The notes: generated by a model not told the origin, from the letters alone. Shown: positions 1-52,529, numbered from the stretch's first letter. The stretch is 52,529 nucleotides of DNA from a virus (IMGVR_UViG_3300028569_000046:1-52529); one strand, 5' to 3'. Translations and numbers: made by a program.

Positions 1-269
1 GGTATGTGAATGGAAAAATTCACCGCGACGAAGGCCCCGCCTTCGTCGGTGCGGATGGCACCAAGGAATGGTGGTTGAACGGACAGCGGCATCGCACCGA
101 TGGTCCCGCAATCGAATGGGCGAATCGAGACAAGCTTTGGTATTTAAATTGGAAACATCTGTCCGAAGCAGAATTTTTAGCAGCGACGGCAACTGAAGTG
201 GTGCTTACACTTGACATGATTGCTGCCAAGTTTGGAGTGAATGTAAAAGATCTTAAAATCGCAAAATAA
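1..269 (+). CDS. 5'-truncated protein with HRxDGPA repeats (phage repeat protein)
   Basis: Two HRxD/EGPA..EW..NG repeats; the frame is open to the window edge, so the true start is probably upstream. Confidence 0.75.
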   Translation, partial: YVNGKIHRDEGPAFVGADGTKEWWLNGQRHRTDGPAIEWANRDKLWYLNWKHLSEAEFLAATATEVVLTLDMIAAKFGVNVKDLKIAK

Positions 270-271
270 TT

Positions 272-517
272 ATGAAACCAACAATCGGACTAATTCGGAC
301 ATCGCTTTGGAAAATGTACTATCGTATTTTTTACAAGCAAAACTATTCGCAAAAACTTTATAGCGCGATGCGTGTTACCAACAATGTAATTGATTCAACA
401 CACGGCAGAATTTCTCATTTTTACAACAGTAATGGAGAATGCGTAAGAGGTTGGCATAAACACATTAAGTTTAATGACACCTCAAATGTTCACCCACTTG
501 TTCGGCGCTATCAATAA
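272..517 (+). CDS. hypothetical protein
   Basis: 81 aa ORF, ATG 2 nt after the previous stop. Confidence 0.6.
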   Translation: MKPTIGLIRTSLWKMYYRIFYKQNYSQKLYSAMRVTNNVIDSTHGRISHFYNSNGECVRGWHKHIKFNDTSNVHPLVRRYQ

Positions 518-528
518 ACTTACAACGT

Positions 529-636
529 ATGAAACCGTTTATTAAAATTATTGTATTTGTCATTTGCTTTGCAAGTGTTGCGGTATTTCTTTCTTGCTTA
601 TTACTCGGCATATTGACATCCTATTGGACACTATGA
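529..636 (+). CDS. small membrane protein (35 aa)
   Basis: Read manually: MKPFIKIIVFVICFASVAVFLSCLLLGILTSYWTL; fills the gap between neighbours. Confidence 0.55.
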   Translation: MKPFIKIIVFVICFASVAVFLSCLLLGILTSYWTL

Positions 637-649
637 ACACAGTATCTAA

Positions 650-1468
650 ATGAGAACAATAATAAAAGAACAATATTTTACAAAACCAGAATTGGCTCGG
701 CGATGCGTTGATCGTGTAAAACAACACTATGATTTGGATTCGTTTTCTTTATTACTAGAACCATCGGCCGGCAACGGTTCATTTTATAGTTTACTCGATG
801 CCAATAAAACAATAGGATTGGATATTGAACCGTTGCATAATTCTGTTATTCGATCGGATTTCTTTTTGTGGGATTATTCAAACCGTACAAATGTTCTTTG
901 TATTGGCAATCCTCCATTTGGAAGAAGAGCTCAGATTGCAACCAAGTTTATTAACCATGCTGCAAAATTCAGCAGAGTCATTGCATTCATTTTGCCTCGG
1001 ACATTTAAAAAAGAAACATTTTACGATCGAATCGATAAATCATTTCATCTTGTTGACCAGTTTGATTGTGATGAATTTGTTTGTCCTGCTGGAAAGGAAA
1101 TAAAAATAAAATGTGTTTTTCAAATTTGGGAAAAGAGAGATACTTTTAGAAAATTTGAAAATAGAAAAATTAGTCACTGTGATTTTCTTCTAAGACATGC
1201 TCATATGTCAAAAATTTCCAAAGAAGAATTTGAGGAAATAAAATCAAATTTTGATTTTTCGATTCCGCAGGTTGGTAATTTTGAATTGCGCGATATTAAA
1301 ACCATTACCGGCGGAAGCCATTGGTTTGTTAAAGTGCATGATAAGAATAATATGAACGCGTTTGAAAATTTGGATTTTTCTTTTTTGGATAATGTAAACT
1401 TAAGCTTTAGCAGTATTTCCAGAAAAGATATTATTCAGGCATACGAAACAATAAAAACAAAACAATGA
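650..1468 (+). CDS. DNA amino (N6-adenine) methyltransferase, gamma-type motif order
   Basis: SAM-binding LEPSAGNGSF followed by catalytic GNPPF; QYFT motif X at the N-terminus. Confidence 0.88.
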   Translation: MRTIIKEQYFTKPELARRCVDRVKQHYDLDSFSLLLEPSAGNGSFYSLLDANKTIGLDIEPLHNSVIRSDFFLWDYSNRTNVLCIGNPPFGRRAQIATKFINHAAKFSRVIAFILPRTFKKETFYDRIDKSFHLVDQFDCDEFVCPAGKEIKIKCVFQIWEKRDTFRKFENRKISHCDFLLRHAHMSKISKEEFEEIKSNFDFSIPQVGNFELRDIKTITGGSHWFVKVHDKNNMNAFENLDFSFLDNVNLSFSSISRKDIIQAYETIKTKQ

Positions 1469-1665
1469 GCAAGGAAGAACAATCTTTTATCCCAAAGCCA
1501 AATTCGCTTTGGCTTGTAAGTGTTGAATGCCGATACAATGTGGTTGCTGTGTGTGCTTCAGGCCGAGGATTTTACATTCCGGGACAGGAACCGTGCTGGC
1601 ACTTTGATCACGTGGACGAATGGATTCAGGAAATAGTTCCTCCGCCATATCCAGAGAGACAATAA
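1465..1665 (+). CDS. hypothetical protein
   Basis: ATGA overlap with the methyltransferase stop. Confidence 0.6.
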   Translation: MSKEEQSFIPKPNSLWLVSVECRYNVVAVCASGRGFYIPGQEPCWHFDHVDEWIQEIVPPPYPERQ

Positions 1666-1671
1666 AATAAT

Positions 1672-2103
1672 ATGAAAAACTATACAACAAGAAAATTTAT
1701 TGGTACACTGTCTGCTGTTTTTGCTGGACTGTCACTTGACATTCTTCAAGGCACCGAACAAAAGAGAAAATATAAAAAAATAAAGGCTCGCATTACATAC
1801 TATACGGCCGATAAAAAATATGGAGTGCGTGTTGCCGATCCAAAAACAAAATGTGCAACCGAAGGAGTGACTGTGGCTGCTCATACAAATTTTAAATTTG
1901 GATCTGCCATTTCAATTCCACGTCTTAAAGGCAAAATTGGGAACGGAAACTTTATTGTGCAAGACCGAGGATCCGCAGTAAATTCCAAAAAGGCCGCAGG
2001 CGGTCGTGGGTATGTGTTTGATGTATATGTAAAAAGCCACGCCAAACTCAAACAAATGGCAGAAACAATGCCAATGTGGATGGACGTGCACATCTACGAA
2101 TAA
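1672..2103 (+). CDS. 3D-domain (MltA/RlpA-like) cell-wall-related protein
   Basis: ARITYY..VTVAAH..FKFGS.I.IP..FIVQDRGSAV..FDVYV pattern; hydrophobic N-terminus. Confidence 0.75.
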   Translation: MKNYTTRKFIGTLSAVFAGLSLDILQGTEQKRKYKKIKARITYYTADKKYGVRVADPKTKCATEGVTVAAHTNFKFGSAISIPRLKGKIGNGNFIVQDRGSAVNSKKAAGGRGYVFDVYVKSHAKLKQMAETMPMWMDVHIYE

Positions 2104-2111
2104 ATAAAGCT

Positions 2112-2450
2112 ATGAATGATAAACAAACTGATACTACGGACAATGACGGCGGTTTCCGGAAACGACAACTAAGTGAAAGTTGTGGCTGGATGTTTTCTAG
2201 AAGAATTGAAGAAATTGGTTATAACCAAGAAATATCTCGTGAAATTTTCAAAAGTCCTAGAATGAAAACATTTGCTGTTTTTGATCCAAACCAGGACGTA
2301 TTGTTGCAGGAAGCTCAGGCCTACACAAACGGTCAGGCATATGACATTAGAGATCGTGTTTATGCATTGGCGGTTGCGGCAACCGTGGAATATTTTTTGA
2401 CTAATGGTGACGCAACGGCGTTGCCAAATTACAAGTTAAGTGCAGAGTGA
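2112..2450 (+). CDS. hypothetical protein
   Basis: ORF 2076..2450; start moved to MNDKQ to avoid overlap. Confidence 0.55.
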   Translation: MNDKQTDTTDNDGGFRKRQLSESCGWMFSRRIEEIGYNQEISREIFKSPRMKTFAVFDPNQDVLLQEAQAYTNGQAYDIRDRVYALAVAATVEYFLTNGDATALPNYKLSAE

Positions 2451-2476
2451 TTTAGACCTTAGGTCTAAACATATGC

Positions 2477-2550
2477 CATTTTGTCGAAAAAAGTTGTATA
2501 CAACTGCTGATTTTTATGGTAGAATAGTCCTGTAAGGAAACACCACAACA
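2477..2550 (+). promoter_or_regulatory. repeated early promoter/RBS cassette, copy 1
   Basis: cattttgtcgaaaaaagttgtatacaactgctgatttttatggtagaatagtcctgtaaggaaacaccacaaca; 2 mismatches to the copy at 18881. Confidence 0.85.
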
Positions 2551-2552
2551 TT

Positions 2553-2693
2553 ATGTCCACACAAGAAAAACAAAAGAAAGAAGAAATCAAAGACATCATC
2601 TTAAGTTACTGTGAAGGTATCCAGTGGGTAGAATTCTCGATAGATGATTTGAACGAGATGGTAGAGAAGATCATCGCTGTAAAAGGAACCTAG
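2553..2693 (+). CDS. small early protein (46 aa)
   Basis: MSTQEKQKKEEIKDIILSYCEGIQWVEF..., directly after the promoter cassette and its AAGGA. Confidence 0.7.
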   Translation: MSTQEKQKKEEIKDIILSYCEGIQWVEFSIDDLNEMVEKIIAVKGT

Positions 2694-2706
2694 TTACAAT
2701 AACGAC

Positions 2707-2895
2707 ATGAATAACATATCAGTAGGAGATATTTTTATGAGCGACTCCGAGCTTTACCGCGTAACGAATGTTCAAGAGTCCAAGATGTTTCCAGATGATC
2801 CATACTTTGAAGTTGACATATGGGTTGCAGGAAGCGGTTGGAAAGATCATGGTGACATTGATTTTTGTACAGTGAAATCAAATATAAAAAGTTAA
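2707..2895 (+). CDS. hypothetical protein
   Basis: 62 aa ORF with ISVGDIF start typical of small SH3-like phage proteins. Confidence 0.55.
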   Translation: MNNISVGDIFMSDSELYRVTNVQESKMFPDDPYFEVDIWVAGSGWKDHGDIDFCTVKSNIKS

Positions 2896-2941
2896 CCTTT
2901 TTTAAACAAACCGAACTGTAAAACCAAATCACATTTATTAC

Positions 2942-4024
2942 ATGAAACTTCCCGATACAGAACAATTTAATTTTAAAGATGTCACTGTTGCTGGTGACGA
3001 CTGTTGGTTAATCACACCAAAAGATATGTCGGTAAAGTGGACTGACGACAATGCGCGCTTTCGTTCTTGCATTGTCCGCAAATCCGATAACACCGTAGTG
3101 TCTCAAGGCTTTGGAAAATTTACCAACTTTGGAGAGCAGCCAAACTTTCAACCGTGGGAAGATTCATGGCCTGTAAAAGCTGTTCATAAGCTTGACGGCT
3201 CGTTGCTTATTGTTTCACGTCACAACGGAAAACTTGTTGTGAGTACTCGAGGAACGGTCGATGCTCGGATGCTGACCAACGGCCATGAAATTGACGGTTT
3301 AGTCATTCGGTATCCTGAAGTGTTTGACAATAATTTTTTAGACAATGGCTATTCGGTATTGCTGGAATGGACAAGTCCAACGCGCATTATTGTGCTGCGT
3401 GAACATAATGTCCCGACACTAACTTTGGTAGGCATGATCTTTAATAAGACTGCACAATACGTATCACAACAAAGTCTAGATGACGTTGCCAAATTGTGGT
3501 GCGTCGGTCGTCCGTCGCGCTACAACTACAACACAACGCAAGAATGTATTTCGGATGTGCAAAATTGGATTGGAAAAGAAGGTGTTGTGCTCTATTCTCC
3601 TGACGGTCAAACATTGAAGAAAATTAAGGCGTCTCATTATTGCCATTTGCATAAAGTTGCCGCCGGAATTTCCAATGTAAAATCAGTGATGGATTTGTTT
3701 TTGGCTTCTCCACGCTTTATCTGTGCAAATGATTTTTATGATTATGTTGTCAATACAACTGACTATGAGATTGCCGAGCGAATTCGCCCAGAAATTGAAA
3801 CAGTGGTGCAGGCATATAATTGCTATATTCAAAAACGCGATGCTATGATTGACTGGGCAAACTCATTGCGTGCGTATGACACTCGCCGAGAACAAGCGTA
3901 TGCAATAACACAACAATATGATGATTGGCGCAAGGCGCATTGCTTTAATATATTGTCCGAAAAACAAACTGACGACACCGTTGCGATTTTTTATGAATTG
4001 GAGCAAGTGAAAATTGAACCATAA
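2942..4024 (+). CDS. rnlA: RNA ligase, T4 Rnl1-like
   Basis: GFGKFTNFGE, adenylation motif KLDGSL, STRG, EGVV and KIK nucleotidyltransferase motifs. Confidence 0.85.
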   Translation: MKLPDTEQFNFKDVTVAGDDCWLITPKDMSVKWTDDNARFRSCIVRKSDNTVVSQGFGKFTNFGEQPNFQPWEDSWPVKAVHKLDGSLLIVSRHNGKLVVSTRGTVDARMLTNGHEIDGLVIRYPEVFDNNFLDNGYSVLLEWTSPTRIIVLREHNVPTLTLVGMIFNKTAQYVSQQSLDDVAKLWCVGRPSRYNYNTTQECISDVQNWIGKEGVVLYSPDGQTLKKIKASHYCHLHKVAAGISNVKSVMDLFLASPRFICANDFYDYVVNTTDYEIAERIRPEIETVVQAYNCYIQKRDAMIDWANSLRAYDTRREQAYAITQQYDDWRKAHCFNILSEKQTDDTVAIFYELEQVKIEP

Positions 4025-4032
4025 ATAAAACT

Positions 4033-4290
4033 ATGAAAGCAACATTAGAATTTCAATTGCCCGAAGAAGATTATGAATATACGGCTGCCGTAAACGGCAC
4101 AAGAAGCTTGAGAGTGCTGGACGAACTGTTGAATGAACTGCGCACCGCACAAAAATACAACGGTGGTCATTTTCGTCAAGATGAAAACATTGACGAAAAT
4201 GTCAGACAGGCATGCGATCATTTAATAGATCAATTCAGAGAATATGTTTGGGCTCTTCGCACTGAATATGGCGTGCCAGACAATGATTGA
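4033..4290 (+). CDS. conserved phage hypothetical protein
   Basis: MKATLEFQLPEE N-terminus common in environmental phage proteins. Confidence 0.7.
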   Translation: MKATLEFQLPEEDYEYTAAVNGTRSLRVLDELLNELRTAQKYNGGHFRQDENIDENVRQACDHLIDQFREYVWALRTEYGVPDND

Positions 4291-4302
4291 AATTGAAGTG
4301 TG

Positions 4303-4310
4303 TATAAATA
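4303..4310 (+). promoter_or_regulatory. T4-type late promoter
   Basis: TATAAATA 7 nt before ATG 4318. Confidence 0.75.
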
Positions 4311-4317
4311 AACAAGT

Positions 4318-4647
4318 ATGAACAACAGCAATATTTTTCGCAAACAAGACGCACTATGTCACGCCGCAATGTCCGTTTTGGATCCATCATGTGTTCTTAA
4401 TGAAGAGACAAAATTCAAGTCAGGTCAAAAGGTGAAGATTAAGACCGTGGCAGACTACGGCCCGGTGTCCGCGGGAGAAGAGTTTGATGCAGTTTGGAAA
4501 CAAGTTGGCGGAATGCCAAATCAAATGCGCCTAGATATTGATTTTCGAGGATCTTATGCATTGAGACATCCATCAATTTTTTATAATGCCGCCACAAACG
4601 AGGTTGAAATGGACAAGCGATGGGAATTGATTGAGCCGACCGCATAG
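4318..4647 (+). CDS. late small protein, possible internal head protein
   Basis: Own late promoter; N-terminal leader ending LNE-E resembles a prohead protease site. Confidence 0.6.
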   Translation: MNNSNIFRKQDALCHAAMSVLDPSCVLNEETKFKSGQKVKIKTVADYGPVSAGEEFDAVWKQVGGMPNQMRLDIDFRGSYALRHPSIFYNAATNEVEMDKRWELIEPTA

Positions 4648-4673
4648 GACGGTAAAAACTTGTTCACTTTTTT

Positions 4674-4703
4674 GTTTACAAATGTCATAAAGTATGGTAC
4701 AAT
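4674..4703 (+). promoter_or_regulatory. early promoter
   Basis: GTTTACA-17-TACAAT with extended TG. Confidence 0.75.
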
Positions 4704-4723
4704 AACTTTGTAACCAATACTTT

Positions 4724-4924
4724 ATGACTGAATCACTACACTGTAAACCTGTTAAACTCGAACTTGTTGGTCTTAACGGCAATGCCTATTCTCTTATGGG
4801 AGCATTCCAATCAGCGGCACGCCAGCAAGGACGCACAACTGAAGAAATCAAGGCGGTATTGGATGACTGCACGAGCAGCGACTACAATCATTTGCTCAGC
4901 GTTTTAGTACAACACACTCTATGA
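4724..4924 (+). CDS. conserved hypothetical protein
   Basis: LVGLNGNAYSLMG..AARQQG..EEI..SSDYNHLL family pattern. Confidence 0.75.
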   Translation: MTESLHCKPVKLELVGLNGNAYSLMGAFQSAARQQGRTTEEIKAVLDDCTSSDYNHLLSVLVQHTL

Positions 4925-5127
4925 ATACAGAAATTAATTATGCATCTCTTGCTGGTGCCTACAAAGGCACTATGCACGGATTAATCTACGCCTTAGTGCA
5001 AACCAATATCGTTCACCCAAACAAATATGATGAGCTCAGGGCCTTTATTACAAAGGAAATCGAGCGCATCGAATCAACATACGGCAAAGCTTCAATTTCA
5101 ACTGGGGGTGAAAAGGTTTCGACATGA
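4921..5127 (+). CDS. hypothetical protein overlapping the tmRNA 5' end
   Basis: ATGA-coupled ORF; its last 24 nt lie within the tmRNA. Confidence 0.6.
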   Translation: MNTEINYASLAGAYKGTMHGLIYALVQTNIVHPNKYDELRAFITKEIERIESTYGKASISTGGEKVST

Positions 5128-5428
5128 TAAGAAACACACCTATTGCAACACACAGTCTGCTTGACTTTAAAAGCGAAAAACAAAAGGCGAAAATAACCTT
5201 GCATTAGCTGCGTAAGCTACGTCCACTTTTTGACTCCTCTAAAAGATGTGGGCGACGACAGAGGATAGCTTTTTAGGCAAATCTAAAATAGGTTGAGTAC
5301 ACCAAACTATACTCTGGGGCACAACGTAGGTGCATAGCCGGCAAGCATGGCGAAAAAAGCTTGATATTGTTGTAGATTATAGATTGTTTGTATCGTGGAC
5401 TCGGGTTCAACTCCCGACACCTCCACCA
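5104..5428 (+). ncRNA. ssrA: tmRNA, tag peptide (A)GENNLALAA
   Basis: 5' GGGGGTGAAAAGGTTTCGAC; 3' T-arm TCGGGTTCAACTCCCGA and CACCTCCACCA; acceptor stem with G3.U wobble; tag ORF 5186-5215 ending LALAA-TAA. Confidence 0.96.
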
Positions 5429-5625
5429 TTTTAATAAATACAAAAAATCAAACATTTGCAATACGTGAAAATTCTAAACAAAAAACCAATTACCTTTTGG
5501 ATCGAATATTTTTCATTGTGTAAAAAGAATGTATGTGTAATTGCAACGGAGTATAACTGTACTTTAAATGATTGTGTTGGAGAATCTTACTTTAAGTGCT
5601 TGTTTATGAGTAAACTGGAAAAAAT

Positions 5626-6378
5626 ATGAAAACAGAGGAAACAAACCCGGTCTATATAATTGGAGACATTCATGGACAATTTGCCAGATTAAAAAATTTG
5701 GTGTTTCAAAACAACATTAAGGATTGTACTTTAATTTGCGTAGGAGATTTTGGTATTGGATTTAAGCGCAAATATGGTGCTAATGTTGATGATTGTATTG
5801 TGCTTAACACTTTTTTTGCCAAGCGCAATATTGTCTTTATGACAATACGCGGCAATCATGATGATCCGATATTTTTTAATGACGCTGAAAAACGAATAAA
5901 TCTTAGCCACGTTAAATTACTTCCGGACTATTACAGTGAAACTATTAACGGCGAAAAGTTTTTGTTTGTAGGCGGTGCGGTTAGCATTGATCGACGATTG
6001 CGCGAAAACAATGTCAGCTATTGGAGCAACGAAGCTTTTGTGCTGGACACAAACCGCGTGACCGCATGTGATGTTCTTATTACACATTCGGCACCAAGTT
6101 GGGTTGGGCCATATGATAAAAGCGCCATAGCAAGCTGGACGCAAAAAGATGCATCGTTGTGGGAAGAGTGCATGCAGGAACGACAGGATCACAATGCATT
6201 AATCTCATTGTGTAAACCACGCAAATCTTATCACGGTCATTTTCATTGCAATGGTATGGCACATGCCGATGGCTGTTTGGCGACAATATTGAATATTGAA
6301 GAAATTAAAGAACACCGCTCCGATGCCGCCGAAAAAAACTCGGCGGAAAGACTCTTCAATCGCTTCGCACCATTTTAG
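5626..6378 (+). CDS. calcineurin-like metallophosphoesterase
   Basis: GDIHG, VGDFG, RGNHD, THSAP and HGHFH motifs. Confidence 0.9.
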   Translation: MKTEETNPVYIIGDIHGQFARLKNLVFQNNIKDCTLICVGDFGIGFKRKYGANVDDCIVLNTFFAKRNIVFMTIRGNHDDPIFFNDAEKRINLSHVKLLPDYYSETINGEKFLFVGGAVSIDRRLRENNVSYWSNEAFVLDTNRVTACDVLITHSAPSWVGPYDKSAIASWTQKDASLWEECMQERQDHNALISLCKPRKSYHGHFHCNGMAHADGCLATILNIEEIKEHRSDAAEKNSAERLFNRFAPF

Positions 6379-6382
6379 CATC

Positions 6383-6637
6383 ATGATTATAAAAACACAA
6401 CAAGCGAAATTTACATATTCTTCTTTTCGAGCAAAGATTCTTCGAAAGTGGGATTGGTGGATCTATTGTCGTGCGTTTCACAGTTTGCGCAGAATGGCAG
6501 CGGACAATCCAGGACTAACTTATCTTATGGAAGTTCAAATTCGAGAATGGAACGAAAAGTCGAAGATTACTCCGGCGCTTCAAAGCTCAGCCGAAGTCTT
6601 TCATGCTGCAATGCGTGATACGATTGCGCAAAAATAA
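6383..6637 (+). CDS. hypothetical protein
   Basis: ORF 6296..6637; start moved to MIIKTQ after the upstream stop. Confidence 0.55.
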   Translation: MIIKTQQAKFTYSSFRAKILRKWDWWIYCRAFHSLRRMAADNPGLTYLMEVQIREWNEKSKITPALQSSAEVFHAAMRDTIAQK

Positions 6638-6639
6638 TG

Positions 6640-6668
6640 GTTTACATTTTTCTATAATATGATACTAT
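6640..6668 (+). promoter_or_regulatory. early promoter
   Basis: GTTTACA...TGATACTAT, 6 nt before ATG 6675. Confidence 0.55.
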
Positions 6669-6674
6669 AAAGAC

Positions 6675-7265
6675 ATGATTAATCATACATACATTTCATC
6701 GGATTTGACAAAACTGTTTAAAAAACCATCTTTAGTTTTTAACCAGTTCTTTCGCAGTGATTTGAAAAATAAAATTGAGGCATGGTTTAATCCTCGTCAA
6801 AAATGGTTAACACAAACAATTCCAAACACATGGTGCGATAAAGTGACTCTTATTCCGCATCTTCTGTTTGAATGTCTTGTTCATTATGTTGAACATGAAG
6901 AAGGACTTCAAGATCAAATTGACTGGTCACAAGATCTTAAAGACGGTCACGTGTCGCAACAATATCTTGATGCTATTATTAAGCGAGATAAAACACTTCG
7001 ATCGGCGTATAATTACATCAAGTTTGAGCGACCTATATTGCAACGCCAGCATGAAAATTCCTACCCAGAAACAATATCAGCAAACAAAGAGTGGTTTGTC
7101 GAAAATAAAGATGGACACTACATGATGAGAAGCTGCGAAGAGCTTTACGGCATGCCATACGAACAAGCATATGCTGAAACCAATCTTCTTGAAAAACTTA
7201 TAGCCAAAAAAGATATGATGACAATGAAAACAATCGTCAAATATCACGAACATTTGTGGACATGA
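6675..7265 (+). CDS. hypothetical protein
   Basis: 196 aa ORF ending LWT, a phage-type pattern. Confidence 0.7.
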   Translation: MINHTYISSDLTKLFKKPSLVFNQFFRSDLKNKIEAWFNPRQKWLTQTIPNTWCDKVTLIPHLLFECLVHYVEHEEGLQDQIDWSQDLKDGHVSQQYLDAIIKRDKTLRSAYNYIKFERPILQRQHENSYPETISANKEWFVENKDGHYMMRSCEELYGMPYEQAYAETNLLEKLIAKKDMMTMKTIVKYHEHLWT

Positions 7266-7609
7266 AAAGATCAACAATTAATAGACTGCACCGTAAGCAA
7301 GATGCTCGCGTAGAAATTCTCAACAGACAAGTATTTTGTAAATTTTATGGTTTGCATAATATGACATTAGACGCTGCTATTAAAATTATACAACCGTATG
7401 GTGGTACAATTGCCGCGCAAATTGAATATTTGGATTGGCAAGATTGTCGTGATGGATATTTTGGCCCTGATAGAAGAAGTGGAAAAAATACCTATGGTTA
7501 CAAATCCGAAGAATCAATTCTAAACAATCTTCAATATATTTGTGATAGGTTTAATGCACAATTTCGCCTGCAGTGGGTACTCGATTTAATTAACAAAAAT
7601 TATGACTGA
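7262..7609 (+). CDS. hypothetical protein
   Basis: ATGA-coupled ORF. Confidence 0.6.
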   Translation: MKRSTINRLHRKQDARVEILNRQVFCKFYGLHNMTLDAAIKIIQPYGGTIAAQIEYLDWQDCRDGYFGPDRRSGKNTYGYKSEESILNNLQYICDRFNAQFRLQWVLDLINKNYD

Positions 7610-7772
7610 ACAATACGAAACGCTAATAAAAACAATTGATGACGTAATGAGAATTACCACTCTTTTGTCAAAAACATGCAAGGAAAAAGAAAAATTTATG
7701 CCTGCAATTGATAGGCTGTTGGATCATCGAAATGCACTGACAAAACAAATGCAAATGCATAATAAATCTTAA
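7602..7772 (+). CDS. small hypothetical protein (56 aa)
   Basis: Read manually: MTEQYETLIKTIDDVMR...; fills the gap. Confidence 0.55.
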   Translation: MTEQYETLIKTIDDVMRITTLLSKTCKEKEKFMPAIDRLLDHRNALTKQMQMHNKS

Positions 7773-7782
7773 TTTTACTAAA

Positions 7783-8325
7783 ATGATAAAACGAATATTT
7801 TTTGATCTTGATGAAACACTGCTGCACACCATAGTTGGAAATCATCCAAACCAAGAGTGCTACACGCATAAGGACAGTAGTAGAGAATCTTATTTTACAA
7901 TTTTTAGACCAGACGCAGTGCATCTTATTGAGTTTGCACGTGAACTTGTCGGAAAGGAAAACGTATATATTCTTACTGCCGCAACAAGATCGTATGCGCA
8001 TGAACTAAACAGTGCAGGAGGTTTTGATTTTGATCATGATCATATTTTTGCACGAGAAGATCAAGACCGTTATGCACACAAAGTTCAATTGGCCTACGGA
8101 TCGGACTACATTTATGCAGAAAATAAAGACATTGCAGATCCTGAAAATGTTCTGATTGACAATCTTCCAGAACGATACAATGCAGGCAAATGTAGTTTTA
8201 TTGGGATGCTTTCACAATATATCAAGGTCAGAGACTATTATGGAGCCAACGGCTCGTGGGTTGCTGCTGAAACAGAGCGCGTCAAAAATGATATTCGGGA
8301 ACTCTATGACCTGCCATCTTTATGA
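7783..8325 (+). CDS. HAD-superfamily phosphatase, FCP1/NIF-like
   Basis: FFDLDETLLH motif I, RP, ILTAA..YA and VLIDN. Confidence 0.82.
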   Translation: MIKRIFFDLDETLLHTIVGNHPNQECYTHKDSSRESYFTIFRPDAVHLIEFARELVGKENVYILTAATRSYAHELNSAGGFDFDHDHIFAREDQDRYAHKVQLAYGSDYIYAENKDIADPENVLIDNLPERYNAGKCSFIGMLSQYIKVRDYYGANGSWVAAETERVKNDIRELYDLPSL

Positions 8326-8435
8326 TTGTTATTTGTCTAATATGTTTTGTGCTTAGCATGATATATTCATGTGACGTGCTTGCCGTGGTATTTTTAAGTG
8401 TTGCGCTGATGCTGCTGATCGTTGAACTGTTATAA
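8322..8435 (+). CDS. small hydrophobic protein (37 aa)
   Basis: MIVICLICFVLSMIYSCDVLAVVFLSVALMLLIVELL, ATGA-coupled. Confidence 0.5.
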   Translation: MIVICLICFVLSMIYSCDVLAVVFLSVALMLLIVELL

Positions 8436-8477
8436 GTGTGTTTTATTGGTGACCGGCCGATGCGCCCAAATAAAATG

Positions 8478-8547
8478 CATTTTGTTGAAAAAAGTTGTTT
8501 ACAAACGGCGATTTTTATGGTAGAATAGTCCCGTAAGGAAACACCAC
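8478..8547 (+). promoter_or_regulatory. repeated early promoter/RBS cassette, copy 2
   Basis: cattttgttgaaaaaagttgtttacaaacggcgatttttatggtagaatagtcccgtaaggaaacaccac. Confidence 0.85.
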
Positions 8548-8550
8548 ATT

Positions 8551-8705
8551 ATGAGCCTAGAAAAAGCAATATTGTAAAACAAGAAGGCGTTTGGGGTGAT
8601 CAACTCAATACAATTACCGAAGTAAAATATCCATTTGTTTGTGGTAATGCTCATTTAGGAAGAGTTGTTGGCAACGTTTTTGAGAATAGTGAACTCTTAA
8701 AATGA
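8551..8705 (+). pseudogene. broken ORF: MSLEKAIL* joined out of frame to a YopX-like C-terminus
   Basis: The -1 frame 8571-8705 reads IVKQEG...RVVGNVFENSELLK, similar to the YopX end (VIGNIxENxELL), with no start codon. Confidence 0.6.
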
Positions 8706-9457
8706 AACAATACAGTATAGACATGACTAAAATCAAATTTACAGACGAACATCTCCATGTGATGATGACAGCTTTGGAAGTATATTCCAGATTGCGGGCA
8801 GGACAAATCAAAATTGCCATTGATACGGCATTTCGGGATGTAGGACTGTCTTGGAAAGAATCCGAATCCATTGAAAAATTCGTGAGAGGTATCCTGTATC
8901 CTGGACCGCCCGCTTTGAAATACGCGGGAAATGGAAGTTATTGCGACCAATACGGTCGCGCTTACAATAAGGACGGGACAATGGATGATAGCCGAATGAC
9001 ATATGAAGATAAAATTCGTTTGAAGCGGTCCGAATTACATGCTCCCTGTGGAGTAGGTCATGAACAAATGATTAAAGGCGGAGGTACGTTGGCATATGAA
9101 ATCTATTCCACATTGCGTCAATATGTGTCTCTAAAAAATAATGATGGCTATGAAGGTGCTGGCGTAAGTTATAGTAGCCCTTTACAAATCACGCAAATTC
9201 CTTTGCCAGTGATTGAAGGATTTTCCGCAGACAAGCGGTTTCTTATCAAAGGGAAGACCATTGTTGATCAACTGAATAACGCTCAAGAAACCAAAAATTA
9301 CACCAAAGTTTGGGATGTTGTACGAGAATATTTGGGACGAAAATATCCTGAGCTTGACGGCTATTCTCAAGCAAAAATTGAAAAAGAGGATAATCATTAT
9401 GTTGTAATTGTAACAGGAGCAAGAAAGAAAAGAGATGAAAAAAATAATTTTGCTTAG
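8702..9457 (+). CDS. hypothetical protein
   Basis: 251 aa ORF. Confidence 0.7.
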   Translation: MKQYSIDMTKIKFTDEHLHVMMTALEVYSRLRAGQIKIAIDTAFRDVGLSWKESESIEKFVRGILYPGPPALKYAGNGSYCDQYGRAYNKDGTMDDSRMTYEDKIRLKRSELHAPCGVGHEQMIKGGGTLAYEIYSTLRQYVSLKNNDGYEGAGVSYSSPLQITQIPLPVIEGFSADKRFLIKGKTIVDQLNNAQETKNYTKVWDVVREYLGRKYPELDGYSQAKIEKEDNHYVVIVTGARKKRDEKNNFA

Positions 9458-9839
9458 AGGCGCATCTGGGTGTGGTAAAAGTTCTGTGGCACAGCTTTTT
9501 GGTGGCGAAGTTGCGATTTGCACTGCCGATGATTACTTTTATGATTCATGGGGAAAATATAATTTCAATCCTGATCATCTATCAATCGCTCATAAACAAT
9601 GCCAAGAAAAATTTGTGTATGCTCTGGATAATCCAGACTTTGATACCGTTGTGGTGGCCAACACAAACACCAAAGAACAAGACTTTCAATTTTATGTTGC
9701 TGAAGCGGAAAAACGTGGTATCATGGTATTCTCGTTGGTAGTGGAAAAACGTCACAGTGGAGTCAACACTCATGAAACACCCGATCATGTGATTGATCGG
9801 CATGTAGAGAATATTAAAAATAGCTTGAAATTAAAATAA
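9435..9839 (+). CDS. P-loop kinase (AAA_33 / polynucleotide kinase-like)
   Basis: IILLRGASGCGKSS Walker A, ADDYF, VVVANTN. Confidence 0.85.
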   Translation: MKKIILLRGASGCGKSSVAQLFGGEVAICTADDYFYDSWGKYNFNPDHLSIAHKQCQEKFVYALDNPDFDTVVVANTNTKEQDFQFYVAEAEKRGIMVFSLVVEKRHSGVNTHETPDHVIDRHVENIKNSLKLK

Positions 9840-9961
9840 TCATGAACTCGGAAATGAAAGCAAATCCTGAAGAATACAATTATGAAAAGTGGGTGGATGA
9901 AAGAATCTGGCGATACTGAGCTTAAAATTGTTCAAAACCCTAAAAATTTTAATTTGGTTAT

Positions 9962-10240
9962 ATGAAATACAAACTAAACATATCCAATGGATGCACCGCA
10001 GGAGGACATTTAGAAGTCAATGATACCTCCTATTCCTGTGAAGACAAGCGTTACGAACTATCCGCAGAACCGCGCGAAAGCTTTCATAATGATTCGTTTG
10101 CGGAAATTCGGCGCATGTTTGATGATGGGGAAATCGGCGTAAATGATTTGGTGGAATTGCTCCATGTGGAGGATACTCATTATTCCGAGACTTGCGATCA
10201 ATGCGGCGACAATATGGTGACGACTTATTACGAATTTTAA
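9962..10240 (+). CDS. hypothetical protein
   Basis: 92 aa with GCTA and C-terminal CDQCGD. Confidence 0.65.
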   Translation: MKYKLNISNGCTAGGHLEVNDTSYSCEDKRYELSAEPRESFHNDSFAEIRRMFDDGEIGVNDLVELLHVEDTHYSETCDQCGDNMVTTYYEF

Positions 10241-10242
10241 AT

Positions 10243-10536
10243 ATGAAAAAAGAAACACAGGCACTTGAAACACGTTCTCCGCAAGAGATTTTCCTCACCG
10301 CTTATCCGTGGGGATGCAGTTATCACAACGCTATTTTTGATAAAAGATTTGATCTGCTGCCCGAACATCAACAACAGATCATCAGAATGTTTTTCGGCTC
10401 TGGCTGCTACGGTGTGGCGGAAGCAATAGTGCTTTGGATGAACAGTATGGATTGTTCTGCGGGTGCAAGAGAAATGATTCTTGACTATCAAAACGAATAT
10501 GATAAACTGATGGACAAATATGAACAAAGAGCTTGA
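10243..10536 (+). CDS. hypothetical protein
   Basis: Start MKKETQ, 2 nt after the previous stop. Confidence 0.6.
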   Translation: MKKETQALETRSPQEIFLTAYPWGCSYHNAIFDKRFDLLPEHQQQIIRMFFGSGCYGVAEAIVLWMNSMDCSAGAREMILDYQNEYDKLMDKYEQRA

Positions 10537-10687
10537 AGAAACACTAAAGTCATTTTGGACAATTGATTCGACGCAACCGTTAAATCTTGATTCATTGAAC
10601 GAAAGTGAAAAGAAAATATGTGACGATATCTTACGTGCGGCAGAAGTTATGAGAGAAAATGTTAAACGATTTTTCTCACATTCTTAA
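10520..10687 (+). CDS. small hypothetical protein (55 aa)
   Basis: Read manually: MNKELEETLKSFW... Confidence 0.5.
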   Translation: MNKELEETLKSFWTIDSTQPLNLDSLNESEKKICDDILRAAEVMRENVKRFFSHS

Positions 10688-10730
10688 TACAATAAATTAT
10701 GATACAATAATCTTGTAACACTACCACACT

Positions 10731-10988
10731 ATGAAACTGATCGCAAAACAACTACATCCAGTCGAAACTCCAACCTTTACCGTTGGTCAAGAAATCATTC
10801 TCGTGGAGTGGATCTTTGATGGTCGTACTTCAATTCGCAGGCTTTATGCGCTGACCGTTACCAAAGTTAATCACACCACTTTGATCGCAGTTGATAGGAG
10901 GGGCAACGAGTGCAGTGTTGATCCTCGTACCGATAAACTTACCACTCGTGAGGAGATTATAAAAAATGCTCTTGCAGAAATCAACTGA
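10731..10988 (+). CDS. hypothetical early protein
   Basis: Follows a degenerate promoter copy (TGATACAAT...ccacact ATG). Confidence 0.65.
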   Translation: MKLIAKQLHPVETPTFTVGQEIILVEWIFDGRTSIRRLYALTVTKVNHTTLIAVDRRGNECSVDPRTDKLTTREEIIKNALAEIN

Positions 10989-10994
10989 ACAGCT

Positions 10995-11093
10995 ATGATT
11001 ACCGAATTCTTTTCACTTTGGACGCTATTTGGCTGTTTAATACTGGCCGTAGGAATTATAATACTAACATCAACAGATAACTTTCCAGAATAA
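10995..11093 (+). CDS. small membrane protein (32 aa)
   Basis: MITEFFSLWTLFGCLILAVGIIILTSTDNFPE. Confidence 0.5.
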   Translation: MITEFFSLWTLFGCLILAVGIIILTSTDNFPE

Positions 11094-11103
11094 AAAATAA
11101 AAT

Positions 11104-11349
11104 ATGAATGTAGAATTTGCAAGACTAGAAGACAATATGATTCAGTTTGAATGTACTGATTATGATGGAACAGTGTATGGTGTATCCGACACACTCCAAG
11201 ACGGAGCCGTCGTAGATACATTGGTAGTAGATATGGAAACATACGATGAAATTCAGGACAGTGAGCTTTTTAAGCGCATTGTCTCTGCTCGAGCCGAATA
11301 TATAAATGACAACACTGATATTCAAAACGCAATCAGCACGTTTGTCTAA
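11104..11349 (+). CDS. acidic hypothetical protein
   Basis: 81 aa D/E-rich ORF. Confidence 0.6.
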   Translation: MNVEFARLEDNMIQFECTDYDGTVYGVSDTLQDGAVVDTLVVDMETYDEIQDSELFKRIVSARAEYINDNTDIQNAISTFV

Positions 11350-11360
11350 GATTTAATTTT

Positions 11361-11636
11361 ATGATCATACCAATCACGAAAAACATCCATTTCGGAGCGA
11401 CTCTTGCAAGCCGAACCACCAATGAAAAGTTTGAGCAATGGGAACTTGAAGCACATACTCGACCTAGATTTGGGCGCAACTGGTGGTTTTGGTGGCCGAC
11501 GCTTAGAACAAACGGCGGGCGTTTCAGATCGTACGAAAATACTGACATCGACTTTCATTGGTTGTGTTTGTCCATGTTGATCACAGCGCATTCCTGGAAA
11601 TGTCCGACGAACAGTCACAACCTAAACACTCATTAA
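11361..11636 (+). CDS. hypothetical protein
   Basis: Trp-rich 91 aa ORF in operon position. Confidence 0.55.
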   Translation: MIIPITKNIHFGATLASRTTNEKFEQWELEAHTRPRFGRNWWFWWPTLRTNGGRFRSYENTDIDFHWLCLSMLITAHSWKCPTNSHNLNTH

Positions 11637-11640
11637 CACC

Positions 11641-11997
11641 ATGAAACAAATCCACAATACTCCGCACGCCCGAGCGGTGCTAAATACATTTGATGGGGTG
11701 GCACGTGAATTTGTCACTGACTTGGTTGACCGTGCCGAGGAATTAGAGCGTATGCTTAACGAGGCTTTGAAAAAGGTCGCTTCTGAAGATACTGGTCGCG
11801 CTATGGCCAAGTTGCTGCTGCAACGCGATGAAGCGCGGAAGGCTTGGTATGAAATGCATTCGAGCTTTGAACGCAGTCGGGACGAAGTTGAAAAGTTAAT
11901 CCGCGAGCGCGACGCTTTAAAAGCACTGCTGACCAAGGAGCAAGGCGCAACAAGCCTTGGGATGATAGTATCGCAAAATATTTCTCAAAATACGTGA
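11641..11997 (+). CDS. coiled-coil hypothetical protein
   Basis: LER.L.EA, QRDEAR and ERDA repeats. Confidence 0.65.
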   Translation: MKQIHNTPHARAVLNTFDGVAREFVTDLVDRAEELERMLNEALKKVASEDTGRAMAKLLLQRDEARKAWYEMHSSFERSRDEVEKLIRERDALKALLTKEQGATSLGMIVSQNISQNT

Positions 11998-12051
11998 CAA
12001 GTGATCTTTAAAATTCATAGCTCTCCAACCAACAACAATAATAATACAAAT

Positions 12052-12291
12052 ATGATGATACAATGCAATACAACGGACGCGTTACAAACAGCACACACTG
12101 CTTTTGAAGGCAATAACTTTAAGTTTGATTTTTATAAAGATCTGAAAACACTCAAGTTTTTTACAAAGGAAGCTTTGGACAATGCGGTTTTTCTAATTCA
12201 AACACTCGGTCTAAAAAATGACACAGACTTTCAAATTGTGCCTCATTTTGACTATGACAATCCTTCGATTTATGCACCTGGAAAGCTCTGA
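12052..12291 (+). CDS. hypothetical protein
   Basis: ORF 12001..12291; likely start MMIQC after an A/C-rich leader. Confidence 0.55.
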   Translation: MMIQCNTTDALQTAHTAFEGNNFKFDFYKDLKTLKFFTKEALDNAVFLIQTLGLKNDTDFQIVPHFDYDNPSIYAPGKL

Positions 12292-12301
12292 GGTTTTTAT
12301 G

Positions 12302-12309
12302 TATAAATA
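12302..12309 (+). promoter_or_regulatory. T4-type late promoter
   Basis: Intergenic TATAAATA. Confidence 0.7.
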
Positions 12310-12363
12310 ATTTTAGTAATACTACAATGGTATTACCAAACCAAAACACAAACACACAAAACA

Positions 12364-12633
12364 ATGAATAATAAAAACGCATATGAAATCCGCCTGGAAG
12401 TATTAAGTCTCGCTCACAGCGATTCTTGGAATACGTATCACGAAAAGTTGAATGTTCTTAGAGAACAAGATCAACGCGCAATGGAAGATTATTACAGAAA
12501 GAGGGACGCGAATATATCCACTCCGTTGCCTATGCTTTCATTTACCGCTGCGGCAATTGAAGCGCATATTCCGTCGCCAGCAGATATTAAAGCTCGTGCA
12601 GCAGAACTTTACAGTTTTGTAGAAGGAGTATAA
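12364..12633 (+). CDS. conserved T4-like phage small protein
   Basis: NAYEIRLEVL...PS..DIKARAAELYSFV pattern. Confidence 0.75.
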   Translation: MNNKNAYEIRLEVLSLAHSDSWNTYHEKLNVLREQDQRAMEDYYRKRDANISTPLPMLSFTAAAIEAHIPSPADIKARAAELYSFVEGV

Positions 12634-12639
12634 GAAACA

Positions 12640-12695
12640 TAAGATGGAGTTTCTATAGAAATTCTTTTTGTTTCAATTGTAGAAACTCCATCTTA
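12640..12695. terminator. 16-bp inverted repeat between convergent genes
   Basis: taagatggagtttcta / tagaaactccatctta. Confidence 0.6.
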
Positions 12696-13510
12696 AAACA
12701 TTTCAATTTATAAGATTGTAATGGAACATCATTGATCCAGGATGCACTGTTACTAAAACCACTGCCCCACCAATGATATGCATTGGTAAATTGATGGATT
12801 TTATCACTGTTGGTCATAATAAAATAATCGGCCAGTGTTCCGGCCACATCACCGTTTCCCACTGTAAGGTGTGTCGTTGCGCCGTTGGTTGTGTATAATC
12901 CAAATTTTTTTGCAATTAAGTTTTTAATTGCTGTGCTATCGGATAATACAATAATGTGTTTATTTGAACCTTTTCTTATGTGTGTAATCGTTTTACCAAT
13001 TTCATCATATAATCTTTCAATGACATTTCTTTTTAAAGCTCCACCAAAAGCAACAGGATCACCTGTTCTTATGTGAATTGTTTCGTATGAAGCCATGTTA
13101 AAAGAAGGATGGCATACACTTGAAATTTTATCTTGCAAAAGATCATTTGGGATCATACTGTTTCTTACAAAAGTTTTACAGTCCTGCGATATTGGAAAAG
13201 TTTGAAATGCATTACAATATGTTCTTAGCACCTTACCTTTGCGGTAATGCTTTTTGATCTTATTCCACAATTCCAAAGTGGAGCGTAATTCATCTTCATA
13301 CACATCAATAAGATCAATGGATTTTTGTGCACCACTTTCACTTGATTCTTCGTGACCTTTTAAATATGCACCCATTGGATGTTGTGAAAAATCAACGTCA
13401 AAAGGAATGTTCTTTTCGGCGCAAACTTGGTGCAATGCTATATTGCCTCTAATAAAATCGCCCAAACCCATTCCATTGATTGGTCGTGTTTTGTATGTAT
13501 TGATTATCAC
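12653..13510 (-). CDS. fucosyltransferase-like glycosyltransferase (NodZ/GT11/GT23-like fold)
   Basis: GMGLGDFIRG, IHIRTGD, VLSDS, ADYF.M and SGFS motifs. Confidence 0.75.
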   Translation of the reverse strand: MIINTYKTRPINGMGLGDFIRGNIALHQVCAEKNIPFDVDFSQHPMGAYLKGHEESSESGAQKSIDLIDVYEDELRSTLELWNKIKKHYRKGKVLRTYCNAFQTFPISQDCKTFVRNSMIPNDLLQDKISSVCHPSFNMASYETIHIRTGDPVAFGGALKRNVIERLYDEIGKTITHIRKGSNKHIIVLSDSTAIKNLIAKKFGLYTTNGATTHLTVGNGDVAGTLADYFIMTNSDKIHQFTNAYHWWGSGFSNSASWINDVPLQSYKLKCFKMEFLQLKQKEFL

Positions 13511-13514
13511 ATTT

Positions 13515-13522
13515 TATTTATA
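13515..13522 (-). promoter_or_regulatory. T4-type late promoter
   Basis: TATAAATA on the minus strand, 4 nt before GTG 13510. Confidence 0.65.
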
Positions 13523-13538
13523 GTAAACTCATTTTGTT

Positions 13539-13568
13539 GTTTACAAACGCCAAAAAATATGGTAGAAT
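13539..13568 (+). promoter_or_regulatory. early promoter
   Basis: GTTTACA-17-TAGAAT with TGG. Confidence 0.8.
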
Positions 13569-13574
13569 ATTGAC

Positions 13575-13745
13575 GTGAAAGAACATTATGGCATTTTTAA
13601 GAAAGGCGACTCCCGCGTAGTTTTTGCTGGGCGACAAGAAGTCGTACAACGTGCATACGACTGTTTAAAAGACTGTTTCTACTTTACCGCAGGAACAGCC
13701 AAAGCTCGTGAGGATGCGTTTCCTTATTACATTAAACAACTTTAA
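13575..13745 (+). CDS. small, probably leaderless protein (56 aa)
   Basis: GTG 6 nt after the -10 box; MKEHYGIFKKGDSRVVFAG... Confidence 0.55.
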   Translation: MKEHYGIFKKGDSRVVFAGRQEVVQRAYDCLKDCFYFTAGTAKAREDAFPYYIKQL

Positions 13746-13750
13746 GCATT

Positions 13751-14653
13751 ATGAAACTCGGATTGGTATGTATTAGCGAAATTCTTAAAGCAAATGAAAA
13801 AATTGCATTTAAGACAATGACGCGCAAAAGCTTTAACAGCATGGATCGCAATACGGCAATTGCAATTTTAAGTTCTCGCATATTGCACAACACAATTGTG
13901 GTGCGTCAAATTATTGCGCATCTTTCCAATGTTGGAATAAGTCATTACAGAATAAGCAGCTGTATGTTCCCGTTGGTTACGGATCCTTCATTGCAATTAT
14001 CTTATGCTGATCTGCCAGACATTGATGCTATTAAAAACAATTTGGAAAGTGCAGGATCACTTGCGAGGCAATGCAACATATCATTAAGTTGCCACCCAGA
14101 TCAATTTAATGTCCTTGCCAGCTACAATCCAAGTGTTGTGGAAAAAACAATTGTTGAATTAAATCATCAATCATATGTCCTTGATCTAATGGGTTGCGCG
14201 CAAGACTTATCTTCTCCAATGTGTTTACATCTTAATCGTGCTCCAGACTTTAAACGAGAAAGTTTGGAACAATACAAAGCACGATTTTTGACCAATTTGT
14301 CATGCTGCAGTGATGGTGTTCGTGCACGTCTTGTGTTGGAAAATGAAGATAAATCATTTTGGAATTGCCGCAATTTGTATGAACATTTTTCTGATGTCCG
14401 AGCATTGGTGTATGATAACTTACACGATGCTTGTAATCCATCGTGCGAAATGGAAAATATTATACAATTGTTTCGAGATACTTGGGCACAATATGTTCCG
14501 GTATTTCATTGGAGCGAAGGCATAAACGGATCGCGAGCGCATTGTGATCGTGCATCACACGTACCATCTTGTGTAACGGAAAATCTTGATTGTACATGGG
14601 AAGTGGAATTAAAAGCAAAGGATTTTGCTATACTGGAAATTTTAAATAAATAA
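13751..14653 (+). CDS. uvsE: UV damage endonuclease
   Basis: LGLVCI, YRISS, HPDQF, LENED, YDNLHD, HWSE and EVELKAKD motifs. Confidence 0.92.
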   Translation: MKLGLVCISEILKANEKIAFKTMTRKSFNSMDRNTAIAILSSRILHNTIVVRQIIAHLSNVGISHYRISSCMFPLVTDPSLQLSYADLPDIDAIKNNLESAGSLARQCNISLSCHPDQFNVLASYNPSVVEKTIVELNHQSYVLDLMGCAQDLSSPMCLHLNRAPDFKRESLEQYKARFLTNLSCCSDGVRARLVLENEDKSFWNCRNLYEHFSDVRALVYDNLHDACNPSCEMENIIQLFRDTWAQYVPVFHWSEGINGSRAHCDRASHVPSCVTENLDCTWEVELKAKDFAILEILNK

Positions 14654-14657
14654 AGAT

Positions 14658-15176
14658 ATGAGCGTATATTTCATCGGAGACCCGCACCTAGGACACCGCA
14701 ACATTGCAAAGTTTCGACCTTTTGTAACTTCAACAGAGCACAACACACAATTGTTTCTTGACAGTTGGCATAAAACCATTAGGAAAAATGACATTGTTTA
14801 CTTTATGGGTGATGCTGCATTTGATAAAGAATCATTGGATTTGATTGGTAACCTGCGTGCCCGAAAGATTCTTATTAAAGGTAACCATGATAACATGGTA
14901 TCAACGGTGGATCAAGCCGCAGTATTTGAAGAAATTCATGGAATGCTTAAATACAAAGGAATGTGGCTGACGCACTGCCCAATACATCCGGATGAAATGC
15001 GTGGTCGCAAATGTAACATTCATGGCCATGTGCACAACAAAAGCATAATGAAAGGTTACGGTCCATGGAAGCGTCCTGACCGTAAATACATTAATACCTG
15101 CGTAGACGTTGTTTATCCAAAATATGGTACTATGTTTCTAAACTTGGAAGAAGTAAAAAGAATAATTAATTTGTAA
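14658..15176 (+). CDS. calcineurin-like metallophosphoesterase
   Basis: GDPHLGH, MGD, KGNHD, THCP and HGHVH motifs. Confidence 0.9.
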   Translation: MSVYFIGDPHLGHRNIAKFRPFVTSTEHNTQLFLDSWHKTIRKNDIVYFMGDAAFDKESLDLIGNLRARKILIKGNHDNMVSTVDQAAVFEEIHGMLKYKGMWLTHCPIHPDEMRGRKCNIHGHVHNKSIMKGYGPWKRPDRKYINTCVDVVYPKYGTMFLNLEEVKRIINL

Positions 15177-15188
15177 ATTTGATTTTTG

Positions 15189-15196
15189 TATAAATA
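15189..15196 (+). promoter_or_regulatory. T4-type late promoter
   Basis: TATAAATA upstream of the putative lysis cassette. Confidence 0.75.
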
Positions 15197-15244
15197 CCAT
15201 TGATGATGCCATGTCGGTATCAGTAACAACAACAACACAAATAT

Positions 15245-15439
15245 ATGGACATACTACTTAATTTTATTTCTGAACAATCATGGTTTGGTATTGTAACTGC
15301 AGCTATTGCTCTTGCAAGTGCAATTGCAGCTGCGACACCTACACCAAAACCTGGAACTGTTCTTGCCAAATTGTACACCGTCATTGATTTTCTCGCTCTT
15401 AATATTGGTAATGCAAAGGATGATGGTACGAAAAAATGA
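15245..15439 (+). CDS. putative holin / small membrane protein
   Basis: TM segment, ASAIAAATPTP..IDFLALN pattern, charged C-terminus. Confidence 0.55.
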   Translation: MDILLNFISEQSWFGIVTAAIALASAIAAATPTPKPGTVLAKLYTVIDFLALNIGNAKDDGTKK

Positions 15440-15669
15440 ACACGCTAAGTTTGTTTTTGGTTGCCATAACCGAACTTGCTGTACAGTATGGTGCTTATCT
15501 TAAAAGCAAAAGAGAAAATGAAATCGACAAAATTGAAGATGAAATTGATGCTCTCGCTGCTGATGGCAGTCCTGCTAGCAAATTGCGGATTGAACGGTTG
15601 GCCAAAAGAATCAAACGAAAGAGCGAACGGCTCAAATCTTTACACTCCGGAAACAGTAACATTAGTTGA
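15436..15669 (+). CDS. putative inner-membrane spanin (Rz-like)
   Basis: Hydrophobic N-terminus followed by a coiled coil; overlapped by a lipoprotein ORF. Confidence 0.55.
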   Translation: MNTLSLFLVAITELAVQYGAYLKSKRENEIDKIEDEIDALAADGSPASKLRIERLAKRIKRKSERLKSLHSGNSNIS

Positions 15670-15778
15670 AGGTATATCGTACCAATTTAAAGAAGGAGTG
15701 TTAATTGGTCGCGATGGAGAAAAATACCACAACGATTACAGCTATCGTAGAGCAATAATTATTGGTTCATACAAATAA
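15518..15778 (+). CDS. putative outer-membrane lipoprotein spanin (Rz1-like)
   Basis: +1 frame; signal peptide MK(STKLKMK)LMLSLLMAVLLAN-C with a lipobox-like Cys; alternative start 15539. Confidence 0.6.
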   Translation: MKSTKLKMKLMLSLLMAVLLANCGLNGWPKESNERANGSNLYTPETVTLVEGISYQFKEGVLIGRDGEKYHNDYSYRRAIIIGSYK

Positions 15779-15799
15779 TTATCAAAATTCTACAAACTT

Positions 15800-15833
15800 A
15801 AAACCAAGAGGTACTTTATCCTCTTGGTTTTTT
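15800..15833 (+). terminator. Rho-independent terminator
   Basis: aaaaccaagagg-loop-cctcttggtttt plus T run. Confidence 0.85.
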
Positions 15834-15850
15834 GTTTAATACTTCTACAA

Positions 15851-15858
15851 TATAAATA
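15851..15858 (+). promoter_or_regulatory. T4-type late promoter
   Basis: TATAAATA 6 nt before ATG 15865. Confidence 0.75.
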
Positions 15859-15864
15859 AACATT

Positions 15865-16098
15865 ATGTCTATAACATCACAATATCGAAAAATGTATCAA
15901 TCTCAAAGTCTTAAGGAAGGTGTATCTTATCAAGACATAAATGACGTTCTTAAAAACTTTCAAGATAAAGTTTTGGATCCTTTTATTTTGGATAAGGATC
16001 TCAATCAAGAACTTGTACTTCAATTGAAGGACATATATGATACAATGGATAAATTAATAAAAGGTGATCTTTTGGAATTAAGAAAAGGTGAACAATAA
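15865..16098 (+). CDS. late small protein, possible internal head protein
   Basis: Own late promoter; leader ..YRKMY..SLKE-G. Confidence 0.6.
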   Translation: MSITSQYRKMYQSQSLKEGVSYQDINDVLKNFQDKVLDPFILDKDLNQELVLQLKDIYDTMDKLIKGDLLELRKGEQ

Positions 16099-16109
16099 TA
16101 CATTTTGTT

Positions 16110-16138
16110 GTTTACATACTTTTGAAATTTGATATAAT
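16110..16138 (+). promoter_or_regulatory. early promoter
   Basis: GTTTACA...TGATATAAT. Confidence 0.7.
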
Positions 16139-16144
16139 AATATT

Positions 16145-16285
16145 AAGGTCTTAAAGGCGCCATAATGGCTTGACCTTGTTTTGTTATAAAACAAACATTA
16201 AAAGTACCGAAGGTTCCCGAAGGGATGACAAATGTGTGTATGATTCCTTCTATGGTAGGATTGGATGGTAATTTCCAACCGTAAA
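16145..16285 (+). ncRNA. candidate structured non-coding RNA, unknown class
   Basis: Promoter followed by no credible ORF and several consecutive stems. Confidence 0.45.
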
Positions 16286-16300
16286 AAACCTTAAAATTTT

Positions 16301-16330
16301 GTTTACAACCGCGGTAAAGTATGGTAGAAT
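16301..16330 (+). promoter_or_regulatory. early promoter
   Basis: GTTTACA-17-TAGAAT. Confidence 0.8.
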
Positions 16331-16339
16331 AGTACCGTA

Positions 16340-16651
16340 ATGACCGCCTACCCTTTGGAAGATTCACTCCGTTCTCGTAAGACTCCTATTTTTGGAGTCC
16401 GTGAAAAGACCTACGGAAAAACTCACGATGTCTATACAGGTGCACCATGCATTTGGTCCGCCGACAGAGGCGCAACTCATACGCTTTATTGCGGTGAAAC
16501 TGAAGGGCCGTTTCGGCGTCCTGGTACTGGAACGCGTCCTGCTCGGCTTCTTAAAACGGTTCTTTATGTAGGAACTGATGAAGAAAATGATGCAATTGTT
16601 TGGGAAAAATGGCACATTCAAACACTTTGGACCTTTGCTAACGACAAATAA
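16340..16651 (+). CDS. hypothetical early protein
   Basis: ATG 9 nt after the -10 box. Confidence 0.65.
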   Translation: MTAYPLEDSLRSRKTPIFGVREKTYGKTHDVYTGAPCIWSADRGATHTLYCGETEGPFRRPGTGTRPARLLKTVLYVGTDEENDAIVWEKWHIQTLWTFANDK

Positions 16652-16718
16652 TTGAAAAAAGATGTTTACAGCTGCCATAGAATATGGTAGAATATCTTTG
16701 TAAGGAAATACCACAACA
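16652..16718 (+). promoter_or_regulatory. repeated early promoter/RBS cassette, diverged copy
   Basis: ttgaaaaaagatgtttaca...tatggtagaat...gtaaggaaataccacaaca. Confidence 0.8.
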
Positions 16719-16720
16719 TT

Positions 16721-17110
16721 ATGCACACACGTTCAACAATCTCAATTCAAACATCGGAAGATGCCATCCGCACCATTTATTGTCATTATGATGGTTACCT
16801 AAGTCACGTCGGCGCAATGCTGCATACATATTACAATACTGAAGAAAAGGCCAATGCACTAATTGACCTTGGAGATCTTTCCAGTCTTGATAAAAATATG
16901 ACGCCTGATCCAGATGCACGTCACAGCTTTGATCATAAGCAAACAGATGTGGTTGTAGCATATCATCGTGACCGCGGTGAAGCACTACACATTGACCGAT
17001 CCGTTTCAATTCATGAGATTGACAGTCAAGAGTATAACTACATTTTTAAGGACGGTGCATGGTACTATTGGACCAATGACACCAGGAAGCTTCAACTTCT
17101 TACATTTTAA
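16721..17110 (+). CDS. conserved hypothetical protein (IYCHxDGY family)
   Basis: TRSTI, IYCHYDGYLSHVG, LIDLGDLSSL, AYHRDRGE and EYNYIF. Confidence 0.8.
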   Translation: MHTRSTISIQTSEDAIRTIYCHYDGYLSHVGAMLHTYYNTEEKANALIDLGDLSSLDKNMTPDPDARHSFDHKQTDVVVAYHRDRGEALHIDRSVSIHEIDSQEYNYIFKDGAWYYWTNDTRKLQLLTF

Positions 17111-17114
17111 AAGT

Positions 17115-17264
17115 ATGTCAAACGAACAATCTGAAATGAAAATTGGTGATATTATTGTAGGTGTCATTGTGTTTTTGCCTTCAATACTACTATTGTTATT
17201 TTCTCTGACCATTCTTGCCGGAATGATTACAGCGCTCGTAAAATTGATCACAATTTGGTTTTAA
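17115..17264 (+). CDS. small membrane protein
   Basis: Long hydrophobic stretch. Confidence 0.55.
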   Translation: MSNEQSEMKIGDIIVGVIVFLPSILLLLFSLTILAGMITALVKLITIWF

Positions 17265-17266
17265 TC

Positions 17267-17491
17267 GTGCACGTTCACCGACATTTTAAAACTATTGATG
17301 ATACATTGTTTCTTATAAACATATCATACCAATCGGATGATTCAATGATTGTTTTAAGCAATTTTACAATGCACTCAATAGTCGACAACATTGTCGGTCC
17401 TAATATTGTAAAAAAAGAGCTGAAAGATTTTGACGCGCTGGCCTTGTCTAATATTTTTGACATACTAATAGGCGATGGCGCATTAAGTTAA
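17267..17491 (+). CDS. hypothetical protein
   Basis: ORF 17255..17491, GTG start after the previous stop. Confidence 0.45.
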   Translation: MHVHRHFKTIDDTLFLINISYQSDDSMIVLSNFTMHSIVDNIVGPNIVKKELKDFDALALSNIFDILIGDGALS

Positions 17492-17560
17492 CAATAAATA
17501 AACTTATGATATTTAAAACATACATTAAAGAAGGTTATAACAAAATACTATATAACATAT

Positions 17561-17902
17561 ATGAGAAACGCAGTTGACTACGAACACGGATTGGATCGAA
17601 AAAAAGTAGATCTTTCACCATCAACACTTGGCGGTTTTATGGAAGAACCGGATCAAATTGATGAAATTGACTTGTGGAAAAAAGAATGGACAGGAATGCC
17701 CGAATATGAAGAAGGTGAATATGTCTATAAAAGTATTCGCGTTCATTTTAACAATGAAGAAGATTATCTTGAGTTTTGCAATCTTATTGGACAACCAAAT
17801 ATGACTCTTAAAACAAAGAGCATTTGGCATCCTGCACAAGTGCGCGGCAAAAATTCATTGCTGCGATGGATTGATGGGGAGCAAGAAGATCAACTACCGT
17901 AA
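17561..17902 (+). CDS. small acidic partner of the TAGT-like glycosyltransferase
   Basis: EWTGMPEY..IRVHF..EED..EF..LIGQ..TLKTKSIWHP pattern. Confidence 0.7.
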   Translation: MRNAVDYEHGLDRKKVDLSPSTLGGFMEEPDQIDEIDLWKKEWTGMPEYEEGEYVYKSIRVHFNNEEDYLEFCNLIGQPNMTLKTKSIWHPAQVRGKNSLLRWIDGEQEDQLP

Positions 17903-17906
17903 AGTT

Positions 17907-18812
17907 ATGAACCCACAATATCCTGTCTATATTATTTCCAAAGGTCGTGCTGATAGTCGAGTGACAAGTAGGTCGCTTGAACATATGAAAGTGCCATACA
18001 GCATTGTCATTGAACCGCAGGAATATGAAGCATATGCTGCTGTAATTGATCCTAAGAAAATTTTGGTTCTTCCGTTTAGCAACCATGGACTAGGTTCTGG
18101 ACCTGCTCGCAACTGGTGTTGGGAACATGCCAAAAGCTTAGGCTTTAAGCGCCATTGGTTAATGGACGATAACATTAACCGGTTTTACAGATTGCACAAA
18201 GGTCGCAGAATTATAGCCGAAAGTGGAACCATGTTTAAAGTGATGGAAGATTTTGTTGATCGGTATGAAAATGTGCCATTGGCAGGATTACAATACACAT
18301 TCTTTTGTGTTGATGGTTTTAAATATCCTGCATTTGCTGTAAACCGAAGAATCTTTTCCTGCATGCTTATTGAAAATGATGCTCCGTTTCGATGGAGAGG
18401 CAAATACAATGAGGACGTTGATCTTTCACTTCAAGTGCTTAAAGCAGGGCAATGCACAATATTGTTTAATGCGTTTCTGCAAATGAAAATGGCAACGCAA
18501 ACAGTCAAAGGTGGTAATACCGAAGAACTATACGGTAAAGGAAAAGCGGAAAACGGCAAAGGAACATTGGATAAATCTCAGCTGCTTGTCAATATGCATC
18601 CCGAACATGCAAAAATTGTTTGGCGCTACGGACGTTGGCATCACCATGTTGACTATGGCACATTGGTACACAATAAGCTTATTAAAAGAACCGACATTGA
18701 AATTCCTACCGGTGTTAATACTTATGGCATGAAACTTGTTGAAAGACCGTCTTGGGTCGGTATTAATGATAAGCCTAAAAAGACAAAGGTGACAAAAAAG
18801 AAAAAGGCGTGA
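17907..18812 (+). CDS. TET-associated (TAGT/GREB1-like) GT-A glycosyltransferase
   Basis: PVYIISKGRA, IEPQEY, ARNWCW, HWLMDDNI, YNEDVDLSL and GGNTE motifs. Confidence 0.8.
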   Translation: MNPQYPVYIISKGRADSRVTSRSLEHMKVPYSIVIEPQEYEAYAAVIDPKKILVLPFSNHGLGSGPARNWCWEHAKSLGFKRHWLMDDNINRFYRLHKGRRIIAESGTMFKVMEDFVDRYENVPLAGLQYTFFCVDGFKYPAFAVNRRIFSCMLIENDAPFRWRGKYNEDVDLSLQVLKAGQCTILFNAFLQMKMATQTVKGGNTEELYGKGKAENGKGTLDKSQLLVNMHPEHAKIVWRYGRWHHHVDYGTLVHNKLIKRTDIEIPTGVNTYGMKLVERPSWVGINDKPKKTKVTKKKKA

Positions 18813-18880
18813 GATTTGCGAATTATGTGCGTCATCCAGCAATTTTGGCGCCAATTTCTGTCTAAAGCCGAAAAAAAGTG

Positions 18881-18954
18881 CATTTTGTTGAAAAAAGTTG
18901 TTTACAACTGCTGATTTTTATGGTAGAATAGTCCTGTAAGGAAACACCACAACA
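18881..18954 (+). promoter_or_regulatory. repeated early promoter/RBS cassette, copy 3
   Basis: 72/74 identical to copy 1; TTTACA-17-TAGAAT. Confidence 0.88.
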
Positions 18955-19133
18955 TGAACAACTACCCGACTCACGAAGAAATCGCCGCTCGAATATTGAC
19001 TCTTGTCAACGGTAACTTGAACTGCCCATGCGCACACAATCGCGAAAACCTGAATGACATTATTGTAGACTTGCAACGGTATCGCGAGAGCATTCCGACC
19101 GTGAGTGATTATGTGGAAAAAAATCTGCTCTGA
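18954..19133 (+). CDS. small early protein (59 aa)
   Basis: Read manually: MNNYPTHEEIAARILTLVNGNLNCPCAHN... Confidence 0.65.
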   Translation: MNNYPTHEEIAARILTLVNGNLNCPCAHNRENLNDIIVDLQRYRESIPTVSDYVEKNLL

Positions 19134-19173
19134 TTATTACAACAAAAACAAACAAAACAACAAAACGTATATT

Positions 19174-19584
19174 ATGAAACTAAACGATAAAGCACAAAAG
19201 ACATTGGAAATGCTACTTGCCGGTGGCGATGGTAAACCTAAAGCAGGTGGAATTGTATTTGGAACTACGGTAATTTACAATGCCGGGCGTGCCGCTGGAA
19301 TGAAATTCCGAGAAATTCAGGAAACTTTTATGACAGATGCTCTTAAAGTTGGCTATGGCAAATATGATTTGGTTGCTCTTAAACTGTTAAGTGAGTTTAA
19401 GACCGAAACATGTGCCGCGCCAAAACAACTTGCCGCAAAGAAAGTGGCAACCAAAGGTAAGCAAAAACCTCTTACCAAGGAGGAAAAATATCAAAAAATG
19501 CTTGAAGCTTCCGCGGACTGGGAGGTTGTATATTGTGCCGAAACGGAAGAAGCACGGGAAAAAGCAGAACAAATGTTTGAATGA
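19174..19584 (+). CDS. hypothetical protein
   Basis: Start MKLNDK after an A/C-rich leader. Confidence 0.7.
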   Translation: MKLNDKAQKTLEMLLAGGDGKPKAGGIVFGTTVIYNAGRAAGMKFREIQETFMTDALKVGYGKYDLVALKLLSEFKTETCAAPKQLAAKKVATKGKQKPLTKEEKYQKMLEASADWEVVYCAETEEAREKAEQMFE

Positions 19585-19600
19585 AAGTTTTGAGGTTTTC

Positions 19601-19822
19601 ATGGAAGAAAAGATTAAAAGGATTATATCGGACTATCTTATTATTGATAGTTCAGAAATTTCCTCTGATCAAACATTTGCAAATCTAGGATTAGATTCGC
19701 TTGATATGGTGGAAATATTTCTTAAGATTGAAGACGAATTTGATATTGAAATCGGAGATGATGATTCTGATAAAATTCGCACCATAAGTTCTCTGGTCCA
19801 ATATTTAGAAAATTATGAGTGA
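19601..19822 (+). CDS. acpP: acyl carrier protein
   Basis: 73 aa, acidic; LGLDSLDMVE phosphopantetheine site and IEDEFDIEI. Confidence 0.9.
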   Translation: MEEKIKRIISDYLIIDSSEISSDQTFANLGLDSLDMVEIFLKIEDEFDIEIGDDDSDKIRTISSLVQYLENYE

Positions 19823-20423
19823 GGATATAAAATACCACGGCTACAAATATTGTTTTATTGATGTTGAAACTACAGGTCTTGACCGCAAGCTGCATAATAT
19901 TTTCCAAATTAGCGGAGTCGTTCTTGATTCCAACCTTAAGGAAATTGAAAGCTTTGACCTTAAGTTTAAACCGCACAGTTTGGAACATACTGAGCAAGGT
20001 GCGCTGGATGCCACAGGAATGACAATTGACGATTTGATTGCATTGCCTATGAAGTCACACGAAGCATATCAAGAGCTTATTAAAATATTGTCACGCCATG
20101 TCAATAAATTTGACAAAAAAGATAAAATGCATTTTGTTGCATACAATGCATCTTTTGACGGCGACTTTATGCGTGAATTTTTCGCAAAACATAATGATGC
20201 ATATTTTGGTTCATGGTTTTGGAATCCGCCGATTTGTGTAATGCTCGCGGCCGCTTGGTTTACTCAACGTGTGCGTGGAGCATTTCCCAACTTTAAATTG
20301 GGAACATTATGTCAATGCTCTGAAGTTGGATGGGATGAATCGCGAGCTCATGATGCGCAATATGACATTCGACAAACGGTCGGACTATTCCGATACTTAC
20401 ACGAGAATTTGTGCACATTATGA
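19815..20423 (+). CDS. DEDDh 3'-5' exonuclease (DnaQ-like)
   Basis: IDVETTG, AYNASFD and AHDAQYD. Confidence 0.9.
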   Translation: MSEDIKYHGYKYCFIDVETTGLDRKLHNIFQISGVVLDSNLKEIESFDLKFKPHSLEHTEQGALDATGMTIDDLIALPMKSHEAYQELIKILSRHVNKFDKKDKMHFVAYNASFDGDFMREFFAKHNDAYFGSWFWNPPICVMLAAAWFTQRVRGAFPNFKLGTLCQCSEVGWDESRAHDAQYDIRQTVGLFRYLHENLCTL

Positions 20424-20599
20424 AAATATTAGTATCAGGGAAAAATGGCAAACCTAAGATACGTACCGAGATTTGCATGTTTGTGTTTGAAGCATCTGAA
20501 GCAAAATATGTGAATGATCAGCGAGATGGAGACGCATATGTTGTACAATGTCCGGAATGTGAAGCATCTTTGTGGGTTGCCGCCAAATTTTTCCGCTAA
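20420..20599 (+). CDS. small zinc-ribbon-like protein
   Basis: C.FVFE...VQCPECE. Confidence 0.55.
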   Translation: MKILVSGKNGKPKIRTEICMFVFEASEAKYVNDQRDGDAYVVQCPECEASLWVAAKFFR

Positions 20600-20633
20600 G
20601 TTTGTATACAGGCTATAGAATCTGAAATATTTT

Positions 20634-20704
20634 CATTTTGTTGAAAAAAGTTGTTTACAAACGCGGCAAAGTATGGTAGAATAGTCACGTAAGGAAACAC
20701 CACA
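20634..20704 (+). promoter_or_regulatory. repeated early promoter/RBS cassette, copy 4
   Basis: cattttgttgaaaaaagttgtttacaaac...tatggtagaatagtcacgtaaggaaacaccaca. Confidence 0.85.
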
Positions 20705-20706
20705 CC

Positions 20707-21141
20707 ATGACCAACACCACTCTATCAGCCCACCTCGCCTCACTCAATGCAGTAACTCTTGCCTGGGTTGCTGAGGATTCGGATAAATACCGCGCCGCAT
20801 TCACCTACACTGAGGATCTGTCCTATTGGAATGAGATTGGTGTTTTTACGGTGGAAGACTTTCAACGCAACGAACTTGAATCAACCGTGTGGGACCTGTA
20901 CAAAAGCGTGCATGGAGTCCGCCCTCGCTTCATGGACTTCAAGTCCATGACTGTCGCGGATCTTGAGGAAACCATTGCCAGTCTTAACGATACTGCCGAA
21001 TGGCAAGCCGAAATGGAAGAAAAATATGCTGCTCAACAAAAGATTGAGGATGCTTGGCAGGCCGAAGTGGACGCGCACGAAGCCACTCTTTGCATCCCAG
21101 GTGAATTGCAATTCATCCGTGGAACCTGGGCAGTAGCTTAA
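20707..21141 (+). CDS. conserved early phage protein
   Basis: WDLYKSVHGVRPRF pattern. Confidence 0.75.
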   Translation: MTNTTLSAHLASLNAVTLAWVAEDSDKYRAAFTYTEDLSYWNEIGVFTVEDFQRNELESTVWDLYKSVHGVRPRFMDFKSMTVADLEETIASLNDTAEWQAEMEEKYAAQQKIEDAWQAEVDAHEATLCIPGELQFIRGTWAVA

Positions 21142-21155
21142 CATTATACAATATT

Positions 21156-21446
21156 ATGAAAACATCTAAAATTATGAGTACAAATAAATTGATTATGAAA
21201 AAGGACAAGGATTACACTATTCTAAATAATGCAGGTGAGGAAGTGATTGTCCGAGGACGCAATGCACGAGAAGCTCTTGGTGTCTTTATGAAACGCGGTC
21301 GCTTTGGATTAGGAGCTGCATGGAGCATGACACGCCAAAAAGATGGATGGATCGTTGTCGCTCCATCATCTTCCAAAACTTTGGAACGTACATACTACAA
21401 AATGCGCGAAACACAATATGATCCTTCAATGAAACAATCATTCTAA
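21156..21446 (+). CDS. hypothetical protein
   Basis: 96 aa ORF; start uncertain. Confidence 0.6.
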   Translation: MKTSKIMSTNKLIMKKDKDYTILNNAGEEVIVRGRNAREALGVFMKRGRFGLGAAWSMTRQKDGWIVVAPSSSKTLERTYYKMRETQYDPSMKQSF

Positions 21447-21447
21447 T

Positions 21448-21594
21448 ATGTCAACGTTACCATTTATTTTTATAGGAGTTGTTTTTACAATTGCGGTTGT
21501 ATCAATCATTTTAACACACTCTATTCTTTCACAATCAAAAAAGCATGATGCTCAAGTTGCAGAATTGCTTAAACAACGTAACAAAACAAAATGA
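21448..21594 (+). CDS. small membrane protein (48 aa)
   Basis: MSTLPFIFIGVVFTIAVVSIIL...; ATGA-coupled to the next gene. Confidence 0.55.
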   Translation: MSTLPFIFIGVVFTIAVVSIILTHSILSQSKKHDAQVAELLKQRNKTK

Positions 21595-22175
21595 GTAAAA
21601 TATTTCTTATTCGTCACGCCGAAAGTGAAGGCAATGTTGACAAAAGCGTGTATTATGAAAAACACGATAGTGAAATTTGCATTACCGAACACGGCCGAGC
21701 TCAAGCACAAGAATGTTCGGATTTGTTGGTAAGTTTAGTATGCGCCAACGCTGTTGAAATTTATACAAGTTCTTATGTTCGGGCGCGTCAAACGTCTGCA
21801 TATGTCTTTGACGCTTTATCCAGCAATGGTAATGTTGTATCATTGCAGGAAAACCCATTGTTGCGCGAACGTGACTGGGGAAGTTTACGCGATATTGTGG
21901 ACAATCGCCACCTTAAAAAGGAAGCTCATTTTAATTTTTACTATCGTCCTGATAAAGGTGAAAGTTATGCAGATGCACACTTGCGGGTATACTCATTTTT
22001 TACTCATCTGCGTTGCATCAGACAACAAAATAGTTCCACCAATGATGTTGTAATTGTATCACATGGCGAATGGATCCGTTTGGCTCTTATGTATCTTGAT
22101 GGATTTGGAGTTGAGCATTTTGCCAAACATCGCAAAAATCCAAAAAACGCAAGTATTATTGAAAGAAACCTTTAA
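21591..22175 (+). CDS. histidine phosphatase (phosphoglycerate mutase family)
   Basis: LIRHAESEGN, SSY.RA.QT, LRE..WG, GES and VSHG. Confidence 0.9.
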   Translation: MSKIFLIRHAESEGNVDKSVYYEKHDSEICITEHGRAQAQECSDLLVSLVCANAVEIYTSSYVRARQTSAYVFDALSSNGNVVSLQENPLLRERDWGSLRDIVDNRHLKKEAHFNFYYRPDKGESYADAHLRVYSFFTHLRCIRQQNSSTNDVVIVSHGEWIRLALMYLDGFGVEHFAKHRKNPKNASIIERNL

Positions 22176-22180
22176 AACTT

Positions 22181-22210
22181 GTTTACAAAAGCGAAAAATT
22201 ATTGTATAAT
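22181..22210 (+). promoter_or_regulatory. early promoter
   Basis: GTTTACA-17-TATAAT. Confidence 0.7.
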
Positions 22211-22225
22211 ATGATTACACAACAA

Positions 22226-22483
22226 ATGATAACACAAAATCTTAAAAGCATTTTAAACGAATCGTACACTCCGGTGCATGTTTCATTTACAAAAATTGAC
22301 GGCACAATTCGCAATATGGAATGTACAACAAATCTTGATTTGATTCCAGTTGAATTTCATCCAAAACAAAAAGAATCGACAGTCGTTCCAAACGATAAAG
22401 TTATTCGAGTATTTGATCTTGAGAATGACGGATGGAGGTCTTTTCTCGCTGATAATGTTATCAGTTTTGAACCTGTTGCATAA
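22226..22483 (+). CDS. WYL_2/SH3-fold protein of T4-like phages
   Basis: V.FTK.DG..R.M.CT..VFDLE..GWRSF. Confidence 0.8.
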   Translation: MITQNLKSILNESYTPVHVSFTKIDGTIRNMECTTNLDLIPVEFHPKQKESTVVPNDKVIRVFDLENDGWRSFLADNVISFEPVA

Positions 22484-22487
22484 GAAT

Positions 22488-23714
22488 ATGAGTGTATTTA
22501 AAGCTGGAAGAGTAATTGCTGGAGACAGCAAATGGACTGGAGATGAGCCGGATTGGCATGGATGGGAACAGTGGACCGTCCAGCGATTCTTTCAAGTGCG
22601 ATCCAGAGCGTTAAATTTTTACAACTATTACCTTGATTCTTCTTCAATGAAACCTATGGTTCTTGAATGGATGAAAAAAAACGGTTATACCAAGGATGAA
22701 ATCTTATCCATTAAAGAAGCACCACCGTATGCTCTTCCTTCCACTGTGGGAAAATTGGTGCGATGTTTGGAACGAGGTATGCCTTCAATGCACCCTGGAG
22801 CGGTTGAACATTTTGCTTCACTTCCTTTTCACGATGAAGACAATCCTCCAATTCCAAAAAATGATCAAGGTTGTGTGCATAATTACATTCATGGTGCATT
22901 AAAAACTTTAAAACAGGCCAAACAAGTTTCGGCTGAGGAAATTCTAACAGTCGCACCTAAAGCTTATGTTCCGTCACCGTTGGAGCGTATTAAAAAGAAT
23001 GTTGAAAAAGATATTATCGCTCCTCTTGATTCCTTGCTTGACGATTGGGGTGATACATCCAAAACACCTCCTACATTGGATCTTATTGGTTACCTACGAG
23101 ACAATAAAGTTCCTGCTCAAGGGTGCAAATTTATTCTTGATTGGCTTCATAGATACCATGAAGAATATAATGGTGCTCTTAAAAAAACTGATTCACAATT
23201 TGTTGAAGGTTATTCATATTTGTCAAAACCATCATTGCGCAAAATTGTAAAAATTCTCGAGGATTTTATCTTTGATGTTCAAAGTCACGCCAAGATTAAA
23301 AACAACTCACGCAAACCTAGAGTTAAAAAAGTTAAAAATGCGGACAAACAAGTGGCGCGACTTCAATATCAAACCAACAGTGCCGAATATAACATTGACA
23401 GTATTAATCCTGCGCGGATTCCTACATCGCAAAGATTGTACACTTTTAATACAAAAACAAGACAATTGAATGTATATTATGCATCCGGGTCTTCTGGGTT
23501 TGCTGTTCAAGGAACTACCGTAAAAATGTATGATACTGAATCCAGCTTTGGCACAACGTTGCGCAAACCTAAGGATATTCTTGCCGGCATTCTTGGCGCA
23601 ACGCCTAAAAAACTTGATAAAATTTTCGATGGCGTGACACTTAAAAAGAAAAAGGTAAACGGTCGAATTAATACGCAAACAATAATTCTTAAAGTAATCG
23701 AAAACCGAATCTAA
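22488..23714 (+). CDS. conserved T4-like phage hypothetical protein
   Basis: 408 aa; EGYS, RKPR, FNTK.R, LRKP and NGRIN blocks; sits before gp33. Confidence 0.7.
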   Translation: MSVFKAGRVIAGDSKWTGDEPDWHGWEQWTVQRFFQVRSRALNFYNYYLDSSSMKPMVLEWMKKNGYTKDEILSIKEAPPYALPSTVGKLVRCLERGMPSMHPGAVEHFASLPFHDEDNPPIPKNDQGCVHNYIHGALKTLKQAKQVSAEEILTVAPKAYVPSPLERIKKNVEKDIIAPLDSLLDDWGDTSKTPPTLDLIGYLRDNKVPAQGCKFILDWLHRYHEEYNGALKKTDSQFVEGYSYLSKPSLRKIVKILEDFIFDVQSHAKIKNNSRKPRVKKVKNADKQVARLQYQTNSAEYNIDSINPARIPTSQRLYTFNTKTRQLNVYYASGSSGFAVQGTTVKMYDTESSFGTTLRKPKDILAGILGATPKKLDKIFDGVTLKKKKVNGRINTQTIILKVIENRI

Positions 23715-23953
23715 TGCAAACAGAAAATTTAAATCTTAATATTATTACAAAACAAGATTTTGCCATGGCCATTGAAAAATTGGTAAAGGCAAAAGAAATG
23801 TCATACGTTGAAGCGATTATACATTATTGTGATGCCAATACTCTTGATCCTGTTGATATTTCCAAACTTTGTGTAGGAAGTCTTAAAGACAAGCTTGAGG
23901 CCGAAGCGCAGCGCAATAATTTATTGCCCAAATCATCTTATTCTTTGTTTTGA
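23714..23953 (+). CDS. gp33: late transcription co-activator
   Basis: F...IE.LV...MSY.EAI..YC...LKDKLEAEA...N.L; synteny with gp59 and gp32. Confidence 0.88.
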   Translation: MQTENLNLNIITKQDFAMAIEKLVKAKEMSYVEAIIHYCDANTLDPVDISKLCVGSLKDKLEAEAQRNNLLPKSSYSLF

Positions 23954-24585
23954 TAAACTTAAGCACAGAAACAAACGCCAGTCCTTTTGAAGTATGGAGC
24001 ATCTATACGGCGATGTGTTTGCACTTTAAAAAAGGATCAAGTTATGATGCCTTTAAATTTAATTTTAAAGGCCCAAGACTTAAAAAGGAAACATTTTTGG
24101 CTCATAAAAACCGATATGAGTTTGAAAAATTGGCAAGAGCATATCCCAAAAAGAATGATTTGATTCTTTATTTTTTATCCAACCTTTTGGCAAATAAGAC
24201 TTGGATAAATAATATGACCAGAAATACTTATGATGAATACCTTGGATCAATACAGTCAATGCAATATGTTTTTAAAAGCGATATGAATGTGCTGCGCCAA
24301 CATTGTGATAATTTTGATGATGCATTCGCGCCACAATGTGCAGGGGAAATTCCTGTTATATATAAGTTATATCAATCAGATGCCATTTGTTTAAACACGT
24401 TGGCTGTGCTTGATACTTTGGTTCAATACACTTTAACAATAGGCAAAAAATGCAATGATCCGCTTGGAATAATATCCGACATATCTTTTAAAATTGCCAA
24501 ATATAAACCTTTTCTTCGTTCAGAAATGAATGTTGAAAAATACAAAAATATTATAATAAGTTTGTTTACAGCAGTAAATAAATGA
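23950..24585 (+). CDS. gp59: helicase loader
   Basis: Y.A..LHF...YD.FK...FEKLA...KY.PF; synteny. Confidence 0.85.
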   Translation: MINLSTETNASPFEVWSIYTAMCLHFKKGSSYDAFKFNFKGPRLKKETFLAHKNRYEFEKLARAYPKKNDLILYFLSNLLANKTWINNMTRNTYDEYLGSIQSMQYVFKSDMNVLRQHCDNFDDAFAPQCAGEIPVIYKLYQSDAICLNTLAVLDTLVQYTLTIGKKCNDPLGIISDISFKIAKYKPFLRSEMNVEKYKNIIISLFTAVNK

Positions 24586-24593
24586 TGTATAAT
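24564..24593 (+). promoter_or_regulatory. promoter for gp32
   Basis: GTTTACA-17-TATAAT. Confidence 0.7.
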
Positions 24594-24660
24594 ATTCTAA
24601 TGGTGGTAATTCCACTGCAACAAAACAACAATACAAAACAAATAATACACTGTAAATACT

Positions 24661-25566
24661 ATGTCATTCGAAACACTGAAACAAAATCGTTCCGCCGCAA
24701 TTGATAAACTTGTCAATGCCGCTGAAAAAGTAGCTGGTGGTGCAACAAAATCCTATGGCGATGATCGTCTGTGGAGCCCAGCAGTTGATAAAGCCGGAAA
24801 CGGTTATGCAATTCTTCGTTTTCTTCCTGCAAAAGAAGGAGAAGATCTACCATGGGTCCGTTTCTGGGACCATGGATTTAAAGGACTGACCGGGCGTTGG
24901 TACATCGAAAACAGTCTAACCTCAATCGGTCAACCTGATCCTGTCAGCGAAGCAAACAGTTTGCTTTGGAACAGTGGTGTTGAATCCGATAAGGAAATTG
25001 CTCGTGATCGCAAACGCCGACTGCATTACATTGTTAATGCTCTTGTAATTAGTGATCCAGCAAATCCTCAAAATGAAGGTAAGGTTGTCCTATACAAATT
25101 TGGTAAGAAAATCTTTGACAAAATCATGGATATTATGCAACCACAATTTCAAGATGAACAACCTATCAATCCATTTGATTTTTGGACTGGTACCAATTTC
25201 AAACTTAAAATTCGCAATGTTGAAGGTTATCGGAACTATGATAAATCCGAATTTGACAAACCGAGTGAATTGTTTGACGGCGACGAAGCACGTTTGGAAG
25301 AAATTTACGGCAAGCTTTATTCGCTTTCCGAATTTATTGATCCAGCAAACTATAAGAGTTATGCAGACCTTAAGCGCAAACTTATTGAAGTTATTGGTGC
25401 TGATGCCGCAGGAGCAACTGTTGACCATAAACCTGTTTATGAAAACACTCACGTGTCGACAAATGTTACGGCTGAGGCTCCATCACTTCCAACCGCAGGT
25501 GACGATTCATCTGAAGAAGAAGAAGATGATTCGTTAAGCTATTTTGCAAAACTTGCACAAAGCTAA
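24661..25566 (+). CDS. gp32: single-stranded DNA-binding protein
   Basis: DKAGNGYA.LRFLP, WYIENSL, GKKIFDKI, NYDKSEF and an acidic tail ending LSYFAKLA. Confidence 0.95.
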   Translation: MSFETLKQNRSAAIDKLVNAAEKVAGGATKSYGDDRLWSPAVDKAGNGYAILRFLPAKEGEDLPWVRFWDHGFKGLTGRWYIENSLTSIGQPDPVSEANSLLWNSGVESDKEIARDRKRRLHYIVNALVISDPANPQNEGKVVLYKFGKKIFDKIMDIMQPQFQDEQPINPFDFWTGTNFKLKIRNVEGYRNYDKSEFDKPSELFDGDEARLEEIYGKLYSLSEFIDPANYKSYADLKRKLIEVIGADAAGATVDHKPVYENTHVSTNVTAEAPSLPTAGDDSSEEEEDDSLSYFAKLAQS

Positions 25567-25585
25567 GAATAATTAAAATCCAAAA

Positions 25586-25623
25586 GGTGGCGGCACGATA
25601 AATAAATTCGTGCCGCCATTTTT
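25586..25623 (+). terminator. Rho-independent terminator
   Basis: tggcggcacga / tcgtgccgcca followed by a T run. Confidence 0.88.
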
Positions 25624-25628
25624 CTTTT

Positions 25629-25895
25629 ATGAAACACATCGAAGTTTATAGCATTTATAATTGTTTGGATTGCAGTAAATACCACCGCTTGGTGGAATAT
25701 TTTTGCGCTCTTCGAGATGATGTAACTTATTCGATTATTGACATTGATAACGAACGTAATTTTGAAATGATTATGGCCAAAAAACTGACACATATTCCAT
25801 CAACATTAATATATGAAGATGGCGTATTGGTCCGACAAGCAGGAAAAATACTGTCACACATTGAACTGTTTGACTTGGTATACGGTCTGGAATAA
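25629..25895 (+). CDS. thioredoxin/glutaredoxin-like protein
   Basis: CLDC motif, IDID and cis-Pro IPST. Confidence 0.7.
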   Translation: MKHIEVYSIYNCLDCSKYHRLVEYFCALRDDVTYSIIDIDNERNFEMIMAKKLTHIPSTLIYEDGVLVRQAGKILSHIELFDLVYGLE

Positions 25896-26156
25896 CTACG
25901 CGGCTGATATATCAACAGAACCTGTTGCAATGTGGCCACAACTTGCGGAGTCACCTTGGCGTACAACACCAAGACCGTTTATAAACACTGATCCACTGGA
26001 TTGGATCATGGTAACATTGGAATGGCCGCCATGATTTTTTACAAGTGCTCCTTGCAGCACAGCTTCGGCGCCATTAATATACACTTGGCATGATGCAACG
26101 TTGGACAATATTAATCCTCCCGCGGTATCAATTCCTATTCGTGAAATTTTTGGCAT
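25896..26156 (-). CDS. PAAR-like spike tip protein
   Basis: VYING, HGGH, VFING..VVRQGD..SCGH..GS. Confidence 0.88.
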   Translation of the reverse strand: MPKISRIGIDTAGGLILSNVASCQVYINGAEAVLQGALVKNHGGHSNVTMIQSSGSVFINGLGVVRQGDSASCGHIATGSVDISAA

Positions 26157-26158
26157 GA

Positions 26159-28360
26159 TTATTGAGCTGTAAACATTCCGCTTCCGCTTGCCGTAATAAT
26201 AGGAGCATTTACAGAACCGTTGTTGTTTACGTTGCTTGACGTTGAACTGTTATTGGTAATATTACCACCAGTATTATTGTTAATAATAACCACAGGTGCC
26301 GCGGCAGTGGAACCAGCATTTCCCAATTGTGTTCCTACCGTTGGTGGTTTTGATTGGATTCCTTTTTGTAATAGTACAGCAGTTTCTTTTGATTGTTCTG
26401 ATTCCTTAAGGCCGTTAACAATTTGAATTAATGGTGCACCAGGTTTTATGGATTCACTTAAGCTTTTAAGTTTATCATATGGTATTTGATCCAGGACGGA
26501 TAATTTACCGTCAAGTTGCGACAGTGCATTTAATGCAACCACAAGTATATTAAGTCCTTCAGCGAAGGCTTTAATACCTGTAGGATCAAGTGCGTCCAGC
26601 CCTTTAAACTTATCAGCCAATGTTTCAAGAATATCAAGTTCAGAAGTAAAACCTGCCAATGTTTTCAGTCCGTTGGCCAGGTCGCGGACACCCATACCAA
26701 GAATACTTAAGTTATAACCGTGTTTGGCCAATTTAATAAGTTGTTCAATAGGACTGTCACTTCCAATACTTAGTATTTTACCAATTAAGTTTCCGATACC
26801 TGAAACAACTTGTGTTCCGGCAAACGCAACAAGAGCACCAGATAACGCCAATATACCTTTCGATGCGGATATTAAATCATCACCTTTTAGATCTTTTATT
26901 GATTTGTTAAATGTTTTTAAAAATTTTGATATTGTATCATCTTTACCTATGGCCAATTTTAAAGCAAAAATACCCGCGGAAAATGGTATTAAACCTAATG
27001 CAGCTTTTATTAAATTGAAGTAACTTAGTTTAGCAACACCTTCACCGAAGGATGTTAACGCGGCACCGCTTTTTTCGATTGTATCCCATTTTACGGTACT
27101 TAATAGCATCATACCTAATGCAAATGGAATGCTGGCAATTGCTCCAGCAATCATTGCAGGAATTGCTAGTGTTAAAATGCCGCCGCCGAGGCCAAGAGCT
27201 TTTAATGCTTCGTATATTCCATCAAAACCTTTCCAGTTTACAGCACCTAATATTGTCATACCTGCGGCAAATGGTATCAAAGATAAACCTACTAAAGCTA
27301 AAGCCCCCACGCCGGTTAAAATACCCGCCCCTACAGTTGCCATAATCACTCCAATTACAGCCAATGTACCTACCATTGCGAGTAATGCCAGGCCGGCTTT
27401 TCCAAGCGTAGGCCACTCAATATCTGCAAATAACCTTAAGCTTAACGCGGCCAGTCCTAATGAAGCACCAACAATGGCCAAAGCAGCAGCACCCTGTATT
27501 GCTTCTTTGGCAAATTTTGATAAAAGCGCCACCGAACTCATCAAAGCAACCAATGTTCCTGCGCCAGTTATAATTGCATCCGTTGGCATGTCTGCAAATA
27601 ATTTTAAAGATAGAGCGGCCAGTCCTAATGAAGCAGCAACTATTAGTAATGAAACCGAGGCTTTAAGCAATGTATTACCTATTTGTTTAAGTGCTTCGGC
27701 GAGTTTTCCCATAACTTCACCCATTTTTTCAAACATTTGATCGTTTCCAGCAAAAATACCTCCTATTTCCGACAATGAAGTTGTAATTTTCTTTAAAAAG
27801 ATTGTGCTGATGAAAACTGAAGTCCATTTTATTTTTGCAAAAGATGATAGTCCATCTCCTATAAGTTTTAATGGCGTACCAAATGTCTTTGCGAATCTTT
27901 TAAAAGGTATTAGTGCATTTATATTTTCGTTACTTCCTAAAACAGCTCCTATTGTTTTAAATCGGTCCGCAAATGTTTGTAATAAAAATGTTCCTTTTAA
28001 TGCTTTCATCCAAGGAATTTCAGCAAATCTTGTCGTTGCAACGCTGTAATCATCCACCAATTCAATTATTGCACTGGATTTATTAACATCATCAATATTC
28101 ATGGAATTTAATGAGTCCATGAATATTTGCATTCCCGCCACCGATTTTCTAATCAGCCCAGGAGCCAAACCAAAAGTCAAACCTTTTGCAATGTCCGTAA
28201 GTTTTGGTATTTTAAATCCAGCAAAAGGATCATTTTTATTTGCACCACTTGTGGCATTAAACTTGGCTGCAATTTTTTGCAAATAACCGCCATCTTTTGA
28301 AGATGCTAATTGCGCTGAAATTTGAGCTAATAAAGTAGTATCTGTTTTTGATGACGACAT
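26159..28360 (-). CDS. tape measure protein (gp29 equivalent)
   Basis: Long Ala/Gly/Leu helical repeats and an Asn-rich C-terminus; follows gp26/gp51. Confidence 0.7.
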   Translation of the reverse strand: MSSSKTDTTLLAQISAQLASSKDGGYLQKIAAKFNATSGANKNDPFAGFKIPKLTDIAKGLTFGLAPGLIRKSVAGMQIFMDSLNSMNIDDVNKSSAIIELVDDYSVATTRFAEIPWMKALKGTFLLQTFADRFKTIGAVLGSNENINALIPFKRFAKTFGTPLKLIGDGLSSFAKIKWTSVFISTIFLKKITTSLSEIGGIFAGNDQMFEKMGEVMGKLAEALKQIGNTLLKASVSLLIVAASLGLAALSLKLFADMPTDAIITGAGTLVALMSSVALLSKFAKEAIQGAAALAIVGASLGLAALSLRLFADIEWPTLGKAGLALLAMVGTLAVIGVIMATVGAGILTGVGALALVGLSLIPFAAGMTILGAVNWKGFDGIYEALKALGLGGGILTLAIPAMIAGAIASIPFALGMMLLSTVKWDTIEKSGAALTSFGEGVAKLSYFNLIKAALGLIPFSAGIFALKLAIGKDDTISKFLKTFNKSIKDLKGDDLISASKGILALSGALVAFAGTQVVSGIGNLIGKILSIGSDSPIEQLIKLAKHGYNLSILGMGVRDLANGLKTLAGFTSELDILETLADKFKGLDALDPTGIKAFAEGLNILVVALNALSQLDGKLSVLDQIPYDKLKSLSESIKPGAPLIQIVNGLKESEQSKETAVLLQKGIQSKPPTVGTQLGNAGSTAAAPVVIINNNTGGNITNNSSTSSNVNNNGSVNAPIITASGSGMFTAQ

Positions 28361-28365
28361 ATATA

Positions 28366-28545
28366 CTATTTATTATTTTTTTGCTTTAATTCTTCTTCCT
28401 TAATATAGTTTGATAATAAGCTGACATAAATTTCCCTCTCCCATGGCAACATGCCTTCAAGCTCGCTTAAACTGTATTTGTGATGTTGCATTAAAGCAAA
28501 ATTAGTTTGATAGTAATTTGCCAATGATTCATGCGAGAGGCTTAT
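28366..28545 (-). CDS. gp51: baseplate hub assembly protein gp51-like, no clear start codon
   Basis: Read manually: LSHESLANYYQTNFALMQHHKYSLSELEGMLPWEREIYVSLL; internal TTG at 28524 and ATG at 28491. Confidence 0.85.
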   Translation of the reverse strand: MSLSHESLANYYQTNFALMQHHKYSLSELEGMLPWEREIYVSLLSNYIKEEELKQKNNK

Positions 28546-29249
28546 ACGAAAAAAGACTGAGTTCCAGAAATATTAATAGTGTTGTCGTGTGCGCAACTTT
28601 TACATTTAAAGCTTACATCTTTTTGAACCTTAGGTGTTGATTCAATAAAGCTTTCAATTTTGGACATTTGCGCACGTGTCAATGAATTGATAAATGTAGT
28701 TAATTCCGCTGGTGTTGATTTATCACCAGGATAAACAGTGTCTGCATCAAAAATGGATTCGATTGAAGCCATAACCACATTGTTGATAATTTCACTTTGC
28801 GGTTTTTTATCATCTGCAAGCAATGCCATATCCTTAACACGAATGTGACGCAAATTGATACCAACGGTATCCGTCAACATTACGGTTTTGGATGCCTTAG
28901 GATCAATTTTAACTTCAATTTCATCAATAACAATGCTGACAGGATTTGGTGTTTTACATTCTGAACATTCCAAATTTATCTCGGTAATTTCACCGATACT
29001 TTTAGAGCGAAGCTTTAAGAAAATATATTCAAGGTCATAACTTGTAATACTGTTAATATCAAGTTTTTCAAATGTACATGCACGAATAATTTCCTTCATT
29101 GCGGAAAACATTTGGATTGAATCATTTGATTCTTGTGCGATTAGTAGTATTTTTTCCTCCTTAACAAGAAATGGACGATATTCTACAATTTTACCTGTTG
29201 AAGGAATTGCGACGGTATATTTTGACGATTCTAGGATTGGTAATGGCAT
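28542..29249 (-). CDS. gp26: baseplate hub assembly protein
   Basis: MPLP..Y...PSTG...YRPFLVKEEK.LL, DLEY.FL.LRSKS.GE, two CxxC, ends G.QSFF. Confidence 0.92.
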   Translation of the reverse strand: MPLPILESSKYTVAIPSTGKIVEYRPFLVKEEKILLIAQESNDSIQMFSAMKEIIRACTFEKLDINSITSYDLEYIFLKLRSKSIGEITEINLECSECKTPNPVSIVIDEIEVKIDPKASKTVMLTDTVGINLRHIRVKDMALLADDKKPQSEIINNVVMASIESIFDADTVYPGDKSTPAELTTFINSLTRAQMSKIESFIESTPKVQKDVSFKCKSCAHDNTINISGTQSFFV

Positions 29250-29296
29250 AATGTATTATTTTGTTGTATATTATATATGGTAAAATTTAAAATCAT

Positions 29297-29887
29297 TTAA
29301 GCAAACGCTGACGGTAGATTTGTAGGGTTGTTTGTGGCCGGTGTGTCTGAAGGAACATTAATATCACCACGGTAACTAATTATTGGCACCCAAATATTAT
29401 ATGTAAAATCTACGGTTAATTTTTGCGTGGCGTTGGTTTGTGAATTATCCAATTCAACAGCACTCACAGATACTGGATATGCATCTATTAATTTGACTCC
29501 ATACACATCCTGATCCTTTTCATCAAGTTGAAAAATTTCTATTGTTGTTTTAAATGTAGAATCATAAGATATAAAATAATCAGGATCAACAATTCTATTT
29601 AACCATTGATCAAAAATTTTCTTAACATAATAATCATTTGTCAGATGAAAAACAACACTAACATCTTCATTTGCAAAACCTGTAGGTATTTTTATAGGAT
29701 TGCGATATGAACTAAATTCAAATGATTGAATTGTTTTGCTTGGAAATGACGCACTTTCACATAACAATGAAAGTGCACGCCCATTATCAGGAAATGCTGT
29801 TTCTGCTATTTCTATTCTAAAACGATTCTTTTTGGCAACTCCACCCTTTTGCTTAATTAATGCTACAAACTGTGCTATATTATCCAT
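29297..29887 (-). CDS. gp54: tail tube-like baseplate protein (gp54/gp19 fold)
   Basis: NRF.I, LCESASFP, F..W, I.QLD, DAYP.SV, V.F.Y. Confidence 0.7.
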   Translation of the reverse strand: MDNIAQFVALIKQKGGVAKKNRFRIEIAETAFPDNGRALSLLCESASFPSKTIQSFEFSSYRNPIKIPTGFANEDVSVVFHLTNDYYVKKIFDQWLNRIVDPDYFISYDSTFKTTIEIFQLDEKDQDVYGVKLIDAYPVSVSAVELDNSQTNATQKLTVDFTYNIWVPIISYRGDINVPSDTPATNNPTNLPSAFA

Positions 29888-29907
29888 AATTGTAGAAAGT
29901 CCCTAAG

Positions 29908-30387
29908 CTATTTATAAACAATTTTACCAGGTTTCTTTTGCGCTTCTTTAAGCAATAAAACAATGCCTAATGATCGTAATGTATCTTCATGCCATACTTC
30001 AAATGTCCAACCTTTATCTTTTGCATATGATGCTGCGGCTTCCCATTTGGAAATATTTTTAGCATATTTCATAACCTCAAATAAAAATGCTTTTGTCTTT
30101 GCTTTTCTTTTAGGTTCTATTGTTTCCTTTTTAGGTTTGATTTCAATAAGATATGTCGCTCCATTTTTAAATGTAACTTTTAAATCAGGAAAATACAAAT
30201 GTTTTCTGTTATCTGTTCGGCATACATACGGAACAATTACTTCTTCACTGCTCCATTTTACCACATGGTCATTGTTATCCAACCAACGGAATGTTTGTCG
30301 TTCCCACAATGATCTGTATTCAATACGCATTGGGTTACCTTCATATTTTGAAATATTTTTTGGTGTAAATCTACCTTTGTATGTCAT
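29908..30387 (-). CDS. gp4: head completion nuclease
   Basis: YKGRF.PKN..KY.G, YRSLWE, WSSEE, YFPD, IEIKP and N..KW.AA. Confidence 0.92.
   Translation of the reverse strand: MTYKGRFTPKNISKYEGNPMRIEYRSLWERQTFRWLDNNDHVVKWSSEEVIVPYVCRTDNRKHLYFPDLKVTFKNGATYLIEIKPKKETIEPKRKAKTKAFLFEVMKYAKNISKWEAAASYAKDKGWTFEVWHEDTLRSLGIVLLLKEAQKKPGKIVYK
29909..29916 (-). promoter_or_regulatory. T4-type late promoter
   Basis: TATAAATA on the minus strand. Confidence 0.65.
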
Positions 30388-30414
30388 ATAAATAACCTTA
30401 TACAACTATTTATA
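30387..30414. promoter_or_regulatory. pair of opposed late promoters
   Basis: TATAAATA + at 30387-30394 and - at 30407-30414, between divergent gp4 and gp48. Confidence 0.75.
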
Positions 30415-31418
30415 TGGCATCACCGTTAATATATCCTTTGGAATTAAGAGGCACAAATAGACCTATGATGCGCATGAAATGCGGCAAGCCTAATGTTCCT
30501 AAAGTAAGTTCTACATCTGTAGGGCAGTCTGCTGGTATTAATCCAATTGAAATTTACGTTCCTATTCCCGTGGGGCTTACTTTTGATGATGGTGCATCAT
30601 ATAATGATGCTGAGCTTAATATTTTTGGTGGTTTGGCAATGAACGCTGCTCGAAATATAAGCGCCGGAACAGCTGCTGGTGGTCTTGACGGAGCGTTGAA
30701 AGGTGCATTAAAAACAGGCCAAGACGCGCTTGGTTCCGTTGGAACAAGAGATATTGTTGCAGGTGTGATAAAGGCTGCTTCAATTGGTGGAGTTGATAGT
30801 GAAATTACATCCGGTGTGGCCATTGGTATGGGAACAACATTAAATAAGAATGTTGTAACAGAATTTACTGGCGTTGGTACAAGAAATTTTTCCTTTACTT
30901 TCAAATTTGTATCCAAAAGCGAAGAAGAAACACTTGTTATTAAAAATATTATTGAAACATTTAGATCAAATTTATACCCAATAGGTAATTTTATTTCGTT
31001 GCAATATCCTCCCACATGGAATATACAATTTTTAAACGGTGTAAGTGGAGATGATATTCCGTATCTACCTAAAATATTTGAATGCTATCTTAAAGGTTTA
31101 TCGAGTAATTTTAATCCGAGCGCAAATGTATGGAGACGAGGCGGTTCTCCAATTGAAACGGATGTAACAGTTCAATTTATCGAATCACGTGCATTAACAT
31201 ATGAAGATATTAAAAGTTTAGAAGCAAGAGCATTCCAGGAAGGTGATTTTGCACGACTGTATGGAGGTGGAAATGAAAAAGCTATCAGAGATATAATTAA
31301 AAGTTCTGCAACAACATCTACCACCGTAACTCCTCAGACCGAGACCCGTGATGCTGAGCGAAAACCAATAGCTCCCGCTGGCTATCGCTATGATATGGAT
31401 CCTGCGGGCCTGCAGTAG
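30414..31418 (+). CDS. gp48: baseplate tail tube cap
   Basis: YP.., F.G...R.F.F.FKF..KS.EE...I..I..FR, YP..W.I.F. Confidence 0.8.
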   Translation: MASPLIYPLELRGTNRPMMRMKCGKPNVPKVSSTSVGQSAGINPIEIYVPIPVGLTFDDGASYNDAELNIFGGLAMNAARNISAGTAAGGLDGALKGALKTGQDALGSVGTRDIVAGVIKAASIGGVDSEITSGVAIGMGTTLNKNVVTEFTGVGTRNFSFTFKFVSKSEEETLVIKNIIETFRSNLYPIGNFISLQYPPTWNIQFLNGVSGDDIPYLPKIFECYLKGLSSNFNPSANVWRRGGSPIETDVTVQFIESRALTYEDIKSLEARAFQEGDFARLYGGGNEKAIRDIIKSSATTSTTVTPQTETRDAERKPIAPAGYRYDMDPAGLQ

Positions 31419-31486
31419 GACCTGGACTCGGCACCGACCCTAATGCTTATAACCTGACCGACCTCTTCAAATAATAGTTAAAAATT

Positions 31487-33538
31487 ATGTCTGTAAATTA
31501 TTTTAATAAATTCCCAAAAGTATTATTTGATGTTAATAATGATGGTAACTTTTCCATTCTTACCGATATTACAAAAACCGTTGACATTAATACGTTTGAT
31601 AATGATAGTGTAACATATTATACATTTCAAGAAATTGGCGACGGCGAAAGACCTGATAGTCTTTCTTATCGTCTTTATGGTACACCGCAATACTATTGGA
31701 CATTTTTTGTAATAAATGATAGTCTTAAAGCAGGGTTAAGCAATGCATGGCCGTTGAACAGTCACGCGTTTGAAAATATGATGGCCAATGAGTATGATGT
31801 TTATAGTGCAATTACATTTTATCCTATATTACACGCACCTGGTACATTGGATTCAAATGGATTTTTATCATCGGATAATGCTGTAAATAAGCGATCAGAT
31901 TTTTCCTTTGTTCCATTGGTACCAATTAATAATTTGTTAACATCTGTGGATGATCAAGATCAATATTTGCCATATTTGCGTTTGGTTCCCGCCACAGGTG
32001 ATGCACCACCATCCGCAAAAATATTAAAATATGACAGTGCCACGTGCCAACTTGTTGTTTATGATATTCGTGATAATGTTAAAACAAGTGTGCATATTAC
32101 CAACGGCGGCTCAGGCTATGCGCCTACACCGCCAGTGTCATTTGGTGCCGCACCAACTGGCGGTACCACCGCAACAGGTATCGCGGTTGTAGGATCTGAC
32201 AGAAAGGTTTCATCGGTGTTTGTAACAAATCCAGGATCAGGGTATGTCACACCTCCGTCTGTTACAGTTTCATCCGAATACGCAAGCTTAAATATATTTA
32301 GAACAAAAAACATAGGGTCGTTTTTTAGCCCACTGATAGTACCGGATACTGATAATCCGCCAACGGCCATCCTTCGATCGCGCATACCAGGCGCCGCAGG
32401 AAACAATATTAGAATTAAATTTAATGGATTTTCTGGTGGGCTGCATCTCGCCCCATTGCCATTGGCGAGTGTTACATCGGTTGTTGTTTCGGGAACAGAC
32501 ATTACAGTAAATTATTCACCAACTCAAAGTGCTTTAACTCCAGCTGTGGTAAAGGCCGCGTTGGAGGCCAACACTCAAGCAAATACTTTGGTCGAACTGA
32601 TTATTCAACCTATTAATTCTGGGCAATTTGGAACTCCCGCATCTTTCTGGCCAAATGTTTTTACTTCTTTTTCGGGTGAATTTACCACCTGTAATGTGGC
32701 GATTGATTCGCAAGGAAGTGTAATAAGTGTTAATGTTGTAACAAATTCCGATACATTATATTTGCCAGCGCCGACTGTAACATTTGGTTCAGCACCATCA
32801 GGTGGTACTACCGCAACAGGTATTGCAGTAGTAGACTCGGGAGGAAGTGTAACGTCAGTTGTTATAACAAATCCTGGATCCGGATACGTCACAAACCCTA
32901 CTGTCACATTTGGAGCAGCACCGGCAGGTGGTATTACAGCAACTGGAACGTGTGATGTTTCCAAACCTGTAATCTCCAGAGAATCGCTATTAAACGCCGA
33001 AAGCTTTAAACTGTTATGGATTAATCCATACAATCAAATTACGCAAACCGATGCATTTAATGCCAATGAAGCTCTTAAAGCACGATTTGTCACAGCCGCT
33101 TTGACATATTTTGAACCTATTGATAGATATTATTATCCCGGCCGAGTTTCAGACCCTTCGAATAATACGGATCCGACTTACGACAATAGTACTATAGGGC
33201 GGGAAAGATATATTTTTGATAAAAACTATTTAAAGGTTCCCAATTCCAATTCAAAAGTTTATTCATGGGAACTTTATAGAAATGCAACGGCTCAATATAC
33301 ATCAACTCAAACAGTAACTGTTGACGGTGAAACTGTAACAACAACAATTCCCGTTTCGGTGTATGATGTATTGTATCCGCGCAATGATACGCCTGATACG
33401 CCCCCACCACCAATTGGTGTTTTAAGTTTTTATGAAAAAGAAGAAAATGCCAATAGTGATAAAAGAAACATTAAAGTAATAAGACCTGAGGTTATTAATA
33501 GATTTTCAAAAACTTATTTTGATTTGTTAAATACATAA
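31487..33538 (+). CDS. gp53: baseplate wedge protein with large insertions
   Basis: YF.KFP, GERPD.LSY.LYG.PQYYW.F..IN..WP and C-terminal EE..N..KR.IKV.RP. Confidence 0.85.
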   Translation: MSVNYFNKFPKVLFDVNNDGNFSILTDITKTVDINTFDNDSVTYYTFQEIGDGERPDSLSYRLYGTPQYYWTFFVINDSLKAGLSNAWPLNSHAFENMMANEYDVYSAITFYPILHAPGTLDSNGFLSSDNAVNKRSDFSFVPLVPINNLLTSVDDQDQYLPYLRLVPATGDAPPSAKILKYDSATCQLVVYDIRDNVKTSVHITNGGSGYAPTPPVSFGAAPTGGTTATGIAVVGSDRKVSSVFVTNPGSGYVTPPSVTVSSEYASLNIFRTKNIGSFFSPLIVPDTDNPPTAILRSRIPGAAGNNIRIKFNGFSGGLHLAPLPLASVTSVVVSGTDITVNYSPTQSALTPAVVKAALEANTQANTLVELIIQPINSGQFGTPASFWPNVFTSFSGEFTTCNVAIDSQGSVISVNVVTNSDTLYLPAPTVTFGSAPSGGTTATGIAVVDSGGSVTSVVITNPGSGYVTNPTVTFGAAPAGGITATGTCDVSKPVISRESLLNAESFKLLWINPYNQITQTDAFNANEALKARFVTAALTYFEPIDRYYYPGRVSDPSNNTDPTYDNSTIGRERYIFDKNYLKVPNSNSKVYSWELYRNATAQYTSTQTVTVDGETVTTTIPVSVYDVLYPRNDTPDTPPPPIGVLSFYEKEENANSDKRNIKVIRPEVINRFSKTYFDLLNT

Positions 33539-33542
33539 AGCT

Positions 33543-34922
33543 ATGGCGTATGATGATACAGTGGTGCGAAATACACCAAAAGGAGCAATTGGTGAAGATA
33601 ACATATACCAAAACGTACCAGGTACATTTTATGTTCAACAAATGCTCATACAAAATCAAAAAGGTGTTGTTGTAGACTTACGCCCGTTGGTAACAAGTTT
33701 CTCATTGACTGAAGAATTATTCAGTCCTGTTATTATGTTTAATGCTCGCATACGAGATAATATTAATTTCTTTGAAGATTTTGCAATTAGCGGACAGGAA
33801 ATAATACATCTTATTGTGTATAAACCAAATAATGACAAAACCGCCGTTAACAAAATTGACATTAAATTTTTTGTTAAGGAATATCCAAATTATGTTAAAA
33901 CACCGCAATCAAGTGTACAAGAATATGATTTGATTGCCATTTCCGATTTTGGTTATTTGTCATTGCTAAAAAGAATAAGTCGCAGTGTAAAAGGTAATGT
34001 TGTTGATAGTATTGTAAAGATATTTGAAAAAGATCTTAATGTTAAAACCACAATTGTGTCACAACCGTGTACATCATCATTTGATGGAGTGCTTGTAATT
34101 CAAAGTCCTCTTAAAGCAATTGAATGGTTGCGACAAAAAGCATATGATTCGGAAGGATCACCGTTTTTCATTTTTCCAAGAATAGGTTCACCAAATATTA
34201 TTATTACATCGCTTGCAAACCTTTTTAGGAAAAAAGTGTATAAGGAATACAACTATAGACCTTATGCCAACGGTACTGGTCCAAGCAGTAAAGAGGCATA
34301 TATGGAGGCTGTTAAAAAAATTATAGATGTAAAAAGTAACATAAAGTTGGATAAGTTAAAACAAGCAAATGAAGGTGCTTTTGCCAGTAAAACGGTTGTT
34401 ACAGATTATGCTAAAAAATCATTTTTTGAAATAATATTTAACCGAGATAAAGATACAAAATTAAAAGCAAATAAGCTTCTTGAAAATTCACCGTGGGGTA
34501 AAACTCTTAATTTTATTATTAACGGTATAACAAGTCCGCCAGAACAGTTGACAGATATTGCTGATGCGAGTCGTACTACAATATCAACAAATACCAATAG
34601 TAATTCCAGCGGTAATCCAAACAGTTCCACTTTGCTGTCGGAAAGTTTAGGACGACTTAAATCATATTTGTCAAACATGGAAACATTAAATCATCAAATG
34701 GAAGTATACGGTGATTTTAATTTAAATCCAGGCCGCAAAATTGTAATTAATATTCCAAAATCTTGTAACCTTGAAGAATACAAAAAGAAAATTAATACTG
34801 GTCTTGAGGATGACAACGATGTTGACGAAGCACTTTCCGGTACTTATATGGTTGCGGTTGCCGTTCATACATTTTCCGACGGCGTGTATACAACATCAGC
34901 CAAAATAATGAAAGATCAATAA
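33543..34922 (+). CDS. baseplate hub protein (gp27-like)
   Basis: Position between gp53 and gp5; EELFSP, GQE and SG.Y.V..V.H. Confidence 0.65.
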   Translation: MAYDDTVVRNTPKGAIGEDNIYQNVPGTFYVQQMLIQNQKGVVVDLRPLVTSFSLTEELFSPVIMFNARIRDNINFFEDFAISGQEIIHLIVYKPNNDKTAVNKIDIKFFVKEYPNYVKTPQSSVQEYDLIAISDFGYLSLLKRISRSVKGNVVDSIVKIFEKDLNVKTTIVSQPCTSSFDGVLVIQSPLKAIEWLRQKAYDSEGSPFFIFPRIGSPNIIITSLANLFRKKVYKEYNYRPYANGTGPSSKEAYMEAVKKIIDVKSNIKLDKLKQANEGAFASKTVVTDYAKKSFFEIIFNRDKDTKLKANKLLENSPWGKTLNFIINGITSPPEQLTDIADASRTTISTNTNSNSSGNPNSSTLLSESLGRLKSYLSNMETLNHQMEVYGDFNLNPGRKIVINIPKSCNLEEYKKKINTGLEDDNDVDEALSGTYMVAVAVHTFSDGVYTTSAKIMKDQ

Positions 34923-34925
34923 AGT

Positions 34926-35918
34926 ATGACAATTACAACATGGTTTACAGCAGTTGTTGAAGATGTATCAGATCCTACAAACAGCGGTCGTGTGCGCATC
35001 CGTTGCCTAGGTTTTCATAATGATGATAAGGCGGAACTTCCCACCGAAGATTTGCCGTGGGCCACATGTTTATTGCCTGTGACTAGTGCAAGTATATTAG
35101 GTGTTGGTATTAGTGCAACCGGGTTGGTTCCTGGAAGTTGGGTATTTGGATTTTTCCGTGATGGAGCTGAAATGCAAGATCCGGTAGTATTAAGCAGTAT
35201 CGCATCTTCTTCTGATGTTGTTGGTTATGATAATGGGCTTGGTGCATTTGACGGTGTTGGGTTTAAAGATCCTTATGGTTCATATGGCTTAGGCGGTGGG
35301 TATGATATTCCAGGTGCAGCGACCAGTGGTGCGCAAAGTGGAGGTCTTTCAACTTATGGAGGTTTTGCAGTAGGTCAAAGTGGCGTTTTATCTTCGATGG
35401 AAAATCCTCCTCCACCACCAAATGTTGCGGGTGGTGTACGAGAAAAATTAGTAGCAATTGCAAAAAGCAGAATTGGTAATACATACGAAACATCGAAACA
35501 TCAAGGACCTGGAATTGCTGAATTGTGGAGCTCCACAACCTTTCCCGGTGGTTATAGTGCTCGTCAGCCATGGTGTGCCGCATTTGCATCTTGGTGTGTT
35601 CAACAAACTGGAGTATTACCTGATGATATTAGACCAAAAAGTGCGGCCGCGTTTCGTGGTGGTGGTTATGAATCTTGGGCGCGATCAAACCCTTCGGTTG
35701 CAAAACTTATAGTAAACCCAAGAACAATTAATGCAGGAGATCTTGTTATATTTAGTTTTAGCCACATTGGTGTTGCATCAACAAATAGTGACTCAAACGG
35801 TTCTTTTAAATGCGTTGAAGGTAATACAAGGTCCGCAGGAAGCAGAAAAGGTAATGGTGTTTACGAAAAAACAAGATCAATTAAAAGCGTGCGAAGTGTT
35901 GCAGCTTTTATTATTTAA
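34926..35918 (+). CDS. gp5: gp5 N-terminal OB-fold fused to a CHAP peptidoglycan hydrolase
   Basis: WF..VVED..DP...GRVR.RC.G.H, LPWA, GSWVFGFFRDG; PWCAAF..W, SHIG and VEGN. Confidence 0.88.
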   Translation: MTITTWFTAVVEDVSDPTNSGRVRIRCLGFHNDDKAELPTEDLPWATCLLPVTSASILGVGISATGLVPGSWVFGFFRDGAEMQDPVVLSSIASSSDVVGYDNGLGAFDGVGFKDPYGSYGLGGGYDIPGAATSGAQSGGLSTYGGFAVGQSGVLSSMENPPPPPNVAGGVREKLVAIAKSRIGNTYETSKHQGPGIAELWSSTTFPGGYSARQPWCAAFASWCVQQTGVLPDDIRPKSAAAFRGGGYESWARSNPSVAKLIVNPRTINAGDLVIFSFSHIGVASTNSDSNGSFKCVEGNTRSAGSRKGNGVYEKTRSIKSVRSVAAFII

Positions 35919-35932
35919 TAAATACCAATACT

Positions 35933-36715
35933 ATGGCAAATGAATGGTCAGCTCCGGTGGCTAAAGGTGATTCGGTTTATCCTTACAACAGTGTAACTCA
36001 AACAAGAGCAGGTCACATTTTTGAAGTTGATGATACTCTTGGCAATGAACGAATATACCGTAAACACAAATCAGGTACAAGCGAAGAAATTAACGCAAAC
36101 GGTGAGCACACGCTGACAATTCTTGCCAATGGTTATAGAGTTGTGCTGGGTGATGATCATATGACTGTTAGCGGCAATGTGCAAATTACTGTAATGGGTG
36201 ATTGCAACACTGTTGTCAATGGCAATTATAATGTTGAAGTTAATGGTGATTATAATGAAACAATAAAGGGAACCAAAAGAACAAAAGTCGGAGCTCAAAT
36301 GCTTGCAGAAGTGACTGATGAGTATGCAATGAATATTGGCGGCGCTCAAAAAATTACAGTTCAAGGTGACCATAAACATACTGTAAACGGTGCAAGCGAA
36401 ACTTTTATAGGCGCGAGCAATAAATTGGAAATTCATGGCAACAGCAAAAGTGATGTTTATGGCGCCAATGAAATTACTGTTACAGGTGATAATAATACTC
36501 TTATAATAGGGTCAAATAAAACTGTCGCAAATCAAACCATATGGAGAAGTGCACAAGGAACGATAATTTCCGCAGGTTCATCTTTGGTTACAACAAGCAC
36601 TGGCGCAACAACAATTAACAGTGCAAACTTTACAAGTAAAAGCAAAGGTTCAACAACACTTGACAGTTCCGGTGCTGTTCAAATTAAAGGATCAACAATC
36701 AATTTGGATAATTAA
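35933..36715 (+). CDS. gp5: gp5 C-terminal beta-helix spike
   Basis: YPYN.V..T..GH.FE.DDT.G.ERI...H.SGT, VxG octapeptide repeats, ends INL. Confidence 0.88.
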   Translation: MANEWSAPVAKGDSVYPYNSVTQTRAGHIFEVDDTLGNERIYRKHKSGTSEEINANGEHTLTILANGYRVVLGDDHMTVSGNVQITVMGDCNTVVNGNYNVEVNGDYNETIKGTKRTKVGAQMLAEVTDEYAMNIGGAQKITVQGDHKHTVNGASETFIGASNKLEIHGNSKSDVYGANEITVTGDNNTLIIGSNKTVANQTIWRSAQGTIISAGSSLVTTSTGATTINSANFTSKSKGSTTLDSSGAVQIKGSTINLDN

Positions 36716-36717
36716 AT

Positions 36718-38628
36718 ATGGCCGTAACAATAACAACTCAACCGGTCAATTCTACCGTAGTTAAAAACCGAACAAATACACTTAGTGTATTTGCAACAAC
36801 AACTTCAGGTACATTAAATTACGATTGGTATGAAGACACCACAGTTGATGTTTTGCTACAAAGTGGAACATCGGCATCATTTACTCCGTTGCCATTAACA
36901 TTATCAAAAAGTTATTATGTTAAGGTATCAAGCAGCGCAGCACCAACAGTTTTTGTCACAAGCAATAGTGTAACAATTACAGTAATTGATCCGCCTGTAA
37001 TAAGCACTGAACCGTCGTCCGTAAATGTAAGAACAGGAGAAAGTGCAACATTATCAGTTGTCGTTGCACCAACGCCAAATCTTACTCCATATTCCTATCA
37101 ATGGTATCTTGGTTCTTCAGGTCTTAATGATAACCCTATTGTTGGTGCGACAAGTGCGTCATACACAAAGACCAATGTTCAAGAATCTTTTACTGCTTGG
37201 GTGCGAGTGTCAACGGCGGCCGATTATGTAAATTCAAACGGTGCACGTGTTACTGTAACAGAACCGTTATTTAATGATGACGAGGAAATTCGTCAACAAA
37301 AAAATGATGCATTAAGCGGTACTTTTGCGTCTGGTGACATGGATTCCATACTTTCATATTTTCCATTGGAATCAATAAATGCATTATCGCAAGCACAATC
37401 GTTGGCAGATTGCGCCAAAAATATTCCAAATCGTTTGATGGAAATGGCAATAAAATTTGCCACAGAAAAAGCTGAAAGCGCTTTAAGAGATTCCACTGGT
37501 CTTATATTTGAAGACTTACAACGGTTAAAGGATAGTTATGATAGAGTTCAAAAGATTGTAGAATACATTCAAAATTTTAACCTAAAAGAGCTTACATTGT
37601 TGGGTGCACTAAATGCACTACGATCATACACGGGAATTGATTTAATAGAAAAAACAAACAAGATAATAGATGATTTTGCCGCGGTAAGTGGTATATCAGG
37701 TATTGTTGAACAAGCATTAAATTCTGATTTTTGTAAGGTGACAAATTATAGTCTTGACGGTAAACCGCTTCCTGCTCTTACAAATATTCCATTGGGTGTT
37801 CCACCGTCAAGTGTAAGCGGTGTTGCAATTCCTGTAGGCACCGCAGAATATGATTCGGCTCCAAAAGATGAATATGATTCATTTACATTTCAATTAAAAG
37901 AATACACTGAAACTGATCAAACAGTATCGGCGTCTTATAGTGGAACAGATCAAGAAAATTATGTTTCGAGCATATCATATTTGCATACCATCGCGCTTGC
38001 ATATCATGATAAAATTGCCAAAACAGTTGATGATTCCAAAGATGCGGCATATCGCGCCGAATTTGATACATCAATAGCAAATACCGCGGCACAACATCCG
38101 TCCTGGTCAAATGATATTCTTACAGATTTTAATAATAGAGGAACAATAATATCTGATGTTATCTCTCGTAATGCACAAGTTATAAGAAACTTTTATACGC
38201 CAAGCGGATCGGGAGATTGGTTACCATGGTACATGAGTGCATACGGTCACGTCAAAGCAGATGACGGATCAACGTTGGACGCGACAACTGCGGATGATAT
38301 AGCATCAGGCAAAATTAAAGAAGAATGGCAATATTTGGGAAACAGAAACAACAAACTTGTAAAAGGTACAAGTGTTGCATCCAATTATTTTAAACACGGA
38401 ACTGTTCTTGATATAAGATTTGCCGACACAAAAGCACCTGTGGGAAGCGGCCGAGTACGAGTTGATGATACTGGAGGAATGTCCAAAAATGTACTTGATT
38501 ATTTTGTTGCTGGAGATACAATGTTGAAAAAACAAATTACAAGTGGTTCGAAAAACCAAGGGGGAAAAACAAAACCATCATATACAACACCTATTGAAAT
38601 AAGAATCGTAAGCGGAGGTCCTAAATAA
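36718..38628 (+). CDS. virion protein with 2 Ig-like domains and a C-terminal 3D-like domain
   Basis: ITTQP/ISTEP..YQWY..GATSASY; SVASN.F..GT.LDI..RVDDTGG..VLDYF. Confidence 0.65.
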   Translation: MAVTITTQPVNSTVVKNRTNTLSVFATTTSGTLNYDWYEDTTVDVLLQSGTSASFTPLPLTLSKSYYVKVSSSAAPTVFVTSNSVTITVIDPPVISTEPSSVNVRTGESATLSVVVAPTPNLTPYSYQWYLGSSGLNDNPIVGATSASYTKTNVQESFTAWVRVSTAADYVNSNGARVTVTEPLFNDDEEIRQQKNDALSGTFASGDMDSILSYFPLESINALSQAQSLADCAKNIPNRLMEMAIKFATEKAESALRDSTGLIFEDLQRLKDSYDRVQKIVEYIQNFNLKELTLLGALNALRSYTGIDLIEKTNKIIDDFAAVSGISGIVEQALNSDFCKVTNYSLDGKPLPALTNIPLGVPPSSVSGVAIPVGTAEYDSAPKDEYDSFTFQLKEYTETDQTVSASYSGTDQENYVSSISYLHTIALAYHDKIAKTVDDSKDAAYRAEFDTSIANTAAQHPSWSNDILTDFNNRGTIISDVISRNAQVIRNFYTPSGSGDWLPWYMSAYGHVKADDGSTLDATTADDIASGKIKEEWQYLGNRNNKLVKGTSVASNYFKHGTVLDIRFADTKAPVGSGRVRVDDTGGMSKNVLDYFVAGDTMLKKQITSGSKNQGGKTKPSYTTPIEIRIVSGGPK

Positions 38629-38643
38629 CCGCTAACTTTTTTG

Positions 38644-38651
38644 TATAAATA
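38644..38651 (+). promoter_or_regulatory. T4-type late promoter
   Basis: TATAAATA 8 nt before ATG. Confidence 0.8.
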
Positions 38652-38659
38652 GTAATGTA

Positions 38660-39097
38660 ATGAGTTTGAAACTTTCAGATTTTAATGAACGCGGTAAAAA
38701 ATCCAGTAATATTTCGCGAGGAAATGTATACAGTGATTTGGATTTATCATTCAATGTTCACCCTACAACAAATGATATAAAACCTGTTCTTGATATTGCC
38801 GCTGTTAAAAATTCCATTAGTAATCTTGTTCAAACAAGTTTTCTTGAGCGACCGTTTCATCCAGAAATTGGCGCAGGTATAAGAGCATTACTATTTGAAC
38901 CAGTAGATTTATTTACGGCATTATCATTAAAAGATACCATTACAACCGTAATTAGTGAATTTGAACCGCGAGTTAAAAATGTTACAGTTCAAATTCAAGA
39001 TGATAGTGAAAGAAACGCATACGTTATTACAATAGGATTTGTTGTTTTTAACAACCGCAATGAACAATTTGAATTGTATTTAAGCAGATTAAGATAA
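38660..39097 (+). CDS. gp25: baseplate wedge subunit
   Basis: YSDLDLSF..HP, AVKNSI.NL, ERPF.P..G, FEPRV, ends L.RLR. Confidence 0.93.
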   Translation: MSLKLSDFNERGKKSSNISRGNVYSDLDLSFNVHPTTNDIKPVLDIAAVKNSISNLVQTSFLERPFHPEIGAGIRALLFEPVDLFTALSLKDTITTVISEFEPRVKNVTVQIQDDSERNAYVITIGFVVFNNRNEQFELYLSRLR

Positions 39098-39102
39098 AAA
39101 AT

Positions 39103-41061
39103 ATGGCAAATTTACAAAAACGCTTGGACGTTACCGAATTGGATTTTGATAGCATCAAATCCAATCTTATAACTTATTTTAAAAATACCGAACCATTTAA
39201 AGATTATGATTATTCAGGATCTGGATTAAATCAATTGTTGGATGTATTGTCATATAACACGCATTATAATGCCATGTTGGCACACACTGCTGTCAACGAA
39301 AGCTTTATTGATACAGCTCAATTAAGAAGCAGCGTTGTTTCAAATGCCAAACTTTTAGGATATGTTCCACGAAGCAAAACGGCGCCATCAATTAATGTTA
39401 AAGTTGAATTTGGTATGGCAACAAGCCCCCCTAATCCTAATACATACATTACATTACCAAGAGGATCTAATTTTAAAACAACCTACGGTGATGATTCGTA
39501 CATTTATACAACATTGGATGATCACAAATTGGAAATTGATGCATCATCAAGATATACAGGCACTAATATTTTATTAAGAGAAGGTTCATTAAGAAGAAAC
39601 AGATTTGCTCTTTCAAATTCCAATGATAAAAACGTATATCAAATTGATGATGACAACATTGATATAAGCACAATGATTGTACGTGTGTACGACCACGTGA
39701 ACGCTTCATCATTCGAAGTATATAGAAATTTTACAACGCTTCAATTAACCAATGAGTCAAACTTGGCCGTTGCATCGATTTATTTTCTTTCTGAGAATGC
39801 ATACGGTAAATATCAAATATCATTTAGTAACACAGGAACATTTGGCAAAAGACCGCCAAATTTGGGAATTGTTGAAATTGAATATTTAACAACAACAGGT
39901 TCATCATCCAACGGTGCAAAAACTTTTAAATATGTAGGACCTACAATTCTTTATGCATCATCACAATCAAACGTGACAGCAATGTCTACAATTGATGCCA
40001 ACGGAACTGTCGTTTTTGAAAAATCGTTTGGTGGCAATGAAAAAGAAAGTATTGATAGTATCCGATTAAGCGCACCTGCATCATTTGTTACACAAAACAG
40101 AGCTGTAACAGCAAACGATTATAAATCATTAATTTATTCTAATTTTTCAATTGCAAAAAGTATTGCAGTATGGGGCGGTGAAAATAATGTTCCTCCACAA
40201 TACGGAAATGTTTACATAAGTATTCAACCGCAAACGGAAGAAGAAAATGGTGTAACTCTTACTCCGGGTGAAAAACAAGCAGTATTGAATTTTTTGGATT
40301 CTAAAAAAATATTATCCATATCTCCTGTGTTGGTAGATCCGCAACGTATTACACTTGTTCTTGATGTTCTTTTTAAATACAATAACAACCTTAGTGTACT
40401 TTCAAAAAATCAATTGGAAAATAAAGTATATAATGTTATTGATGCCTTTAATCGTGATTATTTGGATTCATTCGAAAAGGTATTTAGACATTCGACATTA
40501 TTACAATCAATTGATACTAGTGATCTTGCAATTCTTAACAGTTTGGTTCGAGTATTTGTATCCAAAAAAATTGATATTAAATCGGAACAAACAATCAACA
40601 ATCAAACATTACAACCTGAAAGAATTGTAGTAGATTTTGGTACACCTCTTACAGTATTGGACGGTAAAACAATTGCGGCGTTTCAAGGCTATTCATATAG
40701 AGGAAGAACAATTTATCTTGGAGATGAACCGTCCAATGTTGCAAACATTAGGAATATTTTCAAATATACATTGGAAAATGGCTCTGTCAGTAAATTTAAA
40801 AATGTTAATGGAATTGAGGATCGTCCTATTGGCACCATAGATTTGGACGCTGGAATATTAACACTTGATTCTTTGGAAGCAGATGATGATGTTACCGTAT
40901 ACATTGATGTAATTCCAGAGTCAAATGACGTTGCACCAAAACGCAATCAAGTGCTTACCATTGATATGGATCGTCTAAGCCTTACAGCCGACGTTGACAT
41001 TATTGCTTCCGGCGGATCAAGCCGAGCAGTTGATTATCAATCATTTTCACGCGAAAGATAA
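39103..41061 (+). CDS. gp6: baseplate wedge subunit
   Basis: ELDFD.IK.NL, DY.Y.GS.L..LLD.L.YNTHY, QNRAVT..DY and WGGE. Confidence 0.95.
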   Translation: MANLQKRLDVTELDFDSIKSNLITYFKNTEPFKDYDYSGSGLNQLLDVLSYNTHYNAMLAHTAVNESFIDTAQLRSSVVSNAKLLGYVPRSKTAPSINVKVEFGMATSPPNPNTYITLPRGSNFKTTYGDDSYIYTTLDDHKLEIDASSRYTGTNILLREGSLRRNRFALSNSNDKNVYQIDDDNIDISTMIVRVYDHVNASSFEVYRNFTTLQLTNESNLAVASIYFLSENAYGKYQISFSNTGTFGKRPPNLGIVEIEYLTTTGSSSNGAKTFKYVGPTILYASSQSNVTAMSTIDANGTVVFEKSFGGNEKESIDSIRLSAPASFVTQNRAVTANDYKSLIYSNFSIAKSIAVWGGENNVPPQYGNVYISIQPQTEEENGVTLTPGEKQAVLNFLDSKKILSISPVLVDPQRITLVLDVLFKYNNNLSVLSKNQLENKVYNVIDAFNRDYLDSFEKVFRHSTLLQSIDTSDLAILNSLVRVFVSKKIDIKSEQTINNQTLQPERIVVDFGTPLTVLDGKTIAAFQGYSYRGRTIYLGDEPSNVANIRNIFKYTLENGSVSKFKNVNGIEDRPIGTIDLDAGILTLDSLEADDDVTVYIDVIPESNDVAPKRNQVLTIDMDRLSLTADVDIIASGGSSRAVDYQSFSRER

Positions 41062-41064
41062 AAA

Positions 41065-42252
41065 ATGTTATTCAGTATAGCCAACGCCACACCAAGAAAT
41101 GTTGAAAGCTATGGAGTAAACACTCTGTTGCCTGAAACTATTCGTGGTAATGCCGAAAAGTTGGTCCAATTTTTGGACGAATATTATAATTATTTAAACA
41201 GTGTCGGCGGCCCGTCGTTGGAAATAAGCAGTGTTTTATTGAATAAAGATTTGGATATTGTTTCACTGAAATATCTTGATTCAATTCAAAATCTTATTGC
41301 CTCAAATGTTCCCAATTCTCGAGTTCTTGATCGTGTATCATTATATAAAATAATTGTAAAATACTACAACAGCAGAGGTAGTGAAGATAATATTCTTACA
41401 CTATTTAAAATACTGTTTAACGAAACTGCCAGCATTCGTTATCCTAAGGAGCTTTTATTTGAACCGTCGAGTTCACCCGAAAAATCCTTTCCGTCTCATA
41501 CATCAAAAATTCAAGACAGTTATTATTGGCAGCACTTTTCATATGTAGTTCGCGCATCACTTGATACCTCATTATGGTCTGATGCATTTAATAATTTTAT
41601 GCACCCAGCGGGTCTTAAAATGTTTTATGAGCTTGCAGTTCAATTATTTGCACCAAACACTTTTGATTCCAAAAAAATACCAACTTTTAATATTGTTGAT
41701 GACAATACAGATTGGATCAAACGGTTGGAGCTGACTTATCCTGGTCAACATACACCAATATATCAACCTGGTTGGATACGCGAATTGCTTCTTAGGTTTC
41801 TTTTTCAAGCGGATTCACGACCTGTCGGTTGGCCGCATGTTTCAACAGAACAAGCATATTTTATTCTTGCGGTATTAACAATTATTATTCAATCCAGCAA
41901 TAGTAGAAATTCTCTTGTTCGCGCTGATTATGATTATCATGGCTTTAAATTTATTGACGAATGTACTTTAAAGGACTGTGGATTTCTAAATAAAACAATA
42001 TTTGAAGCAAATGAACCGTACAGCGAAACCAACGGTTGTAAGTTTTTAAACCTTTCAACATATATTACATCAGGAATTGTAATATTTAATGGAAATTATG
42101 CATTGACACTTAACGGTAAGGCGCTAACATTTGATAATGGTTCGGACCAATCTCCTGTGCTGACATTTAATGCTGAACCGCACAACACGTTGCTGCATCA
42201 AAACCGTGAATATGCACAATTCCAAGATCGCGATTATATACAATTAGGATAA
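41065..42252 (+). CDS. baseplate wedge protein (gp7-like)
   Basis: FL.EYY, Y.SRGSE..LFK.LF, IQDSYYWQ.FSY and HPAG.K. Confidence 0.7.
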   Translation: MLFSIANATPRNVESYGVNTLLPETIRGNAEKLVQFLDEYYNYLNSVGGPSLEISSVLLNKDLDIVSLKYLDSIQNLIASNVPNSRVLDRVSLYKIIVKYYNSRGSEDNILTLFKILFNETASIRYPKELLFEPSSSPEKSFPSHTSKIQDSYYWQHFSYVVRASLDTSLWSDAFNNFMHPAGLKMFYELAVQLFAPNTFDSKKIPTFNIVDDNTDWIKRLELTYPGQHTPIYQPGWIRELLLRFLFQADSRPVGWPHVSTEQAYFILAVLTIIIQSSNSRNSLVRADYDYHGFKFIDECTLKDCGFLNKTIFEANEPYSETNGCKFLNLSTYITSGIVIFNGNYALTLNGKALTFDNGSDQSPVLTFNAEPHNTLLHQNREYAQFQDRDYIQLG

Positions 42253-42260
42253 TATAAATA
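42253..42260 (+). promoter_or_regulatory. T4-type late promoter
   Basis: TATAAATA 8 nt before ATG. Confidence 0.75.
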
Positions 42261-42268
42261 CAACATAT

Positions 42269-44704
42269 ATGCATTTAGGAAATTCAAAAACTGTTACAGA
42301 ACTTAGTTCAATTGGATCTGCCGCTTTGGCCGCTGATGATCTTTTCACTTTTGTTGATGTATCCGATACAACATTTGCTCCAACTGGTACCAATAAGAAA
42401 ATTACTTCCACAAAATTGGCAAGTGAAATTATTGCTTTGGCTGATGATTTAAGCGCGATTACAGGGCCAGTGGGACCTAAAGGCGATACGGGGCTTACGG
42501 GAGCTAAAGGTGATAAAGGTGATACGGGGCTTAAAGGTGATACAGGTGCTTCGGGAACAGTCACTGTTGACGAAACAACAATAGTAAAGGATCCTACTTC
42601 TGGTATACTTTCGGTTGGAGTTATAGCTGAAGCTAATATCGGAACAGATGCTGTAAATACAAATGCAATAATCAATGATGGTGTTACATTTGATAAAATT
42701 CAAAATATCAATGCAAATCAAATTTTAGGAAGAAGAACTTCCGGATCAGGAAACGTTGAATTGCTTAACCTTGATACCAATTTATCAAACCCAATATCTG
42801 GTCATTCCAGTGTGCCTACATCAACTGCGATTCAAAATTATCTTAATACAAATAGTAATCCATGGGGCACATTTGGTGGTAATAGTGTAAACGCCGCTGT
42901 TTCGACTCGATCAATTGATACAGCAATTGCGACAATTACATTAACTGCTCATGGTTTTGTCAATGGTAATAACATTGTTGTAACCACACCATATCCATCG
43001 ACGGGAACAGCAATTATTCCTGTGGGAACATACGCTGTTACCAAAACAAATGATAATGTTTTTACAATACCGACCGTTAGCACTGCTGCTATTGATTCCG
43101 CTGGTGTCATCGAAATTGAAAGAAATCCTAATGGAATTGAAAGAGCGACAAGTTCATTTTACCGCACCGTATCTTTTATTTCAAAAAATGGAGGATTGTA
43201 CTCCGGTGGTTATGGAGGAGGGGAATCAATCCAAGGGCCAAACAATAATGCAACATATATTGGAGAGCATCGCCCGTTAATGGTTCCGTTGGCTTCTGGT
43301 GAAAAAATAGTAAACATTTATTCAGGTGGTATTGATGATCCATCAATGTATTTACTTACAGACGCCGGAAATGTATATTCAAGTGGTTATAACGGTTACG
43401 GTCAATTAGGAGTTGGAGACGCCGTTGATAGAACTACATTTCAGAAAATAACAACATTTCCATTTGGCGATCCTGTTGTTTGGTTTTCCCCAATGTCTGG
43501 TATAGCACGGAATGCAATTTCTTGCGGTGCAGTTACTGCAAGCGGTAAACTTTATATGTGGGGCTTTGGTGATGATCAATCATTAGGTCTTGGTAATTCT
43601 AATAATTATTATACTCCTCAACGAGTTGTCACAGCCAAGTTTGAAAAAGCCTTAGTTGGAGCTCGAAGTGCTGGTACTGCATTTGCAACAATTACATTGA
43701 CAGCACACGGTTTGCAGACAGGTGATAATATTGATGTAACAAAGGCATTTTCAACAATTATTCCTACGCGAACATACGCTGTTACCAGAACGGACGCTGA
43801 TACTTTTACAATACCAACTGTTTCCACCACTGCTGCTATTACAAATACAACATCGCCCGCTCTGCCTAATAGTATCGACTATACAGCATTAACAACCAAT
43901 ATAAGTTTTAGAAAGGTTTTTACACATGCCCATCATAATTTTTCATATGCCATAGACAACAATAATAAAGTTTATTCATGTGGTTATAACAATGTCGGAC
44001 AATTAGGTCATGGAGACGCGATTCGAAGAAACCTTTTTACTTTGGTTCCAGGCAGACTTGCTGACGATATATTATTATCGCACGGTGACTATAGATCCTC
44101 CGCATATATTATACGCAGCGGTGAAATATGGTCTTGCGGATATAACGCTTACGGTCAATTGGGACGCGGTGATAATTTTAATAAAAGTACCTTTGGACAA
44201 ATAAATTTGGGAAACGGTAATACTTGTGCACAACTTTCATTGGGTGGTTGGAATGGAACAAATGTGATTTGTAGACAAACCAATGGAGCAGTAAAAACAT
44301 GGGGCTATAACGCTAACGGCCAATTAGGTACCAATAATACCACAGATCAAAATACTCCTGAAACACCAATAGGTTTTACAGGAACCGCATTAAAAGTAGA
44401 AACACATGATAATTATACTGTCACGGCAATTCTTAAAAGTGATGGTACAATTTGGACAACTGGTTATAACGGTTACGGCCAATGCGGTCGCGGTGACAAT
44501 GAAACAAAAAAGTCCTTTGGGCAAATAATAATGGATGGTAATTTAAGCTTTAAAGACATATCACTTTTTGGATACAATAGTGGAACCGTTCTTGTTGCAG
44601 TTGATCAAAATGATAATTTGTGGGGTGCGGGATATGCCGGAGACTATATGTTAGGTTTGGATCTTACAAATTCTACCATTCTTAGAAAAATTTCAATCGT
44701 ATAA
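42269..44704 (+). CDS. fibre/receptor-binding protein with a collagen-like segment and RCC1-like repeats
   Basis: G-X-Y run at about 42463-42555; repeated GYNxYGQLG motifs. Confidence 0.8.
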   Translation: MHLGNSKTVTELSSIGSAALAADDLFTFVDVSDTTFAPTGTNKKITSTKLASEIIALADDLSAITGPVGPKGDTGLTGAKGDKGDTGLKGDTGASGTVTVDETTIVKDPTSGILSVGVIAEANIGTDAVNTNAIINDGVTFDKIQNINANQILGRRTSGSGNVELLNLDTNLSNPISGHSSVPTSTAIQNYLNTNSNPWGTFGGNSVNAAVSTRSIDTAIATITLTAHGFVNGNNIVVTTPYPSTGTAIIPVGTYAVTKTNDNVFTIPTVSTAAIDSAGVIEIERNPNGIERATSSFYRTVSFISKNGGLYSGGYGGGESIQGPNNNATYIGEHRPLMVPLASGEKIVNIYSGGIDDPSMYLLTDAGNVYSSGYNGYGQLGVGDAVDRTTFQKITTFPFGDPVVWFSPMSGIARNAISCGAVTASGKLYMWGFGDDQSLGLGNSNNYYTPQRVVTAKFEKALVGARSAGTAFATITLTAHGLQTGDNIDVTKAFSTIIPTRTYAVTRTDADTFTIPTVSTTAAITNTTSPALPNSIDYTALTTNISFRKVFTHAHHNFSYAIDNNNKVYSCGYNNVGQLGHGDAIRRNLFTLVPGRLADDILLSHGDYRSSAYIIRSGEIWSCGYNAYGQLGRGDNFNKSTFGQINLGNGNTCAQLSLGGWNGTNVICRQTNGAVKTWGYNANGQLGTNNTTDQNTPETPIGFTGTALKVETHDNYTVTAILKSDGTIWTTGYNGYGQCGRGDNETKKSFGQIIMDGNLSFKDISLFGYNSGTVLVAVDQNDNLWGAGYAGDYMLGLDLTNSTILRKISIV

Positions 44705-44706
44705 CA

Positions 44707-44714
44707 TATAAATA
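44707..44714 (+). promoter_or_regulatory. T4-type late promoter
   Basis: TATAAATA 5 nt before ATG. Confidence 0.75.
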
Positions 44715-44719
44715 GTACT

Positions 44720-46126
44720 ATGTCAGCAATTATAACAGAAAACTTTCGCAGAAATAATACACGATTATTTTTAAACGATATATCAGCTCGAACAAATGGT
44801 AAATATTACCTTGGTATTGGTAAACAGGATCGTTGGGATAATGATGAAGAAAATATAAATTTCAGCGTTCCTGTTGCCGTAGGTACACAAGCGGATGCGT
44901 TGGAAGTACTTAATAATCTTAGTACTTTGGTTTCTTTAAATGCCTTAACAGGTGTTGGAAGAGTTATACCGGCCGTGGCTTGGAAAAGTGGTAATACATA
45001 TCAAACTTACAGCTCATACAACAATGAGACTTTTTATCCGTCGGGTAATTTACAACCATGTTATGTTACTATAAACGGAGCAATCTTCCTATGCATTAAA
45101 GCTGGATCAAGCATGTCGACCGTTCAACCTACAGTTCAATCATCCAAATACGCACCATTTACTTTAAGTGGTGATGGTTATACATGGGTTTTGGTCCAAG
45201 AAACGCCAAATACACAAATTGTCAGAACCAATACATTTACTGATATTCGTACTACAAAATTAACTGGAACCGAAGAAATCAATTCAATCACACAATGCGG
45301 AGGTGTTGTTACCGGTTTTACCATTATTGATGGAGGCGAAGGATATACTACCACAGGATCTGTTTTGAAATTAAGAGTAAATGATGGTTTTACTTCTACT
45401 AATCGCAGCACAACAAGTGTAACTTTAAATTTTACCGTTGGTACAGATGGAGCGATTAACAGTGTATCTTTTCCTCCAGGTTGGCCCGCATACAGCGGAA
45501 CAAGAACAAATGCGGCAATAGGCGCATTATTTGCATCAATTGAATTTACTGGAAGTGGAAGTGGAGCAAAAATTGTTCCTACAATAGCTCCACCCAAAGG
45601 TTTTGCATATGATCCATCGGCCGTAATGCCTTCATGGTTTGCTGGTCTTTCAATAAGTCTCGATGATAGTATTTCAGGTGATAACTTTTATTCGCGTTAT
45701 AGACAAATATCAATTGTCAAAAACCCTACAGTTGCATCTGGACAAGAAAGTGCAGGAACATTAAATGCATTAAAATATATTAATTTTCCTGATACTACTG
45801 ATGTTGACAGTTTGTCTGTTGATAATAATTCTTCTGTTTTAAAAAATGCAGCCGGTGAAGTAATAGGATATGCCGATAAATTAATTACAACAACGGGTGC
45901 AAAAAAATTATATTTTCATCAAAACTTAAGCAGCGGATATAGAGAACTACCACAAAGTGGATTTATTGAGGTTGGTTCTGGTTCTACCGAATATGTTTAT
46001 ACTTCTATAAATAATGGTGAGTTTATAAACGACGGTAATGCCGAAGTATTATTTACTGAAAATCGTTCATTTATTACACGCGCTTCTGGTCAAACCGAAG
46101 ATTTAATTCTTATAATTCAATTCTAA
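44720..46126 (+). CDS. gp8: baseplate wedge subunit
   Basis: MSAIIT..FR, Y.GIG, DGY.W, YRQI.IVKNP and ENR..ITR...QTED....IQF. Confidence 0.88.
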   Translation: MSAIITENFRRNNTRLFLNDISARTNGKYYLGIGKQDRWDNDEENINFSVPVAVGTQADALEVLNNLSTLVSLNALTGVGRVIPAVAWKSGNTYQTYSSYNNETFYPSGNLQPCYVTINGAIFLCIKAGSSMSTVQPTVQSSKYAPFTLSGDGYTWVLVQETPNTQIVRTNTFTDIRTTKLTGTEEINSITQCGGVVTGFTIIDGGEGYTTTGSVLKLRVNDGFTSTNRSTTSVTLNFTVGTDGAINSVSFPPGWPAYSGTRTNAAIGALFASIEFTGSGSGAKIVPTIAPPKGFAYDPSAVMPSWFAGLSISLDDSISGDNFYSRYRQISIVKNPTVASGQESAGTLNALKYINFPDTTDVDSLSVDNNSSVLKNAAGEVIGYADKLITTTGAKKLYFHQNLSSGYRELPQSGFIEVGSGSTEYVYTSINNGEFINDGNAEVLFTENRSFITRASGQTEDLILIIQF

Positions 46127-49100
46127 TGCCAATAACAACAAAAACCGTAAGTTATTACGATGACTTTTCCCAAAAATATCCACCAGAAGATTCAAACGGA
46201 AAATCACCAGATGATAAAAATTATCTTCGTATTCTTTTTAAACCTGGGTATAGTGTCCAGGTAAGAGAATTAAATCAAATGCAGTCCATACTGCAATCAC
46301 AAATTGATAAATTTGGTGCAAGTGTTTGGAAAGATGGAGTTGCGGTAATCGGAGGAAATGCCACATTTGACAATAATATTTCAGCAATTGATGTATCAGC
46401 TGATTCAGGAACAACTTTAACATCTGATGATGTAGGCACTATAACATCTGTTGAAACAACAATTGTCAACTCTACTGGTAATGAGCACTTAACCGCTGAT
46501 GTTATAGGTTATAAGCAAAAGGGTGGTGGTGTTTACACTCTTTACGTTCGATATAAAAATTCCGTTACATTAACAGCCGATCTATCAAACGTTGAAACAT
46601 TCAGCGATGGAGCAGTTCTCGAAGCAAAAAGTAATTCAAGTGATGTTACTACTCTCAATTTGGTTGTTAACGGATCGGCAAAATTTGCGGCAGGTGTATT
46701 TCTTGATAAAGGATTATTTTTCACCAAAGGATGTTTTGTCGCAACTCCAGCACAAAGTGTTTTTATTGACAAGCTTACCGGCGTTGATGAAAAAATAAAC
46801 GGTTCGGGTAGATTGTTCGTTTATGAAAAAGAAATTTCAGCAAATGACGATTCAGCGTTGTATGACAACGCAAATGATACTTTAAACTTTAAAGCTCCAG
46901 GCGCCGATCGTTATGCTATTGATTTAACATTAAGATTTTTAGCAGTAACAAGTACTTCATCAGATTCAGATTCAATATCACTTATTACAGTTGTTGATAA
47001 CCGAGTTGTTGAAGCAGTTCGTGATCGCTATACATCGCTTGATCGTGAATTGGCCAAACGTACATTTGAAGAATCTGGTAATTATGCTTTAAATCCATTT
47101 AAGTTGGAATTAAAAGAATGCTTTAAAGATACTTCAGAAACATATCGTCTTGGAAGATATGTTTCAACCGAACTTACTGGTGCGGGTATTACAGGTACAA
47201 CGACTGAAGACCGAGAAGCGGTAGCCAAAGAAAAATATCATATTGGAGTTGATTCGAGTATTGCATATGTTGACGGTTTTAGAGTTGAACCTTCTTCCAA
47301 AACTGAATTGTTGTCTGATAAAGCACGTACCGCTTTTCCTGAAGAAGAAACTGAATATATTGACATTAATGTGCGTGCTGATATTGGAAGCTATGTTGTA
47401 GGCACATTTGCCGAAAGTTCATCTTTGCCTAATATTCAAATATCAAACGAAACTTACAACATTGGCGTTGATAAAACTATTATTGGTAATATTAATGAAG
47501 TTTCTACCGCTAACGGTATTCTAAAACTTGATAATGTATCTGATCTTTCGGTCGGAATGCCTGTCACAGGATCAATATTTACTTCTAATACAACAATAAC
47601 TGAAATAAACAGAGCGGCGAATACTATAACGGTATCTGGACCTTTAGAATTATCATCAGCTGTTACAGCAAATGTGGCAGTTCGAACTGGTACTCGTATT
47701 GCAACAATTACTGAACCTAATCACGGTTTGGTTACAGGTAATATTGTTTATGTTACAACCGCACTTGGCGCTACAATTCCAATAGGAACATATGGTGTAA
47801 CAGTTATTGATATTGATAAATTTACAATATTAACATCTGATAGTACTGCTATTACCGGCGGTGGCGGTGGTGCCACAATTGCTTATAAAGCAATTGCAGC
47901 CAATACTGCTGCAACTTTTGCCAGCGGTACCGCTAAAATAAGAGCTGTTGAACCAAATTTTGGATCAACTTATAGATTTTATTTGTATGACATTGTTTCT
48001 TCTTTTAATGTTTCAAACATTAATCGTATTAGAAAAACTGGATCACCTGGTGTCACTATTATCGTAACAACTCCTATTACGGCAACAAATTCTAATACAA
48101 ATATATTTGCACTTCCTTATACTGCAATCAAAGATGTTGATGCTGGTGTTGAATATAATACATTATTGTTTAGAAGCGGAACAGTAGCAGTAGGAGACAC
48201 CACAGTTACAATATCCGATATTCCAACTGGTCATACACTCGCTGAAACAAGTCCTGGTGCATTTATTCTTACAATAAACGGAGTAATAACTTCTATAACA
48301 AATGTTACGGATGGACCTACTCCAGTAATCACATTTGAGCCGCCCGTCGGCTCCGCACCCGTGAATTTCAACTGTATAATTCCCGCAACTGTTGTATCCA
48401 ATGCTATTTCAAAAACATCAACGGCGGTGGTCAATACACCTAAGGTGGGAACAGCTGCAGTCGATAATGTATTTACACTACCACACGCTCAAATTATTGC
48501 ATCATCTCTGGTGGTAAAATATAACAGCAGTGATACTCTTACCGGTGCAAAAACAATAACATCTGATTGCACGATTGTTGATGATGGTCAAAGAGATAAT
48601 TATCTTACCAATGTTAAAGTACAATATAATGGTACCAAAACAACTTTAGATAGTTCCGATTATTTCTTTTTCTCTTATAATTACTTGGCGAATAACACAA
48701 CCACAGGTTTTTCCACAGTAAATTCATATCCGTCAACAGTATCTTACAGCGACATTCCTTCTTATAAAGGAGTTCGTTTAACCGATGTTATTGATTTCAG
48801 ACCTGTACTTCTTTCGGATGCGACTGCATTAACAACTCTTACAATTCTAAATCCAGGAAGTTTAATACAATGTGGTGTAAGATATTATCTACCTAAAATT
48901 GACAAAGTTGTTGTAGGTAACAATAATAAAATTTCTGTTATTCAAGGTGTTCCAAGTTTAAATCCAATTGAACCTGTCACTCCGGATAATACAATGGCTC
49001 TTTATACATTGGACATTCCTGCATACACTCATAATGTTTCTGATATTGCCGTTAACTACATTAATAACAGACGATATACAATGCGTGATATTGGTTCACT

Positions 49101-51651
49101 CGACCAAAGAATCAGCAATGTAGAATACTATACGGCATTATCATTATTGGAAAAATCAGCAAATGATAAATCCATTGGTGACGCATTTAATGCATCACGT
49201 TTTAAAAATGGTATTATTGTAGATGCCTTTGTTGATTTTAATAGCGCCGATACAAATAACGGCGCATACAATGCTTCAATTGATCGCGCACAAGGAATAT
49301 TGCGTCCAGCATTTTCAACATCTCGTATAGATTTAAAACCGATTATTGTTAATGGTGTGAGCGTTAATACCAATAGTGCAACATTGGAATATACCGAAAC
49401 ACCATACATTACACAAGAATATGCAAGTGAGAGTGAAAGTGTAAATCCTTACGACATTGCAACATATGTTGGAACACTTGAACTGTCACCAAGCAGTGAT
49501 GAATGGCAAGAAACAAAACAAAATGTTACCAATAATTTAGATCTTAATACTGCATCAACATTTACCGATTTGGGCACAGTTTGGGGTGAATGGACATTTT
49601 TGAAACGTGTCCGTAAAGGATATTTGGTTGAAAGAACAGGACTTAATAGAGTATTGCAAATTGATGCGGTTGCAACCGAAACAATTAACAATATTAACAT
49701 TACAATTATACCGTTTATAAGATCACGAAAAATATATTTTTCGGCGACAAACTTAAAACCTAATACGGTTGTATATCCGTTTTTTGATAATATCGGTGTT
49801 GCATCATTTGTTAAACAAACTGACAATTCCAATCCTTATGTGTCATGGCAAAACAGAACTGATGGTGAGGCGCTTTATACCGGACAAACTTCCCTTGTAG
49901 GAAGCAATGGATTAAAAACAGATGCTGCGGGAAACTTACAAGGTATATTTGTTATTCCTAATAATGAATCGTTGAAATTTAAAAGTGGTTCAAAACAATT
50001 TAAACTTTCCGATAACATTTCCAATAACACAAATAGTGAAACGACTTATGCCGTGGCAAATTATACGGCCGCTGCATCAACAAAAACAGTTGATTCCACT
50101 CTTACTACAACTCGAGTTCCAAAAATCGTTGAACGAAATATTCGAGAAGAAAAAAAGATTCATAGAGATCCGCTTGCTCAAAGTTTCTTAATTGATGACA
50201 TTCAAAGTCCTTCTGGTGTTTTTCTTTCAAGTGTTGAACTTTACTTTGAAAATAAAAGTGAAACCTTACCTGTAAATGTAGCAATTGTTACAATGGAAAA
50301 TGGTTATCCTTCTCAAAATATTGTTCCATTTTCAGAAGTAACATTAACACCATATACTGTGGTGGATGGTGTGTATACTACAAATGAACTTGTAAAAACT
50401 TCAAACGATGCATCAATTGCTACAAAATTTGAATTTTCCGATCCTGTATATCTTAATCCAGGAAATGAATATGCATTGGTTGTAACATCAAATGATTCAT
50501 CCTATAGAGCTTTTGTTTCACGTGTCGGTGGTAATAATATTCCTAACGGTCGAAGAATTGATAAAAATCCTTATTCAGGTGTGCTGTTTATGAGTGCCAA
50601 CTCAAGTACATGGACTGCCAATCAAAACCGAGATTTAAAATTTAAATTAAATCGCGCATTATTTGATAACAGTTTTGGAGGTTCAATAACATTTAAAACT
50701 GAAGCTGGAGTTGGTGTACAAAGTATAACAATGATCGATATTGGTGCAGGATATACAGTTGCGCCAGGTGTAACATTTGATGCACCACCGACCGGAGGAA
50801 CAATTGCCACTGGAACTGCGATTTTTGATTCGGTTACAGGAACTGTAACAGGTGTAAAAATAACTAATGCTGGTTCAGGATATACAAGTGCACCAGGTAT
50901 AACATTTGGTGATCCAACTTCTGGTACGACAGCAACAGGAACTGTAAATTTGATTTCAATTCCAATCAGCACATTTAACCTTACGCAAAATAATATCGAA
51001 CCGTATGCAACAAATGTTGATAATCAAAATAAAGCAACGGTAATTTTCAATACCTTAACACTTAACAGTGCTTATAATGTATCACCTGACGTTGATTACA
51101 ATTTAAATTCAACTTATAGCATTACATCAAGTAATAAAGATTCAGTAACATTAGTTACCGATTTTGCATCAAGTAATGATTATGTAAGTCCATTAATTGA
51201 TCTTGATAATGTATCATTACTTGCCGTTTCCAATATTATTGGTACTCCATCATCACTACTTGATGGAGCAACTGATACAGAAACACTGGCTGATGCAGGA
51301 AACGGTTTATCTCGTTACATTACTCGCACTGTTGATCTTAATCAGCCTGCGGATCGACTAAGTGTATTTGTTGACATTAATAGACCATCCGCTGGTTCAT
51401 ACATTAAAATATATGCCAAAACAAATAATGTTTGGAGTGAAATGATTCCAGCCAGTGTAAAATCCAATAGTAATCCACAAAATGAAATTCCTATTTCCGC
51501 AGACTCATCGGCCTACTCCGAAGTTGAATATACATACATATCAACTGGCACGTTTGAAAGTTTTGCTGTAAAAATTGTTTTTGTATCTGATGTAATCTAT
51601 ACTCCAACAACTGTACGAAACTTCCGCGCCATAGCAACCAGTGGTATATAA
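46126..51651 (+). CDS. large structural protein (VrlC/DUF4815-like)
   Basis: YYDDF, LFKPG..VQ.REL.Q.QS, APGADR, LAKRT.EESG.Y, RRYTMRDIG and DPLAQSF. Confidence 0.85.
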   Translation: MPITTKTVSYYDDFSQKYPPEDSNGKSPDDKNYLRILFKPGYSVQVRELNQMQSILQSQIDKFGASVWKDGVAVIGGNATFDNNISAIDVSADSGTTLTSDDVGTITSVETTIVNSTGNEHLTADVIGYKQKGGGVYTLYVRYKNSVTLTADLSNVETFSDGAVLEAKSNSSDVTTLNLVVNGSAKFAAGVFLDKGLFFTKGCFVATPAQSVFIDKLTGVDEKINGSGRLFVYEKEISANDDSALYDNANDTLNFKAPGADRYAIDLTLRFLAVTSTSSDSDSISLITVVDNRVVEAVRDRYTSLDRELAKRTFEESGNYALNPFKLELKECFKDTSETYRLGRYVSTELTGAGITGTTTEDREAVAKEKYHIGVDSSIAYVDGFRVEPSSKTELLSDKARTAFPEEETEYIDINVRADIGSYVVGTFAESSSLPNIQISNETYNIGVDKTIIGNINEVSTANGILKLDNVSDLSVGMPVTGSIFTSNTTITEINRAANTITVSGPLELSSAVTANVAVRTGTRIATITEPNHGLVTGNIVYVTTALGATIPIGTYGVTVIDIDKFTILTSDSTAITGGGGGATIAYKAIAANTAATFASGTAKIRAVEPNFGSTYRFYLYDIVSSFNVSNINRIRKTGSPGVTIIVTTPITATNSNTNIFALPYTAIKDVDAGVEYNTLLFRSGTVAVGDTTVTISDIPTGHTLAETSPGAFILTINGVITSITNVTDGPTPVITFEPPVGSAPVNFNCIIPATVVSNAISKTSTAVVNTPKVGTAAVDNVFTLPHAQIIASSLVVKYNSSDTLTGAKTITSDCTIVDDGQRDNYLTNVKVQYNGTKTTLDSSDYFFFSYNYLANNTTTGFSTVNSYPSTVSYSDIPSYKGVRLTDVIDFRPVLLSDATALTTLTILNPGSLIQCGVRYYLPKIDKVVVGNNNKISVIQGVPSLNPIEPVTPDNTMALYTLDIPAYTHNVSDIAVNYINNRRYTMRDIGSLDQRISNVEYYTALSLLEKSANDKSIGDAFNASRFKNGIIVDAFVDFNSADTNNGAYNASIDRAQGILRPAFSTSRIDLKPIIVNGVSVNTNSATLEYTETPYITQEYASESESVNPYDIATYVGTLELSPSSDEWQETKQNVTNNLDLNTASTFTDLGTVWGEWTFLKRVRKGYLVERTGLNRVLQIDAVATETINNINITIIPFIRSRKIYFSATNLKPNTVVYPFFDNIGVASFVKQTDNSNPYVSWQNRTDGEALYTGQTSLVGSNGLKTDAAGNLQGIFVIPNNESLKFKSGSKQFKLSDNISNNTNSETTYAVANYTAAASTKTVDSTLTTTRVPKIVERNIREEKKIHRDPLAQSFLIDDIQSPSGVFLSSVELYFENKSETLPVNVAIVTMENGYPSQNIVPFSEVTLTPYTVVDGVYTTNELVKTSNDASIATKFEFSDPVYLNPGNEYALVVTSNDSSYRAFVSRVGGNNIPNGRRIDKNPYSGVLFMSANSSTWTANQNRDLKFKLNRALFDNSFGGSITFKTEAGVGVQSITMIDIGAGYTVAPGVTFDAPPTGGTIATGTAIFDSVTGTVTGVKITNAGSGYTSAPGITFGDPTSGTTATGTVNLISIPISTFNLTQNNIEPYATNVDNQNKATVIFNTLTLNSAYNVSPDVDYNLNSTYSITSSNKDSVTLVTDFASSNDYVSPLIDLDNVSLLAVSNIIGTPSSLLDGATDTETLADAGNGLSRYITRTVDLNQPADRLSVFVDINRPSAGSYIKIYAKTNNVWSEMIPASVKSNSNPQNEIPISADSSAYSEVEYTYISTGTFESFAVKIVFVSDVIYTPTTVRNFRAIATSGI

Positions 51652-51913
51652 TAAAGTGAAATTAAAAGTACAAAATGCTCCAAATTTGGAAAGAGATACG
51701 CGCAGTAATGCAATTGTAAATACCGATACCGATGGTTATTTGCGGCTTATGCAAAAAGGCAAAGAACAAAGAGAAGCTCAACAAAGATTGGAAAAATTGG
51801 AACGTGAGGTATTTCAAATGAAAGAAATGCAAGTTCAAACAAATACGTTGTTACAAAACCTTATAAATAGTATTACTTCAAATAATAAAGCATATGCCTA
51901 TAACAAATACTGA
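51641..51913 (+). CDS. conserved small coiled-coil protein
   Basis: L.RD..SNAIVN.D..Y pattern, typical downstream of the VrlC-like gene. Confidence 0.7.
   Translation: MVYNKVKLKVQNAPNLERDTRSNAIVNTDTDGYLRLMQKGKEQREAQQRLEKLEREVFQMKEMQVQTNTLLQNLINSITSNNKAYAYNKY
51862..51869 (+). promoter_or_regulatory. T4-type late promoter
   Basis: TATAAATA upstream of ATG 51894. Confidence 0.6.
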
Positions 51914-52529
51914 TGAATTTATCTCTTACACTTCTTTTAACAGCAGCGGGGGAATTGCAACATCTGATACATTTAACACATGGAGAAAAAAGACCAATGG
52001 CATTATTAATGCTCTTGACAGTATTAGCGTAGCAAATGTTGACCCCGGTCAACTTTCACTTGGAGCTCCAACTTGGAATTCAAGTGGTGATTTGTCAACA
52101 TATTTGTCAACAGGTGGTGTTCTTGGTTCATTTACAGCAAGTGTAATTACCTGTGGCAGCATTAATACAGGATCCAGCGGCAATATTATTACTGGAAATG
52201 TAACAACAAATACCGTAAAAAGTATCAGTCTTACTTCGCGAAGTTTAACACTGGCTGAAGGAACAGGATTGATAAATACCAATGGCGCAATTCAAGCAAA
52301 TTCGCTTGCCATTGGATCATCCAATAACAAATTTACGGTAAGTTCGGCCGGTGCAGTTGTCAGTGCAAGTACAATCGCAGGAACAAGTTTAAAAGTTGGA
52401 GGAAGCGACACTCCCGCGACAGGTGCCGTGAATGCATCATCATTGGCCATTGGATCGTCCAACAGTGAATTTACAGTAAGCACAAGCGGTGCGGTTGTAG
52501 GAAGCAGTTTACATGTTGGTTCCGGTTTG
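51894..52529 (+). CDS. fibre-like structural protein, 3'-truncated
   Basis: Read manually: MPITNTDEF...SDTFNTWRKKTN; frame appears open to the window end; repeat SLAIGSSN..FTVS..GAVV. Confidence 0.75.
   Translation, partial: MPITNTDEFISYTSFNSSGGIATSDTFNTWRKKTNGIINALDSISVANVDPGQLSLGAPTWNSSGDLSTYLSTGGVLGSFTASVITCGSINTGSSGNIITGNVTTNTVKSISLTSRSLTLAEGTGLINTNGAIQANSLAIGSSNNKFTVSSAGAVVSASTIAGTSLKVGGSDTPATGAVNASSLAIGSSNSEFTVSTSGAVVGSSLHVGSGL

Follow-up and report, generated by a model that had tools for sequence, protein, structure and literature searches.

An invariant 19-nucleotide core behind early promoters of uncultured T4-like myoviruses: a candidate family of non-coding RNA modules

We describe a promoter-coupled element, about 190 bp at its largest and about 100 bp at its smallest, whose pattern of conservation indicates that it is new, non-coding and probably functional. 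Its core, 19 nt long, is invariant among distinct phage sequences from several genomic contexts, and a strong early promoter always lies a short distance upstream on the same strand. Our first, still tentative, choice among the readings considered is a new family of early non-coding RNA modules, coupled to promoters, that dock a conserved partner through their core. Under this reading, the promoter at 16110 and the roughly 150 nt behind it would be one member of a family residing in uncultured aquatic T4-like myoviruses. Each module would consist of a strong host-type early promoter, a variable leader of 40-70 nt and the invariant core, CCGAAGGUUCCCGAAGGGA, with an A-rich tail; a leader hairpin with an AUAAA loop (in two classes) and a 3' domain ending in a hairpin (also in two classes) would be optional parts. 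We rank this reading above, in descending order, an R-loop or primer origin of replication, an antitermination leader, a double-stranded DNA site, a functionless cassette and a micro-protein gene.

The window, by which we mean the whole stretch of 52,529 nt that was analysed, is a fragment (52.5 kb, about 31% complete) from the record of an uncultured virus; it encodes T4-type baseplate proteins. The motif GTTTACA-N14-18-TANAAT occurs in it 10 times, always on the + strand, where 0.15 copies are expected and 10 were reached in none of 100 shuffles; this amounts to about one early promoter per 5 kb of + strand. A sequence-only reading of the window had placed an early promoter in front of the element and had let the element end before the next promoter, and both placements were borne out (Table 1). 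The promoter at 16111-16138 scores 11/12 and has an extended -10, from which we infer a transcription start at about 16145. The same reading held that every other copy of the promoter is followed by an ORF. This is true of eight of the nine others, which have an ORF of at least 30 codons starting within 28 nt (for the copy at 13539, the count relies on a GTG-start ORF of 56 codons), but not of the copy at 8497, which leaves a gap of about 176 nt before such an ORF. Behind this last copy lie an 8-codon ORF and then some 40 startless codons in another frame, up to a 251-codon gene at 8702, and the interval 8527-8703 may represent a small gene that has decayed or been frameshifted. Another copy (4674-4703) is followed by two small ORFs and then, at a distance of about 400 nt, by a phage tmRNA gene on the + strand (5104-5428; Rfam score 97.5 bits, gathering score 47; tag peptide GENNLALAA by ARAGORN).

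Between the end of the preceding ORF (16098) and the 16111 promoter there is no terminator-like site. The nearest one, at 15800-15831 and ahead of the upstream ORF, is a strong terminator hairpin of 12 bp with a T-run. It is followed by a late-promoter-like box, TATAAATA (15800-15864 together), just 5' of a 77-codon ORF at 15865; because of this terminator and box, the gene upstream of the module looks late rather than early. A search for viral relatives of the 77-aa protein found none.

Table 1. Features of the module in the window, and genomic contexts in which the module occurs
Feature	Position or sequences	Strand	Remarks
Early sigma-70-type promoter	16111-16138	+	-35 TTTACA 16111-16116; TG 16130-31; -10 TATAAT 16133-38
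Variable leader	16145-16206	+	Small 5' hairpin, window-specific outer stem, window-specific hairpin, A-rich linker
AAGGTC/GACCTT inverted repeat	16145-50/16172-77		Computational detection
GCCA-TAA-TGGC	16159-69		Read in sequence
TTGTTTT/AAAACAA inverted repeat	16176-82/16188-94		Computational detection
TACC/GGTA	16205-08/16254-57		Read in sequence
Invariant 19-nt core CCGAAGGTTCCCGAAGGGA	16207-16225	+	Two CCGAAGG repeats 10 nt apart; 25-sequence alignment
GAAGG/CCTTC	16209-13/16246-50		Read in sequence
TCCC-GAA-GGGA	16215-25		Read in sequence
19-codon ATG ORF	16225-16284	+	Not conserved
Semi-conserved tail	16226-16235	+	U, variable triplet, A-rich run (UGACAAAUGU)
Pyrimidine segment AUUCCUUC (CCUUC 16246-50) and GGUA 16254-57	16236-16257	+	
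3' hairpin GG-A-UUGGA-(loop)-UCCAA-CC	16258-16280	+	
TTGGA/TCCAA	16261-65/16274-78		Read in sequence
A-rich tail GUAAAAAACCUUAAAA	16281-16296	+	No terminator before next promoter
Next early promoter	16301-16330	+	10 nt 5' of 103-codon ORF 16340-16651; module boundary
Class A	window, L016, L011, L012, L010, L018, L019, L026		Between two early promoters, early region, no ORF
Class B	L009, L014, L015, L017, L027, L062, L068		Antisense, between terS 3' end and terL start in L009, L014, L015, L017, L027 and apparently L062
Class C (marine)	L020, L023, L025, L032, L033, L049, L040		Core about 27 nt before 62-codon gene
Class D1	L021, L057, L060		Antisense between two late-type genes
Class D2	L036, L069		Between two promoters, no ORF

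The entry point to the homologues was the downstream 103-aa protein, which led to one close relative, L008, on the same contig as L016. When L008 and the window are aligned, a block of about 45 nt is nearly unchanged amid more variable flanks. Exact-pattern scans with parts of this block returned 9 IMG/VR stretches, 33 metagenome stretches and, out of 185,579 species genomes, 2 genome contigs. The metagenome stretches are of three kinds: 21 are phage-like and A+T-rich with the promoter upstream; nine are G+C-rich without a promoter, mostly inside coding sequence, and are read as chance; and three belong to a G+C-rich bacterial hairpin element that is treated below. Degenerate Y/R scans of IMG/VR that allowed changes in either mini-hairpin of the core gave 38 and 34 stretches. 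No true core variant was among them, and the four extra stretches (two distinct) have no promoter motif in the 100 nt upstream. Among 50,697 deposited phage records we found no copy of the core, with two partial matches at E=6, and among deposited phages there were no close DNA relatives either of a 901-nt region around the element or of a class B region.

In an alignment of 25 distinct phage sequences (duplicates removed; 47 nt aligned), a small set with many closely related members, all 19 core columns are invariant. The core thus shows 0 substitutions across five genomic contexts. The base directly after it is T in 24 of 25 sequences, and in the tail at least 90% of the sequences agree at column 34 (T) and at columns 39-40 (A). 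Among syntenic relatives, core and tail are 93-100% identical, as against 68-86% for the flanks and 67-88% for the neighbouring genes; between classes, the flanks of the core cannot be aligned at all. The core is 63% G+C and follows a leader that is 68% A+T, rising to 84% over its last 25 nt, in a window of 63% A+T. Its direct repeat was also detected computationally, and each CCGAAGG copy is predicted to be able to form a C-GAA-G mini-hairpin (CC-GAA-GG and UCCC-GAA-GGGA). There is one core in the window (covariance model: 59.3 bits, next best 17.2 bits) and one in the complete class C genome, in which a second candidate of 18.3 bits was rejected as half a motif within coding sequence; two class D contigs have two divergent copies each, about 50 kb apart. 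The longest match to the complement of the core elsewhere in the window is 10 nt. The conservation pattern of the core fits sequence-specific recognition by a partner common to all these phages, or pairing with a fixed nucleic acid.

All 25 distinct sequences have a TTTACA-N16/17-TAnAAT promoter that shares the strand of the core and precedes it by 41-77 nt (by script in 22 of 22 loci plus three more, with L062 and L068 inspected by eye); in the 22 loci, the -10 and the core are separated by 47-76 nt. Because the window has only about one such promoter per 5 kb, finding it at the right place and on the right strand in five unrelated contexts would be far beyond chance.

The contexts themselves are listed in Table 1 as classes A to D. 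In class A, the second promoter lies 75 nt past the core; the neighbours are the 77-aa and 103-aa genes in the window group, and a GIY-YIG endonuclease gene and RNase H in L011 and L012, where the module sits between the ribonucleotide reductase and RNase H genes. The GIY-YIG genes, which are homing-endonuclease-like, lie about 90-540 nt upstream of the core in L011/L012 and nearby in L014/L027, and in L027 the gene is beside a shortened terL. The class B placement between terS and terL was established for L009, L014, L015, L017 and L027, and apparently applies to L062 by its downstream similarity; L068 has the class B promoter and leader with a different sequence downstream of the core. The class B core is 4 nt from the terS stop codon. 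The class B terL is 61% identical to that of the nearest deposited phage, Phage C48C1 (Kyanoviridae; L103), in which terS and terL overlap and no module is present, whereas in L014 (6434-6550) the module lies between them. The class B module is therefore an insertion of about 165 bp and, because it is antisense between terS and terL, there is no sense gene behind it. In class C, the 62-codon gene after the core has no Shine-Dalgarno sequence, and the substitutions between L023 and L025 are, by eye, mostly synonymous. In the window the ATG at 16340 is 10 nt past the -10 box; together with the class C gene, several early genes that start within a few nucleotides of their promoter or without a Shine-Dalgarno sequence hint at leaderless or Shine-Dalgarno-independent translation in these phages. 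The complete class C genome (170,716 bp) encodes a T4-type DNA polymerase, baseplate wedge, sheath and terminase, and a class D virion protein is 45% identical to its counterparts in S-RIM8 and S-RIM50. All classes are T4-like myoviruses. Across them, the module inserts as an independent unit, sense or antisense to its neighbours.

Such mobility recalls the PeSL (promoter-early stem-loop) elements, in which repeated early promoters bound shuffled cassettes in T4-type phages, according to two papers (PMC2839356; PMC4122927), the latter of which gives the T4-group early promoter consensus as TTTACW-N17-TAYWAT. PeSLs and the module are alike in that near-consensus early promoters bound small cassettes at differing places in related genomes, and the window does contain repeated near-consensus sigma-70-type early promoters. 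They differ in that the cargo here is an invariant non-coding core rather than an ORF, and in that no stem-loop or terminator is joined to the 16111 promoter or lies directly upstream of it. Moreover, conservation of PeSL motifs is confined to one genome or a close pair, whereas that of the module core extends across lineages. The module might have no function at all if it were a mobile cassette of this kind, with its early promoter, or what is left of a decayed gene. The occurrence of the same module between different neighbours (the window versus L011/L012), the insertion in class B, the GIY-YIG genes that adjoin the module in L011/L012 or lie near it in L014/L027, and the documented shuffling of cassettes by early-promoter repeats (PMC2839356; PMC4122927) would all suit this reading. 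We nevertheless consider it very improbable, since neutral DNA would not hold 19 nt fixed while the flanks diverge past alignment between classes, recent spread would bring similar flanks, and no relative has an ORF at the site.

The same lack of a conserved frame bears on whether the element encodes a micro-protein. The sequence-only reading credited the sense strand with a 19-codon ORF and nothing else; that ATG ORF is present, but so is a 33-codon TTG ORF, and these are the only + strand ORFs between the promoters. In favour of a micro-protein gene, made of this or another small frame, an ATG lies directly after the core in classes A and B, with GAAGG 11 nt upstream. However, the ORF, whose conservation among homologues in place of the pairing the sequence-only reading had named as a refuting outcome, is broken or shortened in all seven other class A sequences: it has 4 codons in four of the seven (L016, L012, L018 and L026), 12 in L011 and 11 in L010, and its ATG is missing in L019 and in classes C and D. 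Nor is any open frame with a start kept across the classes on either strand (six frames, 22 sequences). A 74-codon minus-strand frame was rejected as a gene, since only some of the class A sequences have it open and class B has it broken. By this comparison the micro-protein reading is largely refuted, and we give it scarcely any credence. What is upheld is the proposal of a promoter-driven stretch devoid of a gene, in the form of a promoter-coupled, conserved, non-coding element.

Whether the element folds as an RNA is less straightforward. The sequence-only reading had described a well-folded multibranch RNA, and had named in advance a folding energy no better than that of shuffled controls as the outcome that would speak against it. 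On the + strand this is the outcome: 16145-16295 has an MFE of -33.3 kcal/mol, compared with -30.0 (sd 3.5) for shuffles (z -0.93), and 40 of 200 shuffles are as good. The minus strand of the window element folds better (z -2.78). Over 19 homologues the mean + strand z is about -0.9, with z at or below -2 in two. The MFE structure of the window omits the multibranch, and folds vary widely among homologues. The named stems do all exist as inverted repeats in the sequence, but the outer stem AAGGUC/GACCUU and the UUGUUUU/AAAACAA hairpin are found in the window only and are missing from its relatives. CCUUC has three competing partners, namely the first GAAGG, GAAGGGAU of the core (8 bp) and a downstream AGGAUU; the GAAGG/CCUUC pairing is possible in most class A and D sequences, and ViennaRNA picks different partners in different homologues. 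The segment 16236-16257, which contains CCUUC, occurs in classes A and D and is missing from L010, class B and class C. In the predicted ensembles, hairpin probabilities are low and variable (hp2, 0.00-0.92). RNAalifold gives weak structures for 7 class A and 5 class D sequences, unlike between the two classes, with covariation terms of +0.49 and +0.28 and with 1 and 2 pairs changed on both sides, respectively. Those core stems that are able to covary show no covariation.

Two flanking hairpins fare better. The 5' hairpin with its AUAAA loop is found in classes A and C, with GCC-AUAAA-GGC in relatives. Its cells pair in 77.3% of cases, compared with 72.2% in shuffles (2 of 500 as high) and 24-58% when the pairing is slid, and one pair is changed on both sides (AU in 6, GC in 4); its covariation is modest. 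A local 3' fold is predicted in 7 of 7 class A sequences, five of the UUGGA/UCCAA type and one, L026, with another stem; the fold of L016 is weak (-1.0 kcal/mol). A box related to the 3' hairpin, GGUGGAUUAGAG, is present in class D. By eye, G.U pairs in the + sense occur in the 5' hairpin (L010, L012, L018, L023), in the 5' stem of class B (L009, L068) and in an AUUCC/GGGAU helix (window, L012, L016, L019, L069). Wobble pairs of this kind make it look as though the flanks were under selection as + strand RNA. In class D2, the 11-13 nt that precede the core recur behind the core and its tail, and from L036 to L069 the two copies change in step (CCTCAAGATCCA twice; CCTTATAAGGTCC and CCTTAAGGTCC). 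Either copy could pair with one and the same GGUGGAU/CGGAU further downstream, a hint of alternative structures.

A different picture emerges for the core-touching stems of classes B and D1: C.A on the + strand becomes G.U on the minus strand, so that they are better on the minus strand, with minus-strand z of -3.1 to -4.3. In L021, a 12-bp hairpin with a T-run on the minus strand (3639-3668) looks like the terminator of a late gene and includes the first three core bases, and L057 and L060 keep this type of hairpin through G.U pairs on the minus strand only. In two contexts, we conclude, the core region has a second role as part of the 3' hairpin of a late gene on the opposite strand. On the + strand, no terminator was found behind the core in the window, in L021 or within 150 nt in L014.

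Searches of known families were uniformly negative, in agreement with the sequence-only reading that the element is not a tRNA, riboswitch or known ribozyme. Rfam 15 gave no match in 16100-16300 at the gathering threshold and none overlapping the element at E of 10 or less in 15700-16700, nor was there an Rfam match at the element in 11 related loci. ARAGORN found no gene in the window other than the tmRNA and nothing at the element. The exact 19-mer of the two genome copies is not in any CRISPR array, and TRF found no tandem repeats of about 35 nt at the element, as type III antitoxins would have; the sole tandem repeat is an A-rich 10-nt unit repeated twice at 16277-16296, and none reaches 30 nt. 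A terminator-ended trans-acting sRNA would have a 3' intrinsic terminator, which the element lacks. In the literature, excluding supplements, a search for such a motif in T4-like or cyanophage genomes found only the PeSL papers and general reviews. We found the element described in no Rfam family, deposited phage or paper, and it is best filed as a variation on the early-promoter cassette theme with a non-coding, invariant cargo.

Among the 185,579 species genomes, just 2 contain the exact 19-mer, with one copy in each, so it is not a copied host gene; a high-copy repeat in these two bacterial genomes was likewise rejected. The identical 19-mer in L022, L037, L044 and L052 (three metagenome contigs and one Anaerolineae MAG) belongs to a G+C-rich element in which a covarying stem of 5 bp encloses two GAA-type mini-hairpins; the element also has an A-run, abuts a GGAGGGG ribosome-binding site and has no Rfam match. 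In L052 it stands after a TPP riboswitch and before a thiamine pyrophosphokinase-like gene. A model of the element found 4 diverged members (L099-L102) in 151 Anaerolineae genomes searched, in which the inner hairpin sequence varies and the pairing is kept. The bacterial element resembles the phage core in its adjacent GAA-type mini-hairpins followed by an A-run, with the identical 19-mer in four cases, but differs from the phage module in that it has no TTTACA promoter, is not invariant and is G+C-rich. The bacterial family may be unrelated to the phage core and alike only by design. Because it keeps its twin mini-hairpins paired, the twin mini-hairpin is a workable RNA module.

In summary of the balance for the RNA module, we count in its favour the invariance, the promoter coupling, the gene-free insertion, the lack of a conserved frame, the + strand wobble and the 5' and 3' hairpins. 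Against it we count that the + strand fold is no better than shuffles, that the MFE folds disagree, that no class has an intrinsic terminator to define a 3' end, and that the core-touching stems of classes B and D1 are better on the minus strand. A further point against it is that 19 contiguous invariant positions, stems included and with no covariation, exceed what an RNA-protein site typically needs; because of this excess, a DNA site or base pairing fits as well.

The simplest DNA reading is a double-stranded site for a protein such as a regulator, initiator or packaging factor, with the promoter link incidental or regulatory and the RNA irrelevant. Nineteen contiguous invariant bp with two direct 7-bp repeats one helical turn apart, each also a short palindrome, are what such a site might look like, and the class B core is near the terS stop codon. 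The end of terS is a common place for packaging signals. Yet outside class B the module is not near terminase genes, and its spacing from the promoter is variable (41-77 nt), so that the core is not an operator. Nor does the core serve a further promoter as activator box, since no -10-like element stands at a fixed distance downstream; a middle-type second promoter with the core as its activator box was rejected on the same ground in classes B, C and D. The + strand wobble pairing in the flanks also speaks against a DNA site, and we regard this reading as quite unlikely.

A second DNA-based reading, which we hold to be a weaker possibility than the RNA module, is an origin of replication. Here the promoter would transcribe into the A+T-rich stretch, the purine-rich RNA would stay hybridised, the displaced + strand would be kept open by two d(C-GAA-G) mini-hairpins, and the R-loop would prime the leading strand in the manner of T4 oriF and oriG. 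Hairpins of the d(GCGAAGC) type are exceptionally stable. In a variant, the two repeats spaced by 10 bp would act as iterons, as at oriE. The promoter without a gene, antisense among late genes in classes B and D1, fits an origin, as do the 1-2 copies per genome (a divergent pair about 50 kb apart in class D), the A+T content of 84% immediately ahead of the core (25 nt), the lack of any terminator after the module and the position of the L011/L012 module between the ribonucleotide reductase and RNase H genes. T4 itself provides the precedent: according to a review (PMC3016281), the minimal T4 origin is a promoter plus an A+T-rich unwinding element, and oriE is early-promoter dependent with 12-nt direct repeats. 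The module shares with oriF, oriG and oriE a promoter with dispensable coding, an A+T-rich stretch, few copies and late-gene positions, but T4 origins have no common sequence motif according to the same review, whereas the module has an invariant 19-mer and flanks that look RNA-selected. As the review also states that an R-loop needs no specific sequence, the 19-mer would go unexplained. Furthermore, only two short repeats (7 nt, 10 nt apart) are available as iterons, and the + sense wobble pairs and conserved 3' domain favour RNA structure. Finally, neither GC nor AT skew has an inflection at the element in the complete 170.7-kb class C genome or in a class D contig, although skew follows transcription in these phages.

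The module could also be a cis-acting leader that modifies its own RNA polymerase for processive antitermination or against Rho, so that early transcripts could pass through untranslated or antisense stretches. The core is always about 100 nt or less behind a strong early promoter and never followed by a terminator; in class C it is part of the 5' leader of a gene that lacks a Shine-Dalgarno sequence and starts about 27 nt further on; and in classes B and D1 the transcript would be long, untranslated and normally stopped by Rho. Invariance across phages of different waters would fit a universal target such as RNA polymerase. Known examples are the put RNAs of HK022, paired promoter-proximal hairpins in the early transcript that act sequence-specifically on a conserved host enzyme. 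Their stems are far longer than the module's hairpins, which have only 2-4 bp and low, variable predicted probabilities; the position behind an early promoter fits. Only 1 of 10 early promoters in the window carries a module, with 1-2 per genome; class A has a second promoter 75 nt after the core; and the window has no strong downstream terminators to be overcome. We therefore judge antitermination unlikely.

To return to the RNA module as we tentatively favour it, the module would be transcribed immediately after infection, with the + strand RNA as its active form; a look-up of sequencing runs returned 19 of DNA and none of RNA. The core would be where a partner docks in a sequence-specific manner. 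As this partner would not co-vary from one phage lineage to another, it would be a conserved machine or factor of the host and not a phage protein that evolves fast. The RNA itself may be an abundant early decoy or the RNA of a ribonucleoprotein, trimmed from a longer transcript to its 5' and 3' hairpins. Phage RNA decoys are known, among them pseudo-ToxI antitoxin mimics and solitary CRISPR-repeat RNAs, which are short, have their own promoter and mimic a host or defence RNA; the module differs from them in having no tandem repeat of at least 30 nt and no CRISPR array or host locus with the exact 19-mer. The sequence-only reading had likewise inferred a decoy or anti-defence RNA, and the analysis turned up no tie between the element and a defence system. 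More speculatively, and with low confidence, the core may be a device that seizes a universally conserved host machine at the start of infection, either as an RNA that reprograms RNA polymerase or the ribosome or as a hairpin-locked R-loop origin.

Few viruses are as abundant as the T4-like myoviruses of lakes and oceans, and to our knowledge almost nothing is known about their non-coding elements. Nineteen unchanged nucleotides amid diverging surroundings point to a strong constraint at the first minutes of infection. The module is small and clonable, and could reveal a new RNA-protein interaction, a replication start or a transcription device; its core is also a simple sequence tag for finding these phages in metagenomes. 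If a host machine turns out to be the partner, or if the element turns out to be an origin built in a new way, it would represent a class of element that has no described relative and stands alone.
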